Source: Mobula birostris
Lineage: Eukaryota
DNA length: 64,000 nt
Assembly: GCF_030028105.1 (NCBI RefSeq)
Contig: NC_092379.1
Span: forward strand, 28,637,821-28,701,820
Direction: 5' to 3'
Positions 1-64,000 of this stretch are shown piece by piece. How positions within the stretch are numbered: position 1 is the stretch's first letter; each line of letters starts with the position of its first letter. Below the pieces are notes generated by a model. It had not been told where the DNA came from. It saw nothing but the letters and a program-made list of their open reading frames with translations, and ran no database searches. The translations under genes and the position numbers were made by a program.

Positions 1-799
1 GGGATTGCCGGAACATTTGAACATTGGGAAATAAAACTTAATAAAGTCGTTTTGCAAATACCCCATGGGAAAATACAATGCAGTCCTTCCGTTTGCATTT
101 TGCCTAGCCCTGTTGTTGGTGGAAGCCGGCAAGGTCCGACGCTCCATTTATATAAAAACGCTATCCTTTTGTGCATCTTTCGGTCATCCTCCCCTTCGAG
201 TTCGAAACTGTAAGCAAATAAAGAAAAGCAGTAAGCAACGTCTTTTCTGAATATAGGAGTCGGGTGTTCAATCTCTCGTCCCCTAACGGTGTTGTCTTCA
301 TAGGGCTCTCTGCTGGGAAGGTGTGAAGGTGCCTGAGTTTCGTGACTGGGCCCACTTTGATGTGGAGGATAGGTTGAGGGAACCCTCTGGTATGAGAGCT
401 CACTGCAGTCAGGATATATATTTTTTGTCCAGATCCGCCTGCATCTTCAAAATCTGTGGGCTGATTTGTGCAAAGATACAGCACAGAAACCCACAGAAGA
501 ACTCCAGAGAGAATTTCCTGCACTGGAAATCCGACATCCTAACAGGGTTGTCTTCAGTCCGAGCCACGTGTGCAAGGATGAACATTGTATTATTTTTTTT
601 TTCTAAAGGTTCCACGATGTTGATTGATCCACAGATAAGCAATGGCAATTCCTGAGTGACTTCAGCTCAGCGAAATGCTCTGTCCTTCTTAATTAAATAA
701 TTCCTTTCGATGTTGCGTCAACTAATCCGCCCCGTTCGTACCTCTAACAAACCCAAAGGTTGTAAGGGGCGCCAGATCAATATGGGTAGAGTTAAGAAA

Positions 800-2390
800 C
801 TGCAAGGTTTAAGGAACCCTGCTGGAAGCTATATACAAGCCTCCCGACAGTAGGTAGAATGTGGAGCACAGATTACAAGAGGAAATAGAAAAGGTGTCTC
901 AAAGGGTAATGTTGTGTTAGTCATGGGAGATGTGAACATGCAGGTAGATTGGGAAAGTCAGTTTAGATATGGATCTCAAGAGAGTGAGTTTGTTGAATGC
1001 CAATGAAAAGGCATCTTATAGCAGATTGTCCGTCAACCTACAAGGGGATCAGTTGTACAGGATTGGTTGTTGTGCAATGAACTGGAGAGAATTAGTGACC
1101 TTTGGATAAAAGAGCAATTTGAAGGCAGTGATCCCAATATGATTGAGTTCAACTATAAATTTGCCAGGGAGAAAGTAAAGTCTGACGAAGCAGTATTTCA
1201 GCACAGTTAAGGAAATTTCTATGGTATGAGAGAGGAGCTGGCCAACAAATTCAGAGAGGAGGACTTGGAAGGATAGACTGCAAGGGAGGACAACAGAGCA
1301 GGAAGGGCGTGAATTTCTGGGGAAAATGAAAAAAAGGTGCCCAATAGCTGTATCCAAAAACGATGAAATTCCCAAATGGAAAAGTACTACAACTATGGTT
1401 GACACTGGGAGTCAAAGCTAACGTAAAAACAAAAGAGCGGGTATACAGCAGAACAGAAATTAGTAGTAGGACAGAGGATAAGGAAGCTTTCAAAACCCTA
1501 GGGAACAACTAAAACAATCATTAGCAAAAAATATCAAAATGGATACTAAAAGGTTTTTTTCAAAAATGTGAAAAAATAGAAGTGAGATCAGAGTGCATAT
1601 GGAAAGCAAGAAACTGTCGCCGAAGAAATAATGCTGGGAGACAAGCTGGTGGCAGATGAACTATATGAGTATTTCGCATCAGGCTTCCCTGTGGACGATC
1701 CGAGCAGCGGGTCAGACGTTTAAGGGTGCAGGGGAAGATATCTGAGCGCAATTACAGTGACAAGGGTGAATGTCCTCAAAACGCTGGAGGACAGGAGGGT
1801 ATATAAGTGTCCCAACCAGCTGAACTGCTCCCTTGCGCCCAGAAAGTGTTAGCGGTAAAGATTACAGAGTCATCAGGAATGATTTTTCAAAATCATTGTC
1901 AATGATATAGATGATGGAATATCTCGCTGTGTTGCCAAGTTTGTAGATGATACGAAGTTTGATGAAGGATAAGTCGTTCTGAGGAAACATAAAGGCTACA
2001 GAAGGACAGAAAGATGAGGAGAATAAGCAAGTGAATGGCAGACGAAGTGCAATGTACCGAAATGAATGTCAACCCATTGGTATAAGAAATAAATGTGCAA
2101 ACTATTTTGTAAACGGGGAGAAGATCCAAAAATGTCCGATGCAAAGAAATTTGAGGGATCCAAGTGCAGAACACCGTGACGGTTAACTGGCAGGTAGAGT
2201 CGATGGTGAGGAAGGCAAATAAAATGTTAGCATTCATTTCAGGATGTCCAGAATACATGGGCAGAGATATAATGCAAAGGCTTTGTAGGACACGTGAGGC
2301 CTCTCCTTGAACATTCTGAACAGTTTTGGGTTCCTATTTTAACTAAGATGTACTGGCGTTGTAAAGGATTCAGAGGACATTCACAAGTAT
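800..2390 (+). mobile_element. Decayed CR1-type LINE
   Basis: Endonuclease/RT remnants (VMGDVNMQVDW; KF(V)DDTK); paralog at 29090-30690. Confidence 0.75.
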
Positions 2391-2578
2391 GGCACCGTCA
2401 CACCGCAAGCAAAGCAACTGTCCAACTACCTGAAAAATGTAGTCGGTAATTTCTCCCCTTTCCCCTGGAGTTTATCCTTCTTAAATTACTCACGTGACAG
2501 TGGTGGATATGTGTTTGTGCTGCGAATGCTTCAGGCAAAGGGTCCCCTGTAGCGAGCACTCACTGCATCACGGAGGTT

Positions 2579-2617
2579 GGATTTTGTCTGGAGCCGTCAT
2601 CACCTTGCAACACTGTG
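2579..2617 (-). other. 23-RSS (intact, on a pseudogene)
   Basis: CACAGTG + 23 nt + ACAAAATCC. Confidence 0.9.
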
Positions 2618-2908
2618 GGCATCATGGCACAAAGATAAATGGCGGAGTCCGACATAAGAGCACCAGAGATGTTCAAATGGGCCGCCTTGCTTCCACGCTG
2701 CCAACCAGCGGTAAACCTCGCTGATTTCCGTTCCATCGTGCCACTGCTATATACCTTTAGCAAATATCTTACAGATTCCACCCGATGCTGAATGTACCAG
2801 AAATAGATGTAGGCTTGCCATTGTAATTACAGTTCATTGTTACACTTTGTTCTTCCGCAATCATTAATTCAAGAGGCCATTGCGTCACCGAATCTTTCCT
2901 ATTTGTTC
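2618..2908 (-). pseudogene. TCR V pseudogene, paralog of 30925-31357
   Basis: V exon split over two ORFs (frameshift between Cys and Trp). Leader exon and most of the intron deleted relative to the 31.3 kb copy. Confidence 0.88.
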
Positions 2909-3439
2909 CTGCAGTAAAAGGGCAGAATGCAGGGCGGTACCCTGCCAATGATGGATTGGCCGTGAGCACCGATCTGTGCCGGTCCGAGCTCCAATCACAG
3001 ATCGTTTTGTTTCAGTTCCTCTATATGCTTTTATAATTCCGAAGCCCGGAACTGTAAATAACGTCGCGCTACTCTCTGTTCTATCGATCACCATCTCTCG
3101 CTCACTCACCTCTTCATTTCTCTTACATCTCCAAGAGTTATCCACTTTGTCATTCCATCATACTAAACCGCCCACTTTCTCCCCCAGTTTTACTCACCAT
3201 ATCAACCGCCCACCGTTTTCCCTGGATGTGACTTCTTCTGCCCACTCGCAAAGCGCAATTCACACTCAGACGCGTTATCTTCACATTTATCCTCTCTGGC
3301 AAATGGGCGAAACGCCACTGATGCTGACAATAAGAAAAACAACTTCACTCGGGAGAACGAAGGATGTGCTTTGTGCGCTAGTTTCTTGTCTCTCTGTGCT
3401 TCAGCCTTCTGTCTCCAGGAAAGTTCTTGTCGCTTGAGC

Positions 3440-3625
3440 CTTGTAGACGGACGAGAGTTGGATGAAAAATTTGCAGATGCTGAAAATCCAACGCAACTCA
3501 CAAAACTCTGGAGGAAGTCAACAGGTCAGGCAGAATCGGTAGAATTTTTTTTTGTCGACAAATCGGGCCGAGACCCTTCTTCAGGCCTGAGAAATAAGGA
3601 GGAAGATGCAAAAATTGAAATGTGA
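3440..3625 (-). mobile_element. Penelope-like terminal fragment
   Basis: Matches the terminal repeat at 40437-40620 (GTCGAC...GAGACCCTTC). Confidence 0.55.
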
Positions 3626-3799
3626 AGGGACATTCAAGAGTCTGACTGAAAGGCGATAGGTGACACCAGGTAGCTGGGAAAGGCCAAGGGATGTAGAAGA
3701 AAGAAACTGATAATCTTATTCAGGCATGATCTAATTGAATTGCGGAGCAGGTTTGACGTGTCAAATGGCATACTCCAAGCATTATTTCTGATTGTCTTA

Positions 3800-3970
3800 T
3801 CTTCGGCCCTTCCACGGTCATTAATTTCCTCACATCCTGAGCTACCGAATTTACCGCACTCGTATCTGTAACAACGTATCTGACGGCGTAGAAAACGCGC
3901 AAACTGATGAAGAAGGAATGATCCAGACAGAGCAGCCATTAAACTCAGCAATAAACACGAGGGTGATACG
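3800..3970 (-). pseudogene. V relic (decayed leader plus 5' V), truncated by a CR1 3' end
   Basis: Leader-like VSPSCLLLSLMAALS|G, acceptor GTTACAG, then DTSAVNSVAQDVRKLMTVEG. A leader-only copy lies at ~31.8 kb. Confidence 0.55.
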
Positions 3971-4119
3971 GTGTCGGCATTAACATCAAAAATAGGATTT
4001 TATCAGATTGTGATCCAGCTGAAGGTAATTACGTCACGTCAGGAACATCATAGGCCCGGGGGAGATACGTGCCTTCCTCTCGAACCGGATTGGTATATTG
4101 CCCATGATGTGCCCTTGAC

Positions 4120-4700
4120 TCGGCAGGCGTGTTGGCTCCAGGTCAGCTTCTTAGGGCTTCATTTTCCCCCTCTACATAGTGTAGTAAATGGCCGTTGTGC
4201 TTTCTTCAGGGCAGATGTTGGAGACCTGGGAGATCCAGAGTCTCCCAGGGAGCTACATCTGCAGGGAATGCATTTGGCTGAAGCTCCTTGAAGACCATGG
4301 TAGGGATCTGGAGTGACCAGCTCAATGACCTTCGGCTTGTACGGCAGAGCGAGAAGATAATCGATCGGAGACATAGGGAAATAGGCACAGCGAAGCTGCA
4401 GGTGGCAAGTGGCTATTGGACTATCAGGAGAAATGGAAATGTGAAAGACAGTTTGCGCAGCGCACCCCTGTGGTCATTCCTGTCAATAGTAAGAATATTT
4501 TTTCTGCATATCAATGTGGGGGATGAACTCCCAGGGGAATGCTAGGGAGACAGGGCTACCGCAACGCAACATTGGTCCGTGGTGCAGATGGGAAAAGGGT
4601 GAAGAAGGGAGCGGTTGCGATTGGGGACTCAGCAATCATGGGAACAGACTGCAGATTCTGTCGACGCGAGCACAGGGCCCTGATGGTATGCTGCCTTCCA
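4120..4700 (+). mobile_element. CR1 5'/ORF1 fragment
   Basis: AVAIGDSAIMGTDCRFCRREH..MVCCLP, a CR1 ORF1 esterase-like motif; longer paralog at 32010-33905. Confidence 0.65.
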
Positions 4701-4838
4701 CATGTCAGTTTCGAATCACTCTTATCACCTATTTCCTCTCCTTTCTGCCCATTCTCTGTACCCCGCTCTTTCAGTTTCTCTTTTTTTGTCCTCCACTTTT
4801 CGTCTCTAACTTTCGTTCACTCACTTTCCCTTCCCCTT

Positions 4839-4891
<53 letters not shown>

Positions 4892-5896
4892 CTCTCTCTG
4901 TCTCTCTCTCTCCTATCTCTCTCCTCCCTCTTTTGCACGGATTACGGATTCCATGTGGATGCTCCTGACTGTGGGCCGCGGGTGCCGTCCGTTCCATGCG
5001 CCCATTGTACGCAGGATCTGTTCAGCCCAGATCGGCAATTGTACTGCATTAGGGACGGCTGTTCATGCAAATAGACATAGAAGAACCTGGCACAAAACCA
5101 CTGGAGATATTTGAATCCAACCAGTGGAAATTTCATGTCCAAAAAACCTGAAATCTTCACCTATGTAGTTTGCTACTGAGTTTCGCTCTCATAAGTCAAC
5201 CACATGACTGTTTCAAATACTTGGTTACGCCACTTCGACTTTTCTATCACGACCCGCCCTCTAGCGACGGTTCACTGCATCACACCTTGCACATTCAGTA
5301 TGTGTTTTAAACATAAATTCACTTTGAACAATGACCATTTCTCACAGTCCGGAAATGCAACGACCAAAATACTGTTTGCATTCTCTATCACGCTAAACAT
5401 CCGCAGGATCTGCCGCATTATCTGAATACTCAGTATAAATCATAAGTAGCCACTGCAATATCCTTAATTTCAGCAGCATTACACTTGCTATTCTTTGTCA
5501 AACTGAAGCAGCGAATTTGCCCACGCTCTGTTTTCCTTCAGTGAACCACAGTCCTATTTAAATATATTGCAGTTTCACTCCGTCCATATTGCTTCTTCAT
5601 GCAGAAGCTCGAACAATGTGGCCAAAGACGACGTCATACTACGTTGCCAATCGCGATATGCCGTTGCAGCAAAGAGGATGGGTGAATGCACATTGCCGTA
5701 TCACGGAAATACATTATAAAGATCCAGTCTGGGTGCGCGTTGTAGTCATGAACCGTTCCATTGCCTTCGCCGCCTTCTGTTGGTGACTGCAGCGCTGTTA
5801 ATCAGGGCCCGTGTCCACGGCTGATTTCAGTGTGCGCCCTACCACTTCCCCGGCAAAAGTCGCCTTCGAATGAGAGCTTTTTCATTGTACAGAACC

Positions 5897-5935
5897 AGTT
5901 TTTGTCCGGACCCGCCGTCTTCAGGCAACAGCGTG
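5897..5935 (-). other. 23-RSS, variant heptamer
   Basis: CACGCTG + 23 nt + ACAAAAACT. Confidence 0.8.
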
Positions 5936-6374
5936 ATAGTCATTGCACAGAGTCAGAGTCCGATAGTCAGAGTCCGTCACAAGAGCTTTAGCGATATTCA
6001 GTTGAGCTGTCGTGCCGTCTTTCTGCAAACTAGCGGTAAATGTCACTGGACAATCTGGATTCCGCTCCATTTTTCCTGTGCTATAAACCTTCAGCAAATG
6101 CTTTGGAGATCCTCCACTATGTTGAATGTACCAAAAGGTATCTTCATCAGCGTCAGTGTAATTACAATTCATTGTTATGGTCTGCTCTTCCTTAGCCGTT
6201 ACGTCGGGAGCATCCTGCGACACTGAATCTATCCCAGACGCTCCTGCAAGAAAGGACTGAATACATTAACATCGCTAGCTTGTATTGAACACCGGGGAAA
6301 TTCGCGGGCCACCTTAGCAGAGACTCACCAGACAGCAAAGCCAAAGAAATTATTAATAAACAGAGTGAAACCAT
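5936..6374 (-). pseudogene. TCR V segment, probable pseudogene (open frame, disrupted YLC motif)
   Basis: Good leader MVSLCLLIISLALLS|G (6374-6329) and splice sites; exon starts at 6243. A local duplication gives DSDYRTLTLCNDY instead of DSAMYLCA. Confidence 0.8.
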
Positions 6375-7228
6375 GGTGTATAATTTTGCTCTGAATCGAA
6401 CGGCAGATTCCTTTCAGTACGTAATTATAGCAGATATTGTGACGCGAGATTGTTTCAGCGGTATCTTTCACCTTGTGTAGGACAGAGGGCATTTCGTGGA
6501 TTAAAGGATTCGCTGACAGAAAGAACCGATATCTTCGGCGGACCAATCAGGGTCTGCTTTTTTTCCAGAGCTTCATTCTGCCTATTTTTTTGCTCTATCC
6601 TAGTACCGCTTTCCCGTCCCCGCCCCCCCCACACACACACACACTCTCTCTCTTACTCTCTCTCTCTCTCTCTCTGTCTCTCTTTCCCAGCAGTCTCACG
6701 GTTTGTAGAACACCTTCCGTAACCCTACATGTTCTACCTGTTATTCAAAAGTTACACAATAAAAGTGCCACTGTACTCGAACTAAATGTCAATCGAATAA
6801 ATGAACCATTTACTCCCCAGTCCTTTTCTGACAGTGGGTAAAACATCTTTCGTTGCAACGTGCCAACGTGAATAACATTTACTACAACAATCGCCATTAG
6901 AGTGATATCCTATCCAATACTTGCCGGATATCTGAAGACATTGTACACGCAGAGATTCCTTCATCCTTGAGGAGATCTACCAAAGACAATTGCGACAAAG
7001 ATGTCAATGTGCACTCGATCTTTGCGAAGATCCTACGTGAGCGTTTGATCTCACATGGATTCAACGTAAGTTCTTTAGCTTGTACGATTTGTCTTGGTGA
7101 ATATCGCCCTGATGAAATGGACCTCGAGACCTTCATTGATTTGTGTGCATCTATTATACTGCTTCAGAAAATCGCGCCTCTGCCCATGGCCTGTTTTTAC
7201 GGGTCTTGCATGTCCCTGCGACAATATG

Positions 7229-7670
7229 AGTTCCAGGATACAGATGTACACGTCAGATTCCGACAGAAGAACCCCGAGGACACAGAGATATTTAAATGAA
7301 CCATCTTCCTATCTTGCTGCAGAAAAGCTGTAAAGGTCAGGGAACATTCTGGAGATTGTTACTCCTTTGTGTTTTACTCCTTCAGCAAGTATCTTAGACG
7401 TTATCCTCGATGCTTAATATAAAGAAAAAGAATACACTTATTTTATGCCGAGTAACTTCAGTTGTATAATATTGGCTGCGATGCTTAGCAGTTAATTTAG
7501 GAGATTATTACGCTACTGAATCTTTCCTGAGTGAAAACCTGTAATCAGGGACAGAAAGTCTGGACAGTCTAGCTTCACATTCAACTGAATATATACACGC
7601 TGGTCCTTTTTTTGCAGAGATTCATCGTACTGCATGGTAAATATGAGAGTTGGGGAAAGCGGGAGCACTG
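7229..7670 (-). pseudogene. Decayed V segment
   Basis: Acceptor TTACAG at 7539, KDSVA** start, RYLLK, PECSLTFTAFLQ, HLNIS, ESDVYICIL end. RSS relic CATATTG...GTAAAAACA. Several stops. Confidence 0.7.
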
Positions 7671-9104
7671 CCGTCGGCGTTGATAAAATCATTCTGGTAT
7701 TTAACACAATTTTAGCGATACTGGAGAATGAGGTCAGACCCACCTAGAATCTACCTTGATCAAAAATAAGCACCGATCAGAATGGCCTTTGACTTTAATC
7801 CAGTGTGACTGTCTGCCTGTGTGTCTCATCCCTCATATTCCGTCTCCCTTCTCACCACACCGCTGTCACGCACACTAACTCTCTTCCTTAAATTTAATAA
7901 CAGTTGCTTGAATTAAGCGAATATTAATTCCAGAAAAAAGAGAAATTAAGAAAAACATTGAAGCTTCAAGTATTTTCAAAATCTGAAGTTCGTAATGCAA
8001 TAAGTAAAATGAAGAAAGGAAAGAATCGTTTTTATGTACGTTCTGTCGGGGTTTTTCAACTCAAAATTCCGACGCTACTTATCTTTATAGATCTTGACTC
8101 TCCTGCTCAGTTCCTCGAGTATTAGGTGTGTGTTGATCTGAAGGCAAATTCCATTCAATAAATAAGACTCTCTTACTGCTCTGATCAGCTCAACAAGTAA
8201 GGGAAGAGGTTGGCGATTCTTACGAGAAATTCGGAGGCTTAAAGCTATTACGTCATATGTCAATGCGCCCTTCGCCGCTTGGTTCTTCATTAATTGATTT
8301 ACCACAGCCAGTTGAATATACCGTCTGCGCCACAAGCAAAGCAGCTGACTAACTGAAAAATAAGGCAATAATTTCTCTCCTTCCCCTTGGAGTATGCTCC
8401 TAAACGCCGCCATAAGCTCCACTGGGCTTCACGCCGTGCAAACAAAAAAACTTCCTTCCAACGTTTGCATGTAACACGCGGAAGTGGGAAAAGGATTCTC
8501 TTACATGAAAGAGCGCACCAGATCAGCAGCCGAGCATTTGAGACTCTCTGCCTGTCGCTATCTTTGCACTTATCAGAGACAGCCACTCAACGGACATCTG
8601 AGAGGTCTGCTCCATCCAATATTCCTCCACCCCATCCCGGGGATGTGCTTCACTCCCTTTAGCATTATCAGCCTACGATAACATTGTTTCACCGCCGGTG
8701 TATTTTGCCATTAATGTGGTAGGGATATTAGCGTTGATACCAACTCAGAATATTTTCCCTTGCTAGCCGACTCATTAGACCTTCCGCATCTGATAACTCC
8801 TTCCCTTCACTCCGAGGCAACGAGATCAACTTGTCTTTGAAGTCTCCAACCTCAGCTACGTGAAACCCGGGTTGCAATTCGGTACTCTCACTTCCACTGC
8901 GTGGACCACAACAGCACGAGGCTAAGTAACTGCCGTCACATCTTCCCTAGCCTGAACGAAAACGACATCTCTGTCCGCTGCTTGGTCAAACTATCTACGT
9001 TACTGAAATTTGAGCCATCGATTTTTGTAACGAAAGACAGAATCATTCAGCATCCCGGGAGGGTGCTTAATCCGGGAAATTTTGAGGTACTATGAGAAAC
9101 TCAC

Positions 9105-9150
9105 CAGACACAATTACTAAGATAACCAGAAATATGACGCTGATCAGGAT
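9105..9150 (-). pseudogene. Leader-exon relic of a divergent, heavily decayed V
   Basis: 46 nt ending at GTGAGT, reading (ATC)LISVIFLVILVIVS|G with ATG changed to ATC. SVT*-like sequence lies downstream, and 8330-8400 matches the V 3' flank seen at 2410-2480. Confidence 0.45.
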
Positions 9151-10364
9151 CAGCAGGGTTGGATAAATCGGGTTTACTACCAGTTCTAGCCTGTTTGTTT
9201 GTAATTACCTCCGCCGACCTCTTTCTTACACGCTTCATTTATTTCTTTTTTTCATTCGCCGCCCTTTCGTTACATCCTCTGACTTCCTGTTTATTTCATA
9301 CGGCGCCGTCCACTTTGCAACAGCTTTCGTTATCGCCACGCTATTCCAATCTCTCTCTCTCAGCCACCCCCCTCCCCCTTTCTCTTTCTCTTTTGCGCCT
9401 CTCAATTTAACTTTTCAGGTTCTTTACGGCCCTACTTACTTCTTTTCCCGTGTACATCACTCGGTTCCTCTACTGCATCACTCCCAAATTCTTAGGAACT
9501 AGACCATTGCTCAACTGGAAATGTGACATTCACCGTGAGCGGGATAAATATCCTGTGAGAATTACTCATACTAATAAATTTCAATATTCGTTGCACATCG
9601 TTGCGCTGTAGCAGAGGAGGGAACATAATACAGATCACGCTATATGCAATTATGTGGGCATTTCTTTCAGGTAATGCACTTCTAATCGACTGTATTTTTT
9701 CACAAGCGAATTTCAGTCCAACACTTGCTGAATGAGGTAATTTCAAATAAGATTAGACGGTACGGTGTGATTTTATTAAGACTCAGATGAATGAAAGTTT
9801 AAATCAGAAAATCAAACAATTTGTGAAAAGTCCAAATAACAACGTTTTACTGAAACAATTACTGGACATAACTAGAAATACTCAGTCTGCCTGGAAAGGA
9901 CTATGGAGATTAAAGTTATAGACCCTTCATGAGACTGTGAACTAACTGGGGCAGTGTCACCAAAGGGATTGTTTCATGCATAACACCAAAGTAAAGTAAT
10001 AGTGGTAAAATATCAAGTTAGAAGTTTGAAAGCAGATGCTTTCATTCTGTTCTCCTTACTTCGACAGTAAACTGAACATTCTGTCTGTTCTCTTTTCCAG
10101 TCTTGCAGGTAATACATTGTGTACAGAGATAGTTTCTGCTCTGCGTTTATAAGACTGCAGGATGCAGGATGAGATAGTCTCTTAACCCAAATGCACTTGT
10201 TCTTGCCTTACACTTAGCTGTCATGCAATATTTTTCGCCACTTCCCGACATTCGTTAGGCAAAAGGCCAGTGCAAACTATAAGGGACAAAGGAATGGCGC
10301 ATAGCGTCGGGCTACTGACTCTGTGGAAAGGCAGTCTAGTTCCAAGTGGCTACTTTTAATTAAC

Positions 10365-10597
10365 AGATATTGGAAATCGCGAGTATAAGTAAAATTCAGT
10401 GTTATAGTCAGTCCTTCTTCAAGTGTTACTTCAGGAGAGTCCTGTTTCAGTTAATCTTCCCTCTCGCTTCTGCAAGAAAGAACACGTGTATGATCATCGC
10501 TGGTTTGCAATACAACCACCGGCCATTGATTGTTCATCACAGAGACTCACCGTACAGAACTGATAACGTAATTAGTAAGGAACGGAGGGGGATGCAT
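10365..10597 (-). pseudogene. V relic (leader plus 5' half)
   Basis: 47-nt frameshifted leader with GTGAGT, acceptor at 10470, QDSPEVTLEEGLTITLNFTY (Cys to Phe). Confidence 0.7.
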
Positions 10598-11269
10598 AGT
10601 GTTGGCACATGCGATAGACCAGAAGCGAAACTGTAGGGTGAGAATGGATCAGCGACATGTTTCTCCATGGGTAAGACTTGGGGCGTTTTCCTGCTAAAGT
10701 ATTAGATGATAAAGCGGAATCAGGCTTATTTAGGCAGAAATCGGCATCCACGTTCGTTCTTTTCCTTTCTGCTATTTTATCCGTTCCTTCAATCATCGAG
10801 GTCATCAGGAATCTGATAACTATCGCTGCCCTAGAGTCTCCCGACACCCGACAAGCCTATCTTTCCACAAGTGTTTATTTTTGTCGTTCCCTCTCTACCG
10901 ATGGTGATGTTCCTCTCATGCTCCCTGCTCGGTTGCAGTCGCTGAAACATTGAGTTATTGAGGCTCCAAGACAAATGGGTGACGTGGTCGAGTGTTCAAG
11001 ATGGACTAAATTTCCATTGCCTCTGCATGCGGGGGTTCCAATCCCACGCTGGTCTATTGAAGTAATTTCTACTTTTGTTTATCGGTGTCGGTGCTTGAAC
11101 TTTTTTTTTATTGTATGGAAAGAATGGGCGTTTAAATCCGAAATGGCGCCTATCGGTAACTTCTTTGCTTGCAAATTCGGAAACAGCTCAATTTCCATCT
11201 TTAATATCTCTATTTTTCCCTTTCAGGGTTCGTTGGAAGACGCTGACCTGAGTTACATGCTGACATCAG

Positions 11270-11935
11270 CTGTTTGCGGAAATGGAACCTGCTCCCGGGT
11301 TTCCAATATTGGCCATTATTCCAAATCAAGGACGCGGCCTAAGAGATTAGGTCGCCTTCTCAGTCCCAGGATCTCGTGGCTCTGGAGACGCGCGGACCGA
11401 AGGTCGGTGTCTCTGCAGGAATGCGGTGTGTCGAGTGCACTGCAGAACGAAAGCAGCGAGCTGGCTGCTGGCTGTGTGCCCCTAGACCCTCTATATTTGC
11501 GCACATAGCTCGAAAAACGGACTTTTGACATCGCAAATCACCGAGTTGTTTGTTATGTCTCCCCTCTGAATGTGAAACGGAGACTTCTCTTCCTTCCTTA
11601 TAAGAGAGACAGAGACTTGCAGTATGTCGAATACCGGTGGAATAAATAGTCTTTCGGATAGTGCAGGTCTGTGTCTTTGCTGACGCTTTGCTGCACGGTG
11701 GTGGGTTCCGACGCTTTTTTTTTGCTGGTGGGGGAGAGGAGATTGTTGATTTGCTGCTGTTTACACGTTGGACGGTGGAGCTGTGGGTAGTCTTTGGGGT
11801 TCTAACATTTAAATGTCATTCATACTTTGGTGACATTCCTCTGTTTGTCCTGAATGCTTGCGAAGAAAACAAGTATTTTCGGATGTAAATGGTATATATT
11901 TCTCTCACATTAATTGCACCTTTGAAGCCTTTGAA
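11270..11935 (+). mobile_element. Non-coding retroelement/SINE-like repeat
   Basis: No ORF; ends in a short-repeat tail (cctttgaagcctttgaaa). Family call from recall only. Confidence 0.4.
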
Positions 11936-11939
11936 ATCT

Positions 11940-12700
11940 AATCAGTGTTGACAACAGGAGAAATAGGGCACATGACTTGAAATATTCACCTGGTCTAAAA
12001 AGGTCTCAGGGGAGAGGACCTTCAGGTTGTTCATCAGCACGTTCTCCTGAAAATGTCAAAGGACACTAGCGCGCAAAATAAATCTTATATTTATCAGTAT
12101 GGCCACTGCTGATCCAGGGTGAGAAGGTTAACGTGATTACGGACTCCTTAAATCAATGTATCGTAAAATGCAACTCGTAGAGGCCAACGTGGAAGAGCAC
12201 AGCCTTTCCAAACCAGCTTGAAGTATTCTATGTCTTGTTTGAACAGAAGAGAGCAGCTGCGTTACGATCCACACAGAGATCTTCCAATGCACATGAAGCC
12301 ACAGTCAGCGCCGTGGACGTAAGTTCCATCATCAGGAGACTGAACCCGTGGAAAGTACGAGGACTGGGTGGTGTCTAAGCCGCTGTGGTTCGTTGCTGCA
12401 CAACTCAGTTCGCGGGGCGACATGCTGAACATTTTCACCTCGTCCCATTTCAATATCAGGCTCCCACCTGGCTTAGAGGATCACTATTAAGTTTGCTCCT
12501 CAGGAAAAATAAAGTAACATACCTTATTGACCACCGGCCAGTGACTCTGAATATCTGAATCCATCATCATTACGTGATAATGGCACATATTAACTCCCGC
12601 TACCCGGCGAAATTCGACCCAATGCTGTTAACTACTGCCAAAGCAATTTAACAGTGGACGCCTACTGCCTAGTCTTACATGCATCTACAGGTGTACTTTA
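11940..12700 (+). mobile_element. Decayed Rex1/Babar-like LINE RT fragment
   Basis: RRLNPWK..G.GGV and KNKVTYLIDHRPVTL remnants. Confidence 0.6.
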
Positions 12701-12967
12701 AGCGAACCCACATTCGCTAGACAGCTGTTATCGACCGCGCTATGTAAAGCCCCAGTTTGGGTGCGCGTTGTAATCAGGAACAGTTCCTTGAGCTGCGGCG
12801 CCCTGTGCTGCTGATTGCAGCTCTCTGAAGTAAGGCAGCAAACCATGGCTGATTTCCGGGTGCGCCCTTCCCACTTTCTGGGCAAAAAGATGCGCTCAAC
12901 TGAGAGCATTTTGCATTATTCAGGACCAGTTTTTCGTACGGACCCGCCATCTGCATTCAACTATATG

Positions 12968-13401
12968 ATACTCATTGCACAAAGATACATGCTGGAGTCC
13001 AAAACATGAGCTTAAACGATCTGCAATCGATCTGCCTTACTGCCTTCCTGCAGACTGGTGGTGAATGTCACTGAGCAATCTGGATGCCGCTCCATTCTTC
13101 CTGTGCGATACACCGTCAGCAAATAATTTGGGGGTTTTCCACAATGCTGAATCCACCAAAAGATGTCTGCATCATCGTTGGTATAATTACAGTTCACTGT
13201 TATAGTCTGTCCTTTTTCAGCCATCACGTCGGGAGGATCCTGCGTCACTGACTCATTAAACTACTCGTTCCTGCAATAAAGGGCAGAATACATCAACATC
13301 GCTCTCTTGTACTGAGCGCCGGAGAAATTCGCTGGCCACCTTCGCAGAGACTCACCAGGCAGCACAGCCAGTGCAAACACTAATGAACAGAGGGAAATCA
13401 T
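12968..13401 (-). pseudogene. TCR V pseudogene
   Basis: Leader MISLCSLVFALAVLP|G. +2 frameshift at the exon start, in-frame TAA before DSSMYLCAMS, heptamer CATATAG. Confidence 0.88.
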
Positions 13402-14190
13402 GGTATCTAATTTCTTGCTGAATCTACGGGCAGATTCCTTCCTCGTCGTAAATATCACTTAGCAGTTACTGTTGTGTGGGATCGTTCGAGAGGTACCGTT
13501 TACTGTGTGTAACTCCGGGGACGTTTTCCTGGTTAAGGAATTCGTTAACACTAAGAACCAAGCCTTTCTGAGCACCAATCGGAATCCGCTTTGATTCCAT
13601 TCGTCATTCTGGGTTTTTTCTCCGCTCATTCAAGGTCCCGCATCCACCCCCGACCTATCCCGTTTCTCTGTCTCTCTTTCTCTCATCTCACACTCTATCA
13701 TTCTCAGTGTGCCCAAATGTCTCTTCCCCCTTTTCTCTGCATATTCACAGCATATTCACATTCTTATCGATGTGTAATCCAAATCAATTATGAATCTTCA
13801 CGTGGTTACTTCGTCGTCTTCGTCAATTGTCCTTTAGAGCAGCAATTATCAGTCTTCCGGCATTGAACTAGTTATTCAATGTCAGCAAATGTTCATCTGG
13901 TTATTCCCTCGTCGTTGTTTGCTGTTAGGGGGCCAATCTCCTATCCACGCCAATAGACTCCTGACAGCACCCTTTATGGTGCCACCACTCCTTTCGGAAA
14001 AAAAAAAACAACTCACATTTGGCAGTCCCCTTTTAATTACTTCCCATCGCCCAAAAATATCGTCCTCTCGCATGACCCATTTCCTCCCTTAGCTTGTCAA
14101 CTCTATCTTGCCTCTTGTCATATTATACATAGTTATTAACTAAACCCTCATCTTCCGTCTTTCCAAAATAAAAAACGTTAGTTGTTCGCA

Positions 14191-14416
14191 GAAACTGAAA
14201 TGTCCCGGGAAATATACATGCACGTGCGGGTGTGCAGCTGAACTTCAGCATTACGATTCGTCCTCCTTTAATCGCCCCAAACTATTCTACAAAAGAGGAC
14301 AAACTGACTGAACATCCATTGCTCCTGCTGCACCTGCAAGACACCCACTGTACATTCGCCCAAAGATTCACCGGGCAACACAGCCCATAGAATCAGTAAG
14401 AATCAAGGAAGCACAT
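14191..14416 (-). pseudogene. V relic (leader plus 5' part), cut by a CR1 fragment
   Basis: ACACCATG, 45-nt leader, GTGAAT donor, GGRIVMLKFSCT (FR1-like), then antisense CR1 C-terminal sequence. Confidence 0.55.
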
Positions 14417-15246
14417 GGTGTCTGGTTTCAAGGGCGATCTAAATCCAGATTACATACAAGAAGCTAAAACCACAGATTTGAAAGAATGTTATCAGATACG
14501 TTGCACAGTTCATTTCGTGTAAAATTTGCGAACATTGCTCTGCTAAATGGGAATTGAACCGGGGAAGGCACAGCTGAGCCTGTTTAGCCACCGATCTGAC
14601 TGGAACTACTACACTCTGTTTAGTTCTATATTTCTGTTCTACTTGTCGATCTCAACCCTCATCTCTTCGTTCCTTCTTTCTCCTATATTTCTGTCCGTGT
14701 CACTTGATCGCCCTCTTTCTGCCTGTATATTCCAATCTCCATTTTTTCTAAATCACCAATGCAGATTTTAACTAGTTGTGGGAACATCGTTTAATCCAAT
14801 TCCAGTCCACTAGGGATTCATTTTCAATCCGAAAGATAAACATCCATTTATCTACACTTTGACGAAGCTAATGCTAATAGGCGCCATCTGAAATTTATCT
14901 TCATCTAAGCATTTAGTGTTACAGCTAATAGGATGCTGTCTGGTCATATACATCCTCAGTATCTCCGAGTTGCACTCGTCTTCACTGCTAATCCCTCAAG
15001 GTAGAGAAAAATTATGTCCAGCAAAATCAATAGCCACAAGATATTGTTATAGGCAGGAAGGAGAGACATGGTCACCAAGATGTAGTGGAATTGTTCCGGA
15101 AATCTGCCACGATATCTCTAGGTAAAGCTAAATTTAAGAAGGGTTCCACAAAGGTGGGCGCATTTTGCTGCTGAATGCAGCGTTTTAAGTTGACCACGTG
15201 ATCCTCATGCTCTGTGCGTGCGGCTATTCCAGTTCCTCAGCAAAAG

Positions 15247-15260
15247 TCGCCCTCTAGTGA
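15247..15260 (-). promoter_or_regulatory. CTCF-like motif 12 bp downstream of the RSS nonamer
   Basis: TCACTAGAGGGCGA. Confidence 0.6.
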
Positions 15261-15311
15261 TCACACAAGGCTGGATGTTGCCCGTAACCGCTGTCTCCGT
15301 GCAACACTAAG

Positions 15312-15726
15312 TGGTCCATTGCACAGAGGTATACGCCAGAGCCTGGGACAAGAATTCCAGAGATATTTCAATGAGCTTATTCTGCGTTTGTGCACATCAG
15401 CTGCAAACCTCGTCGAATATTCATTCTGGGGGCCGCTCCAGTGTTCCTGAGCCATATAGCTTCAGCAGTATTTTTTTCAGAAATGTTCCGCAATTCTAGC
15501 GTATCAAAAATATTTGCATTAGTTCGTGTATAATTTCAGTGTTATGATCTGACGTTCGTCAGCCATTAATTTAGGAGCATCACAGATCATTCAATTGTTC
15601 CCTCTCGTCCCTGCAATGAAGGGTAGAATGCAGTAATATTCCTGACTTGCTCTGAACTAACGTGACACTCTCTGGCTGTGTATGAAGGATGACGAATGTA
15701 ATCAATAATAAAAGGAGGGAACACAT
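15312..15726 (-). pseudogene. TCR V pseudogene
   Basis: Acceptor at 15611, multiple stops, ends VYLCAMD. RSS relic CTTAGTG-23-GCAACATCC (15273-15311). Leader donor deleted. Confidence 0.8.
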
Positions 15727-15944
15727 ACTCCCTGGCTTCAGCCTCGACATAACGGCAACTTACTTCCGAGAATTTATCTCTACGGCAAGTATTGAACAGT
15801 AAAAGTGTATCAGAATAGACTTCACGGTGCCCTGCTCAACGATGGCAGATAAAACAAACTGAGGCTACATGAGGACGAATCAAAATCCGCTGTCTTTGAA
15901 TTCCCATCTTTGCCTTTTTCCCGACACTATAACTCTCTCTCTCT

Positions 15945-15983
<39 letters not shown>

Positions 15984-16479
15984 CCTCTCTCTCCATCTAT
16001 CTATTTATCTATCTTTCTCTCTTTTGCGCTCTTTCTCCCTGTCTCTCTTTCTCACTCTCTTGTTGTCTACCTGCCTTCTTCTCCCTCTCTGTCTCAATCC
16101 GAATATTACTTTCTATTTTATTCGATTTATCCACCTCTTCTGTTCGCTCTACCAGCTCACTCTCGCTTACATTGGCATTCTGACCTGCTCTCTCCCTTCT
16201 TACACCATGTGACACCATGCGAAGCAACGTATTACTGATTTATTAGCAAAATTTTGACTTGCCTCTGCTTCTAAAATCATCAGTCTTTTAAGATATTGAC
16301 GAATTCATTTCAATCTTTCAGCATTCCGCTGGATATTCCTTGTCAATAGCACACCAAATATTTATTGCCGTGGACCAGCTGGGTTTGGATGCTGAGGAGA
16401 TACCGAAGGCACCCGTTAGAGCAAACAAACACTGCGAACACCGAGGTGTCCAGATCCTGTATCGTTTTGGAAATTTGAG

Positions 16480-16845
16480 TGCTGATCTGCGTACGCTATT
16501 CAGTGGTGTCCTGCACAACGCTCCCGAAGATATTTAAACCTTTTTTTTGCCCAGAGAGCAGAAGAAACTGAACAGACTGTCCTCGCGTAGACCCAAAATC
16601 TCCAATCATGAATATTTTCATCGGTTTTCCAGAATATTCAACGCCCAACATATAGGCTCTGCCAGACTCCAACCAACTGGAACTCAGTGACATGGTCTGC
16701 ACTTTCAAGTGCATTTAATCCCTCCTATTGGGGGTCACAAAATCTGCCCCACTCGTCCCTGTAAGAAGCCCCGAATGTGTGAGGACGCATTCTGACTGAT
16801 TAGACAGATTCAACAGCCACAGTAGTCGATACAGAGAAATTCCAG
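16480..16845 (-). pseudogene. Decayed V relic
   Basis: CTTACAG|GTSGADFVT...QTMSLS...EYSGKP...LNIFG; homologous to relics at 23.8, 44.9, 49.3 and 63.9 kb. Confidence 0.6.
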
Positions 16846-17197
16846 GAGGTGATTGTAGCAGGAACATAGCACAATGCATAATGTAAACAGAGATTGATTT
16901 GAAGGTATTACTCCAATAAAAGAGAAGTAATTCAAGTAAAGATAAGCAGAGAGTTTCCGGGAGAATCGGCGCTTCAGTTTCGAAGCATATGCGGATTTTA
17001 TTACTAAATTAGGGCACTATAGCAATCCTTAGACTGCACTGCAGTAAATCGAACACCTCCCTCAACTCCTCTCCATGAATTCTGCCTCCGCCTCTCTCTG
17101 TCGTGCTCCTGTGCGTCTCTGTTACTGTCACTTTACAGAGGGAGTTAAAGTGCTATTACACATTATTACACATCGGATGTTTACGCATGGGTTTGAG

Positions 17198-17512
17198 TAC
17201 AGAGTACAGAGAGGAAATTAAGAACCTGGTGGCATGCTGCGAAGACACTAACCTATCCCTCAACGTCAGCAAGACGAAGGAATTGGTTGTTGACTTCAGA
17301 ACACCCAATTTGCATCGCTGATGCGAAAGTGGAACAGGTGAAAAGCTCTATCTTCCTCGGGGTCAATATCACAAATGACCTGACTTGGTCCAACCAAGCA
17401 GAGAGCACTGCCAAGAAGGCTCACCAGCGCCTTTAGTTCCCGAGAAAGCTAAGGAAATTTGGCCTGTCGCCTAAAACCCTCACTAATTTTATAGATGCAC
17501 CGCAGAATGCAT
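17198..17512 (+). mobile_element. Rex1/Babar-like LINE fragment
   Basis: EYREEIKNLVACCEDTNLSLNVSKTKELVVDFR; same insertion site as the 45.6 kb and 49.8 kb copies. Confidence 0.75.
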
Positions 17513-17534
17513 TCCTAGTACCAGTTTTACACAG

Positions 17535-17930
17535 ATGCCAGAATTCAACGTAAGAGCTTGGGGGCTATGCAATTGAGCCGTCAGCTGCCTATATGGAAAC
17601 TAGTGATCAATCTCACTGGGCAATCTGGATGTCACTCCATTACTGCTGTGCTAGAATTTGCTTCAGCAAATTATTTGGAGATTTTCCACAATGTTGAATG
17701 TACCAAAATATATCTGCATCAGCGTAACTGTAATCACATTTGAGTCTATCCTCTCTCAGCCGATCAGTCGGTAGGATCTGGCGTCACTGAATCTTTCCGA
17801 CTCGTTTCTGCAATAAAGGACACAGTGCATCAACATACCTAGCTTGTATTGAACGCCGGGGAAATTCGATTGTCACCTTCACAGGCTCCCCAGGCAAAAC
17901 AGCCAATGCAATCAGTCCAAAACAGAGATT
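17535..17930 (-). pseudogene. TCR V pseudogene lacking YLCA and heptamer
   Basis: DSVTPDP...WYIQH...PDCPVR. The 3' end jumps from GGCAT into the spacer/nonamer. Donor GGGAGC; leader cut by a (TAATC)n-tailed insertion. Confidence 0.8.
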
Positions 17931-18019
17931 AGATTAGATTGGAGTCAACTTCATTGCCATTGTGCCGAGTACAGATACAAAGCACACCACCCCACCCATC
18001 TCTCTCAATCTCTCTCTGC

Positions 18020-18033
18020 CCCCAACTCTCTCT

Positions 18034-18099
<66 letters not shown>

Positions 18100-18100
18100 C
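18020..18100. repeat. (CT)n microsatellite; similar tracts at ~4845, 6650, 15935, 20990, 22100, 34185, 38650, 44315, 48770, 54335
   Basis: Visible tandem CT runs. Confidence 0.95.
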
Positions 18101-20207
18101 CTCGATGCCAACTGGAAAGAATACCGCCGAATCCAGTTGGGGATATCGGTATGAAAAGAATACTTCATACTGACTGCAGCATCGAAATAGTGACTGCTGA
18201 TTCCTCTCTCGCTTTTGAACGAGCCATATCAGTCTCTCATGTATTAGGAAGAGTGAGAGAGAATGCCTGTGTAACGTTGAAATGTTGCAGTAAACAGCTA
18301 GCTTTTGTTGTACTGTAGACCAATTCCTCTTTGAGTTTGTAGTTGTTTCGATGGCGGTTGGTGGTGGAAATGCTGATGCTATAAGTGAGAGATGCAGAAG
18401 CTGGTCAGGTTAATGCTGCTTGCCGCTGATTGTGCGAGGGATGTGACAGGGGACTTTTAGATTCTTATCTTTTTTTTGATATTGTTTTTATTCTGTTTTA
18501 AGGACGTCTGTGGAGACTGAATTTCAGGTTGTGTATTTTGTACCTCTCTGACTTTAAGCGGGACCATTGAAACAAGCTGGGCATTCCTTTCGCTGTACCC
18601 TGGTACATCTGACAACAACAAATATATAATAAATATAAACCATTTTGATGTAACTGTGAGCGTCTGCAAAGTGAAGGAATATATCAGGCTCTCCTTCATT
18701 AGTCCATTGAACATGGGTTGAGCCGGAAAGTGGCTGTGGTGGTGGACTGCAGAGTGCCTATCATGACATCCTGGCGTTATCTGGTGTCATCTTCCAGGGA
18801 TTCGGTTCGATTTTGACCTTCCGATGCTGTCAGCGGATCGTTCCGTGCTCAGCTTCCACAATTCCCGAGTTGTTATGTTTTCCACTGCCCGAAAACGACG
18901 CTCTGGGTAGCACGTGCTCGTGATCGGAGGATCAGTGAATGCTCATCTGAAGAGGAATTTGCGAAATTGGACAGATAAATCAGTTGATAATAAGACCATA
19001 AGATATTGGAACCGAAGTAGACCATTTGTCTTGTCGAGTCACCTCCGCCATTTCAGAGGAGAAGGTGTCGTGATGGAATTATTCAATACACTATACATAC
19101 AATTAAAATGAAATTTCAAAAAGTCGAAATATACCTTTGGAAACAGATGCTATCAGTTTGTGCTTCTTCGACAGTAACCGGACGTTTTCACTGTCTATCT
19201 CTTCCATCGGTGAGAAAACACAAAGTTCTCAAAGCAAGATCCCATGAAACAACAATAGACTATTCCTACTTGCAAGAGTACTAAACTGTAGGGTGAAATT
19301 GAATCTTAATCTCGGTATGACCATGCTGTTTATTTCCTGCCTGCGCTGCATTTTATACGTCTGTTGCGTTTTATTTTTGTATTCTTTTAATCTTTTACTT
19401 TGTACTACCTCGATAAGCTGTGTACTGAATGCATCTGTGTAAACAGAATCAATGCAATGATGCGACAATAATAAACAAATTCCGTTTTCAATTTAGATAT
19501 GTAGCAAAATGCTACACGTGGTGATAACATCGGATCCGTTAAATCGGATTGGGAAACCAGATTATACAAGCAATCAATCTGTTGTGATCCCATCCCCTCT
19601 CTCTTCCTTCGCTCTCTTTTATACTGAAAATGCCTTCAAAAATATGAATCTCGGGGTACTACGCTGTCACGTATATTTCTTTAATCATAATTTTAATTCA
19701 AACATTGAACGTTTTTCTGACAGCTTGGAAATGCAACGACCAAAATAGTATCTGCATTCTCCAACACGCTAAGCATTCGCAGGTTCCGCCGAATTATCTA
19801 AATACTCAGTATAAATCATAAGTAGCTGCTGCCACATCCTTAGTTTCAGTAGCATGCCACTTGCAATTATTTGTCAATTCAAAAACGACCAATTTTTACA
19901 CCCTCTGTTTTTCATCAGTCAGCCATTGTGCCATTTAAATAAATCCCGGTTCCACTCCGTCCTCATTATTTCACACTGCAGATACTTGAACAAAGTGGCC
20001 AAAGACGATGTCAAACAAGGCTGTCAATCGTGATATGCCTTTGCAGGAAACGATGGTGGGCGATTGCACATTGCGGTATCCCAGAAAGTTATAAAGCTCA
20101 GTTTCTGACCGCGTTGTAATCAGGAACTGCTCCTTTAGTTTCGGTGCCTTCTGCTGCTGAATGCAGCGCTCTTAATTAGGGCACGTGACTGTGACTGATT
20201 TCTGGGT

Positions 20208-20249
20208 GCGCCCTCTGCAGATTCCTCGGAAAAAGGCGCCCTCCACTGA
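20208..20249 (-). promoter_or_regulatory. Two tandem CTCF-like motifs downstream of the RSS
   Basis: TCAGTGGAGGGCGC (20249-20236) and TCTGCAGAGGGCGC (20221-20208) versus core CCASYAGRKGGCRS. Confidence 0.6.
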
Positions 20250-20273
20250 GAGCTTTTTGCAATATACAGAACC

Positions 20274-20312
20274 AGTTTTTGCACGGACCCGCCGTGCCCA
20301 TATAACAGTGTG
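20274..20312 (-). other. 23-RSS
   Basis: CACACTG + 23 nt + GCAAAAACT, directly after the V exon. Confidence 0.9.
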
Positions 20313-20735
20313 GTACTCACTGCACAGAGATACATGGCAGAGTCCGACACAAGAGCTTCACGGATATTCAATTGAGACGTCTTGCTGCCTTTCTGTAAAG
20401 TAGCGGTAATCCTCTCTGAATACCGTTGCGTTCCTCCTGTGCTATATAACTTCAGCAAATAGTTTGGAGGTCCTCCACTTTTTTGAATGTACCAAAACAT
20501 ATCTGTATTAGCGTAGGTGTAACTACAATTCATTGTTACGTTCTGTCCTTCCTCAGTCGTTACATCGGGAGGATCCTGCGTCACTGAATATTGCCCACTC
20601 GTTCCTGCAAGAAAGGACAGAATATATCAACAACGCTGGATTGTATTGAATGCCGGGAAAACTCGCTAGCCAGCTTCGCTGAGACTCACCAGGTAGCAGA
20701 GCCAATGCAATCAGCAATGAACAGAGAGAAATCAT
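20313..20735 (-). CDS. Intact TCR alpha/delta-type V gene segment (leader 20735-20690, intron, V exon 20604-20313)
   Basis: Leader MISLCSLLIALALLP|G with GTGAGT donor, 85-nt intron, TTGCAG acceptor. Open 292-nt exon GTSGQYSVTQDPP...MNCSY...FWYIQ...DSAMYLCAVS has Cys, Trp and YLC. Followed by a 23-RSS. Confidence 0.92.
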
Positions 20736-20945
20736 GCTGTCTAACTTCTGGCTGAATCGAACGGCAGATTCCTTCCAGGGCATTATTATCACAACGGATA
20801 TTGTGGTAGGAGATATTTTCAGCGATACGCTTTACCTTGTGTAAAAGTAGAGGTGTTTCTCTGGTTAAAAGATTGGCTGACAGGAACAACCGAGCCTTCC
20901 TGAGCACCAATCAGAAGCTGTTTTGAATCCATTCGTCATTCTGCC
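20736..20945 (-). promoter_or_regulatory. Putative V promoter module (also at ~6375-6580, 13402-13610, 54084-54290)
   Basis: Conserved between paralogs, though motif retention varies: TGTGGT (RUNX-like), GATTGG/CCAATC boxes, TTCCTG (ETS-like), TGACG half-site. Confidence 0.45.
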
Positions 20946-21545
20946 TGTTTCTCCTCTCTTACAATGTCCGGTGTTCATCCCCCAACTCTCTCTCTCTCTC
21001 TCTCTCTCAGCTTAATCATAACATATTCACATACCTTTCAATGTGTAATCGAACGTAATTAAGACTTTTCACGAGTTCGCTTCCTCAAAATTGACACTAT
21101 CCCGATGGAAGTAGTTGATTCCTTTATTGTATTTGTTTTGTTGTTTGGTTATTTGAAGATATATCCTACAGTAGGCACTTAAATCAATATGTTTCAATCT
21201 TCCTGCATTGAACTACTTATTCAAATGTCATCAAGAGTTCATATAGATATTTCCAAATCTTTGTTTTTTGCTGGGGTGCCAATTTCTTATCTACGCCAAT
21301 AGACTCCTGACAGCACTTTCTGTGTACCCACCACTTCCTTCATAAAACAAAAAAAAACTCACATCTGGCATTTTCCTAGTAATTTCTTCCATTCGCCTCA
21401 AGATATCGTCCTCTCGCATGAGCCATTTCCACCCTTAGGTCAAAACGCTAGTTGTCCACTTTACTTATGCCCCTTATTATATCATACACAGCTATTAAGT
21501 GACCCCTTACATTCCGTCGTTCCAAAAGAAAGGTCCTTACTCCCA

Positions 21546-21792
21546 GAAACTGAAATGTCCCGTGGAATATAAATGTACTTGCGGATGTGTAACTGAATTT
21601 CAACATTACTATTCGTTCTTCTTTAATCGTCGCTGAAGAGAGATAAATCTTTCCCAGACGATTCTGCAAAAGAGGGACAAAGTGACTGAGCATTCAATCC
21701 CCCCATTAACATGCGAGACACCAGCTCACTATTTGTGCAAATGTACGCCGGACAGCATATCCCACATTATCGGTAAGGATCTGGAATCACAT
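21546..21792 (-). pseudogene. V relic (leader plus 5' part), cut by a CR1 fragment
   Basis: Paralog of 14191-14416. ORF 21448-21693 is a chimera of V FR1 (EERIVMLKFSYT) and CR1 (LERRNVRGHLIAVYDIIRG). Confidence 0.55.
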
Positions 21793-22624
21793 AGAGTCTA
21801 CTTTCAGGCGAGATCTGAGACAGATTACATTCAAGAAACTAGCGATCTGAGTAGAACTGCGACACTCTCGGTTTCTTAATAATTTACTGTAATTCTAATG
21901 TATGTGCCGATGTCACAACTCCGTCCTTCGTTATACTTTAAAGATACTTCATTTCTAGCAATGGATCACCGTCCTTCGTCCGTCTTTCGTGACTCTCTTA
22001 ATTTTTTGTCGCCGTGACACGCTGTGTCTGTCTCTGTAGTCCAATCTAGTCCTTTATTTGTCTACCCCATACTCCCCCCGTCCATTCATCTCTTTCTCTC
22101 TCTCTCTCTCTCTCTCGCTCGCTCTCTCTCTCTCTCTCTTCACGCTCGCTAGCTCTGTGGGTACATCCGTTTACAAGCTGCCAGTTCACTCGGTTTTCCG
22201 GTATTCATTGTCAATTTGAAAAAAAATAATTGTTGTCCACTTTTAAGAAGCTAATGTTAATAGAGTCCACCTGAAATTTATCTTCATCAGAAGGATTTAC
22301 ATGACAGCCTAGCCGATGCTCTCTAGTCACATGCACCCTCAGTATCTCCAGGTTGCACTCATCTTCACTGTTAATCGCGCAAGCTCGTCAAAAATTATGT
22401 CCGGCCAAATGTTAATCACACAATATTGTTATAGGCAACAGACACACAATATTGTTATGAACACTAAGATATAGTGAAAAATGTTTCGGAAAAATCCCAC
22501 TGTAATCCAAGGTAGAGCTGAATTCAAGAAGTGTTCCTCAATGTTTGGCGCATTTTGCTGCTGAATGCAGCATTTTAAGTCGACCACATGATCCTTATGC
22601 TTTCTGCGTGTGGCTGTTCCAGTC

Positions 22625-23003
22625 TCCGAGCTGCCAGCTGAATCTGCCTCTGTGTATATCAGCTGAAAATCTCGCCGAATATTCTGGAGGTTGCATCAGT
22701 GTTCCTGAGCCATATACCTTCGGCATTTACTGTTCGAGATATTCTGCGTTGCAGAGTGTATCAAAAATGTTTGCATTCGTTCTTGCGTAATTGCAGTTTA
22801 GTATTATGAGCTGACTTTCGTCAGCCGTTAATTTGGTAGCATGCTAGATCACTGAACCTTTCTCTCTCGTTCCTGCATTAAAGGACAAAATGCACTAATA
22901 TCCCTGACTTGCACTGAACTCACGTGGCGCTCTCTGGTCATATGTGCAGCGTCCTGCCTGTCAGGATGACGAATGTAATGAATACGAAACAAATGGAGCC
23001 CAT
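22625..23003 (-). pseudogene. TCR V pseudogene, 3' end and RSS deleted
   Basis: Leader MGSICFVFITFVILT|G (23003-22958) with GC donor. Exon from 22872 has TAG, then LNCNY. Confidence 0.75.
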
Positions 23004-23778
23004 TTTCTGACTTCCGCCTCGATAGGACGGCAGGTAACTTCCAAGAAATTATCGCTATGGCAGATGTTAGGGAGTGAAATCATATAAAAAATAGATTTCA
23101 CAGAGCCCTGCTCAACGATTGGTAGATAAAACGGAGCCGAAGCTCTATGAACACGAAAAAGAATCGGATTTCGTTGATTTCCGCCCTCTGCCTTTTTCCC
23201 CCACACTATAAATCTTTTTTTCCGCATCTCTCTCTCTCATTTTCCTTCCTCTCTCTCCACTCCCTATCTCTCTCCATCTATCTATTTATCTATCTTTCTC
23301 TCTTTCTCGCTCTTTCGCTCTGTCTCTCTTCTCACTCTCTTGCTCTGTCCTCACATTCCTCTCTCCCTCTTTCTCACTCCGGGTATTGATTTCTATTTTA
23401 CTATTTACCTACACGTTTGAACGCTCTAACAACTCACTCTCGCTTTCTTTGCGATTCCGCAACTTCTCTATCCTTTTTCACACCATGTCACTCCATACTA
23501 ACCAGCGTATCCGCGACGATTCCTCCGAGCCATCCGCAAAGTTATGACTTTCGCTGCTGCTGTTATCTAACTTATTATTTGCCTTTTTAAGTTATTGTTG
23601 GAATATCTTTCAATCTTCCAGAACCCCGTTGGATAATTCTTGTCAATAGCACATAAAATATCTAATCCCATGGACGAACTGGGATTAATTGCTTAACGAA
23701 CATGGAAGGCTCCGACAAGAGCAGACAAACATTGTGAGCATTGGGGTGTCCAGATCCTGTATCCCCGTGGAATGCTGG

Positions 23779-24170
23779 TGCTGAACTGCGCAAAGCTATT
23801 CAGTAAATTCCGGCACGATTCCCTGGAACTTATTTAAGCGGAACATCTTTGCCCAGAGACCCGAAATATTACTGGACTGTCTTAGCGTAGAACAATATCT
23901 CCTGTCATGAATATTTTCATCGGTTTTCCAGAATATTGAACGCACAACAAACAGGTTCTGCCAGATTCCAAGTGACTGAAGCTCAGTGACACGGTTTGCC
24001 CTTCCACCGTCATTAAATCTGTCGTTCTGAGGTTCACAAATCTGCATCACTCGTCCCTGTATCAAACCCCGAAGGTGTGAGGGGCCCCTGAACGCAGTGA
24101 TCTTGGAGGGCACGCTCTGACAGCTTCGCCAGATTCACCAAACAGAGTAGTCATCGCAGTGGGAACATGG
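23779..24170 (-). pseudogene. Decayed V relic
   Basis: Acceptor at 24057; ends IVPEFTE*LCAV (Tyr to stop). Confidence 0.6.
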
Positions 24171-27100
24171 TAATTTGAATAAAACAAACAGAGGAAGATT
24201 TGAAGATTATATTCCGATAAAATAGAAGTTACTCAAGTAAGTTCAAGAGACTTTCCGGGAGACTCGGCGCTTTCGTTTCGATGTATTCTCGTGTACCGTC
24301 TCTCTTCCTATGTTCCGATGGGAGAATTTACTGCCGATTGCCTGTCCGTGATATTGGAATTAAAAGAATGCTCGACTGTAACATCGAAACAACGACTGCT
24401 GTCTCCTCTCTCGCTTTCGAGCAAACCATATAAGAATCTCCCTTGTTAGCGTGAGAGAGAGAATGCCTGTGGGACGACGGAATGTTGCAGTAAACAGCTA
24501 TTTTTTCCTGTACTGCAGGCCAAGCCTCTCCTTGTACCTTTGCGGTGACTTCGATGGTGGTTGGTGGTGGAAATGCTGATGCTTTATATTACAATGAGTG
24601 AGAGAAGTAGAAGCTGGTTAGGTTAATGCTGCCGGCGCTGATTTTCGAGAGATGTGGCAGTGGACGTTCAGCTACTTACCTTTTTTTTTCTGACAATGAC
24701 GCTTTGGGTTTTTGTTCTGTATTAAGGATATCTGTGGAGACTATATATTTCAAGTTATGTATTGTGTCCATTCTCCGATTTTAAACGTAACCGTTTAAGC
24801 ATGTTGGGCATTCTTTTCGCAGTACTCTGTTATATCTGACAACAGCAAATTATATAATACACGTAAACCAGTTTGGGGTAACTGTAAGCGTCTGCAAAGT
24901 GAAGGAATACATCAGGCTGTCTTTCATTAGTTCACAAAATATCGGTTGAGCGGGGAATTTGCGGTAGTTGTGTACTGCAGAGCGCCTGTCGTGGCACCCT
25001 GGCGATATCTGGTGTTATTTCACCATGGATCCGATTGGATTCCGACAATTTTGATGCTGTGAGCAAATACTTCTGTGCTCAGTTTCCGCTTTTTGCGCGT
25101 TACCAAGTGTTACACTGCCCGCAAAAGACGTCCTGGGTAGCATGTGCCCGTGATCGGAGGATCACTGAGTGTGGACGTTAAGAGGAATGTGCGATAATTG
25201 GGCTGATAAATCAGTTGACCATAAGACCATAAGAATCGAGGAACTGGATTAGGCCACTTGATCTATCGAGTCTGCTCCACCATTACCAGAAGAGACAGTG
25301 TAGTAATGGAATTCTTCGACACAGTAAACATGTAATTAAAATAATAGCTTCAAAACGTCTAAATATACCTTTGGAAACAGAAGCTATCACTTTGTGCTCC
25401 CTCGGTAGTAATGTGACGTTCCCTCTCTTTGTCTCTTCGATCGTGAGGTGATTCAAAGTTCTTAAAGCAGCAATGGATTATTTCCTCTCCAAGAGTACTG
25501 AACGGTAGGATGAAATTGAATCTCAATCTTATCCACCCCGCTATGACCTTGCTCTATAATACCTTGCTGCGCTGCATTTTTATATGGCTCTTACAATTCA
25601 TTGTTGCATTATTTTATTGTTTAATTTTGCACTACCTCCATCAGGGGTGTTTTGAATTCATCTGTAAAAACCGAATCAAGGCAATCATGTGACAATAATA
25701 AACAAATTCCTATCCAATTTACATATGTAGCGAAATTCACCTGGAAATAAAATTATATCAGTTAAATCCGGTTGGGAAACTAGATTATTCAAGCAATCAC
25801 CCTGTTGTGATCCCATTCCCTCTCTCCTCCCTCGCTCTCTTATACACGGAAAATGCCTTCAAAAATATGAATCTCGTAGTATGCGATCGCGTATATGTAG
25901 TTTAATCATAAATTCACTTTAAATATTGAACCCCTTTCTCACAGCGACGACCAAAATGGTATCTGCATTCTCTATAACGCTAAGCATCCGCAGGTTGTGT
26001 CTCATTATCTAAATTCTCAAAATAAACAATAAGTAGTTTTTCCAACATCCTGACTTTCATTAGCGTGCCACTTGCAATTCTTCATCAATCGGAAAACCAC
26101 AAATTTTCTCACCATCTGGTGTCCTTTAGTCCAATGGTCCCCAATCACCGGGCCGTGGACCGATACCAGGCCGCAAAGCATGTGCTACCGGCCCGCGGGA
26201 AAACGATATGATTTGGCTATATGAAACATTATAAGTCAGCTGCCCCTTTCCTCATTCCCTGTCACGCCCACTAATGAACGCACGCTAGGTCATTACTCAC
26301 GCGAGGACATCAGTTGGTTATTAACCTGCAACTAATCAATGAGTAAAAAACAATCGTAGCTTGAGTTGCTTTGAAATAGGTGGTAGGAGATATAAAAGGC
26401 CTAACGATGACGTTAGCGCAGAGACAGCTGAGGCCGAGACTGCAAAAAAAAAAATAACAGAAAGCTTCCTTCAACAGAACATGCGACTAGTCGTACATAA
26501 AATATAGCGTTATTACGACCGGTGACTCGCACGCTCCAAGCCCCCAGTCTGTGATATGTGCAGACAAGCTGTCTAATCAGACAATGAAGCCCTCAAAACT
26601 GCTTCGTAACCTTCAGCCCTAGCACCCTGCATTTAAAGACAAAGACGTTGAGATTTTTGAGAGGAAGAAACGTGAGCAAGTGGAACAGAAGCAAGTGCTG
26701 AGAGCCACCACCTCCACAAATGCTGCTGCTCTGAGAGCGTCGTACTTAGCGGCTAGCCGTATTGCTAAGGTTAAGAAGACTTTCACTGTTGGTGAAGAAT
26801 TGATTCTGCGTGCTGCCAAAGACATATACTGCGAACTGTTGGCAGAACCTGCAGCTAACAAGATGGTACAGGATTCTTTTGCAGCTACCACAAAATCAAG
26901 GAGGATCGATGACATAGCGCAGGACATCGCAGCAAAGCTGTTGGAACGGCTTAACTAGTCTGCTTTCACAAACCGAGTCAAAGAGGTTGCTCCTGAATGC
27001 CAGTCTACACACCATGTCACACACGGGGAAATGCTGACGAGCCGAACAATGTCAGCTGACCTTTTCAGCGTATTGAGTGACGTTGTTGAAGTTATCAATC

Positions 27101-27778
27101 ACATCAAAGTAAAAGCACTGACCTCACGTTTGTTTGAACAGCTTTGTGAGGAAATGGATACAGGACACAAACGCCTTCTCTTAACACTGAAGTCAGGTGG
27201 CTATGAAGGGAGAGAGCCCCGGCCAGGGTTTTCGAGATAAGAGGGAGGATACTGCGATTTCTTTCGAGAAAAAAGTCACCGTTGGCAGCACACTTCATTG
27301 GCCAGGAATGGACGGCAATACTCGCTTATTTGTGTGTCAACTTCCACCTGCCCAATGAACTCAATTTGCCACTTCAGGGGAGAATGAGAACTGTCTTCAA
27401 GTTGGCAGCTAAAGTGTCTTCTTTCACAGCTAAACTAGAACTGTGGGGACGGCGAGTGGACAGGGGCATATTTGACATGTTCCCAACATTAGCAGGGAAT
27501 CTGGGAGAAACTGAGGCTCACAGCTGGTGCAGGATCACCTATCTTCGCTGTAGACAAATTTCGAGCGTTACTTCCCAACCGCAAATGACCCAAGACGTGC
27601 AAAGCCGTGACGCATTTGTGAATGTCCCTGGAGAATCATCTATGTCAGCGTGAGAAGAAGATCAACTCATCGGCCTTGCAAATGACGGTGGGCTGAATAG
27701 TATGTTTGATATAACATACCTTCCGGCATTCTGGATCAAAGTCAAGGCTGAGTATATTGAGATAACCACGAAAGCACT

Positions 27779-28724
27779 GAAACTTCTGGAATGCCTGGTT
27801 CGCTGCTGTTGTTACTGTGCGATTGAGAATCTCCGAAGGGTAGGCCCCAAAGTCCCTGGCTTTGCCTGCTGCTGGCGAACGAGGCTGGGGTCGAAACGTT
27901 CGGACAGAGATGGTGCTCGGTACTCGGTGTCGGAGGGCTGACCAGAGCTCGAAGTTTTCGGACGACTCAGAGTCGCACTGTGGTCGGGTATGGCAGGGAG
28001 AGTCTTCTTCCGTCTCTCGTCTCCGTGCTTCCATTTCCAACATCATATCTCTGAGAAGCGGCTTTTCTGCAATGAATGCAAATGAACACTAAATTGCGGA
28101 ATAGACGGGACATAAGGAACCCCCTTATAATTGACGTATCACTATATGCATGCGAGGAAAATATGCGCTGTGTGTTTAATATTAAATTCGTTAGATAAAC
28201 CCTTTTAGAAACGAAATTGTGATTAGATTAGATTATTAGATTATGAGGACACGCAGTCCTCTTATATTGTCATTTAGTAATGCATGCATTAAGAACTGAC
28301 ACAATATTCCTCCGATGTGATATCACAAAACCACAGGACAGACCAAGATTGAAAAAAATAACAAAACCACATTATTATAACATATAATTACAACAGTGCA
28401 ACAATACCATAACTTGTTAAAGAGCAGTCCATGGCACAGTAAAAAAGGTCAAAGTTTCTCGAAATTCCCGCATCTCACGGAGACGAGAGACGGAAGAAAA
28501 CTCTTCCTGCCATACCCGACCACAGTGCGACTCTGAGTCGTCCGAAAACTTCGAGCTCTGATCAGCCCTCCGACACCGAGTACCGAACACCATCTCTGTC
28601 CGAACGTTTCGACTCCAGCCTCGTTCGCCAGCAGCAGGCAAAGCCAGGGACTTTGGGGCCTACCCTTCGGAGATTCTCAATCGCATAGTAACAACAGCAG
28701 CGAACCAGGCATTCCAGAAATTTC
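27779..28724. repeat. Inverted repeat, 249-bp arms (27779-28027 / 28476-28724)
   Basis: Direct reverse-complement match with few mismatches; two near-identical ORFs on opposite strands in the ORF track. Confidence 0.95.
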
Positions 28725-28855
28725 TCCAGATGTTCCTCTGCTTCTCACGCCTGTCTTCATCAAATCAGAATTGTCCGCGGCCCCTATTTAACAGATACAA
28801 TATCAGTTTCACTGGAGAGCTGCGCGTGCGTCGCGCTGCCACTTCTCCTCCCGCC
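28216..28855 (-). mobile_element. Non-autonomous retroelement inserted in the hAT
   Basis: (TAATC)n tail at 28216-28245, GC-rich 5' end, no long ORF. Confidence 0.6.
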
Positions 28856-29089
28856 TGAGCGTATTAGCCACTGACTGAGTATTAGATTGAGTCAATTAGC
28901 CACTGATAAGGGCCTTAGAGTTGATTTATCACCTGTAATCTGGTCCCCACCCCACCCCCCCCACCCCCGTCGGCCAGGCCGAAAGAATATTGTCAATGTT
29001 AAACCGTTCCGCGGTGCAAAAGAGGTTTGGGACCCCAGCTCTAACAAACCCAAAGTTTGTGAGAGGCGCCGGATCCTTATGGGTTGAGT

Positions 29090-30690
29090 TAAGAAACTAC
29101 AAGGGTTAAGGAACACTGCCGGCAGCTATATGCAAACCTCCGGACAGTATGTAGAATGCGGAGTACAGATTACAAGAGGAAATGGAAAAGGCGTCTCAAA
29201 GGGTAATGTTATGTTAGCCATGGGAGATGTGAACATGCAGGTTGATTGGGAAAGTCAGGTTAGATATGGATCTCAAGAAAGTGAAACGACATTTTAGAGC
29301 CAATGTCCATCACCCTGCACGGCGATCAGTTGTACAGGATTGGGTGTTGTGTAATAAACTGGAGATAATTAGTGACCTTAGGATAATAGAACAATTTCAA
29401 GGTAGTGATCCAGATATGACTGAGTTCAACTTGAAATTTGCCACTGAGAAAGTAAAGTCTGACGAAGCAGTATTACAGCACAGCAAAGGAAATTTCAGTG
29501 GTATGTGAGGGGAGTTGGCCAACGAATTCAGAATGCAGGACTTGGAAGGACAGGCTGCAAGGGTGGACAACAGAGCAGTAATTGCGTGAATTTCTGGGGG
29601 AAATGAGAAAGGTGCCCGAGAGTTGTGTCCAAAAAATGAGGAAATACGCAAATGGAAAAGTAGTACAACCGTGGCCGACAAAAGGAGTCATAGCTAATGT
29701 AAAAGCAAAAGAGCGGGTATACAACTAAGCAAAAATTAGTAGCAAGACAGAGGATCAGGAAGCTTTCAAAACTCGAGAGTAAAACTAAAAGAATCATTAG
29801 GAGGAAAAATATTATACATGAGCGTAAGCTAGCAAACAATACCAAAGTAGATAAAAAAAAGTATTTTCAAGAATGTAAAAAAAAAAATAAAAGTGAATGG
29901 AGACTACATATAGAAAGCAAGAAAATGTAGCCGAAGAAATAATGCTGGGGGGCAAGTTGATGGCAGATGAACGATATGAGTATTTCACATCAGGCTTCAC
30001 TGTGGAAGACCCGAGCAGCGGGTCAGACATTGAAGGGTGCAAGGGAAGACATCTGAGTGCAATTACAGTTACAAGGGTGAAGGTCCTCAAAACGCCGAAG
30101 AACATATAAATCATCCGAAGCACATGAACAGTACCCTTGCGCCCTGAAAGTGTTAGCGGTAGAGATTGCGGAGGCATTAGGAATGATTTTTCAAAATCAT
30201 TGTCAATGATATAGATGATGGAATATATGGCTGTGTTGCGAAGTTTGTAGATGATACAAAGATTGGTGGAAGGATACGTCGTTCTGAGGAAACATGCAGG
30301 CAACAGAAGGCCAGAAAGATGAGGAGAATAGGGAAGAGATTGGCAGACGAAGTACGATGCACCAAAACGCATATCATGCATATTGGTATAATAAATAAAT
30401 ATGCAGACTATTTTGTAAGCGGGGAAAAATCCAGAAATCTACGATGCAAAGATATTTGGAGGATCCAAGTGCAGAACACCCTGACGGTTAACTTGCAGGT
30501 ACGGTCGGTGGTGATGAAGTAAATGCGATGTTAGCATTCATTTCAAGATGTCCAAAATACATTGGCAGACACGTAATGCAGAGGATTTATAAGACACGTG
30601 AGGCCACACCTTGAGCATTTCTGATCAGTTTTAGGTTCCTATTCTAACAAAGATATACTGGCGTTGGAAAGGGTTCAGAGGACATTCACA
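29090..30690 (+). mobile_element. Decayed CR1-type LINE
   Basis: Colinear with 800-2390. Confidence 0.75.
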
Positions 30691-30848
30691 TGGATGACAC
30701 AATCAGTCCCGCAAGCAAAGCAGCTGACCAACTAACTGAAAAATGTCGTCAGTAATTTCTCCCCTTTCCCCTGGAGCTTCGCCTTCTTAAGTCAACCCCG
30801 TGTCAGTGGTGGATATTTGATTGCGCTCCGGCTGTTTTCCCGCAAAGT

Positions 30849-30862
30849 GCTCCCTCTAGCGA
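30849..30862 (-). promoter_or_regulatory. CTCF-like motif 23 bp downstream of the RSS nonamer
   Basis: TCGCTAGAGGGAGC. Confidence 0.6.
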
Positions 30863-30885
30863 GCGCTCACTGTATCACGGAGGTC

Positions 30886-30924
30886 GGATTTTGTCTGGAG
30901 ACGTCATCACCTTGCAACACTGTG
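30886..30924 (-). other. 23-RSS
   Basis: CACAGTG + 23 nt + ACAAAATCC. Confidence 0.95.
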
Positions 30925-31357
30925 GGCATCATGGCACAAAGATAAACGGCGGAGTCCGACCCAAGAACACCAGAGATATTCAAATGGGCTGCCTTGCTGC
31001 CAGGCTGCCAACCAGCGATAAACCTCGCTGGACATTCTGGATGCCGTTCCATCGTGCCAGTGCTATATACCTTCAACGAATATCTCGGAGATTCCACGCG
31101 ATGCTGAACGTACCAAACAATAGATTGAGGATCGCCAGTGTAATTACAGTTCAGTGTTACAATTTGTTCTTCCGCGATCGTTAATTCAAGAGGCCATTGC
31201 GTCACCGAATCTTTCCCATTTGTTCCTGCAATAAAAGGACAGAGTGCATGAACAGATCGGGCTTTCTTCGGACATACCGAACACATATAGGGCGTTACCG
31301 CGGAGACTCACCGGGTAGCATAGTCAATATAATCATCAGACAACACAGAGAATTCAT
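30925..31357 (-). CDS. Intact TCR alpha/delta-type V gene segment (leader 31357-31312, V exon 31225-30925)
   Basis: Leader MNSLCCLMIILTMLP|G with GTGAGT donor, 86-nt intron. Open 301-nt exon GTNGKDSVTQWP...LNCNY...VWYVQ...DSAVYLCAMM. Canonical heptamer. Confidence 0.92.
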
Positions 31358-31486
31358 GGTGTCTGGCTTCAAACTCGATCGAAAGAGAGCTTACTCTCAA
31401 CAAGTTGATATCCTTGACCGATATAGAAGAGTAAAATTAGATCTGCAGCATATTCCAGCTGGCGTAAATATTGGGGTGTTGCCCTG

Positions 31487-31581
31487 CCAATGCATTGATT
31501 GGCTGTGAGCACCAATCTGCGCCGTTCCGAGCACCAATTATACATCGGTTTGTTTCAGTTCCTCTACTTGCTTTTATAAAT
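31487..31581. promoter_or_regulatory. CCAAT cluster plus TATA-like box upstream of the 31 kb V (copy at ~2945-3050)
   Basis: CCAAT at 31487, ATTGG at 31498, CCAAT at 31512 and 31534, TATAAAT at 31575. Confidence 0.45.
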
Positions 31582-32009
31582 CCGACGCCCGGAGCTGTAA
31601 ATAGCGTCGCGCTAACCACTGTGCGAGAGTGATTATATTTCACTCTCTTTCTCCCCTCGATGTTTATCGCTCTACTCTCTGTTCTATCAATCACCATCTC
31701 TAGCTCTCTCATATCTTCATTTTTCTTGCGTCTCCTGGAGTTATCCCCGGCGAGCTTGAGTGGCGCCGAATCGTAAAGACGGTGTAGAATACGGGCTAAC
31801 TGATGAAGAAGAAATTATCTAGATACAGCAGTCATTAAAAATCAGCATCAAACGAGAGGGTGATTCGGTGTCGGCATTCACATCAACAATAGAATATTAT
31901 CAAATTGTGACCCAGGTAAAGGTAATTACGTCACATCAGAAGCATCAGAGGCTCGGGGGAGACATGTGCCCTTCTTCACGAACCGCATTGGCATGTTGCC
32001 TATGATGTG

Positions 32010-33905
32010 ACTTCGACTCGACTAGAGTTTGGCTCCAGGTCAGCTTCAATTAGAACTTCATTTTTTTCCCCTCTTACTTTACATAGTGTAGTAGATGGCA
32101 GTTGTGTTTTCTTCATGGCAGATGTTGTAGACCTAGGAGATCTGGAGACTCCCAGGGAGCTATATCTGCATTGAATGCATCTGGCTGAAGCTCCTTGAAA
32201 ACCATGGTAGGGATCTGGAGTGACCAGCTCAATGACCTTAGGCTTGTACGGCAGAGCGAGAAGATAATCGATCGGAGTCATATGGAAGTAGCCACCGCAA
32301 AGCTGCAGGAGGCAAGTGGCTATTGGACTATCAGGAGAAATGGAAATGTGAATAGACAGTTCGCGCAGAGAACACCTGTGGTCATTCCTGTCAATAGTAA
32401 GAAAAGTTTTCTGGAGACCGATGTGGGGAATAAACTCCCAGGGGAATACTAGGGAGACAGGGCTACTGCCACGGAGCATAGGTCCGTGCTGCAGATGGGA
32501 GAGAGGAAGAAGAAGAGAGCGGTAGCAATAGCGGACTCAACAATCATGGGAACAGACAGGAGATTCTGTGGACGTGAACACGACACCCTGATGGTATTCT
32601 GCTTCCCAGATTTCAGTTTCGAGTCTCATCCACGACATTTTAGAGAGGGAGAAACAGCATCCAGATGTTCTGGTACACATTGGCTCCAATGACACACGAA
32701 AGAAGAGCACGGAGATCCTGAAAAGGGTATTTGCAGAGCAACGAAGACAGTACTAGCAGATGTTGACGGGTACGAGGGAAGTACAGTTAATATTACAAGG
32801 CTCAAAGAGCCGAAAGAGCTAAGTCATCCGTACCAGATGAACTGCAACCTCTGGTTTTGAAAGAAGTAATAGCACTAGCTGTTGGGTTGGAGGTAACGAA
32901 TAGTACTAAAATAATCCGGTTGGCTGCCAGTGACAGGTAGTTCTCTGCAGGTGTCCGGTTGGGAGTAATGCTTTTTATGCTGTACATCAATGATTTATAT
33001 GATAGAACCCTTCGCTTTGTTGCCAGGTTGCAGATGATACGAAGACTGATGGAGGGTCGGGGTGTATTGATAAAACAGGTAAGCTGCAGAAAGCCTGAGA
33101 CAAAAGACCAGAATGGGAAAGAGAGTGGTAAATGAAATATAATGCTGGAAAATGCTTGGCCATGCACTCTGTTGCAAGAAATAATTATGCAGGCTATTTT
33201 CTAAACGTGGACAAAAGCCAAAACGAATATGTGCAAAGATGCAACGGGGCTTGGTAGTCCCTGTGCAGATCACCCTAGAGATGAATTTTCTCCCAGCGTC
33301 GGCGGTGAGGAAGAGAAATACAATTTTAGAACTAATTTCAGGAGATCAAGAATAGAACAGTAGGGATGTGATGGTGACTCTTAAAGGCACTGGTGAGGCC
33401 CCACTTTGAGTATCGTGAACAGTATTGGGCTCCCCATTGAAGAAAAAAACCGTTTGCATTGATGATTCCAGTAATGCAAGTGTTATCATACGAGGAAAGA
33501 TTGATATTTATGAGTCTGTGTCCGCTGGAATTTAAAAGGATGATGGGGATCTCACGGAATCCTTTCGAATGTTGAAAGGCCCAGACAGAGCAGATGTGTA
33601 AAGGATGTTTCATATAGTGAGGGAGTCTACGACAAGAGGGCAAAGCCTCAGGAGAGACGGGCGTCAATTCAATACAGAGATGCGGAGAAATTGCATGTGC
33701 TGAATTTGTTGCATTTGTTAGCACGGGCAACTGGGGTGGTCAGGTGGTTTGGTATGCTTAAGGCAGAGCGTGATATGTTTTTGATTGGCCTCGGTATCAA
33801 AGGTTCCGAAGGGAAGGCCGGCAGTGGGGCTGAGAGAGGTTCAATCGATCAGCCATGACTTAATGGCGGAGCAGATTCGATGGACCATAAGCCCTAATTC
33901 TTCTT
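32010..33905 (+). mobile_element. Internally deleted CR1-type LINE
   Basis: ORF1 motif AIADSTIMGTDRRFCGRE, RT C-terminal remnants, short-repeat 3' tail. Confidence 0.7.
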
Positions 33906-34173
33906 CTCAGTTTTATGGTCTTACGGTCTTACCCTCTGTTCCGAAATGGGCAAGTTTTACCGGACATTCAGTTTTTCACTTTCGACCCTCTTCGAGTGTC
34001 TTCTTCATGCTGTATCCGTACGTGAATATGTTTTGTTCCCTTCTTCGTCTCCCTTAATCACTCTAATCGCCTGTTTCTTCTCTTGTCTGTTCATTCTCTG
34101 TACCCTGCTCTTTCCGTTTCTCTTTCTTTTGTCCTCCACTTTTCTCTCTATATTTCGTTCTCTCACTTTCCCT

Positions 34174-34205
<32 letters not shown>

Positions 34206-35477
34206 GTATCTATCTCTCTTCTATCTATCTCTTCCCTCGTTTCCTCGTTTGCACGGATTCACTGCGGATCTTCTAATTGGCAAACATTTATCCACGCATC
34301 AGTATATTCCTCCTTATACGAATCTGCTACTAGGGGTTGTGGGTATGTTGTAGCTCTTGTCTCCCTGCCCCTTCACCCTCTTGTAGCCCCTGATCAGGGA
34401 GGTTGTGTTTTCTCCTGAGGACGGGGCGTTGTTCGATGTTGTGCAGGATGCGGTGGGCAGCGGACGCGCTCCATTCCAACAGCCCGTTGTACGCAGGATC
34501 TGTTCAGTCCAGATCGGCAATCGCACTTCATTAGGGAGGGCTGAACATGCAAATATACATAGCGGAACCCGGCACAAAACCACTGAAGATACTTGAATCC
34601 AAGCAGTGGCCATTTCATGTCCAAACATCCTAAAATCTTCACCGATGTCGTTTGCTACTGAGTTTCGCTCTCATAAATAAACCACGCGATTCTCGCAAAT
34701 ATTTGGGTACGCCACTTCGACTTTTCTAGCACGGCCCGCCATCTAGCGACGGTTTTCTGCATCACACCTCGCACATACAGTACGTACTTCCAACATAAAT
34801 TCACTTTGAACAATGACCATTTCTCACAGCCCTGGAATGCAACGACCAAAATACTATTGCATTTTCTAATACACTAAACAGCCGTAGGATCTGTCTCATT
34901 TTCGAAATACTCAGTATAAATTACAAGTAGTCACTGCAACATCCTTAATTTCAGCAGCGTAGCACCTGCTGTTCTTTGTCTAACTAAAAACAACGATTTG
35001 CCCACGCTCTGTTTCCCTCATTGAACCACTGTCCTATTTAAATATATTGCAGTTCCACTCCGTCCTTATTACTTCTCCATGCAGAAGCTCGAACAATGTG
35101 ACCAAAGACGACGTCATACTAGGTTGTCAATCGCGATATGCAGTTGCAGCAAAGAGGGTGGGTGAATGCACATTGCCGTATCCCGGAAATACATTATAAA
35201 GATCCAGTTTGGGTGCGCGTTGGAGTCATGAACTGTTCCTTTACCTTCGGCGATTTCTGTTGGTCAAAAGATTGATTGGTAGATCAAAAATAAGCACCGA
35301 TCAGAATAGCCTTTGAGTAGTGTCAAAGTTTCCACTAGTTTTCGGTGTCACTATCTGCCTGAGTGCCTCATCTCTCATATTCCGTCTCCTTTCTCACCAT
35401 ACCGCTCTCAAACACACTAACTCTCTTCCTTAGAATGTATTAACTGTTGCTTGAATTAAGCCAATATTGATTCCAAG

Positions 35478-36504
35478 TGTTGTCTAGTGAAGAGAACATG
35501 TGACCTTCGCTGGTTAGTTTACCTGTTGTGAGGGGATCCAGGAGTATCCCTATTAACTGTTTGGAGAGAGACATTTATCATTGTTGGTTTGTTTGGGAAG
35601 GAGAGAGAGACAGAGTTATTTACCACCGATATGTTACTTTTGAAAACAGAGAGAGAGACGACGGTTAACGGTTGGACTGTCACTTCAAGGCACTGGAAGT
35701 AACTTTGGATCTCTACTGAGTTTGGAGTTGGGGACAGCACCGAGCAGCTCGAAGGTTGCTATAATGACCAAAGGCAGATTGTTGATGTTACTTTCAAGGA
35801 CTTGTTCCCTGCTTGCACTCCTTTACAGACAAAGGAGGGAGGGACTCTTTGAATGACAGGTGATGATCAGCCTGGTGAAATAAATGAGAAGTCAGAAGAT
35901 ACAGACCTCAGACACATGATCTGCACACTGAATGAGCATCGTTGTGCCCGCAGGAAAAGTGGGTTTTGAAGGATCGATAAGGCGGATCGATCCAAATTGC
36001 TATTCCATCGGTGAAGAAGGGGTTGACTGGTGGGGAGTTGTCTATGTATCCACCCTCGCCTGGGTGATACCTCCACCACAGAAGACCGGTCCCCCTGGTT
36101 AATGTCTCAGTCGGTGACTTGTGAAGGATTTCGGAGGACGACGAGAAGATCGAAGGCATCAGCTCACCTGAAGACTCAACTCTCTCTCTCTATCTCTCTC
36201 TCTCTCTCTCTCTACCTCTCTCCATCACTACTCAGCTAAATACCACGAACTGAACTGAACTGAGCTTTACTCAACATCGTAAGACTGTATCTTTTTACAC
36301 CTAGACTTAACGAAGCTTGATTTTCATACATATATATTCCACACTTACTTTTAAATAAAATCATTGCTAACCTGTTTGATTTGGCTACATTTGTATTACT
36401 GTATTACGTAGTTACTAATAAATATTATCAGTCTATAGCAATACGAGACTCCAAAGTGGTTTCTATTTCTCCTGGTTCTTTATCCCGTCACGGGGTCCGT
36501 GACA
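35478..36504. mobile_element. Solo-LTR-like insertion
   Basis: Absent from unit A; TG...CA ends (tgttgtc / ccgtgaca); AATAAA; no TSD seen. Confidence 0.45.
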
Positions 36505-36721
36505 CTGTGCATGTGTGCATATCTGTGTTTGTGTGTGCGGCTGGGTGACGGCGGTGTATTTTTTTATGTGTGTCCCTGTGTGCACGCATGGCTCGCCGTC
36601 TATCGAGTGTTTATATACAGTACCCATAACCTCGTGTCTTCCAACTCGATTTCCCGCAATGTTGTCAATTAGTATAACGTTTGAGACAACTAAGAATTGT
36701 AGATAATGAGTCCCAGAAATG

Positions 36722-36900
36722 CAAACAAAATGCTCAAGGAATTCATCAGGCTAGGCAGCATCTATGTAAATGAGTACAGTCACCATTTCGAGTCGAGATC
36801 GTTCAGCAGGACCGAAAGGATCAGGCCCGAAACATCGACTGTATTTTTTCCATAGATGCTCTCTGGCCTGCGAATTCCTTCAGCATTTTGTGTGTGTGTT
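36722..36900. repeat. Palindrome made of two Penelope-like termini
   Basis: The left half is the approximate reverse complement of the right half. Confidence 0.65.
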
Positions 36901-37149
36901 GCTTTGTTCGTGAGTCCAGGGAACGCTCTGTTAAGTTCATCTTTATACATAAAGATACGCATTGAATTCACTAAGTATAAACTGTGTTACTGTTTCACCT
37001 TAACTCGTTGTTTTTAGGTGTGAGTCACTACGGTTAATCCGCATCTACTGATATAGGCCTATTACAAACCTAAAGGTAGGAAGAAAAGATAGACCTGGAA
37101 CCTGGTATCCCTCAAGATCTAAACAACAGAGAATCTGCATATGCTGAAA

Positions 37150-38480
37150 ATCGGAGAAACATACAAATGCTGGCGGAACTCAACAGGCCAGACAGAATCT
37201 ATGAAAAAATTACAGTCGACGTTTCAGGCCGAAACCCTTCGGTAGGACTGGAAAAAAATAAAAACGTCCTCCTGTTTGTCGGCAGCGTACAGTAGTCTAT
37301 GTCTCAAGTTTCTGCTTACATCAAACAAAAGGGGTAGCCACGAGGACGCGAATGGGTCCCAGTTATGCCTACCTGTTCGTCGGCTCTGTGGAACAGTAGT
37401 GCACTGGCGACCGCCCCGTACTTTTCCTACGCTACATCGCCGACTGCTTTGGTGCTGCCTCCTGCACCCATGCTGATTGCATCCACTTTGGCTCCGACTT
37501 CCGCCCTGCCCTCAAATTTATCAGTTCAAGTTCCGACACCTTCCTTCTCTTTCTGGATTTCGCTGTCTCTGCCTCTAGGGACAGGTTATCCACTGATCTC
37601 TATTATAAATCCACGAACTCACAAAGCTATCCGGACTATACCTCGTCCCCACCTGCTACTTGTAAAAACGTCATCTCCGTCTCTCAGTTCCTCATCTACT
37701 GGCAGGATGAGGGTTTTCATTCAAGAACGAAGGAGATGTCATCTTTTTTTTTCAAAGAAAGGGGCTTCTCTTCCTCCACCATCAACGTTGCCCTAAACCA
37801 TATCTCCTCCATTTCACGAATATTTGCTCTTACTCCATCCTTCGGCCTCCCCATCAGGGATAGGGTTCCCCTTGTTCTCACCTACTAATCCACTAGCCTC
37901 CCCGTTCAGCGCATAAGTCTCCGAAAATTCTGCCACCTCCAACGGGATCCCACCAGTAAGTGCATTTTTCCCTCTCCCAACCTCCGAACCTCACCCAACC
38001 CCCATTTACTGCTTTCTGGAGGGATCGCTCCCTACGCGAATACCTGGTCTGTTCAGCCTTCCTCGCTGATCTCCCTCCTGGCATTTATCCTCGCAAACGG
38101 AACAAATGGTGCACCTGCCTCTATAGTTCGTCCACGCAACCATTCAGGGTCCTAAGCAGTCCTTCCAGGTGTCGGCTATTGGGATCATATACTGTGTTCA
38201 GAGCTCCCATTGTGGCTTGCTGTATATCTGTGCGGCCCGACGTACATTGGGAGGCAGCCTCGTCGTGCATCTGTGCTCCATCCTCCTGAAAAAAGCAGGA
38301 CCTCTTAGTGGTCATTCATTTTAATTCCACTTCTCATTCCTTTTTCAATAATGTACATCCATGCACCTCTACTACCGTGATGAGGCCATACTTACGTTGG
38401 AAGTAGAACACCTTATATTCCGTTTGGGTAGCCTCCATCTTGATGGCTTGAACATCGATTTTTCAAACTTTCGGTATTGC
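37150..38480 (+). mobile_element. Decayed Penelope-like retroelement (RT plus GIY-YIG remnants)
   Basis: VATRTRMGPSYAYLFVG and FLRYIADC motifs; inverted terminal repeat at 37150-37255. Confidence 0.8.
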
Positions 38481-38674
38481 CTCCCACAACTTGCCCTCTC
38501 CTTCACTATTTACCATTCCCTTTTCCCTCGTTAACATTACCGCCCAATCCCCCTATCTTGATGTTCCTCTCTAACTTTTCTTTCTTCCACAGACATTTGT
38601 CTCATTCACTAATAAACTTTCCAGCTTATCGCCATGCAGCCATGCAATTCCAATCTCTCTCTCTCTCTCTCTCT

Positions 38675-38719
<45 letters not shown>

Positions 38720-40436
38720 TCTCTCTTTCTCTTTTGCCCTTCTCAATTTATCATTTCTGGTCCTTTACTGTCCCACCTATTTCTTTTTCCTTGTACATCA
38801 CTCGGTTCCTCTACTCCATCACTCCCACATTCTTAATCACTAGACGGTTGTTCAAGTAGAAAGGTGGCATTAGCGGGATAACTCCCCTGTATGAATTACT
38901 GATACTAACACATTTCATATATGCAATTACGTGAGCATATCTTTTAGGTAATGCACTACTAATCGACGGTGTTTTGCACGAGCAAGTTTCAGACCCACAC
39001 CCGCTGATAGAAGTAATTTCAAAAAAGATTAGACGGTACAGTGTGATTTTATTCAGACTCAAGTGTATGAAAGTTTGAATCAGAAAATCAAACAGTTCGT
39101 AAAAAGTGCAAATCACAACGTATCACCGAAACAATTACAGGACGTAGTGGAAGTAGTCAGTCTGTCTGGAAATGACTATGAAGATTACATTTTCAGACAT
39201 TTCATGGGGACTGTGACCTCATTCAGGCAGCGTGATCAATAGTATTGTTTCATGCATGAACACATGATTAAAATGATAGTGGTAAAATATCAAGCTTGAA
39301 AACGGATGCTTTCATTCTGTTCTCCTTACTTCCACAGTAAACTGAACATTCTGTCTGTTCTCTTTTCAGTCGTGCAGGTAATATATTGTGTACAGGGTTA
39401 GTTTCTGCTCTGCGTTTATTAGAGTAATGGGCTCCAGATGAGATAGTCTGTTAACACCCAATGCACTCGTTGTGGCCTTACTCTTTGTTGTCATGCATTA
39501 TTTTGCTTGTTTTTCTGTTTTTTTTTTGACTGTTACTTTCTTCTGCGTTCCAAAAGTGTTTAACCTATACTATCTCGTCACACAGTGCCATGAATTGATC
39601 TGTATGATCGGAACCAATTCAACATTTCACAATGTGTTGGCACATTTCACTATTTTATAAATGCAATTCTAACTTCGATATTGAAAAAGAAGTTGGAAGG
39701 AAGACATTGCCATTGACATGTCTATTCTGGAGACACTAAACAATCTCGTTTTATGCTATCTTGTCACTCAATTCCTTCCTCACAGATTGTGAACGCATCT
39801 ATCACAATGGTATCTGCTATATGTATCATACTATAGATCCATAGGTTGTATAACTTATGTAAATAATCAATAAAATGATAAGTATTTGTCACAACATCCT
39901 ATCTTTCAGTGGCATACCATTTGTTAAGCATAATCAATCCGAGGAACACCGATTTACCCCACTCTCTGGTTTTCTTTATTGAATCAATGTCAATAGATTC
40001 CACATGAGCATTCGGCTCGATCTGTAGCATTCGATATTGCGCCGCATTCAATGTTTTCTATTTCCAAGTTCGACGATAATCTCACTGTTTCTCCATCAAG
40101 GATCTCTAACAAACTGGCAAAAAACAGCGTTGAATACAGTTGACAATCGTGATATGGCATCCCATGCAAAAGAGGGTATTTAGATACCTAAATTTGGATT
40201 TTTTTTACATGAAATCCAATGTAATGCTTTCATTTGGTTGAATGCAAAAATAGTACTCAAGCTCGACATAGTCTGCGACCGAGTGGTGCCCATTTAAGTC
40301 GACCACGTAACCTTACTAATATCTGAGTTTGCTCCTTGCAGTTGAATGGAAAAACAAGCCCTCTGCTGACATTTATTGCATCACTAGGAACTGTTTTATT
40401 TTTGCTTTTGTCTGGACCAGAGGTTTCCCTGCAAGA

Positions 40437-42375
40437 AACACACATCAAAGTTGCTGGTGAACGCAGCAGGCGAAGCAGCATCTCTAGGAAGAGGTACAGT
40501 CGACGTTTCAGGCCGAGACCCTTCGTCTGGACTAACTGAAGGAAGAGTTAGTAAGAGCTTTGAAAGTGGGAGGAGGAGGGGGAGATCCAAAATGATAGTA
40601 GAAGACTGGAGGGAATCCAACGGGATCCCACCACTAAGCACATCTTTCACTCCCCCCCCCCCCCACTCTCTGCTTTCTGCAGGGATCGCTCCCTACGCGA
40701 ATCCTTTGTCCATTCGTCCCCCCCATCCCTCCCCACTGATCTCGTTCCTGGCACTTATCCTTGAAAGCGGAACAAGTGCTACACATGCCCTTACACTTCC
40801 TCCCTTACCACCATTCAGGGCCCCAAACAGTCCTTCCAGGTGAGGCAACACTTCACCTGTGGATCGGCTTGGGTGATAGACTGCGTCCGGTGCTCCCGAT
40901 GTGGCCTTTTATATGTTGGCGAGACCCGACGCAAACTGGGAGACCGCTTTGCTGAACATCTACGCTCTGTCCGCAAGAGAAATCAGGATCTCCCAGTGGC
41001 CACACATTTTATTTCCACATCCCATTCCCATTCTGACATGTCTATCCACGGCCTCCTCTACTGTAAAGAAGAAACCACACTCAAGTTGGAGGAACAACAC
41101 CTTATATTCCGTCTGGGTAGCCTCCAACCTGATGTCATGGACATCGACTTCTCTAACTTCCGCTAGGCCCCACCTCCCCCTCGTACCCCATTTGTTATTC
41201 ATTTTTATACACATTCTTTCTGTCGCTCTCCTTTTTCTCCCTCTGTCCCTCTGAATATACCCCTTGCCCATCCTCTGGGTCCCCCTCACACCCACCTTGT
41301 CTTTCTTTTGCCGGATCTCCTGTCCAATGATCCTCTCGTATCCCTTTTGCCAATCGCCTGTCCAGCTGTTGGCTCCATCCCACCCCCTCCTGTCTTCTCC
41401 TATCATTTTGGATCTCCCCCTCCCCATCCAACTTTCAAATCTCTTACTCACTCTTCCTTCAGTTAGTCCTGACGAAGGGTCTCGGCCTGAAACGTCGACT
41501 GTACCTCTTCCTAGAGATGCTGTCTGCCCTGCTGCTTTTACCAGCAACTTTGATGTGTGTTGCTTGAATTTCCAGCATCCGCAGAATTCCTGTTGTTTGC
41601 GTTTTTAACTTCACCTGTGAGTCGTCTAGGGTTATATATTGCGTCCAGTGCTCCCGATGTGGCCTTCTATATATTGGCGAGACCCGACGCAGACTGGGAG
41701 ACCGCTTTGCTGAACACCTACGCTCTGTTCGCCAGAGAAAGCAGGATCTCCCAGTGGCCACACATTTTAATTCCACATCCCATTCCCATTCTGACATGTC
41801 TATTCACGGCCTCCTCTACTGTAAAGATGAAGCCACATTCAGGTTGGAGGAACAACACTTTATATTCCGTCTGGGTAGTCTCCAACCTGATGGCATGAGC
41901 ATCGACTTCTCTAACTTCCGCTAATGCCCCACTTCCCCCTCGTACCCCATCCGTTATTTATTTTTATACACACATTCCACATTCTTTCTCTCACTCACTC
42001 TCCTTTTTCTCCCTCTGTCCCTCTGACTATACCCCTTACCCAGCCTCTGGTTCCACCCCACCCCCCCCGTCTTTCTCCCCGGACCTCCTGTCACATGATC
42101 CTTTCATAACTCCTTTGTCAATCACCTGTGCAGCTCTTGGCTCCATCCCTCCCCCTCCTGTCTTCTCCTATCACTTTGGATCTCCCCCTCCCTCTCCCAC
42201 TTTCAAGTCTCTTACTAACTCTTCTTTCAATTAGTCCTGACGAAGGGTCTCGGCCTGAGGCTTCGACTGCACCTCTTCCTAGAGATGTTGCTTGGCCTGC
42301 TGCGTTCACCAGCAAATTTCATGTGTGTTGCTTGAATTTCCAGCATCTGCAGAATTCCTGTTGTTTGCGTTTCCC
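40437..42375 (+). mobile_element. Penelope-like retroelement end: inverted terminal repeat plus two tandem 3' units with a GIY-YIG endonuclease
   Basis: CSRCGLLYVGETRRKLGDRFAEH (40840-41166). 41620-42375 repeats 40860-41605; 40437-40620 is the reverse complement of 41390-41560. Confidence 0.88.
41464..41501 (+). ncRNA. Minimal type I hammerhead ribozyme in a Penelope-like element
   Basis: TAGTC-CTGACGA-AGG(GTCTCGG)CCT-GAAA-CGTC-GACTG: stem I TAGTC/GACTG, stem II AGG/CCT, palindromic ACGT stem III, cleavage triplet GTC. Confidence 0.75.
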
Positions 42376-42814
42376 TGCAAGAGCGTGGTTCCTCATAACA
42401 CAGAGGAACATTGGGTTGTACAGCACACAGCTCCAAGATATTCTTGGTGTTAACTCTAACCAGACATTATGGAGGACGCTCGAAATTTTCCAGAATTTAT
42501 TTTGCAGATTCCCCGCAATGCTGATTGTACTAGATGTAGTTATGCCAGCGCTAGGGTTGTGTTCTGTTTTTCTCATACTTTAATTGAAGGGAAACCTATA
42601 TCACTTTGTTTTTTAACTTAATAAAAGGTAGACTATTGGAAGATGCCTGGCTTGCACTAATCTCACTAGAAATCAGTTGGACGCCACTTCCCGACACTTG
42701 TCAGGCAAAAGGCCAGTGCAAAGTATAAGGAACAAAGGAATGGCGCGATGGTGTCGGACTTCTGACTCTGTCGAAAGGCAGTCTAGTTTCCAAGTAGTTA
42801 CTTTTAATTGACAG

Positions 42815-43044
42815 ATATTTGAAATCGCTAGTATAAGTAAAATTCGGTGTTATGGCCAGTCCTTCTTCGAGAGTTAATTCAGGAGATCCCTGTTTCACGA
42901 AATCTTCCTTCTCACTTCTGCAAGAAAGAACACGTCTATGAGCATCCCAGGTTTGCAATGAAACCACGGGCCACTGATTATCCATCACAGAGACTCACCG
43001 TACAGAACAAATAATACAATTAGTAATGAACGGAGGGGACGCAT
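42815..43044 (-). pseudogene. V relic (leader plus 5' half), paralog of 10365-10597
   Basis: Leader MRPLRSLLIVLFVLY|G with GTGAGT; DFVKQGSPELTLEEGLAITPNFTY. Confidence 0.7.
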
Positions 43045-43360
43045 AGTGTTTGCACAGGCGATAGATTAGAAGCGAAATGGTAAGGTGAGAATGGATCAGC
43101 CACATCGTTCTCCGTGGATAAGACTTGGGGCGTTTTCCTGCTGAAGTATTAGATGATAAAGCGGAATCGAGCTTATTTAGGCAGAAATCGGCATCCACTT
43201 TCGGGAGAGAGACATGGTCACCGAGATGTACTGGAAACGTTCCGGAAAACTGCCACTATATTCCGAGGAAAGTTAAATTTAAGAAGTGTTCCACAAGGTT
43301 GGGCACATTTTGCTGCTAAATACAGCGTTTTAGGTAGACCACGTGATCCTCATGCTCTGT

Positions 43361-43650
43361 GAATTAGTAGAATGTCTACGAGATGGCTTATTAGAACAGC
43401 TTCTTGTTGAGCCTACTGGGGCATCGGCTGTACTGGATTGGGTATTGTTTAATGAACCGGAGGTGATTGGAGAGATTGAGGTGAAGGAACCCTTAGGAGG
43501 CAGTGATCATAACATGATTGAGTTGACTGTGAAATTAGAAAAAGAGAAGCCGAAATCTGATGTGTCGGTATTTCAGTGGAGTAAAGGAAATTACAGTGGC
43601 ATGAGAGAGGAACTAACCAAAGTTGATAGGAAAGAGACACTAGAGGGAAA
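43361..43650 (+). mobile_element. CR1 endonuclease-region fragment
   Basis: LDWVLFNEPEVIGEIEVKEPLGGSDHNMIE. Confidence 0.85.
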
Positions 43651-43685
43651 GACAGCGGTTATGGGCAACATCCAGCCTTATGCGA

Positions 43686-43699
43686 TCAGTAGAGGGCGA
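43686..43699 (+). promoter_or_regulatory. CTCF-like motif in inverted orientation
   Basis: TCAGTAGAGGGCGA on +, inside a 65-bp inversion. Confidence 0.55.
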
Positions 43700-43714
43700 C
43701 TTTTGCTGGGAAAC

Positions 43715-44109
43715 TATATACGCCAGAGTCCAGGGCAAGAATTCCAGAGATATTTAAACGAGCTTATTCGGCGTTTGTGCACATCAGCTGGAAAACTCCT
43801 CGAATATTCTGGAAGCCGCTCCAATGTTCCTGAGCCATATAGCTTCATCAATATTTTTTGCGAAATTTTACGGAATGCTGAGTGTACCAAAAATATTTGC
43901 ATTAGTTCGTGTATAATGTCAGTGTTATGAACTGACATTCGTCAGCCATTAATTTAGGAGGATCCTAGATCATTGAATTGTTCCCTCTCGTTCCTGCAAT
44001 GAAGGACAGAATGCTATAATGTCGCTGACTTGCACTGAACTGACGTGGCACGCTCTGGTCATGTGTGCAGGATGACAAATGTAATCCCTAATAAACGGAG
44101 GGAGCACAT
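43715..44109 (-). pseudogene. TCR V pseudogene, paralog of 15312-15726; heptamer deleted and rest of RSS inverted
   Basis: Colinear with 15330-15726; the 3' junction is rearranged. Confidence 0.8.
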
Positions 44110-44316
44110 ACTCCCTGGCTTTAGCCTCGACAGCACGGCAACTTACTTCCGAGAATTTATCACTATGGCAAGTATTGAAGAGTAAAACTGTATCAAAATA
44201 GACTTCACGGTGCCCTGCTCAACGATGGCAGATAAAACAAACAGCGGCTCTATGAGGAGGAATCAGAATCCGCTTTCTTTGAATTCCCACTTTTGCCTTT
44301 TTCCCGACACTATAAA

Positions 44317-44354
<38 letters not shown>

Positions 44355-44846
44355 CATTTATTTATTTATCTATCTTTCTCTCTTTTGCGCTCTTTCTCTC
44401 TGTCTCTCTTTCTCACTCTCTTGTTCTCTGCCTGTCTTCATCGCTCTCTCGGTCTCAATCCGAATATTAATTTCTGTTTTTTTCGATTTATCCACCTGCT
44501 TTGTTCGCTGTACCAGCTCACTCTCGCTTACATTGCTATTCTGCCCTGCTCTCTCGCTTCTTACACCATGTGATACCATGCGAAGCAACGCATTATTGAT
44601 TCATTCGCAAAATTTTGACTTGCAGTTGTTTCTGTTATCTAAACTCATCAGCCTTTTAAGTCATTGACGAATTCCTTTCAATCTTTCAGCATTCCGCTGG
44701 ATATTCCTTTTCAATAGCACACCATGTATTTATTCCGTGGACCAGCTGGGCTTGGATGCTGAGGGGATACCGAAGGCATCCGTTAGAGCAAGCAAACACT
44801 GCGAACACTGTGCTGTCCGCATACTGTATCGCTCTGGAAATTTGAG

Positions 44847-45232
44847 TTCTGATCTGCGAACGCTATTCAGTGATTTCGGGCACAACGCTCCCGAAGATAT
44901 TTAAGCCTTTTTTGCCCAGAGACCAGAAAAAAACTGAATGGACTGTCCTCGAGTAGACCAAACTCTCCAATCTTGAATATTTTCGTTGGTTTTCCAGAAT
45001 ATTCAACGCACAACATATAGGCTCCGCCAGATTCCAAGCAACTGCAACTCAGTGACATGGTCTGCCCTTCCACGTTCATTAAACCCTCTTATTGGTACAA
45101 AAAATCTGCCCCACTTGTCCCTGTAAGAAGCCCCGAATATGTGAGGGGCGCCGGAGCGCAGTGACCCTGCAGGACACCTTCTGACCGATTAGAAAGATTC
45201 AACAGATAAAGCAGTCGAAACAGAGAAATTCC
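44847..45232 (-). pseudogene. Decayed V relic
   Basis: ORF track shows EGQTMSLSCSCLESGGAYMLCVEYSGKP; acceptor at 45121. Confidence 0.6.
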
Positions 45233-45770
45233 AAGGGGTGCTTGTAGCGGGAACATAGCACATTGCATAATGTAAGCAGAGGTTGATTTGAAGATATTAC
45301 TCCAATAAAAGAGAAGTAATTCAAGTAAAGATTAGCAGAAAGTTTCCGAGAGAATTAGCGCTTCTGTTTCGAAGCATATGCAGATTTTATTTCTAAATTA
45401 GGGCACAAAAGGAATCCTAAAACTGTAGTGGAGTAAATCGACTCCTCTTTCAAACCCCCTCTATGCATTTTGCCTCTGCCTCTGTCTGTCATGCTCCTGT
45501 TCGGCTACTTCTGTTCCTCTCTGTTACTATCACTTTAAAGAGGGAACTAAACTGCTATTACACGTTATTGCACATCAGGTGATTACGTATGAGTTTGAAT
45601 ACAGAGTACAGAGAGGAAATTAAGAACCTGGTGGCATGGTGCGAAGACAATAACCTGTCCCTCAAGGTCAGCAAGAGGAAGGAATTGGTTGTTGACTTCA
45701 GAAGGAGTACTGTACCGCACGACCCAATTTACATCGGTGGTGCGCAAGTGGAACAGGTAAAAAGCTATAA

Positions 45771-47900
45771 GTTTGTAATTATCATGGAAACGGATAGAAT
45801 CAAAGAGGACAGGAAAGTTTTTAGTTGGGGAAAGGCAAATTATGAGAATATAAGGCTAGAACTTGCAGATGTGAATTGGGATGATGTTTTTTTGCAGGGA
45901 AATGTACTATGGATATGTGGTCGATGTCTAGGGATGTAAAGGATAAATTTGTCCCGTTGAGGAAGATAAAGAATGGTAGGGTGAAAGAACCATGGGTGAC
46001 AAGTGAGGTGGAAAATCTAGTCAGGTGGAAGAAGGCAGCATACATGAGGTTTAGGAAGCAAGGATCAGATGGGTCTATTGAGGAATATAGGGAAGCAAGA
46101 AAGGAGCTTAAGAAGGGGCTGAGTAGAGTAATAAGGGGGCATAAGAAGGCTTTGGCGAGTAGGATAAAGGAAAACCCCAAGGCATTCTTCAATTATGTGC
46201 AGAAAAAAAGGATGACAGGAGTGAAGGTAGGACCGATTAGAGATAAAGGTGGGAAGACGTGCCTGGAGGCTGTGGAAGTGAGCTAGGTCCTCAATGAATA
46301 CTTCTCTTCGGTATTCACCAATGAGAGGGAACTTGATGATGGTGAGGACAATATGAGTGAGTGATGTTCTGGAGCATGCTGATATTAAGGGAGAGGAGGT
46401 GTTGGAGTTGTTAAATACATTAAGACAAATAAGCCCCCGGGGCCTGACGGAATATTCCCCAGGCTGCTTCACGAGGCGAGAGAAGAGATTGCTGAGCCTC
46501 TGGCTAGGATCTTTATGTCCTCGTTGTCCACGGGAATGGTACCGGAGGATTGGAGTGAGGCGAATGTTGCTCCCTTGTTCAAAAAAGGTAGTAGGGATAG
46601 TCCGGGTAATTATAGACCAGTGAGCCTTACGTCTGTGGTGGGAAAGCTGTTAGAAAAGATTCTTAGAGATAGGATGCATAGGCATTTAGAGAATCATGGT
46701 CTGATCAGGGACAGTCAGCATGGCTTTGTGAAGGGCAGATCGTGTCTAACAAGCCTGATAGAGTTCTTTGAGGAGGTGACCAGACATATGGATGAGGGTA
46801 GTGCAGAGAATGTGATCTATATGGATTTTAGTAGGGCATTTGACAAGGTTCCACACGGTAGGCTTATTCAGAAAGTTAGAAGGCATAGGATCCAGGGGAG
46901 TTTGGCCAGATGGATTCAGAATTGGCTTGCCTGCAGAAGTCAGAGGGTGGTGGTGGAGGGAGTACATTCAGATTGGAGGATTGTGACTAGTGGTGTCCCA
47001 CAAGGATCTGTTCTGGGACTTCTACTTTTCGTGATTTTTATTAACGACCTGGATGTGGGGGTAGAAGGGTGGGTTGGCAAGTTTGCAGACGACACAAAGG
47101 TTGGTGGTGTTTTAGATAGTGTAGAGGATTGTCAAAGATTGCAGAGAGACATTGATAGGATGCAGAAGTGGGCTGAGGAGTGGCAGATGGAATTCAACCC
47201 GGAGAAGTGTGAGGTGGTACACTTTGGAAGGACAAACTCCAAGGTAGAGTACAAAGTAAATGGCAGGATACTTGGTAGTGTGAAGGAGCAGAGGGATATC
47301 GAGGTACATGTCCACAGATCCCTGAAAGTTGCCTCGCAGGTGGACAGGGTAGTTAAGACAGCTTATGGGGTGTTAACTTTCATAAGTCGAGGGATAGAGT
47401 TTAAGAGTCGCGATGTAATGATGCAGCTCTATAAATCTCTGGTTAGGCCGCACTTGGAGTATTGTGTCCAGTTCTGGTCACCTCACTATAGGAAGGATGT
47501 GGAAGCATTGGAAAGGGTACAGAGGAGATTTAACAGGATGCTGTCTGGTTTAGAGAGTATGGATTATGATCAGAGATTAAGAGAGCTAGGGCTTTACTCT
47601 TTGGAGAGAAGGAGGATGAGAGGAGACAATACAAGAGGACATGGCTTTAAGGTAAGGCGTGGGAATTTCAAGGCAGATATTAGAGGAAAGTTTTTTTTAC
47701 TCAGAGAGTGGTTGGTGCATGGAATGCACTGCCTGAGTCAGTGGTGGAGGCAGATACCCTCGTGAAGTTTAAGAGACTAGTAGACAGGTATATGGAGAAT
47801 TCTAAGGTGGGGGCTTATATGGGAGGCAGGGTTTGAGGGTCGGCACAACATTGTGGGCCGAATGGCCTGTACTGTGCTGTACTATTCTATGTTCTATGTT
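45771..47900 (+). mobile_element. 5'-truncated CR1 LINE nested in a Rex1 fragment; RT ORF 46515-47765
   Basis: 416-aa RT (NYRPVSLTS, GVPQGSVLG, KFADD), (CTATGTT)n tail. Host Rex1 continues at 45600-45770 and 47901-48062. Confidence 0.92.
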
Positions 47901-48081
47901 CCACGGGGTCAATATCACAAATGACCTGAATTAGTCCACCCAAGCAGAGTCCACTGCCAAGAAGGCCCAACAGCGCCTTTACTTCCTGAGAAAGCTAAGG
48001 AAATCTGGCCTGTCCCCTAAAACCCTCACTAATTTTTAGAGATGCACCATGCAAAGCATTTCCAGGACCAGTTTTAAACAG

Positions 48082-48550
48082 GTGCCAGAATTCAACATAA
48101 GAGCTTGAGCGCTATGAAATTAAGCCGTCCAGCTGCCTTTATGCAAACTAGTGATACATCTCACTGGGCAATCTGGATGCCGCTCCGTTACTACTGTGCT
48201 ATAATTTGCTTCGCAAATAATTTCGAGTTTCTCCACAATTTATCTGCATCAGCGTAAGTGTAATCACAATTGAGTGTTATGGTCTATCCTCTCTCAGCCG
48301 TTCAGTCGGGAGGATCCGGCGTCACTGAATCTTTCCCACTCGTTTCTGCAATGAAGGACACAATGCATCAAAATAGCTGGCTTGTATTGAACGCCCAGGA
48401 GATTCGCTAGCCAGCTTCGCAGGCTACCCAGGCAACACAGCTAATGCAATCAGTCTAAAACAGAGATTAGATTAGATTCAACTTTACTGTCATTGTGCCG
48501 AGTTCAGATACACAGCCAATGAAATGCATTTATTAAGAGAGGAAAAGCAT
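48082..48550 (-). pseudogene. TCR V pseudogene, paralog of 17535-17930
   Basis: Same heptamer-spanning deletion and leader insertion. Confidence 0.78.
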
Positions 48551-48760
48551 GATGTCTAATCTTTGTCTCGATCGAACGGCAGGTTTATTCCAGGAAGTAA
48601 TTAACACTCAATAGCTATTGTGGTGTGAGATCGTTTCAGCACTACCTTCACTGACTGCAAGAACCGAAACCCTTCCGAGAACGGAACAGAATCAGCTTCA
48701 TTTACCTTCGTCATTCGGCACCTTTTTCGTTCGATCAAGGGCGCAAGCACACCACCCCAC

Positions 48761-48823
<63 letters not shown>

Positions 48824-49307
48824 TATTTATGTATCTGTCTCTCTTTTGCGCTCCTTCTCTCTGTCTCTCTTTCTCACTCTCTTGTTCTCAACCTGCTGTC
48901 TTCTCTCTCTCGGTCTCAATCCGAATATTAATCTCTATTTTTTTCGATTTATCCACCTCTTTTCTTCGCTCTACCAGCTCACTCTCTCTTACATTGCCAT
49001 TCCGCCCTGCTCTCTCCCTTCTTACACGATGTGATACCATGCGAAGCAGCGTGTTATTGATTTGTTCGCAAAATTTTGACTTTCAGCTGTTTCTGTTTTC
49101 TGAAATCATCAGCGCTTTAAGCTATTGAAGAAATCCTTTCAATCCGTCAGCATTCCGCTGGATATTCCTTGTCAATAGCACACCAAATATTTATTGCCGT
49201 GGACCAGCTGCGCTTGGATGCTGAAGAGATACCGAAGGCACCCGTGGAGCAAGCAAACACGGCAAACACTCAAGTGTCCAGATCCTGCATCGCTGTGGAA
49301 ATTTGAG

Positions 49308-49581
49308 TGCTCAGCTGCGAACGCTATTCAGTGGTGTCCGGCAAAACGGTCCCGAAAATACTTAAGCCTTCTTTGCCCAGAGACCAGAAAATCTGAATGG
49401 ACTGTCCTCGCGTGGACCAAAATCTCCAATCATGACTATTTTCATCGGTATTCCACAATATACCACGCTCAACATACAGGCTTTACCAGATTCCAAGCAA
49501 TTGGTACTCAGTTACAAGGTTTGCCTTTCCACGTTCATTACGTCCCTCCTATTGGGGTCACAAAATCTGCCCCACTCGTCC
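49308..49581 (-). pseudogene. Decayed V relic, leader deleted
   Basis: Homologous to 16480-16758. Confidence 0.55.
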
Positions 49582-49825
49582 CTGTAGGAAGCCCCGAATG
49601 CATATGAGGATTTTATTACTGAATGAGGGCACTATAGCAATCCTAAGACTGCAGTGGATTAAATCAACTCCCCCTTCACCGCCCCCCCCATGCATTTTGG
49701 CTCCGTCTCTGTCCGTCATGCTCCTGTTCGTCTCCTTCTGATCCTCTCTGTTACTGTAACTTTAAAGAGGGAGTTAAAGTGTTATTACACATTATTACAC
49801 ATCGGGTGAGGACACATGAGTTTGA

Positions 49826-50687
49826 GTACAGAGTACAGAGAGGAAATTAAGAACCTGGTGGCATAGTCCGAAGACAATAACCTATCACTCAACGTCTGCA
49901 AAACGAAGGAATTGGTTATTGTCTTCAAAAGGAGTAGTGGACTGCACTACCCAATTTACATCGGTGGTGCGCAAGTGGAACAGGTTAAAAGTTTTAAGTT
50001 CTTCGGGGTCAATATCACAAATGACCTGACTTGGTCCAACCAAGCAGAGTCTACTGTCAAGAAGGCCCACCAGCGCCTTTACTTCCTGTGAAAGCTGAGG
50101 AAATTCGCCTGTCCCCTAAAACGCTAACTAATTTTTATAGATGCACCGGAGAATGCATTCTTCTAGGGTGCATCACAACCTGGTATGAATGTTGTCCTGT
50201 CCAAGAAGGAAGAACCTGCAGAAGATCGTAAACACAGCCCAGCACCTCACACAAACCAATCTTCAGTCTTGGACTCACTTTAAACCGCACGCTGTCGGAG
50301 CAGTGCTGCCAGGATAATGAAGGACACGATCACCCAGGCAACACACTTTTCATCCCTTTCACCTCAGGGAGAAGGTTCAGGAGCTTGAAGATTCATACGG
50401 CCAGATTTGGGAACAGCTTCATTCCAACTGTGATATAACTGCTGAACGGATCCTGACCCGGATCTGGGCCGTACCCTCCAAATACCCGGACCTACCTCTC
50501 GTTTTTTATTTATATATGTTTTGCATTACCTTTCTTTCCATTTTTCAATTTTCTATTTATGATTTATAATTTAAATTTTTAATATTCACTACTGATTTGT
50601 ATTCCAGGGAGCGCGAAGCGCAGAAGCAAATATGGCAGTGATGATTGTACGCTTTAGTATCAATTGTTTGGCGACAATAAAGTAAAG
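49826..50687 (+). mobile_element. 5'-truncated Rex1/Babar-like LINE with intact 3' end
   Basis: RT C-terminus, then 3' UTR ending caataaagtaaagta. Confidence 0.8.
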
Positions 50688-51585
50688 TATTTTTGCATTC
50701 TTCTGGTGCTTCATTTCGTACTGCCTCGATAAAGTGTGCAGCGAATCCATATGTATAATCCGAATTAATGCAATCATGCTGCAATAATAAACAAACTTCG
50801 TTTCCAATTTACATATGTAGCAAAATGCTCCAAGTGGCGATAACATCCGATCCGTTTAATCTACTCGTGAAACCAGATTATACAAGCTGTCACTCTGTTA
50901 TCATTCCATTCCATTTCTCCCTCTCTCCCTCTCTGCTCTGCTGCAAGAATAGTATGCGGTCACGTATGTGTACTTTAATCATAAAGTTACTTTGAGCACT
51001 GAAACTCTTTCTCACCTCTCACCAATGCACGGACGAACATTGTATCTGCATTCTCTATTACGCTAAACATTCGCCGGGTTGGTCGTATTATCTAAATATT
51101 CAGTATAAATCATAAGTAGCTGTTGCACCAAGCTTAACATAAGTAACAAGCCGCTTGCAATTCTTTCTCACTCCGAAGACGGCCAATTTTCCCGCGCTGT
51201 GTTTTCCTTTTGTTAGACATTGTCCAATTTAAATATGTCACGCTTGTCGGCAATGCTCATTATTACTCGTTGCAGACACTCGGAGAACGTGGGCAAGGAC
51301 AATGTCAGGCAAGGTTAGCAATCGTGGTATGCCGTTGCAGCAAAAGAGGGTGGGTGAGAGCACATTGTGCTATCTCGGAGATGCATTGTAAAGTTCCAGT
51401 TTAGCTGCGCATTGTAATCAGGAAATGCTACTTTAGATTCGGCAGCTTGAACTGCTGATTGACGCACTTTCAAGGAGGACACGTCACCACGACGACTATC
51501 TCGGTGCGCCTCTTCCTGTTTCACGGAAAAAAGACACCCTCCAGTGAGAGCTTTTTTTGCATTTTACAGGACCAGTTTTACACAG

Positions 51586-52077
51586 ATGCCAGAATTCAAC
51601 ATAAGAGCTTGAGGGCTATACAATTGACCCGTCCAGCTGCCTTTATGCAAACTACTGATGAATCTCACTGGGCAATCTGGATGCCGCTCCATTACTGCTG
51701 TGCTATAATTTGCTTCAGCAAATAATTTGGAGTTTCTCTACAATGTTGAGTGTACCAAAACCTATCTGCATTAGCGTAAGTGTAATCACATTTGAGTGCT
51801 ATGGTCTATCCTCTCTCAGCCGTTCAGTCGGGAGGATCCGGCGTCACTGAATCTTTCCCACTCGTTCCTGCAATAAATGACACAATGCATCAACATAGCT
51901 GGCTTGTATTGAACGCCTGGGAAATTCGCTGGCCACCTTCGCAGGCTCCCCAGGCAACACAGCCAATGCAATCAGTCTAAAACAGAGATTAGATTAGATT
52001 AGATTCAACTTTATTGTGATTGTGCCGAGTACAGATACAAAGCCAGTGAAATGCATTTATTATGAGAAGCAAAACAT
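51586..52077 (-). pseudogene. TCR V pseudogene, paralog of 17535-17930
   Basis: Exon from 51867, HPDCPVR, same 3' deletion, GGGAGC donor, ~75-bp insertion inside the leader. Confidence 0.8.
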
Positions 52078-53555
52078 GGTATCTAATTTATGTCTAGATC
52101 GAACGGCAGATTTATTCCAGGACGTAATTAACACTCACCAGAAATTGTGGTGTGAGATCGTTTCAGCACTACCTTCACTGCCTGGAAGAACCAAAACCTT
52201 TCCGAGCACCGAACAGAATCAGCTTCGTTGCTATATTGTACACTGCCCGAAAAAGACGCTCTGGGTAGCACGTGCTCGTGATCGGAGGATCTGTGAATGT
52301 ATATGTTAAGAGAAATTTGCGAAATTGGACAGATAAATCCGTTGACAATAAGATCATAAGACATAGGAACCAAAGGAGTCTGTTTGGCTTATCGAGTCAG
52401 CTCCGCCATTTCAGATGAAAAGGCGTCGTGATGGAATTATTCGATACACTAAACATATAATTAAAACGAGATTTTCAAAAAGTCAAATATACCATTGGAA
52501 AAACATACTATCAGTTTGTGTTCCTTCGACAGTAACCGGACGTTTTCACTGTTTGTCTCTTCCGTCGGTGGGAAAACACAAAGTTCTCAAAGCAAGTTCC
52601 CATGAAACAACAATAGACTAATTCCACTTGCAAGAGTATTAAACTGTATGATGAAATTGAATTTTAATCTTGGTTTGACCATGCTCTTTATTTCCTGCCT
52701 GCGCTGCATTTTTATACCTGTTGCGCTTTATTTTTGTATCCTTTTATTCTTTTACATTCTACTACCTCGATAAACTGTGTAGTAAATAAACAGAATCAAT
52801 GCAATAATGCGACAATAATTAACAAATTCAGTTTTCAATTTATATGAGTAGCAAAATGCTGCACGCGGTGATAACATCGGATCCATTAAATCTGATTGGG
52901 AAAGCAGATTATACAAGCAATCACTCTGTTGTGATCCCATTCCTTTTCTCTACCCTCGCTCTCTTTTATACGGAAAATGCCTTCAAATATATGAATCTCG
53001 GGACAGTGTGCGGTCACTTATATGTACTTTAATCATAAACTTAATTCAAACATTGAACCTTTTTCTCACAGCTTGGAAATGCAACGACTAAAATAGTATC
53101 TGCATTCTCCAACACGCTAAGCATCCGCAGGTTCTGTCGAATTATCGAAATACTCAGTATAAATCATAAGTAGCTGCTGCAACATCCTTAATTACAGTAG
53201 CATGTCCCTTGCAATTATTTGTCAATTCAAAAACGACCAATTGTCCCACCCTCTGTTTTCCATCAGTCCGCCATTGTGCCATTTAAATAAATCCCGGTTC
53301 CACTGCGTCCTCATTGTTTCATACTGTAGATACTTGAACAAAGTGGCAAAAGACGATGTCAAACAAGGCTGTCAATCATGATGTGCTGTTGCTGCAAAAG
53401 ATGGTGGGTGATTGCACATTCCGGTATCCCAAAAAGTTATAATGCTCAGTTTGTGTCCGCGTTGTTATCAGAAAATGCGCCTTTAGCTTCGGCGCCTTCT
53501 GCTGCTGAATGCAGCGCTCTTAATTAGGGCATGTGACTGTGACTGATTTCTGGGT

Positions 53556-53597
53556 GCGCCCTCTGCAGATTCCTCGGAAAAAGGCGCCCTCCAGTGA
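53556..53597 (-). promoter_or_regulatory. Two tandem CTCF-like motifs downstream of the RSS
   Basis: TCACTGGAGGGCGC (53597-53584) and TCTGCAGAGGGCGC (53569-53556). Confidence 0.6.
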
Positions 53598-53621
53598 GAG
53601 CTTTTTGCAATATACAGAACC

Positions 53622-53660
53622 AGTTTTTGCACGGACCCGCCGTCCCCATATAACAGTGTG
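53622..53660 (-). other. 23-RSS
   Basis: CACACTG + 23 nt + GCAAAAACT. Confidence 0.9.
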
Positions 53661-54083
53661 GTACTCGTTGCACAGAGATACATGGCTGAGTCCGACACGA
53701 GAGCTTCACGGATATTCAGTTGAGAAGTCTTGCTGCCTTTCACTAAAGTAGCGGTAATCCTCTCTGAATGCCGCTGCGTTCCTCCTGTGCTATATAACTT
53801 CAGCAAATAATTTGGAGGTCCTCCAGTATGTTGAATGTACCAAAAGATATTTGCAGTAACGTCGGTGTAACTACAGTTCAGTGTTATGTTCTGTCCTTCT
53901 TCAGTCATTACATCGGGAGGATCCTGCGTCACTGAATATTGCCCACTCGTTCCTGCAAGAAAGGGACAGAATATATCAACAACGCTGGCTTGTATTGAAT
54001 GCCGGGCAATCTCGCTAGCCGGTATCGTGAGACTCACCAGGCAGCACAGCCAATGCAATCAACAATGAACGGAGGGAAATCAT
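53661..54083 (-). CDS. Intact TCR alpha/delta-type V gene segment (leader 54083-54038, V exon 53952-53661); paralog of 20313-20735
   Basis: Leader MISLRSLLIALAVLP|G with GTGAGT donor. Open 292-nt exon ...LNCSY...FWYIQ...DSAMYLCATS, then a 23-RSS. Confidence 0.92.
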
Positions 54084-54329
54084 GCTGTCTAATTTCTGGC
54101 TGATTCGATCGGCAAATTCCTTCCAGGGCGTTATTATCACAACAGATTTGTGGTAGAAGATAATTTCAGCGATATATTTCACCTTGTGTAAAACCGGAGG
54201 TGTTTCTCTGGTTAAAAGATTGCTGACAGAAAGAACCGAGCGTTCCAGAGCACCAATCAGAAGCTGTTTTGTATCCATGCGTCATTCTGCCTGTTCCTCC
54301 GCTCTTACAATGTCCCGTGTTCATCCCCC

Positions 54330-54390
<61 letters not shown>

Positions 54391-54599
54391 CTCTCTTCTC
54401 TGTTTAAACACAACATAATCACATGCCTATAATTTTATTCCATTCTGTCCAGATATCGTCCTCTCGCATCAGTCATTTCCACTCTTAGGTCAAAGCGCTA
54501 GTCGTTCACTTTGTTTTATGCCCCTCATCATATCATACAGAGCTATTAGGTTACCCCTTACCTTCCGTCGTTCTAAAAACAAAGGTCCTTGCTCCCTAA

Positions 54600-54844
54600 A
54601 ACTGAAATGTCCCGTGGAATATAAATGCACTTTCGGATTTGTAACTGAGTTTGAACATTGCGATTCGTTCTCCTTTAATGTTCAATGAAGAGCGATAAAT
54701 CTTTCCCAGACGATTCTGCAAAATAAGGACAATAGGACTGAACACTCAATGCCCCGTTGCACATGAGAAACACCAGCTGACTACTTGTGCAATGGTACGC
54801 CGGGCAGCATAACCCATGTTATCGGTAAGGACCTGGAAGCACAT
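54600..54844 (-). pseudogene. V relic (leader plus 5' part), cut by a CR1 fragment
   Basis: Colinear with 21546-21792. Confidence 0.5.
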
Positions 54845-54954
54845 AGAGTCTACTTTCAGGCGAAATCTAAGCCAGATTACACTCAAGAAGCTAACACGGC
54901 AAACTGGCGAAAATTATGTCAGGTACGCTACACCCTTCACATCGTGAAAAACCT

Positions 54955-56196
54955 CCTTGTTGCAAGAGGGCGTTTAAGGAGCCGACCCAAATGCAAGACA
55001 CAGGACACCGATGTACGAGGAACTGGACTAACACTATCAAGAATGGAAGGGAATTCGGGAAGCTGGGATTGATCAGAGGGCAATCTATGTAAGAGCAAAG
55101 CGTAAACGGGAATACGCGTAGATGGACAGGGACACAGGCCCTGAACTAGGACTAGGACTCAGGGCCTGGGATAGGACTTGGACTAGGAGCACAGGACCCG
55201 GGCGTGGAACTTGGAACAAGGAGCCTGGACTAGGAACTCGTAACTCCGGAACCAGAGTCTGAACAGGTCTCGGAAGCTGGGTCTTGACTTGGTCCCGAAC
55301 CCGGGCCTAGGCTAGGACTCGGGACTAGGACCTCCGCCAGGACTCGGGAGGAGGACTTGTATCGGACTTGAAATTCGGCTGGGACTTGGATCGGAATTGA
55401 CACTCGACAAGGACCTGGAACACGAGGCCTTGACTTGGACTGGACTGGAACATGAAGCTTTGACTTGAACTGGATTGTAACACGAAACACAGAGCCGGGA
55501 CCCCTCCTTGGATACAGGATATGGGGTTGGGACTCCTCTTAGACACCGAACACAGAGCCAGAACCCCTCCTTGAGTAAAAGACATAGGGCCGGGACTCCT
55601 CTTATACACAGAACACTGAACAGAAAGAGATAGATCCCGACTCAAAGTAGCGGCAAACAGCTGGACCTAGATAGCGAAGGCGAGAACACGAAGAGACAAG
55701 ACCACACAACAATAGACTGTTCCTTATATTGACGAGAGAAGGCTTCAGTCTCACTTCGGCGGGTTAACTTGACGGGGATTCGGACGAAGTCACAGATGCA
55801 GTTGTAGAGGAGGTCACAGACGAGGTCACTGGCGAAGGTTGCTGACAAAGTTTCAGAGCAGGCTTCAATCGAGGTTACATACGAGTTTACAGACGAGGTA
55901 CAGACGAGGTAACTCACGGGGTTCTGAATGGAACAGTGCATGCACTATCACTGGACCCCAGAGCTATTTATGTTGCCAGCCCGAGACGAGAATCAGGTGC
56001 CTCAGTTAAGGCCCCGGATGGAACAAGGGAAAAACGAAAGAACTGGAGTACCGAATCCACGAACCGGACCGTGAACCAGAATGCACATTTCACGGAATGG
56101 ACCCTGATATCGGTAAATTGCGCTGCTACATGTGAGTGGAACCGGCGAAGTCAGAACTGAGCCTATTTAGCCAGCGATCTGATTGGAACTATGACA
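54955..56196 (-). mobile_element. LTR-like element with a GGACTW hexamer array
   Basis: Begins TGTCATAG on minus, internal imperfect ggactt/ggacta repeats; only a terminal remnant in unit A (~21840). Confidence 0.5.
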
Positions 56197-56360
56197 TTGT
56201 CGGTTTCGTAATAATTTACTCTAATTCTAATGTATTTGTCGATCTCATCATCCGTCCTTCGTTGTACTCTAAATGACACTTCATTTCTTGCTATGGATCT
56301 CCGTCCTTGGTCCGTCCTTTGCGACTGCCTTATAATTTCATCGCCGTGGCACGCTGTGTC

Positions 56361-56491
56361 NNNNNNNNNNNNNNNNNNNNNNNNNNNNNNNNNNNNNNNN
56401 NNNNNNNNNNNNNNNNNNNNNNNNNNNNNNNNNNNNNNNNNNNNNNNNNNNNNNNNNNNNNNNNNNNNNNNNNNNNNNNNNNNNNNNNNNN
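56361..56491. other. Assembly gap (131 N)
   Basis: N run. The paralogous position in unit A (~22030-22150) contains a CT microsatellite. Confidence 0.98.
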
Positions 56492-56724
56492 GCTCTGTGG
56501 GTACATCAGTTTACAAGCTGCCAGTTCACTGGATATTCCGCTATTCATTGTCAATCTGAAAATCTTAGCCAATGTTGTCTAGTCACATGCACCCTCAGTA
56601 TCTCCAGGTTGCACTTATCTTCACTGTAAATCGCACAAGCTCGTCAAAAATTATGTCCAGCCAAATGTTAACCACACAATATTGTTAAAGGCAACAGACA
56701 TACAACATAAGAACTCCAGGTATA

Positions 56725-57110
56725 TATATATATATATAAATGAGCTGACTCCGCCTCTGTGTATATCAGCTGAAAATCTCGCCGAGCATTTTGGAGTTTG
56801 CTCCAGTGTTCCTGAGCCATCTACCTTCAGCATTTATTTTTCGAGATATTCCGCGATGCTGAGTGTATCAAAAATATTTGCATTATTTCTTGTGTAATTG
56901 CAGTTTAGTGTTATGAGCTGACTTTCGTGAGTCGTTAATTTGTTAACATGCTAGATCACTGAACCATTCTCCCTCGTTCCTGCATTAAAGGACAAAATGC
57001 ACTAATATCCCAAACTTGCACTAAACTCACGTGGCAGACTCTGGTCATATGTGCAGCGTTCCGCCTGTCAGGATGACGAATGTAATGAATACGAAACAAA
57101 GGGAGCACAT
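56725..57110 (-). pseudogene. TCR V pseudogene, paralog of 22625-23003
   Basis: Leader MCSLCFVFITFVILT|G (57110-57065), GC donor, 3' end lost. Confidence 0.75.
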
Positions 57111-58090
57111 TCTTCTGACTTCCGCCTCGATAGGACGGCAGATAACTTCCAAGAAATTATCGCTATAGCAGATGTTAGGGAGTAAAATCGTATCAAAAAT
57201 AGATTTCACAGTGCCCTGCTCAACGATTAGTAGATAAAACGCAGCCGAGGCTCTATGAACAGGAAAAACAAAATCGGATTATTTTGATTTACGCTCTCTG
57301 CCTTTTTCCCCCACACTCTCTGTCTTTCTCCCCATATCTCTATTTACCCTCCTCTCTCTCCCTTTATCTATTTACCTGTCTTTCTCTCTTTCTCGCTCTG
57401 TCTCCGTCTCACTTTCTCACTCTCTTGCTCTCTCCCCACCTTCTTCTCTCTTTCGCTATCCTTCTGAACATTAATTTCTATTTATCTACCTCTTTTGTTG
57501 GCTCCGTGAATTCATTATCGCTTCCTTTGCCTCTGCTCTCTCCCTTCTCACACCATGTGACTGCGTGCAACAGCGTATTACTGAGTCATCCACCATGTCA
57601 TGACTTTCTACTGGTCCTGCTATCTATCCTATCAATAGCCTTTTAAGTTATTGACGAAGTACCTTTCAGCATCATATCTATCAGCATCCCGCTAGATATT
57701 CCTTGTCAATAGTACACCAAATATTTACTCCCTAATTTTTTTCTGTAAGCGAGCCGATCTCCTATCCATGGCAACAGACTCAATTGAGAATTTATTTCTG
57801 CAGTTGTCTTCGGCCTCACATCTTAATGGCTCCTTTCTCAGAATGTAAAGAGAGACCCTGTAAGTCCTGGTCACCGTGTACCATGAAGGAAATCTTGCGA
57901 AGAGTTCAAAGTCGTGACCGTGTGTTGTAGACAACAAGGGGAAATGGATATTGCGATGTCTCGAACATCTTTTAACTTCTTATTTGTACCAACAAACTGA
58001 ATTTAGGCCTAGCCACCTGCGATCCTGAGAGCTGCCAGATTAAGGCGAACGAGTGACCTTCCTTGCCGATTATTCCCCTTTAACGGTGCG

Positions 58091-58190
58091 TGCTGCAAGG
58101 CAGAAAGATGCAATGAAGAGTCCGACGCAAGAGCCTCGGTCTTTTATCATTGAACCATCTTCGATCATTTCGCAAAGCAGTGGTAAACAG
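58091..58190 (-). pseudogene. V 3' relic
   Basis: FTTAL...ALASDSSLHLSAL (YLC to HLS), followed by heptamer-like CGCACCG. Confidence 0.45.
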
Positions 58191-58263
58191 CAAAACATCA
58201 ATTAATGACAGGTTGGGGTGCGGAAAAGAGACAGCGATGATGCTATGAATACAGTCTTCTCAG

Positions 58264-60432
58264 CAGGGGCTGCGCTAATATGGTGCTAGCTGGGGCTATA
58301 GTCCCAGAAGAAATTGCAATAGCACCAGTGTAGCACCACCAAGACATTAACTGAAATTTCACATACAAATTGCAGCTGCTTTGCTTTCTCTGTGTAGTTT
58401 TGAATACAGCTTGTTTCTCCAGCTGAGCTAGTGAAACAGCGCCCTCAACTACCATAGCGCCCACGCAGCAATAAAGTTATAAACTCTGTCAGATCTACTC
58501 TAAACTTCTATTCATTCGTTCGTTGTCAATGTCTCGCCGTTGCTGTCCTCAGATCAGTTAAGCTGATCGAAGACCACTTAAGTCGGTGATGTCACTCACT
58601 CTCACTCACGGGAGAGATTGATAGTATGCATCCAGGCGCAGATCCATGGTCTCGCGTGACTAACGGATGCCCCCCATACACACACTCATTGTGTTTTTAC
58701 AAGCTAGCGTGAGCCTGGCACGTGCACTATTTTGACGGCGTGAAAAATTAATCGATTTTTGGGAGAAAATGACCTCGTCCAGAACAGTCAGTGGTGCCTC
58801 AGCCTGAGCTTGTCTTAGCTGAAAGTGACGTGCAGAAAGAAGTAAGTGGGGATGACGACGACAGCAGTTCATCGAAGGAGTGTCAGAGTGAAGTGGAGGA
58901 ACAAGAAATGGAGCGGGTTTCGGTAGAGAACGTAGACGAAGCTGCTCTTAGTGTTAGTGGGAATACTGTTAGCGATAATAGCCAGCAGCCCGAGGAAGGA
59001 CCCCATCGGCCAGCGTTGAAAAAGTACCCTTCGCTGCTCGTAACAGTTTGGCATTCAGCAAAGGATTTTTATTCGTGGTTGGCTTGACTGACTGGAATAT
59101 TCGATCACTAAAGATACCACGTTCTGCTTCGCATGCAGGCAATTCCTGTGTGCAGGACATGGGTTCCATTCTGAGTCTACTATCACCGTAACCGGTTACC
59201 ACAACTGTCGGAAAACTACAACAGCTTTCAAAACCCATCATGTAAGTGCAGCCCATAAGTTTGCGATGGAGGCGCGGGCCGAATTCAAATTGAGAAAACA
59301 AGACGGTTCAAGATTGGGAAATATGCTTGATAAAGGACATGCAAAGATTGTCCAAGAAAAGCGTGAGCATATGTGAGCTGTGGTTGAGTCTCTAGCAATG
59401 GCAGACAGCGAATGACACAATGGAATTTCTAGCGCCAATGAGACCCTACCGCGATGCATTTATAGATTTATACAGACTAATCTGCATATCACTGACTCTA
59501 CCGGCGACATCTGTTTCATGCAAATGGAATTTCTCTTGCTTCAGACGCCTCAAAATCTACCTAAGGAATAGCAGCGGCGATGTTCGGATCAGCAACTGGG
59601 CCCTGTTGGCCATAAACAGCCGGAGGACCAAAGCACTTGACATTCAGAAAATCCTTGGTGCTTTCACCACCAATCACAACAACAGACGGATTGAGCTTCT
59701 CTGAAAACACCAGTGGGGAGTGCAGTTGCTTTTATTTTTTTAATTTGGGCCAACACTAATGCTGATTATTATTATTACTTTGTGGTGGATAGCCCATAGT
59801 CCTTATGTTTCCTGCAAGTCCTAAACTATTACATTTACTCTTATAAGCCTACTGGTTTTGGTTAGGCTTCCAAGCGGTGATTCTGTTCATTTTTGTTTTA
59901 AATTCAGTAGCCGAATTAATTGTGATATTGCATGGTCACATTACGATTTGTCCAACTCCTGGTAAATCCTTGCATCTGTTGTTTACCTTATTTGACTTTA
60001 ATAACGGTGTGTCTTTTGGCATTGTCTGCCTATGTAATGAGAATAGCAGTGGACATTGTGGGTTAGTGTTGTGTTTTTCAGTTGAAAAGCAAGCATTTGA
60101 CGTTGATTGCGGGATTGGTGCGTGATTCACGTTGTGCGCTATGGGACGGATAAATTTTTGGTTTGTTTGTGTATACTCTGTGCAGCCCGGGTTCTCTCCA
60201 CTGGTGTTCACACTGTCACAGTTCACTTCTATATTATACTTATCAATTGCTGTTGCTTGTGAATCAACAGAGGCATTTGTAGTAGGCACATAATGCCTGA
60301 AGCTGACTTACTTACGCCATGCGTCTGGCCTTGCGAATACATATTACCATAGGGTGCATCCCTCAGCCCCATCACTGAATAATTCAGCCCGACCGCAGCA
60401 CCAGCAAGAAAAAAATCTATGGCCTGCCACTT
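58264..60432 (+). mobile_element. Internally deleted hAT transposon (ZMYM1-like: TTF zinc finger plus dimerisation domain)
   Basis: WLEYSITKDTTFCFACRQF and LYRLICISLTLPATSVSCKWNFSCFRRLKIYLRNS; ends approximate. Confidence 0.8.
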
Positions 60433-60967
60433 GTTCTCTGCATAATCACAACATATTCAAAAACGTATCAATGTGTAATCATACCCAATAAATTTCTAAT
60501 CATATATTTTTCACATGGTCGCTTCTTTGACATCGGCAGTATTCCGCTGGAAGTAGCTAATTTATTTATTTGCTTGCTTAGATAGCTGTTGCTGATATAT
60601 CACGCAATAGTCCCTTCGGTCAACGTTTTTCCATCTTCCAGCACTCAACTAGTTATTCAATGTCAGCAAGTGTTTGTTTAGTCTTTGTTTGCTGTTGCAG
60701 TGCCAAATTGCTACCCACGCCAATAGACTCATGAAAGCACACTCGGTGTAGCCAACAATCTCTTTGTTAAAAAAAAAATGGTCACATCGGCATCCCCCTT
60801 GTAATTACTTGCCATCGCATTAAAATATCGTAATCTCGCATGAGCCATTTCCACTCTTAGGTCAAAGCGCTGATTGCCCTCTCTACCTATTCCTCTTGAC
60901 ATATTAAACACAGTTATTAAGTTACCCCTCATCTTCCTTCGTTCCAAAATGAAAGGTGCTTGTTTGC

Positions 60968-61216
60968 AGAAGCTGAAATGAACGGTGAAATATACAGGCA
61001 CTTGCGGATGTGTACCTGAAGTTCAGCATTACGATTCGTCTTCCTTTAATTGTCGATGCAGAGAGCCAGATCTTTCCCAAACGCTTCTTCAAAAGAAGGG
61101 GGAAAAAATGAACATCAATTGCTCCCATGGCACCTGCGAGGCGTCCACTAACTACTTGCGAAAAGATTCACCAGGCAGCGTTGACGATATAATCAGTAAC
61201 GATGAAGGACCCACAT
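60968..61216 (-). pseudogene. V relic (leader plus 5' part), cut by a CR1 fragment
   Basis: Paralog of 14191-14416; GTGAAT donor; GRRIVMLNFRYT. Confidence 0.5.
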
Positions 61217-61499
61217 GGATCTGCTTTCACGCATTGTCTTCAGCCAGATAACAAGAAGCTAATATCACAGATTTGCGAGAATGATGTCAGATACGCTGCA
61301 CCCTTCACTTCGTGGAAAACCTGCGTAATTTGCTCTGCTAACTGGGAGTTGAACCGTGGAAGTTAGAGCTGAGGTTATTGAACCACCGTCGTGAATGGAA
61401 CTAATACACTCTCTGTTTATTTATCAGTCACTCTTGTTCATTCAGGTGCCTTGCCGTTCGGCGTGGGCGATAATGTTTGTCCATCCACCACGATCCCTG

Positions 61500-62200
61500 A
61501 CCCTCCAAATTCTAGTTGTTGCCTCCCCTGTTTCTAAACATGACGTTATTCCATCTATCATTTTCATTCTCTGCCTGCCCCTGCTTTTTTTATTTCCAGT
61601 TTTCCAGTTGTAACTAAATGTTCTAACGTCTTTCTTCGGATGAGGTGTTCAAAGAATTTTGATTGCTGTTTTCTTATTTTTGTACGTAATGTACGTTTTG
61701 TCTTTTGTCAAAGAACTTTTTCTTTGCTTATTCTGTCCGTATATGATATGCATAGCATTCTCCTGAGGAACCACAGCTCTGCGGCATTGCTTCTTTTTTT
61801 CTGTTGCATTTGTGATGGTCCATGACTAGCAGCCATACATCAATATAGGAAGAATGTAGCAGTTGAGAGTTCTAAGGCGGACGTCAATTGCTATTTTCTT
61901 GTTCGTTGGGATGTTTCTCATTTCTGTAAATGTTGTTCTTGCCATTGTTATTCTTGCTTTTATGTCTGTACCACCTCCTTAATATGATCAGTCGTATCAG
62001 ATATTACCATTACTACAGTTTTCTTTCTGCTTAGGATTAGTCCAAGTCTTTCGCTCTCTGTGTTGATGGTAGTTCATTCATACTAACTACGTTCTGTTTG
62101 TCAATCTCACCCTTCCCTTCTTCGTTTTACTTTAATTCACAGTTCATTTCTTGCAATGAATTCCTTCACTGTTCCCTATTTTGTTACTGTCCTATATCTC
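61500..62200 (-). mobile_element. Decayed RTE-type LINE
   Basis: DIKARITMARTTF...CYILPILMYGC*SWT...AAELWFLRRML on minus. Confidence 0.75.
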
Positions 62201-62754
62201 CGACGCTATGTCACTCAATGCTTCTCTGTCTGCCTCTGTATTCCAATCTGCAATTTTAGAAAATCATCAATGTAGCTTTAAACCCGTTGAGGGAACATCC
62301 TTTAATCCAACGCCAGTACACTCCGTATTAATTTTCAAACCGTAAAGTAAACATCCTCTTATCTGCACTTTTAGGAAGCTAATGTCAATAGACCCCAGCT
62401 GAAATTTATCTTTATCAGAAGCATTTAGTGTGACAGAATGTCCAATGCTGTCTGGTCATATGCAACCTCGGTATCTTTAGGTTTCACTCATCTTCACTGT
62501 TAATCCCTCACGGCAATGAAAAATAAAGTCCAGCAAAAAATTAAACACAAGATATTTTTACAAGCAACAAAGAGACATGGACACCACCATATAGTAGAAA
62601 TACTTCGGAAAGCCACCACAATATTCCTAGTTAAATCTAAATTCAAGATGTTTTCCACAAGTTTGGGCGCATTTTGCTGCTGAATGCGCATTTCAAATCG
62701 ACCACGTGATCCCCATGCTTTCTGCGTACAGCTGTTCCAGTTCCCCAGCAAAAG

Positions 62755-62768
62755 GCGCCCTGCAGTGA
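62755..62768 (-). promoter_or_regulatory. CTCF-like motif 12 bp downstream of the RSS nonamer
   Basis: TCACTGCAGGGCGC. Confidence 0.5.
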
Positions 62769-62780
62769 TCACGCAACGCT

Positions 62781-62819
62781 GGTTTTTGTTCAGACCCGCT
62801 GCTTCCCTGCAACACTGAG
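62781..62819 (-). other. 23-RSS with broken heptamer
   Basis: CTCAGTG + 23 nt + perfect nonamer ACAAAAACC. Confidence 0.8.
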
Positions 62820-63247
62820 GGGTCCTTTGTACAGAAGGACTGTATACACGAGAGTCCGGCACAAGACTTCCGGAGATACTTAAATGAGCTGACTCTACCT
62901 TTGTGCATAACAGCTGTAACCCTCGCCGGACATTCTGAGGCCGCTCCAGTTTTCCTCAGCCAGAGAGCTTCGGCAGGTGTCAGGAGACTCTCCGCGATGC
63001 TGAGTGTATCAAATATGTTTGTCTTCGTTCGTGTGTAACTGCTTTTCAGTGTTTTATCGTCGGACTTCCGTCTGCCGATAATTTAGGACCATCCTGATCA
63101 CAGTTTTGTACTTTCTCTTTTCTGTATTAGCAGACAGATTGCATTGACTTCCCTGACTTGCACTGAACTGCGCTCTCTCTGGTCATGTGTGCTGCGTTTT
63201 AGCTGTCAGGAAGACAAATGAAACCTGTAAGAAACTGAGAGGCACAT
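62820..63247 (-). pseudogene. TCR V pseudogene
   Basis: LVPDSRVY then a frameshift before the Cys, frameshifted leader, heptamer CTCAGTG. Confidence 0.8.
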
Positions 63248-63871
63248 GCTCACTCGCTTCACTTCCAAGAATTTATCACGATGACACACTATAAATCTTT
63301 TTTTCTCTTTCACTATATCTCTCTATCCCTCTCTTTATTTCACTTTCTTCCCCCCTCGCTCCACTCCACCTCTCTCCAGCTAACTATTTATTTATCTATC
63401 TCTTTATCTCCGTCTCTCTTTCTCACTCTCTTGCTCTACCCGTACCTACTTCCCTCTCTCGTTCTCACTCCGCACATTCGTTTCTATTTTTTCTATTTAT
63501 TTATATTTGTCAACGCTCTAACAACTCAGTCTCGCTTTATTTGCCATTCTGCCCCTGTGCTATCCTTTTTCACACCATGTCACTCCATGCTAACCAGCGT
63601 ATCCACGACGGTTGCTACGAGTCAACTACAAAATTATGACTTCCCGCTTTTGCTGTTATCTAACTTATTATTAACCTTTGAAGTTATTGAAAGAATATCT
63701 TTCAATCTTGCAGGACCCTGTTAGATATTTCTTGCCAATAGCACATCAAATATTTATTCCCATGGACGAGCTGGGATTAGATGTTTATCGGACATGGAAG
63801 GCACCGGATAGAGCAGGCAAACATTACGAACACTGAGGAGTCCATATCCTGTATCCCCGTGGAACGTTGAG

Positions 63872-64000
63872 TGCTGAACTGTGCAAAGCTATTCAATGGA
63901 GTCCAGCACATTGCCCCCAAACTTATTTCAGCGGAACACCTTTGCACAGAGACCCGAACTATTACTGGGCTGTTTTGGTGTAGAACAATATCTCCAGTCA
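63872..64000 (-). pseudogene. Decayed V relic (3' part; runs off the window)
   Basis: VLDSIE*LCTV; homologous to the 23.8 kb relic. Confidence 0.55.

What the first reader, a model, noticed from the sequence alone, without database searches (positions are those of the whole stretch)
30849..30924. CTCF-like sites just downstream of V RSSs, uniformly oriented, in a probable cartilaginous-fish TCR V array
Seen: a CTCF-core-like 14-mer sits at a fixed distance 3' of the nonamer across different V families. Examples: TCGCTAGAGGGAGC (30849, 23 bp gap), TCAGTGGAGGGCGC (20236, 24 bp), TCACTGGAGGGCGC (53584, 24 bp), TCACTAGAGGGCGA (15247, 12 bp), TCACTGCAGGGCGC (62755, 12 bp). Degraded versions occur at 2542, 5860, ~12890 and ~51535. 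All are on the minus strand, pointing the same way as V transcription (toward the presumed D/J). Established: RSS-adjacent CTCF elements at mouse proximal Igh VH genes promote V accessibility during cohesin loop extrusion/RAG scanning, whereas mouse Tcra/d V CTCF sites are mainly promoter-associated. Inference: RSS-coupled CTCF control of V usage may go back to cartilaginous fish and operate at a TCR locus. Caveat: every copy has T instead of the first C of CCAC, so these may be weak sites.
Basis: partly seen in the sequence, partly recalled or inferred. Interest (0 to 1): 0.8.

Follow-up and report, generated by a model that had tools for sequence, protein, structure and literature searches.

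The report
CTCF-like sites behind ray TCR RSSs
Each T-cell-receptor V gene segment in this ray's array carries, just past its recombination signal, a short motif as conserved as the signal itself that looks like a weak binding site for the genome-looping protein CTCF; this layout is known from mouse and human antibody heavy-chain genes, but CTCF binding here is untested.

Summary
All five cited 14-mers and the four degraded copies lie at the stated coordinates, 12 or 23-24 bp past the nonamer. All are on the V (minus) strand; one further copy sits in an inverted fragment at 43686 (+).

The block is a conservation footprint. Across ray families and two little-skate families it is 82% identical, against 77% for the heptamer, 71% for the nonamer and 26% for the DNA between nonamer and motif. 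Contigs of the same species and three relatives show no common variant in it.

The CTCF reading is only partly supported. By matrix score the sites at the three intact V segments are weak (8.5-9.1 bits), and the window holds no site within one mismatch of the CTCF consensus. All three little-skate V segments sampled carry near-consensus sites (16.9-17.3 bits) at the same place and orientation. Family B V segments also carry a stronger, conserved, co-oriented site about 115 bp past the nonamer.

Five bamboo-shark V segments have no such site. Bat, gar and skink TRAV arrays keep CTCF motifs away from the RSS. An origin in the cartilaginous-fish ancestor is therefore not shown. No occupancy data exist.

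This scan reached the same reading earlier on other DNA of this genome (s1-145193, s1-145130, s1-145128). I file it as a new member of a known kind.

The parts
30925..31225 (-). V exon of the intact family A V segment; leader part 1 lies at 31312-31357
   Evidence: Open frame ending in YLCAMM, with a leader ATG and a GT donor. The domain is TCR-alpha-like (for the family B query).
30886..30924 (-). 23-bp RSS of V30936: heptamer CACAGTG, 23-bp spacer, nonamer ACAAAATCC
30849..30862 (-). M1 of V30936, TCGCTAGAGGGAGC, 23 bp after the nonamer
   Evidence: 8.8 bits with the CTCF matrix and 3 mismatches to CCASYAGRKGGCRS. The blastn homology with skate V3446 ends exactly at 30849.
20274..20312 (-). 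23-bp RSS of the intact family B V segment V20324
20236..20249 (-). M1 of V20324, TCAGTGGAGGGCGC, 24 bp after the nonamer
   Evidence: 8.5 bits
20142..20160 (-). M3 of V20324, a co-oriented CTCF-like 19-mer starting 113 bp after the nonamer
   Evidence: 13.8 bits, p below 1e-5
53622..53660 (-). 23-bp RSS of the intact family B V segment V53672
53584..53597 (-). M1 of V53672, TCACTGGAGGGCGC, 24 bp after the nonamer
   Evidence: 9.1 bits. No variant at 20% or more anywhere in 53580-53597 in contigs of the same species and three relatives, and many contigs' homology ends at 53575-53582.
53554..53572 (-). M2 of V53672, a CTCF-like 19-mer that is not conserved
   Evidence: 10.7 bits, but common variants occur at 53555-53565
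53490..53508 (-). M3 of V53672, TCAGCAGCAGAAGGCGCCG
   Evidence: 14.5 bits. No variant at 20% or more in 53478-53508, and contig depth peaks here.
15247..15260 (-). M1 of the family C pseudogene V15323, TCACTAGAGGGCGA, 12 bp after the nonamer
   Evidence: 14.5 bits. The V has stop codons in all frames.
62755..62768 (-). M1 of the family C pseudogene V62830, TCACTGCAGGGCGC, 12 bp after the nonamer
   Evidence: 3.2 bits, because the core AG is replaced by GC
2542..2555 (-). Decayed M1 of the truncated family A V segment V2629
   Evidence: -1.5 bits and 4 mismatches
5860..5873 (-). Decayed M1 of pseudogene V5945; its M3 at 5768-5786 is the best CTCF match in the window
   Evidence: M1 -4.6 bits, M3 15.7 bits
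12890..12903 (-). Decayed M1 of pseudogene V12979; its M3 at 12796-12814 scores 8.3 bits
51534..51547 (-). Decayed M1 of a V remnant that has lost its heptamer; GGCGC has become GGTGT
   Evidence: 1.3 bits
43686..43699 (+). M1 copy inside an inverted fragment of a family C flank (nonamer plus M1)
   Evidence: 13.6 bits on the plus strand

Best explanation
The 14-mer (M1) is a conserved cis-element that belongs to the V-RSS unit of this ray's TCR alpha/delta-type V segments. It is most plausibly a low-affinity CTCF-binding element. It lies on the V coding strand, 12 or 23-24 bp past the nonamer, so bound CTCF would face downstream, towards the presumed (D)J-C side. In family B it is backed by a second, stronger and equally conserved CTCF-type site (M3) about 115 bp past the nonamer.

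Inferred mechanism, by analogy with proximal mouse VH: cohesin extruding chromatin past a RAG-loaded recombination centre is slowed at the V-linked CTCF. This holds that V's RSS near the centre and raises its chance of synapsis. The element leaves with the signal end when the V rearranges.

Shown here: presence, spacing, orientation relative to V, conservation above the neighbouring flank, and near-consensus counterparts in little skate. Inferred: CTCF occupancy, the position of J-C, and any effect on V usage.
For: - **Conservation between lineages.** M1 is 82% identical across ray families A, B and C and two skate families. The heptamer is 77%, the nonamer 71%, the DNA between nonamer and M1 26%, and bases 15-28 after M1 32% (on alignment A2).
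- **Where homology ends.** blastn homology between skate and ray V units runs from the leader through the RSS and stops at the 3' end of M1 (30849, 20235, 53583).
- **Variants in relatives.** Contigs of the same species and three relatives show no variant at 20% or more in M1 (53580-53597) or M3 (53478-53508). There are 26 such variant positions in 53509-53579. Contig depth peaks on M1 plus the RSS and on M3.
- **Little skate.** All 3 V segments sampled have same-strand CTCF matches of 16.9, 17.3 and 17.3 bits starting 21-28 bp after the nonamer. They are the only hits at p below 1e-5 in that 13.5-kb locus (species named).
- **Enrichment and strand.** The window has 26 hits of 8 bits or more against 12 expected, and 21 of them are on the V strand. 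M1-zone scores beat random 36-position windows.
- **Intact versus dead V segments.** All 3 intact V segments keep M1 at 8.5 bits or more, while 5 of 6 pseudogene V segments have decayed copies.
- **The T at the first position.** It falls on position 1 of the core. The key cytosine C2, contacted by ZF7, is kept (PMC10325916).
- **Match to the known layout.** Mouse VH sites lie 17-19 bp after the nonamer, are as conserved as the RSS, are more conserved than the gap, and share one orientation (PMC6746451).
Against: - Sites at the intact V segments are weak: 8.5-9.1 bits, with 2-3 mismatches to CCASYAGRKGGCRS. The window has no site with one mismatch or fewer.
- High-information positions are broken in intact V segments: core A to G in family B, and A3 and C12 in family A. 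Some low-information positions are invariant. That pattern fits shared descent as well as CTCF-specific selection.
- The whole 200-bp flank is alignable among families and partly with skate, so some of the conservation is slow divergence.
- Five bamboo-shark V segments lack any such site.
It behaved correctly on the bat, gar and skink controls.
- There are no ChIP, EMSA or Hi-C data, and J-C is outside the window.
Confidence: 0.5

Rival explanations
1. Relic. M1 descends from a real RSS-linked CTCF site, as still seen in skate, but the copies in this window no longer bind CTCF. Their similarity reflects paralogy, gene conversion across the V-RSS unit and slow elasmobranch sequence divergence, not current function.
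For: Matrix scores are weak at the intact V segments, and there is no near-consensus site in 64 kb. Six of nine V units here are pseudogenes. The flanks are alignable over 200 bp or more, and a further 600 bp of the duplication unit is shared. Invariant positions include low-information ones.
Against: M1 is far more conserved than the DNA on either side (0.82 against 0.26 and 0.32). It is free of common variants in many paralogues and in three related species, while neighbouring bases vary. It decays in pseudogene V segments but not in intact ones. Gene-conversion tracts would not be expected to skip the 24 bp between nonamer and M1.
Confidence: 0.27
2. M1 is the conserved site of another factor, or part of a composite module. 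The module would be M1, the T-rich CTTT(T)G block just after it, and a CACGTG E-box about 80 bp on. It might act in germline transcription or chromatin opening at the RSS rather than in loop-extrusion control.
For: The 14 bp after M1 are also conserved (0.62). A CACGTG or CACGGG E-box recurs in families A, B and C and is the majority form in paralogues (53532 T>C). The positions conserved within M1 do not follow the CTCF information profile closely.
Against: The skate counterparts are near-perfect CTCF motifs in two diverged families (16.9-17.3 bits, per-site p about 1e-6). The second conservation island, M3, is again a co-oriented CTCF-type match. I found no better-matching known motif. The post-M1 block is not kept in skate V3446.
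Confidence: 0.15
3. Chance resemblance with no biological meaning.
For: Individual sites at intact V segments are only at p about 6-9e-5, and about 12 such hits are expected in the window.
Against: The motif holds the same position and strand at nine V units of three families and at three skate V segments. It is the conservation peak of the flank.
Confidence: 0.02

Closest known systems
RSS-associated CTCF-binding elements of mouse and human IgH proximal VH segments (Ciccone et al. 2019, PMC6746451; functional work reviewed in PMC7930373)
   Same: A CTCF-type motif sits at a fixed short distance 3' of the V nonamer: 17-19 bp in mouse, 19 or 48 bp in human, 12 or 23-24 bp here. It has a single orientation with respect to V transcription. 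It is as conserved as the RSS and much more conserved than the DNA between RSS and motif. Its presence tracks V family.
   Different: The locus is TCR alpha/delta-type, not IgH, and the host is a batoid fish. The motif variant differs: T or G at core position 1, and GGCGC with a CpG at C12, where mouse VH has GACCAGCAGGGGGC. The copies in this window are degenerate. Family B has a second conserved site about 90 bp further on. Binding and function are untested.
Mouse Tcra/Tcrd and Tcrb V-region CTCF sites (Loguercio et al. 2018, PMC5859386; PMC10772921)
   Same: Many co-oriented CTCF sites lie among TCR V segments, mostly pointing to J-C (129 of 144 in Tcra/d).
   Different: In mouse Tcra/d the sites lie mostly upstream of V promoters or between genes, and in Tcrb only 2 are near an RSS. 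My bat, gar and skink TRAV controls fit this picture: their strong motifs lie 600-1700 bp from the RSS. In the ray and the skate they abut the RSS, and none was found within 1 kb upstream of the three intact V leaders.
RSS-linked CTCF motifs noted by this scan elsewhere in the same genome (s1-145193 in the same locus; s1-145130 and s1-145128 in a TCR beta array)
   Same: The same layout and orientation; s1-145193 reports the same 23-24 bp distance and weak-site character.
   Different: Those are other stretches of DNA. The TCR beta sites are reported about 40 bp from the RSS. I did not re-examine them.

Membership tests
RSS-associated CTCF-binding element | Sequence matches the CTCF core motif (CCASYAGRKGGCRS / JASPAR MA0139-type matrix) | tested here: inconclusive
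   M1 scores 8.5-9.1 bits at the intact V segments, 14.5 at one pseudogene and below 4 at the others. M3 scores 13.8-15.7 bits. Skate counterparts score 16.9-17.3 bits. No window site has one mismatch or fewer to the consensus.
RSS-associated CTCF-binding element | Fixed short distance 3' of the V nonamer | tested here: met
   23-24 bp in families A and B and 12 bp in family C. In skate the core starts 24 and 31 bp after the nonamer.
RSS-associated CTCF-binding element | Uniform orientation, pointing from V towards (D)J-C | tested here: inconclusive
   All nine V-linked copies are on the V coding strand, and 21 of 26 matrix hits are on that strand. J-C is not in the window, so its direction is inferred from V orientation.
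RSS-associated CTCF-binding element | Motif more conserved than the DNA between it and the RSS | tested here: met
   0.82 against 0.26 identity between lineages. No common variants in M1 across paralogues and relatives.
RSS-associated CTCF-binding element | CTCF/cohesin occupancy in developing lymphocytes and in vitro binding | not testable with these tools
RSS-associated CTCF-binding element | Mutation changes usage of the linked V | not testable with these tools
   This needs genetics or repertoire data.
TCR alpha/delta V gene segment | V-set domain closest to TCR alpha V, split leader, and a 23-bp RSS | tested here: met
   The best 60 solved-structure matches are TCR alpha chains. The leader has ATG and a GT donor. 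Alpha and delta use cannot be told apart from the window.

The most novel reading that the evidence does not exclude
The module 'V, RSS, forward CTCF site within about two helical turns' is ancestral to jawed-vertebrate antigen-receptor V segments. It would then be shared by descent between TCR V segments of batoids, occasional ray-finned-fish V segments and mammalian proximal VH. In that case CTCF/cohesin-guided presentation of V RSSs to RAG would date to the origin of V(D)J recombination, with promoter-side sites as a later relocation.
Probability: 0.12. Interest if true: 0.85.

Novelty: new member of a known kind. Interest (0 to 1): 0.55.

Why it matters
RSS-abutting CTCF sites are the clearest sequence signature of loop-extrusion-guided V choice, and they have been described and tested only at mammalian IgH. 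A conserved counterpart at TCR alpha/delta-type V segments of a ray and a skate makes the age and generality of that mechanism testable. Cartilaginous fishes are the oldest lineage with V(D)J recombination, and the ray and skate now supply defined probe sequences and loci. The contrast with bamboo shark (no site), and with bat, gar and skink (sites placed away from the RSS; upstream of the V in the bat), suggests the position of V-linked CTCF sites is evolutionarily labile. Full-text searches of open-access papers found none linking CTCF to shark or skate TCR recombination signals.

Tried and rejected
- **Protein word-index searches.** Searches with family B and family A V exons found nothing. 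Relatives came from the exhaustive representative search.
- **Failed look-ups.** Two proteins, one of them the Callorhinchus protein P0062, were not on record as genes. No chimaera locus could therefore be examined.
- **First read-laying run.** The 801-bp stretch gave a truncated variant list. I treated it as suggestive only and repeated it on 221 bp, where the list had no truncation notice.
- **CTCF upstream motif.** The TGCAGTGAG just 5' of M1 in family A and skate is only 3 nt from the core, which by my memory of published spacings is too close. Rejected.
- **Second RSS.** The 12 and 23-24 bp gaps after the nonamer resemble RSS spacer lengths, but the nonamer has the wrong orientation. M1 also lacks the CAC/GTG end needed for a heptamer on either strand. 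The 12-bp form is a deletion relative to families A and B. Rejected.
- **Other factors.** I compared E2F, REST/RE1 and PAX5 consensus sequences by eye against M1 and M3. None fitted better than CTCF.
- **Structured RNA.** No Rfam family reaches its gathering score anywhere in the window.
- **CpG content.** The flanks are not CpG islands: observed/expected is 0.5-0.95 against 0.72 for the window. This gave no extra information.

Full report
**What is in the window.** The window holds a minus-strand array of nine V-RSS units.

- Three are intact, with a split leader, an open V exon ending in YLCA and a 23-bp RSS. Their Cys codons are at about 20324, 30936 and 53672.
- Six are pseudogenes or remnants, at 2629, about 5945, 12979, 15323, about 51600 and about 62830.
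- The family B V domain matches TCR alpha chains best among solved structures.
- The closest relative found in public proteins is a V prediction from little skate, Leucoraja erinacea.
- By 3' flank the units fall into three families, A, B and C, which are 50-58% identical to each other.

- The degenerate 14-mer pattern occurs six times against 0.06 expected.
- The gaps from nonamer to 14-mer are 23 bp (30849), 24 bp (20236, 53584) and 12 bp (15247, 62755). Degraded copies follow the other four V units.
- The one plus-strand copy (43686) lies in an inverted fragment of a family C flank.
- The copies are paralogues, so the real question is whether the block stands out from the rest of the shared flank.

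**Conservation relative to the flank.** It does stand out, by four tests.

1. In an alignment of all nine flanks, the block I call M1 is the between-family conservation peak, at 0.74. The nonamer is 0.65.
2. I then aligned ray families A, B and C with two diverged skate families. M1 is 82% identical between lineages. The heptamer is 77%, the nonamer 71%, the spacer 57%, the DNA between nonamer and M1 26%, and bases 15-28 after M1 32%.
3. blastn between the skate locus and the window aligns the V units from the leader through the RSS and stops at the last base of M1 in all three intact V segments (30849, 20235, 53583).
4. I laid Logan contigs of the same species and three related species on 53470-53690. 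No variant with a share of 20% or more falls in 53580-53597 (M1). There are 26 such positions in 53509-53579. Many contigs lose homology at 53575-53582, and contig depth peaks on the RSS plus M1.

Ciccone et al. describe the same pattern for mouse VH: the site is as conserved as the RSS and much more conserved than the 17-19 bp between them (PMC6746451).

It behaved as expected on controls. Thresholds are 7.85 bits for p = 1e-4 and 12.79 bits for p = 1e-5.

| Site | Score or result |
|---|---|
| M1 at the intact V segments | 8.5, 8.8 and 9.1 bits |
| M1 at pseudogene 15247 | 14.5 bits |
| M1 at 62755 | 3.2 bits |
| M1 at the other four pseudogenes | -7.3 to 1.3 bits |
| Mismatches of the five cited M1 copies to CCASYAGRKGGCRS (consensus as quoted in PMC6746451) | 2-3; the four decayed copies have 4-5 |
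| Window sites with one mismatch or fewer | none |

Family B has G in place of the core A. Family A breaks A3 and C12.
- The T itself is less worrying. It falls on position 1 of the core, while the key cytosine C2, contacted by ZF7, is retained (PMC10325916).
- The window has 26 hits of 8 bits or more against 12 expected, and 21 of them are on the V strand.

Family B flanks carry two more co-oriented CTCF-like 19-mers.

- M2 starts 49 bp after the nonamer and scores 10.7 bits. It is riddled with variants in paralogues and relatives, so I do not regard it as constrained.
- M3 starts 110-113 bp after the nonamer. It scores 13.8, 14.5 and 15.7 bits, the best scores in the window. It is a second conservation island, with no common variant in 53478-53508 and a depth peak there.
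- Both conservation islands of the flank thus coincide with same-strand CTCF-type matches. That is the best in-window argument for CTCF over some other factor.

**Other species.**

| Species (locus) | V segments with a CTCF match just past the RSS | Where other strong matches lie |
|---|---|---|
| Little skate (L002) | 3 of 3, at 16.9, 17.3 and 17.3 bits, starting 21-28 bp after the nonamer, same strand | None: these are the only hits at p below 1e-5 in 13.5 kb |
| Bamboo shark (GCA_003427335.1, identity confirmed) | 0 of 5 | No strong hit in 45 kb |
| Unidentified shark-like metagenome-assembly contig (L003) | 0 of 1 | No hit; only about 90 bp of flank is present |
| Bat | 0 of 2 | Co-oriented, about 690 bp before the heptamer, upstream of the V exon (promoter side) |
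| Gar | 0 of 8 | Co-oriented, 600-1700 bp from the nearest V |
| Skink | 0 of 8 | Co-oriented, 600-1700 bp from the nearest V |
| Bowfin | 0 of 2 | Weaker and mixed-strand hits, 620 bp or more from any V heptamer |
| Paddlefish | 1 of 2, at 15.3 bits, 44 bp after the nonamer | Several strong, mostly co-oriented sites; the nearest lie 600-860 bp from a V heptamer |

- One skate family reads TCACTAGAGGGCGC, with the same T as the ray. The other reads CCTCTAGAGGGCGC.
- The RSS-abutting position is thus seen in the two batoids and sporadically elsewhere. On this small sample it cannot be called ancestral to cartilaginous fishes.

**Intact versus dead V segments.** All three intact V segments keep M1 at 8.5 bits or more. 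Five of six pseudogene V segments have decayed copies, partly through CpG loss (GGCGC to GGTGT at 51534). This fits selection tied to V function, but the numbers are small (one-sided Fisher p about 0.05, by hand).

**Mechanism.** A forward CTCF motif directly 3' of the RSS on the V strand places the cohesin-blocking side of CTCF towards whatever lies downstream of the V segments. If J-C lies there, as deletional joining requires, the layout equals that of mouse VH. [quoted passage not shown] My best reading, at confidence 0.5, is a low-affinity RSS-linked CTCF element, reinforced by M3 in family B. It would slow loop extrusion past a RAG-loaded recombination centre and so present that V's RSS.

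The rivals are:

- a decayed relic kept similar by paralogy and slow divergence (0.27);
- a site for another factor within a module that also holds a T-rich block and a CACGTG E-box (0.15);
- chance (0.02).

**Novelty.** Full-text searches of open-access papers found none linking CTCF to shark or skate TCR recombination signals. The kind of element is known from mammalian IgH, so this is a new member of a known kind. This scan had already reached the same reading on other DNA of this genome. Those notes are s1-145193, 626 kb upstream in the same locus, and s1-145130 and s1-145128 in a TCR beta array. I did not re-test them.

This report adds:

- the M3 site;
- the contig-based footprint;
- the contrast between intact and pseudogene V segments;
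- the comparison with bamboo shark, paddlefish, gar, bowfin, skink and bat.

Noticed in passing
window 20182-20187, 53530-53535, 15195-15200, 62703-62708, 2491-2496, 30797-30802: An E-box (CACGTG, or CACATG/CACGGG in some copies) recurs about 80-90 bp after the nonamer in families A and B and about 70 bp in family C. In paralogues and relatives the majority base at 53532 restores CACGTG. It may form a module with M1 and M3.
   Followed up: partly
window 5252-5270 and 34734-34752 (minus strand): A fourth CTCF-like 19-mer (CCGTCGCTAGAGGGCGGGT, 10.7 bits, and a variant at 11.7 bits) lies in a 600-bp repeat, 5000-5600 against 34482-35080, 86% identical. Parts of this repeat also follow V53672 (53021-53320), V20324 (19680-19962) and the V remnant at about 51600. 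The V duplication unit therefore extends at least 900 bp past the RSS.
   Followed up: partly
L002:3478-3491 (skate) and window 30857-30870: A 14-bp perfect palindrome, AGTGAGCGCTCACT, overlaps the 5' half of the skate V3446 CTCF-type site. Ray family A has it with one mismatch. Its meaning is unknown.
   Followed up: no
window 5940-5975 (minus strand): V5945 has a short tandem duplication (GACTCTGACT...) just before the conserved Cys codon. It replaces the Y-x-C motif in an otherwise open V exon.
   Followed up: no
window 27860-27878 (-) and 28625-28643 (+): The identical 19-mer TCGCCAGCAGCAGGCAAAG occurs in inverted orientation 750 bp apart. These are probably the arms of an inverted repeat or a transposon.
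   Followed up: no
window 46473-47551: This stretch is 67% identical over 1.1 kb to bamboo-shark L005:257-1335 and 75% identical to the ENA contig L003. It is likely a conserved interspersed repeat, and GC skew there is strongly positive.
   Followed up: no
window 53598-53611, 20250-20263, 15233-15246, 30835-30848: The 14 bp right after M1 are moderately conserved (0.62). They hold a CTTT(T)G/CTTTGC block that faintly resembles a TCF/LEF half-site. The block is not kept in skate V3446.
   Followed up: no
window 56361-56491: A run of 131 N (assembly gap or mask). Left untouched.
   Followed up: no
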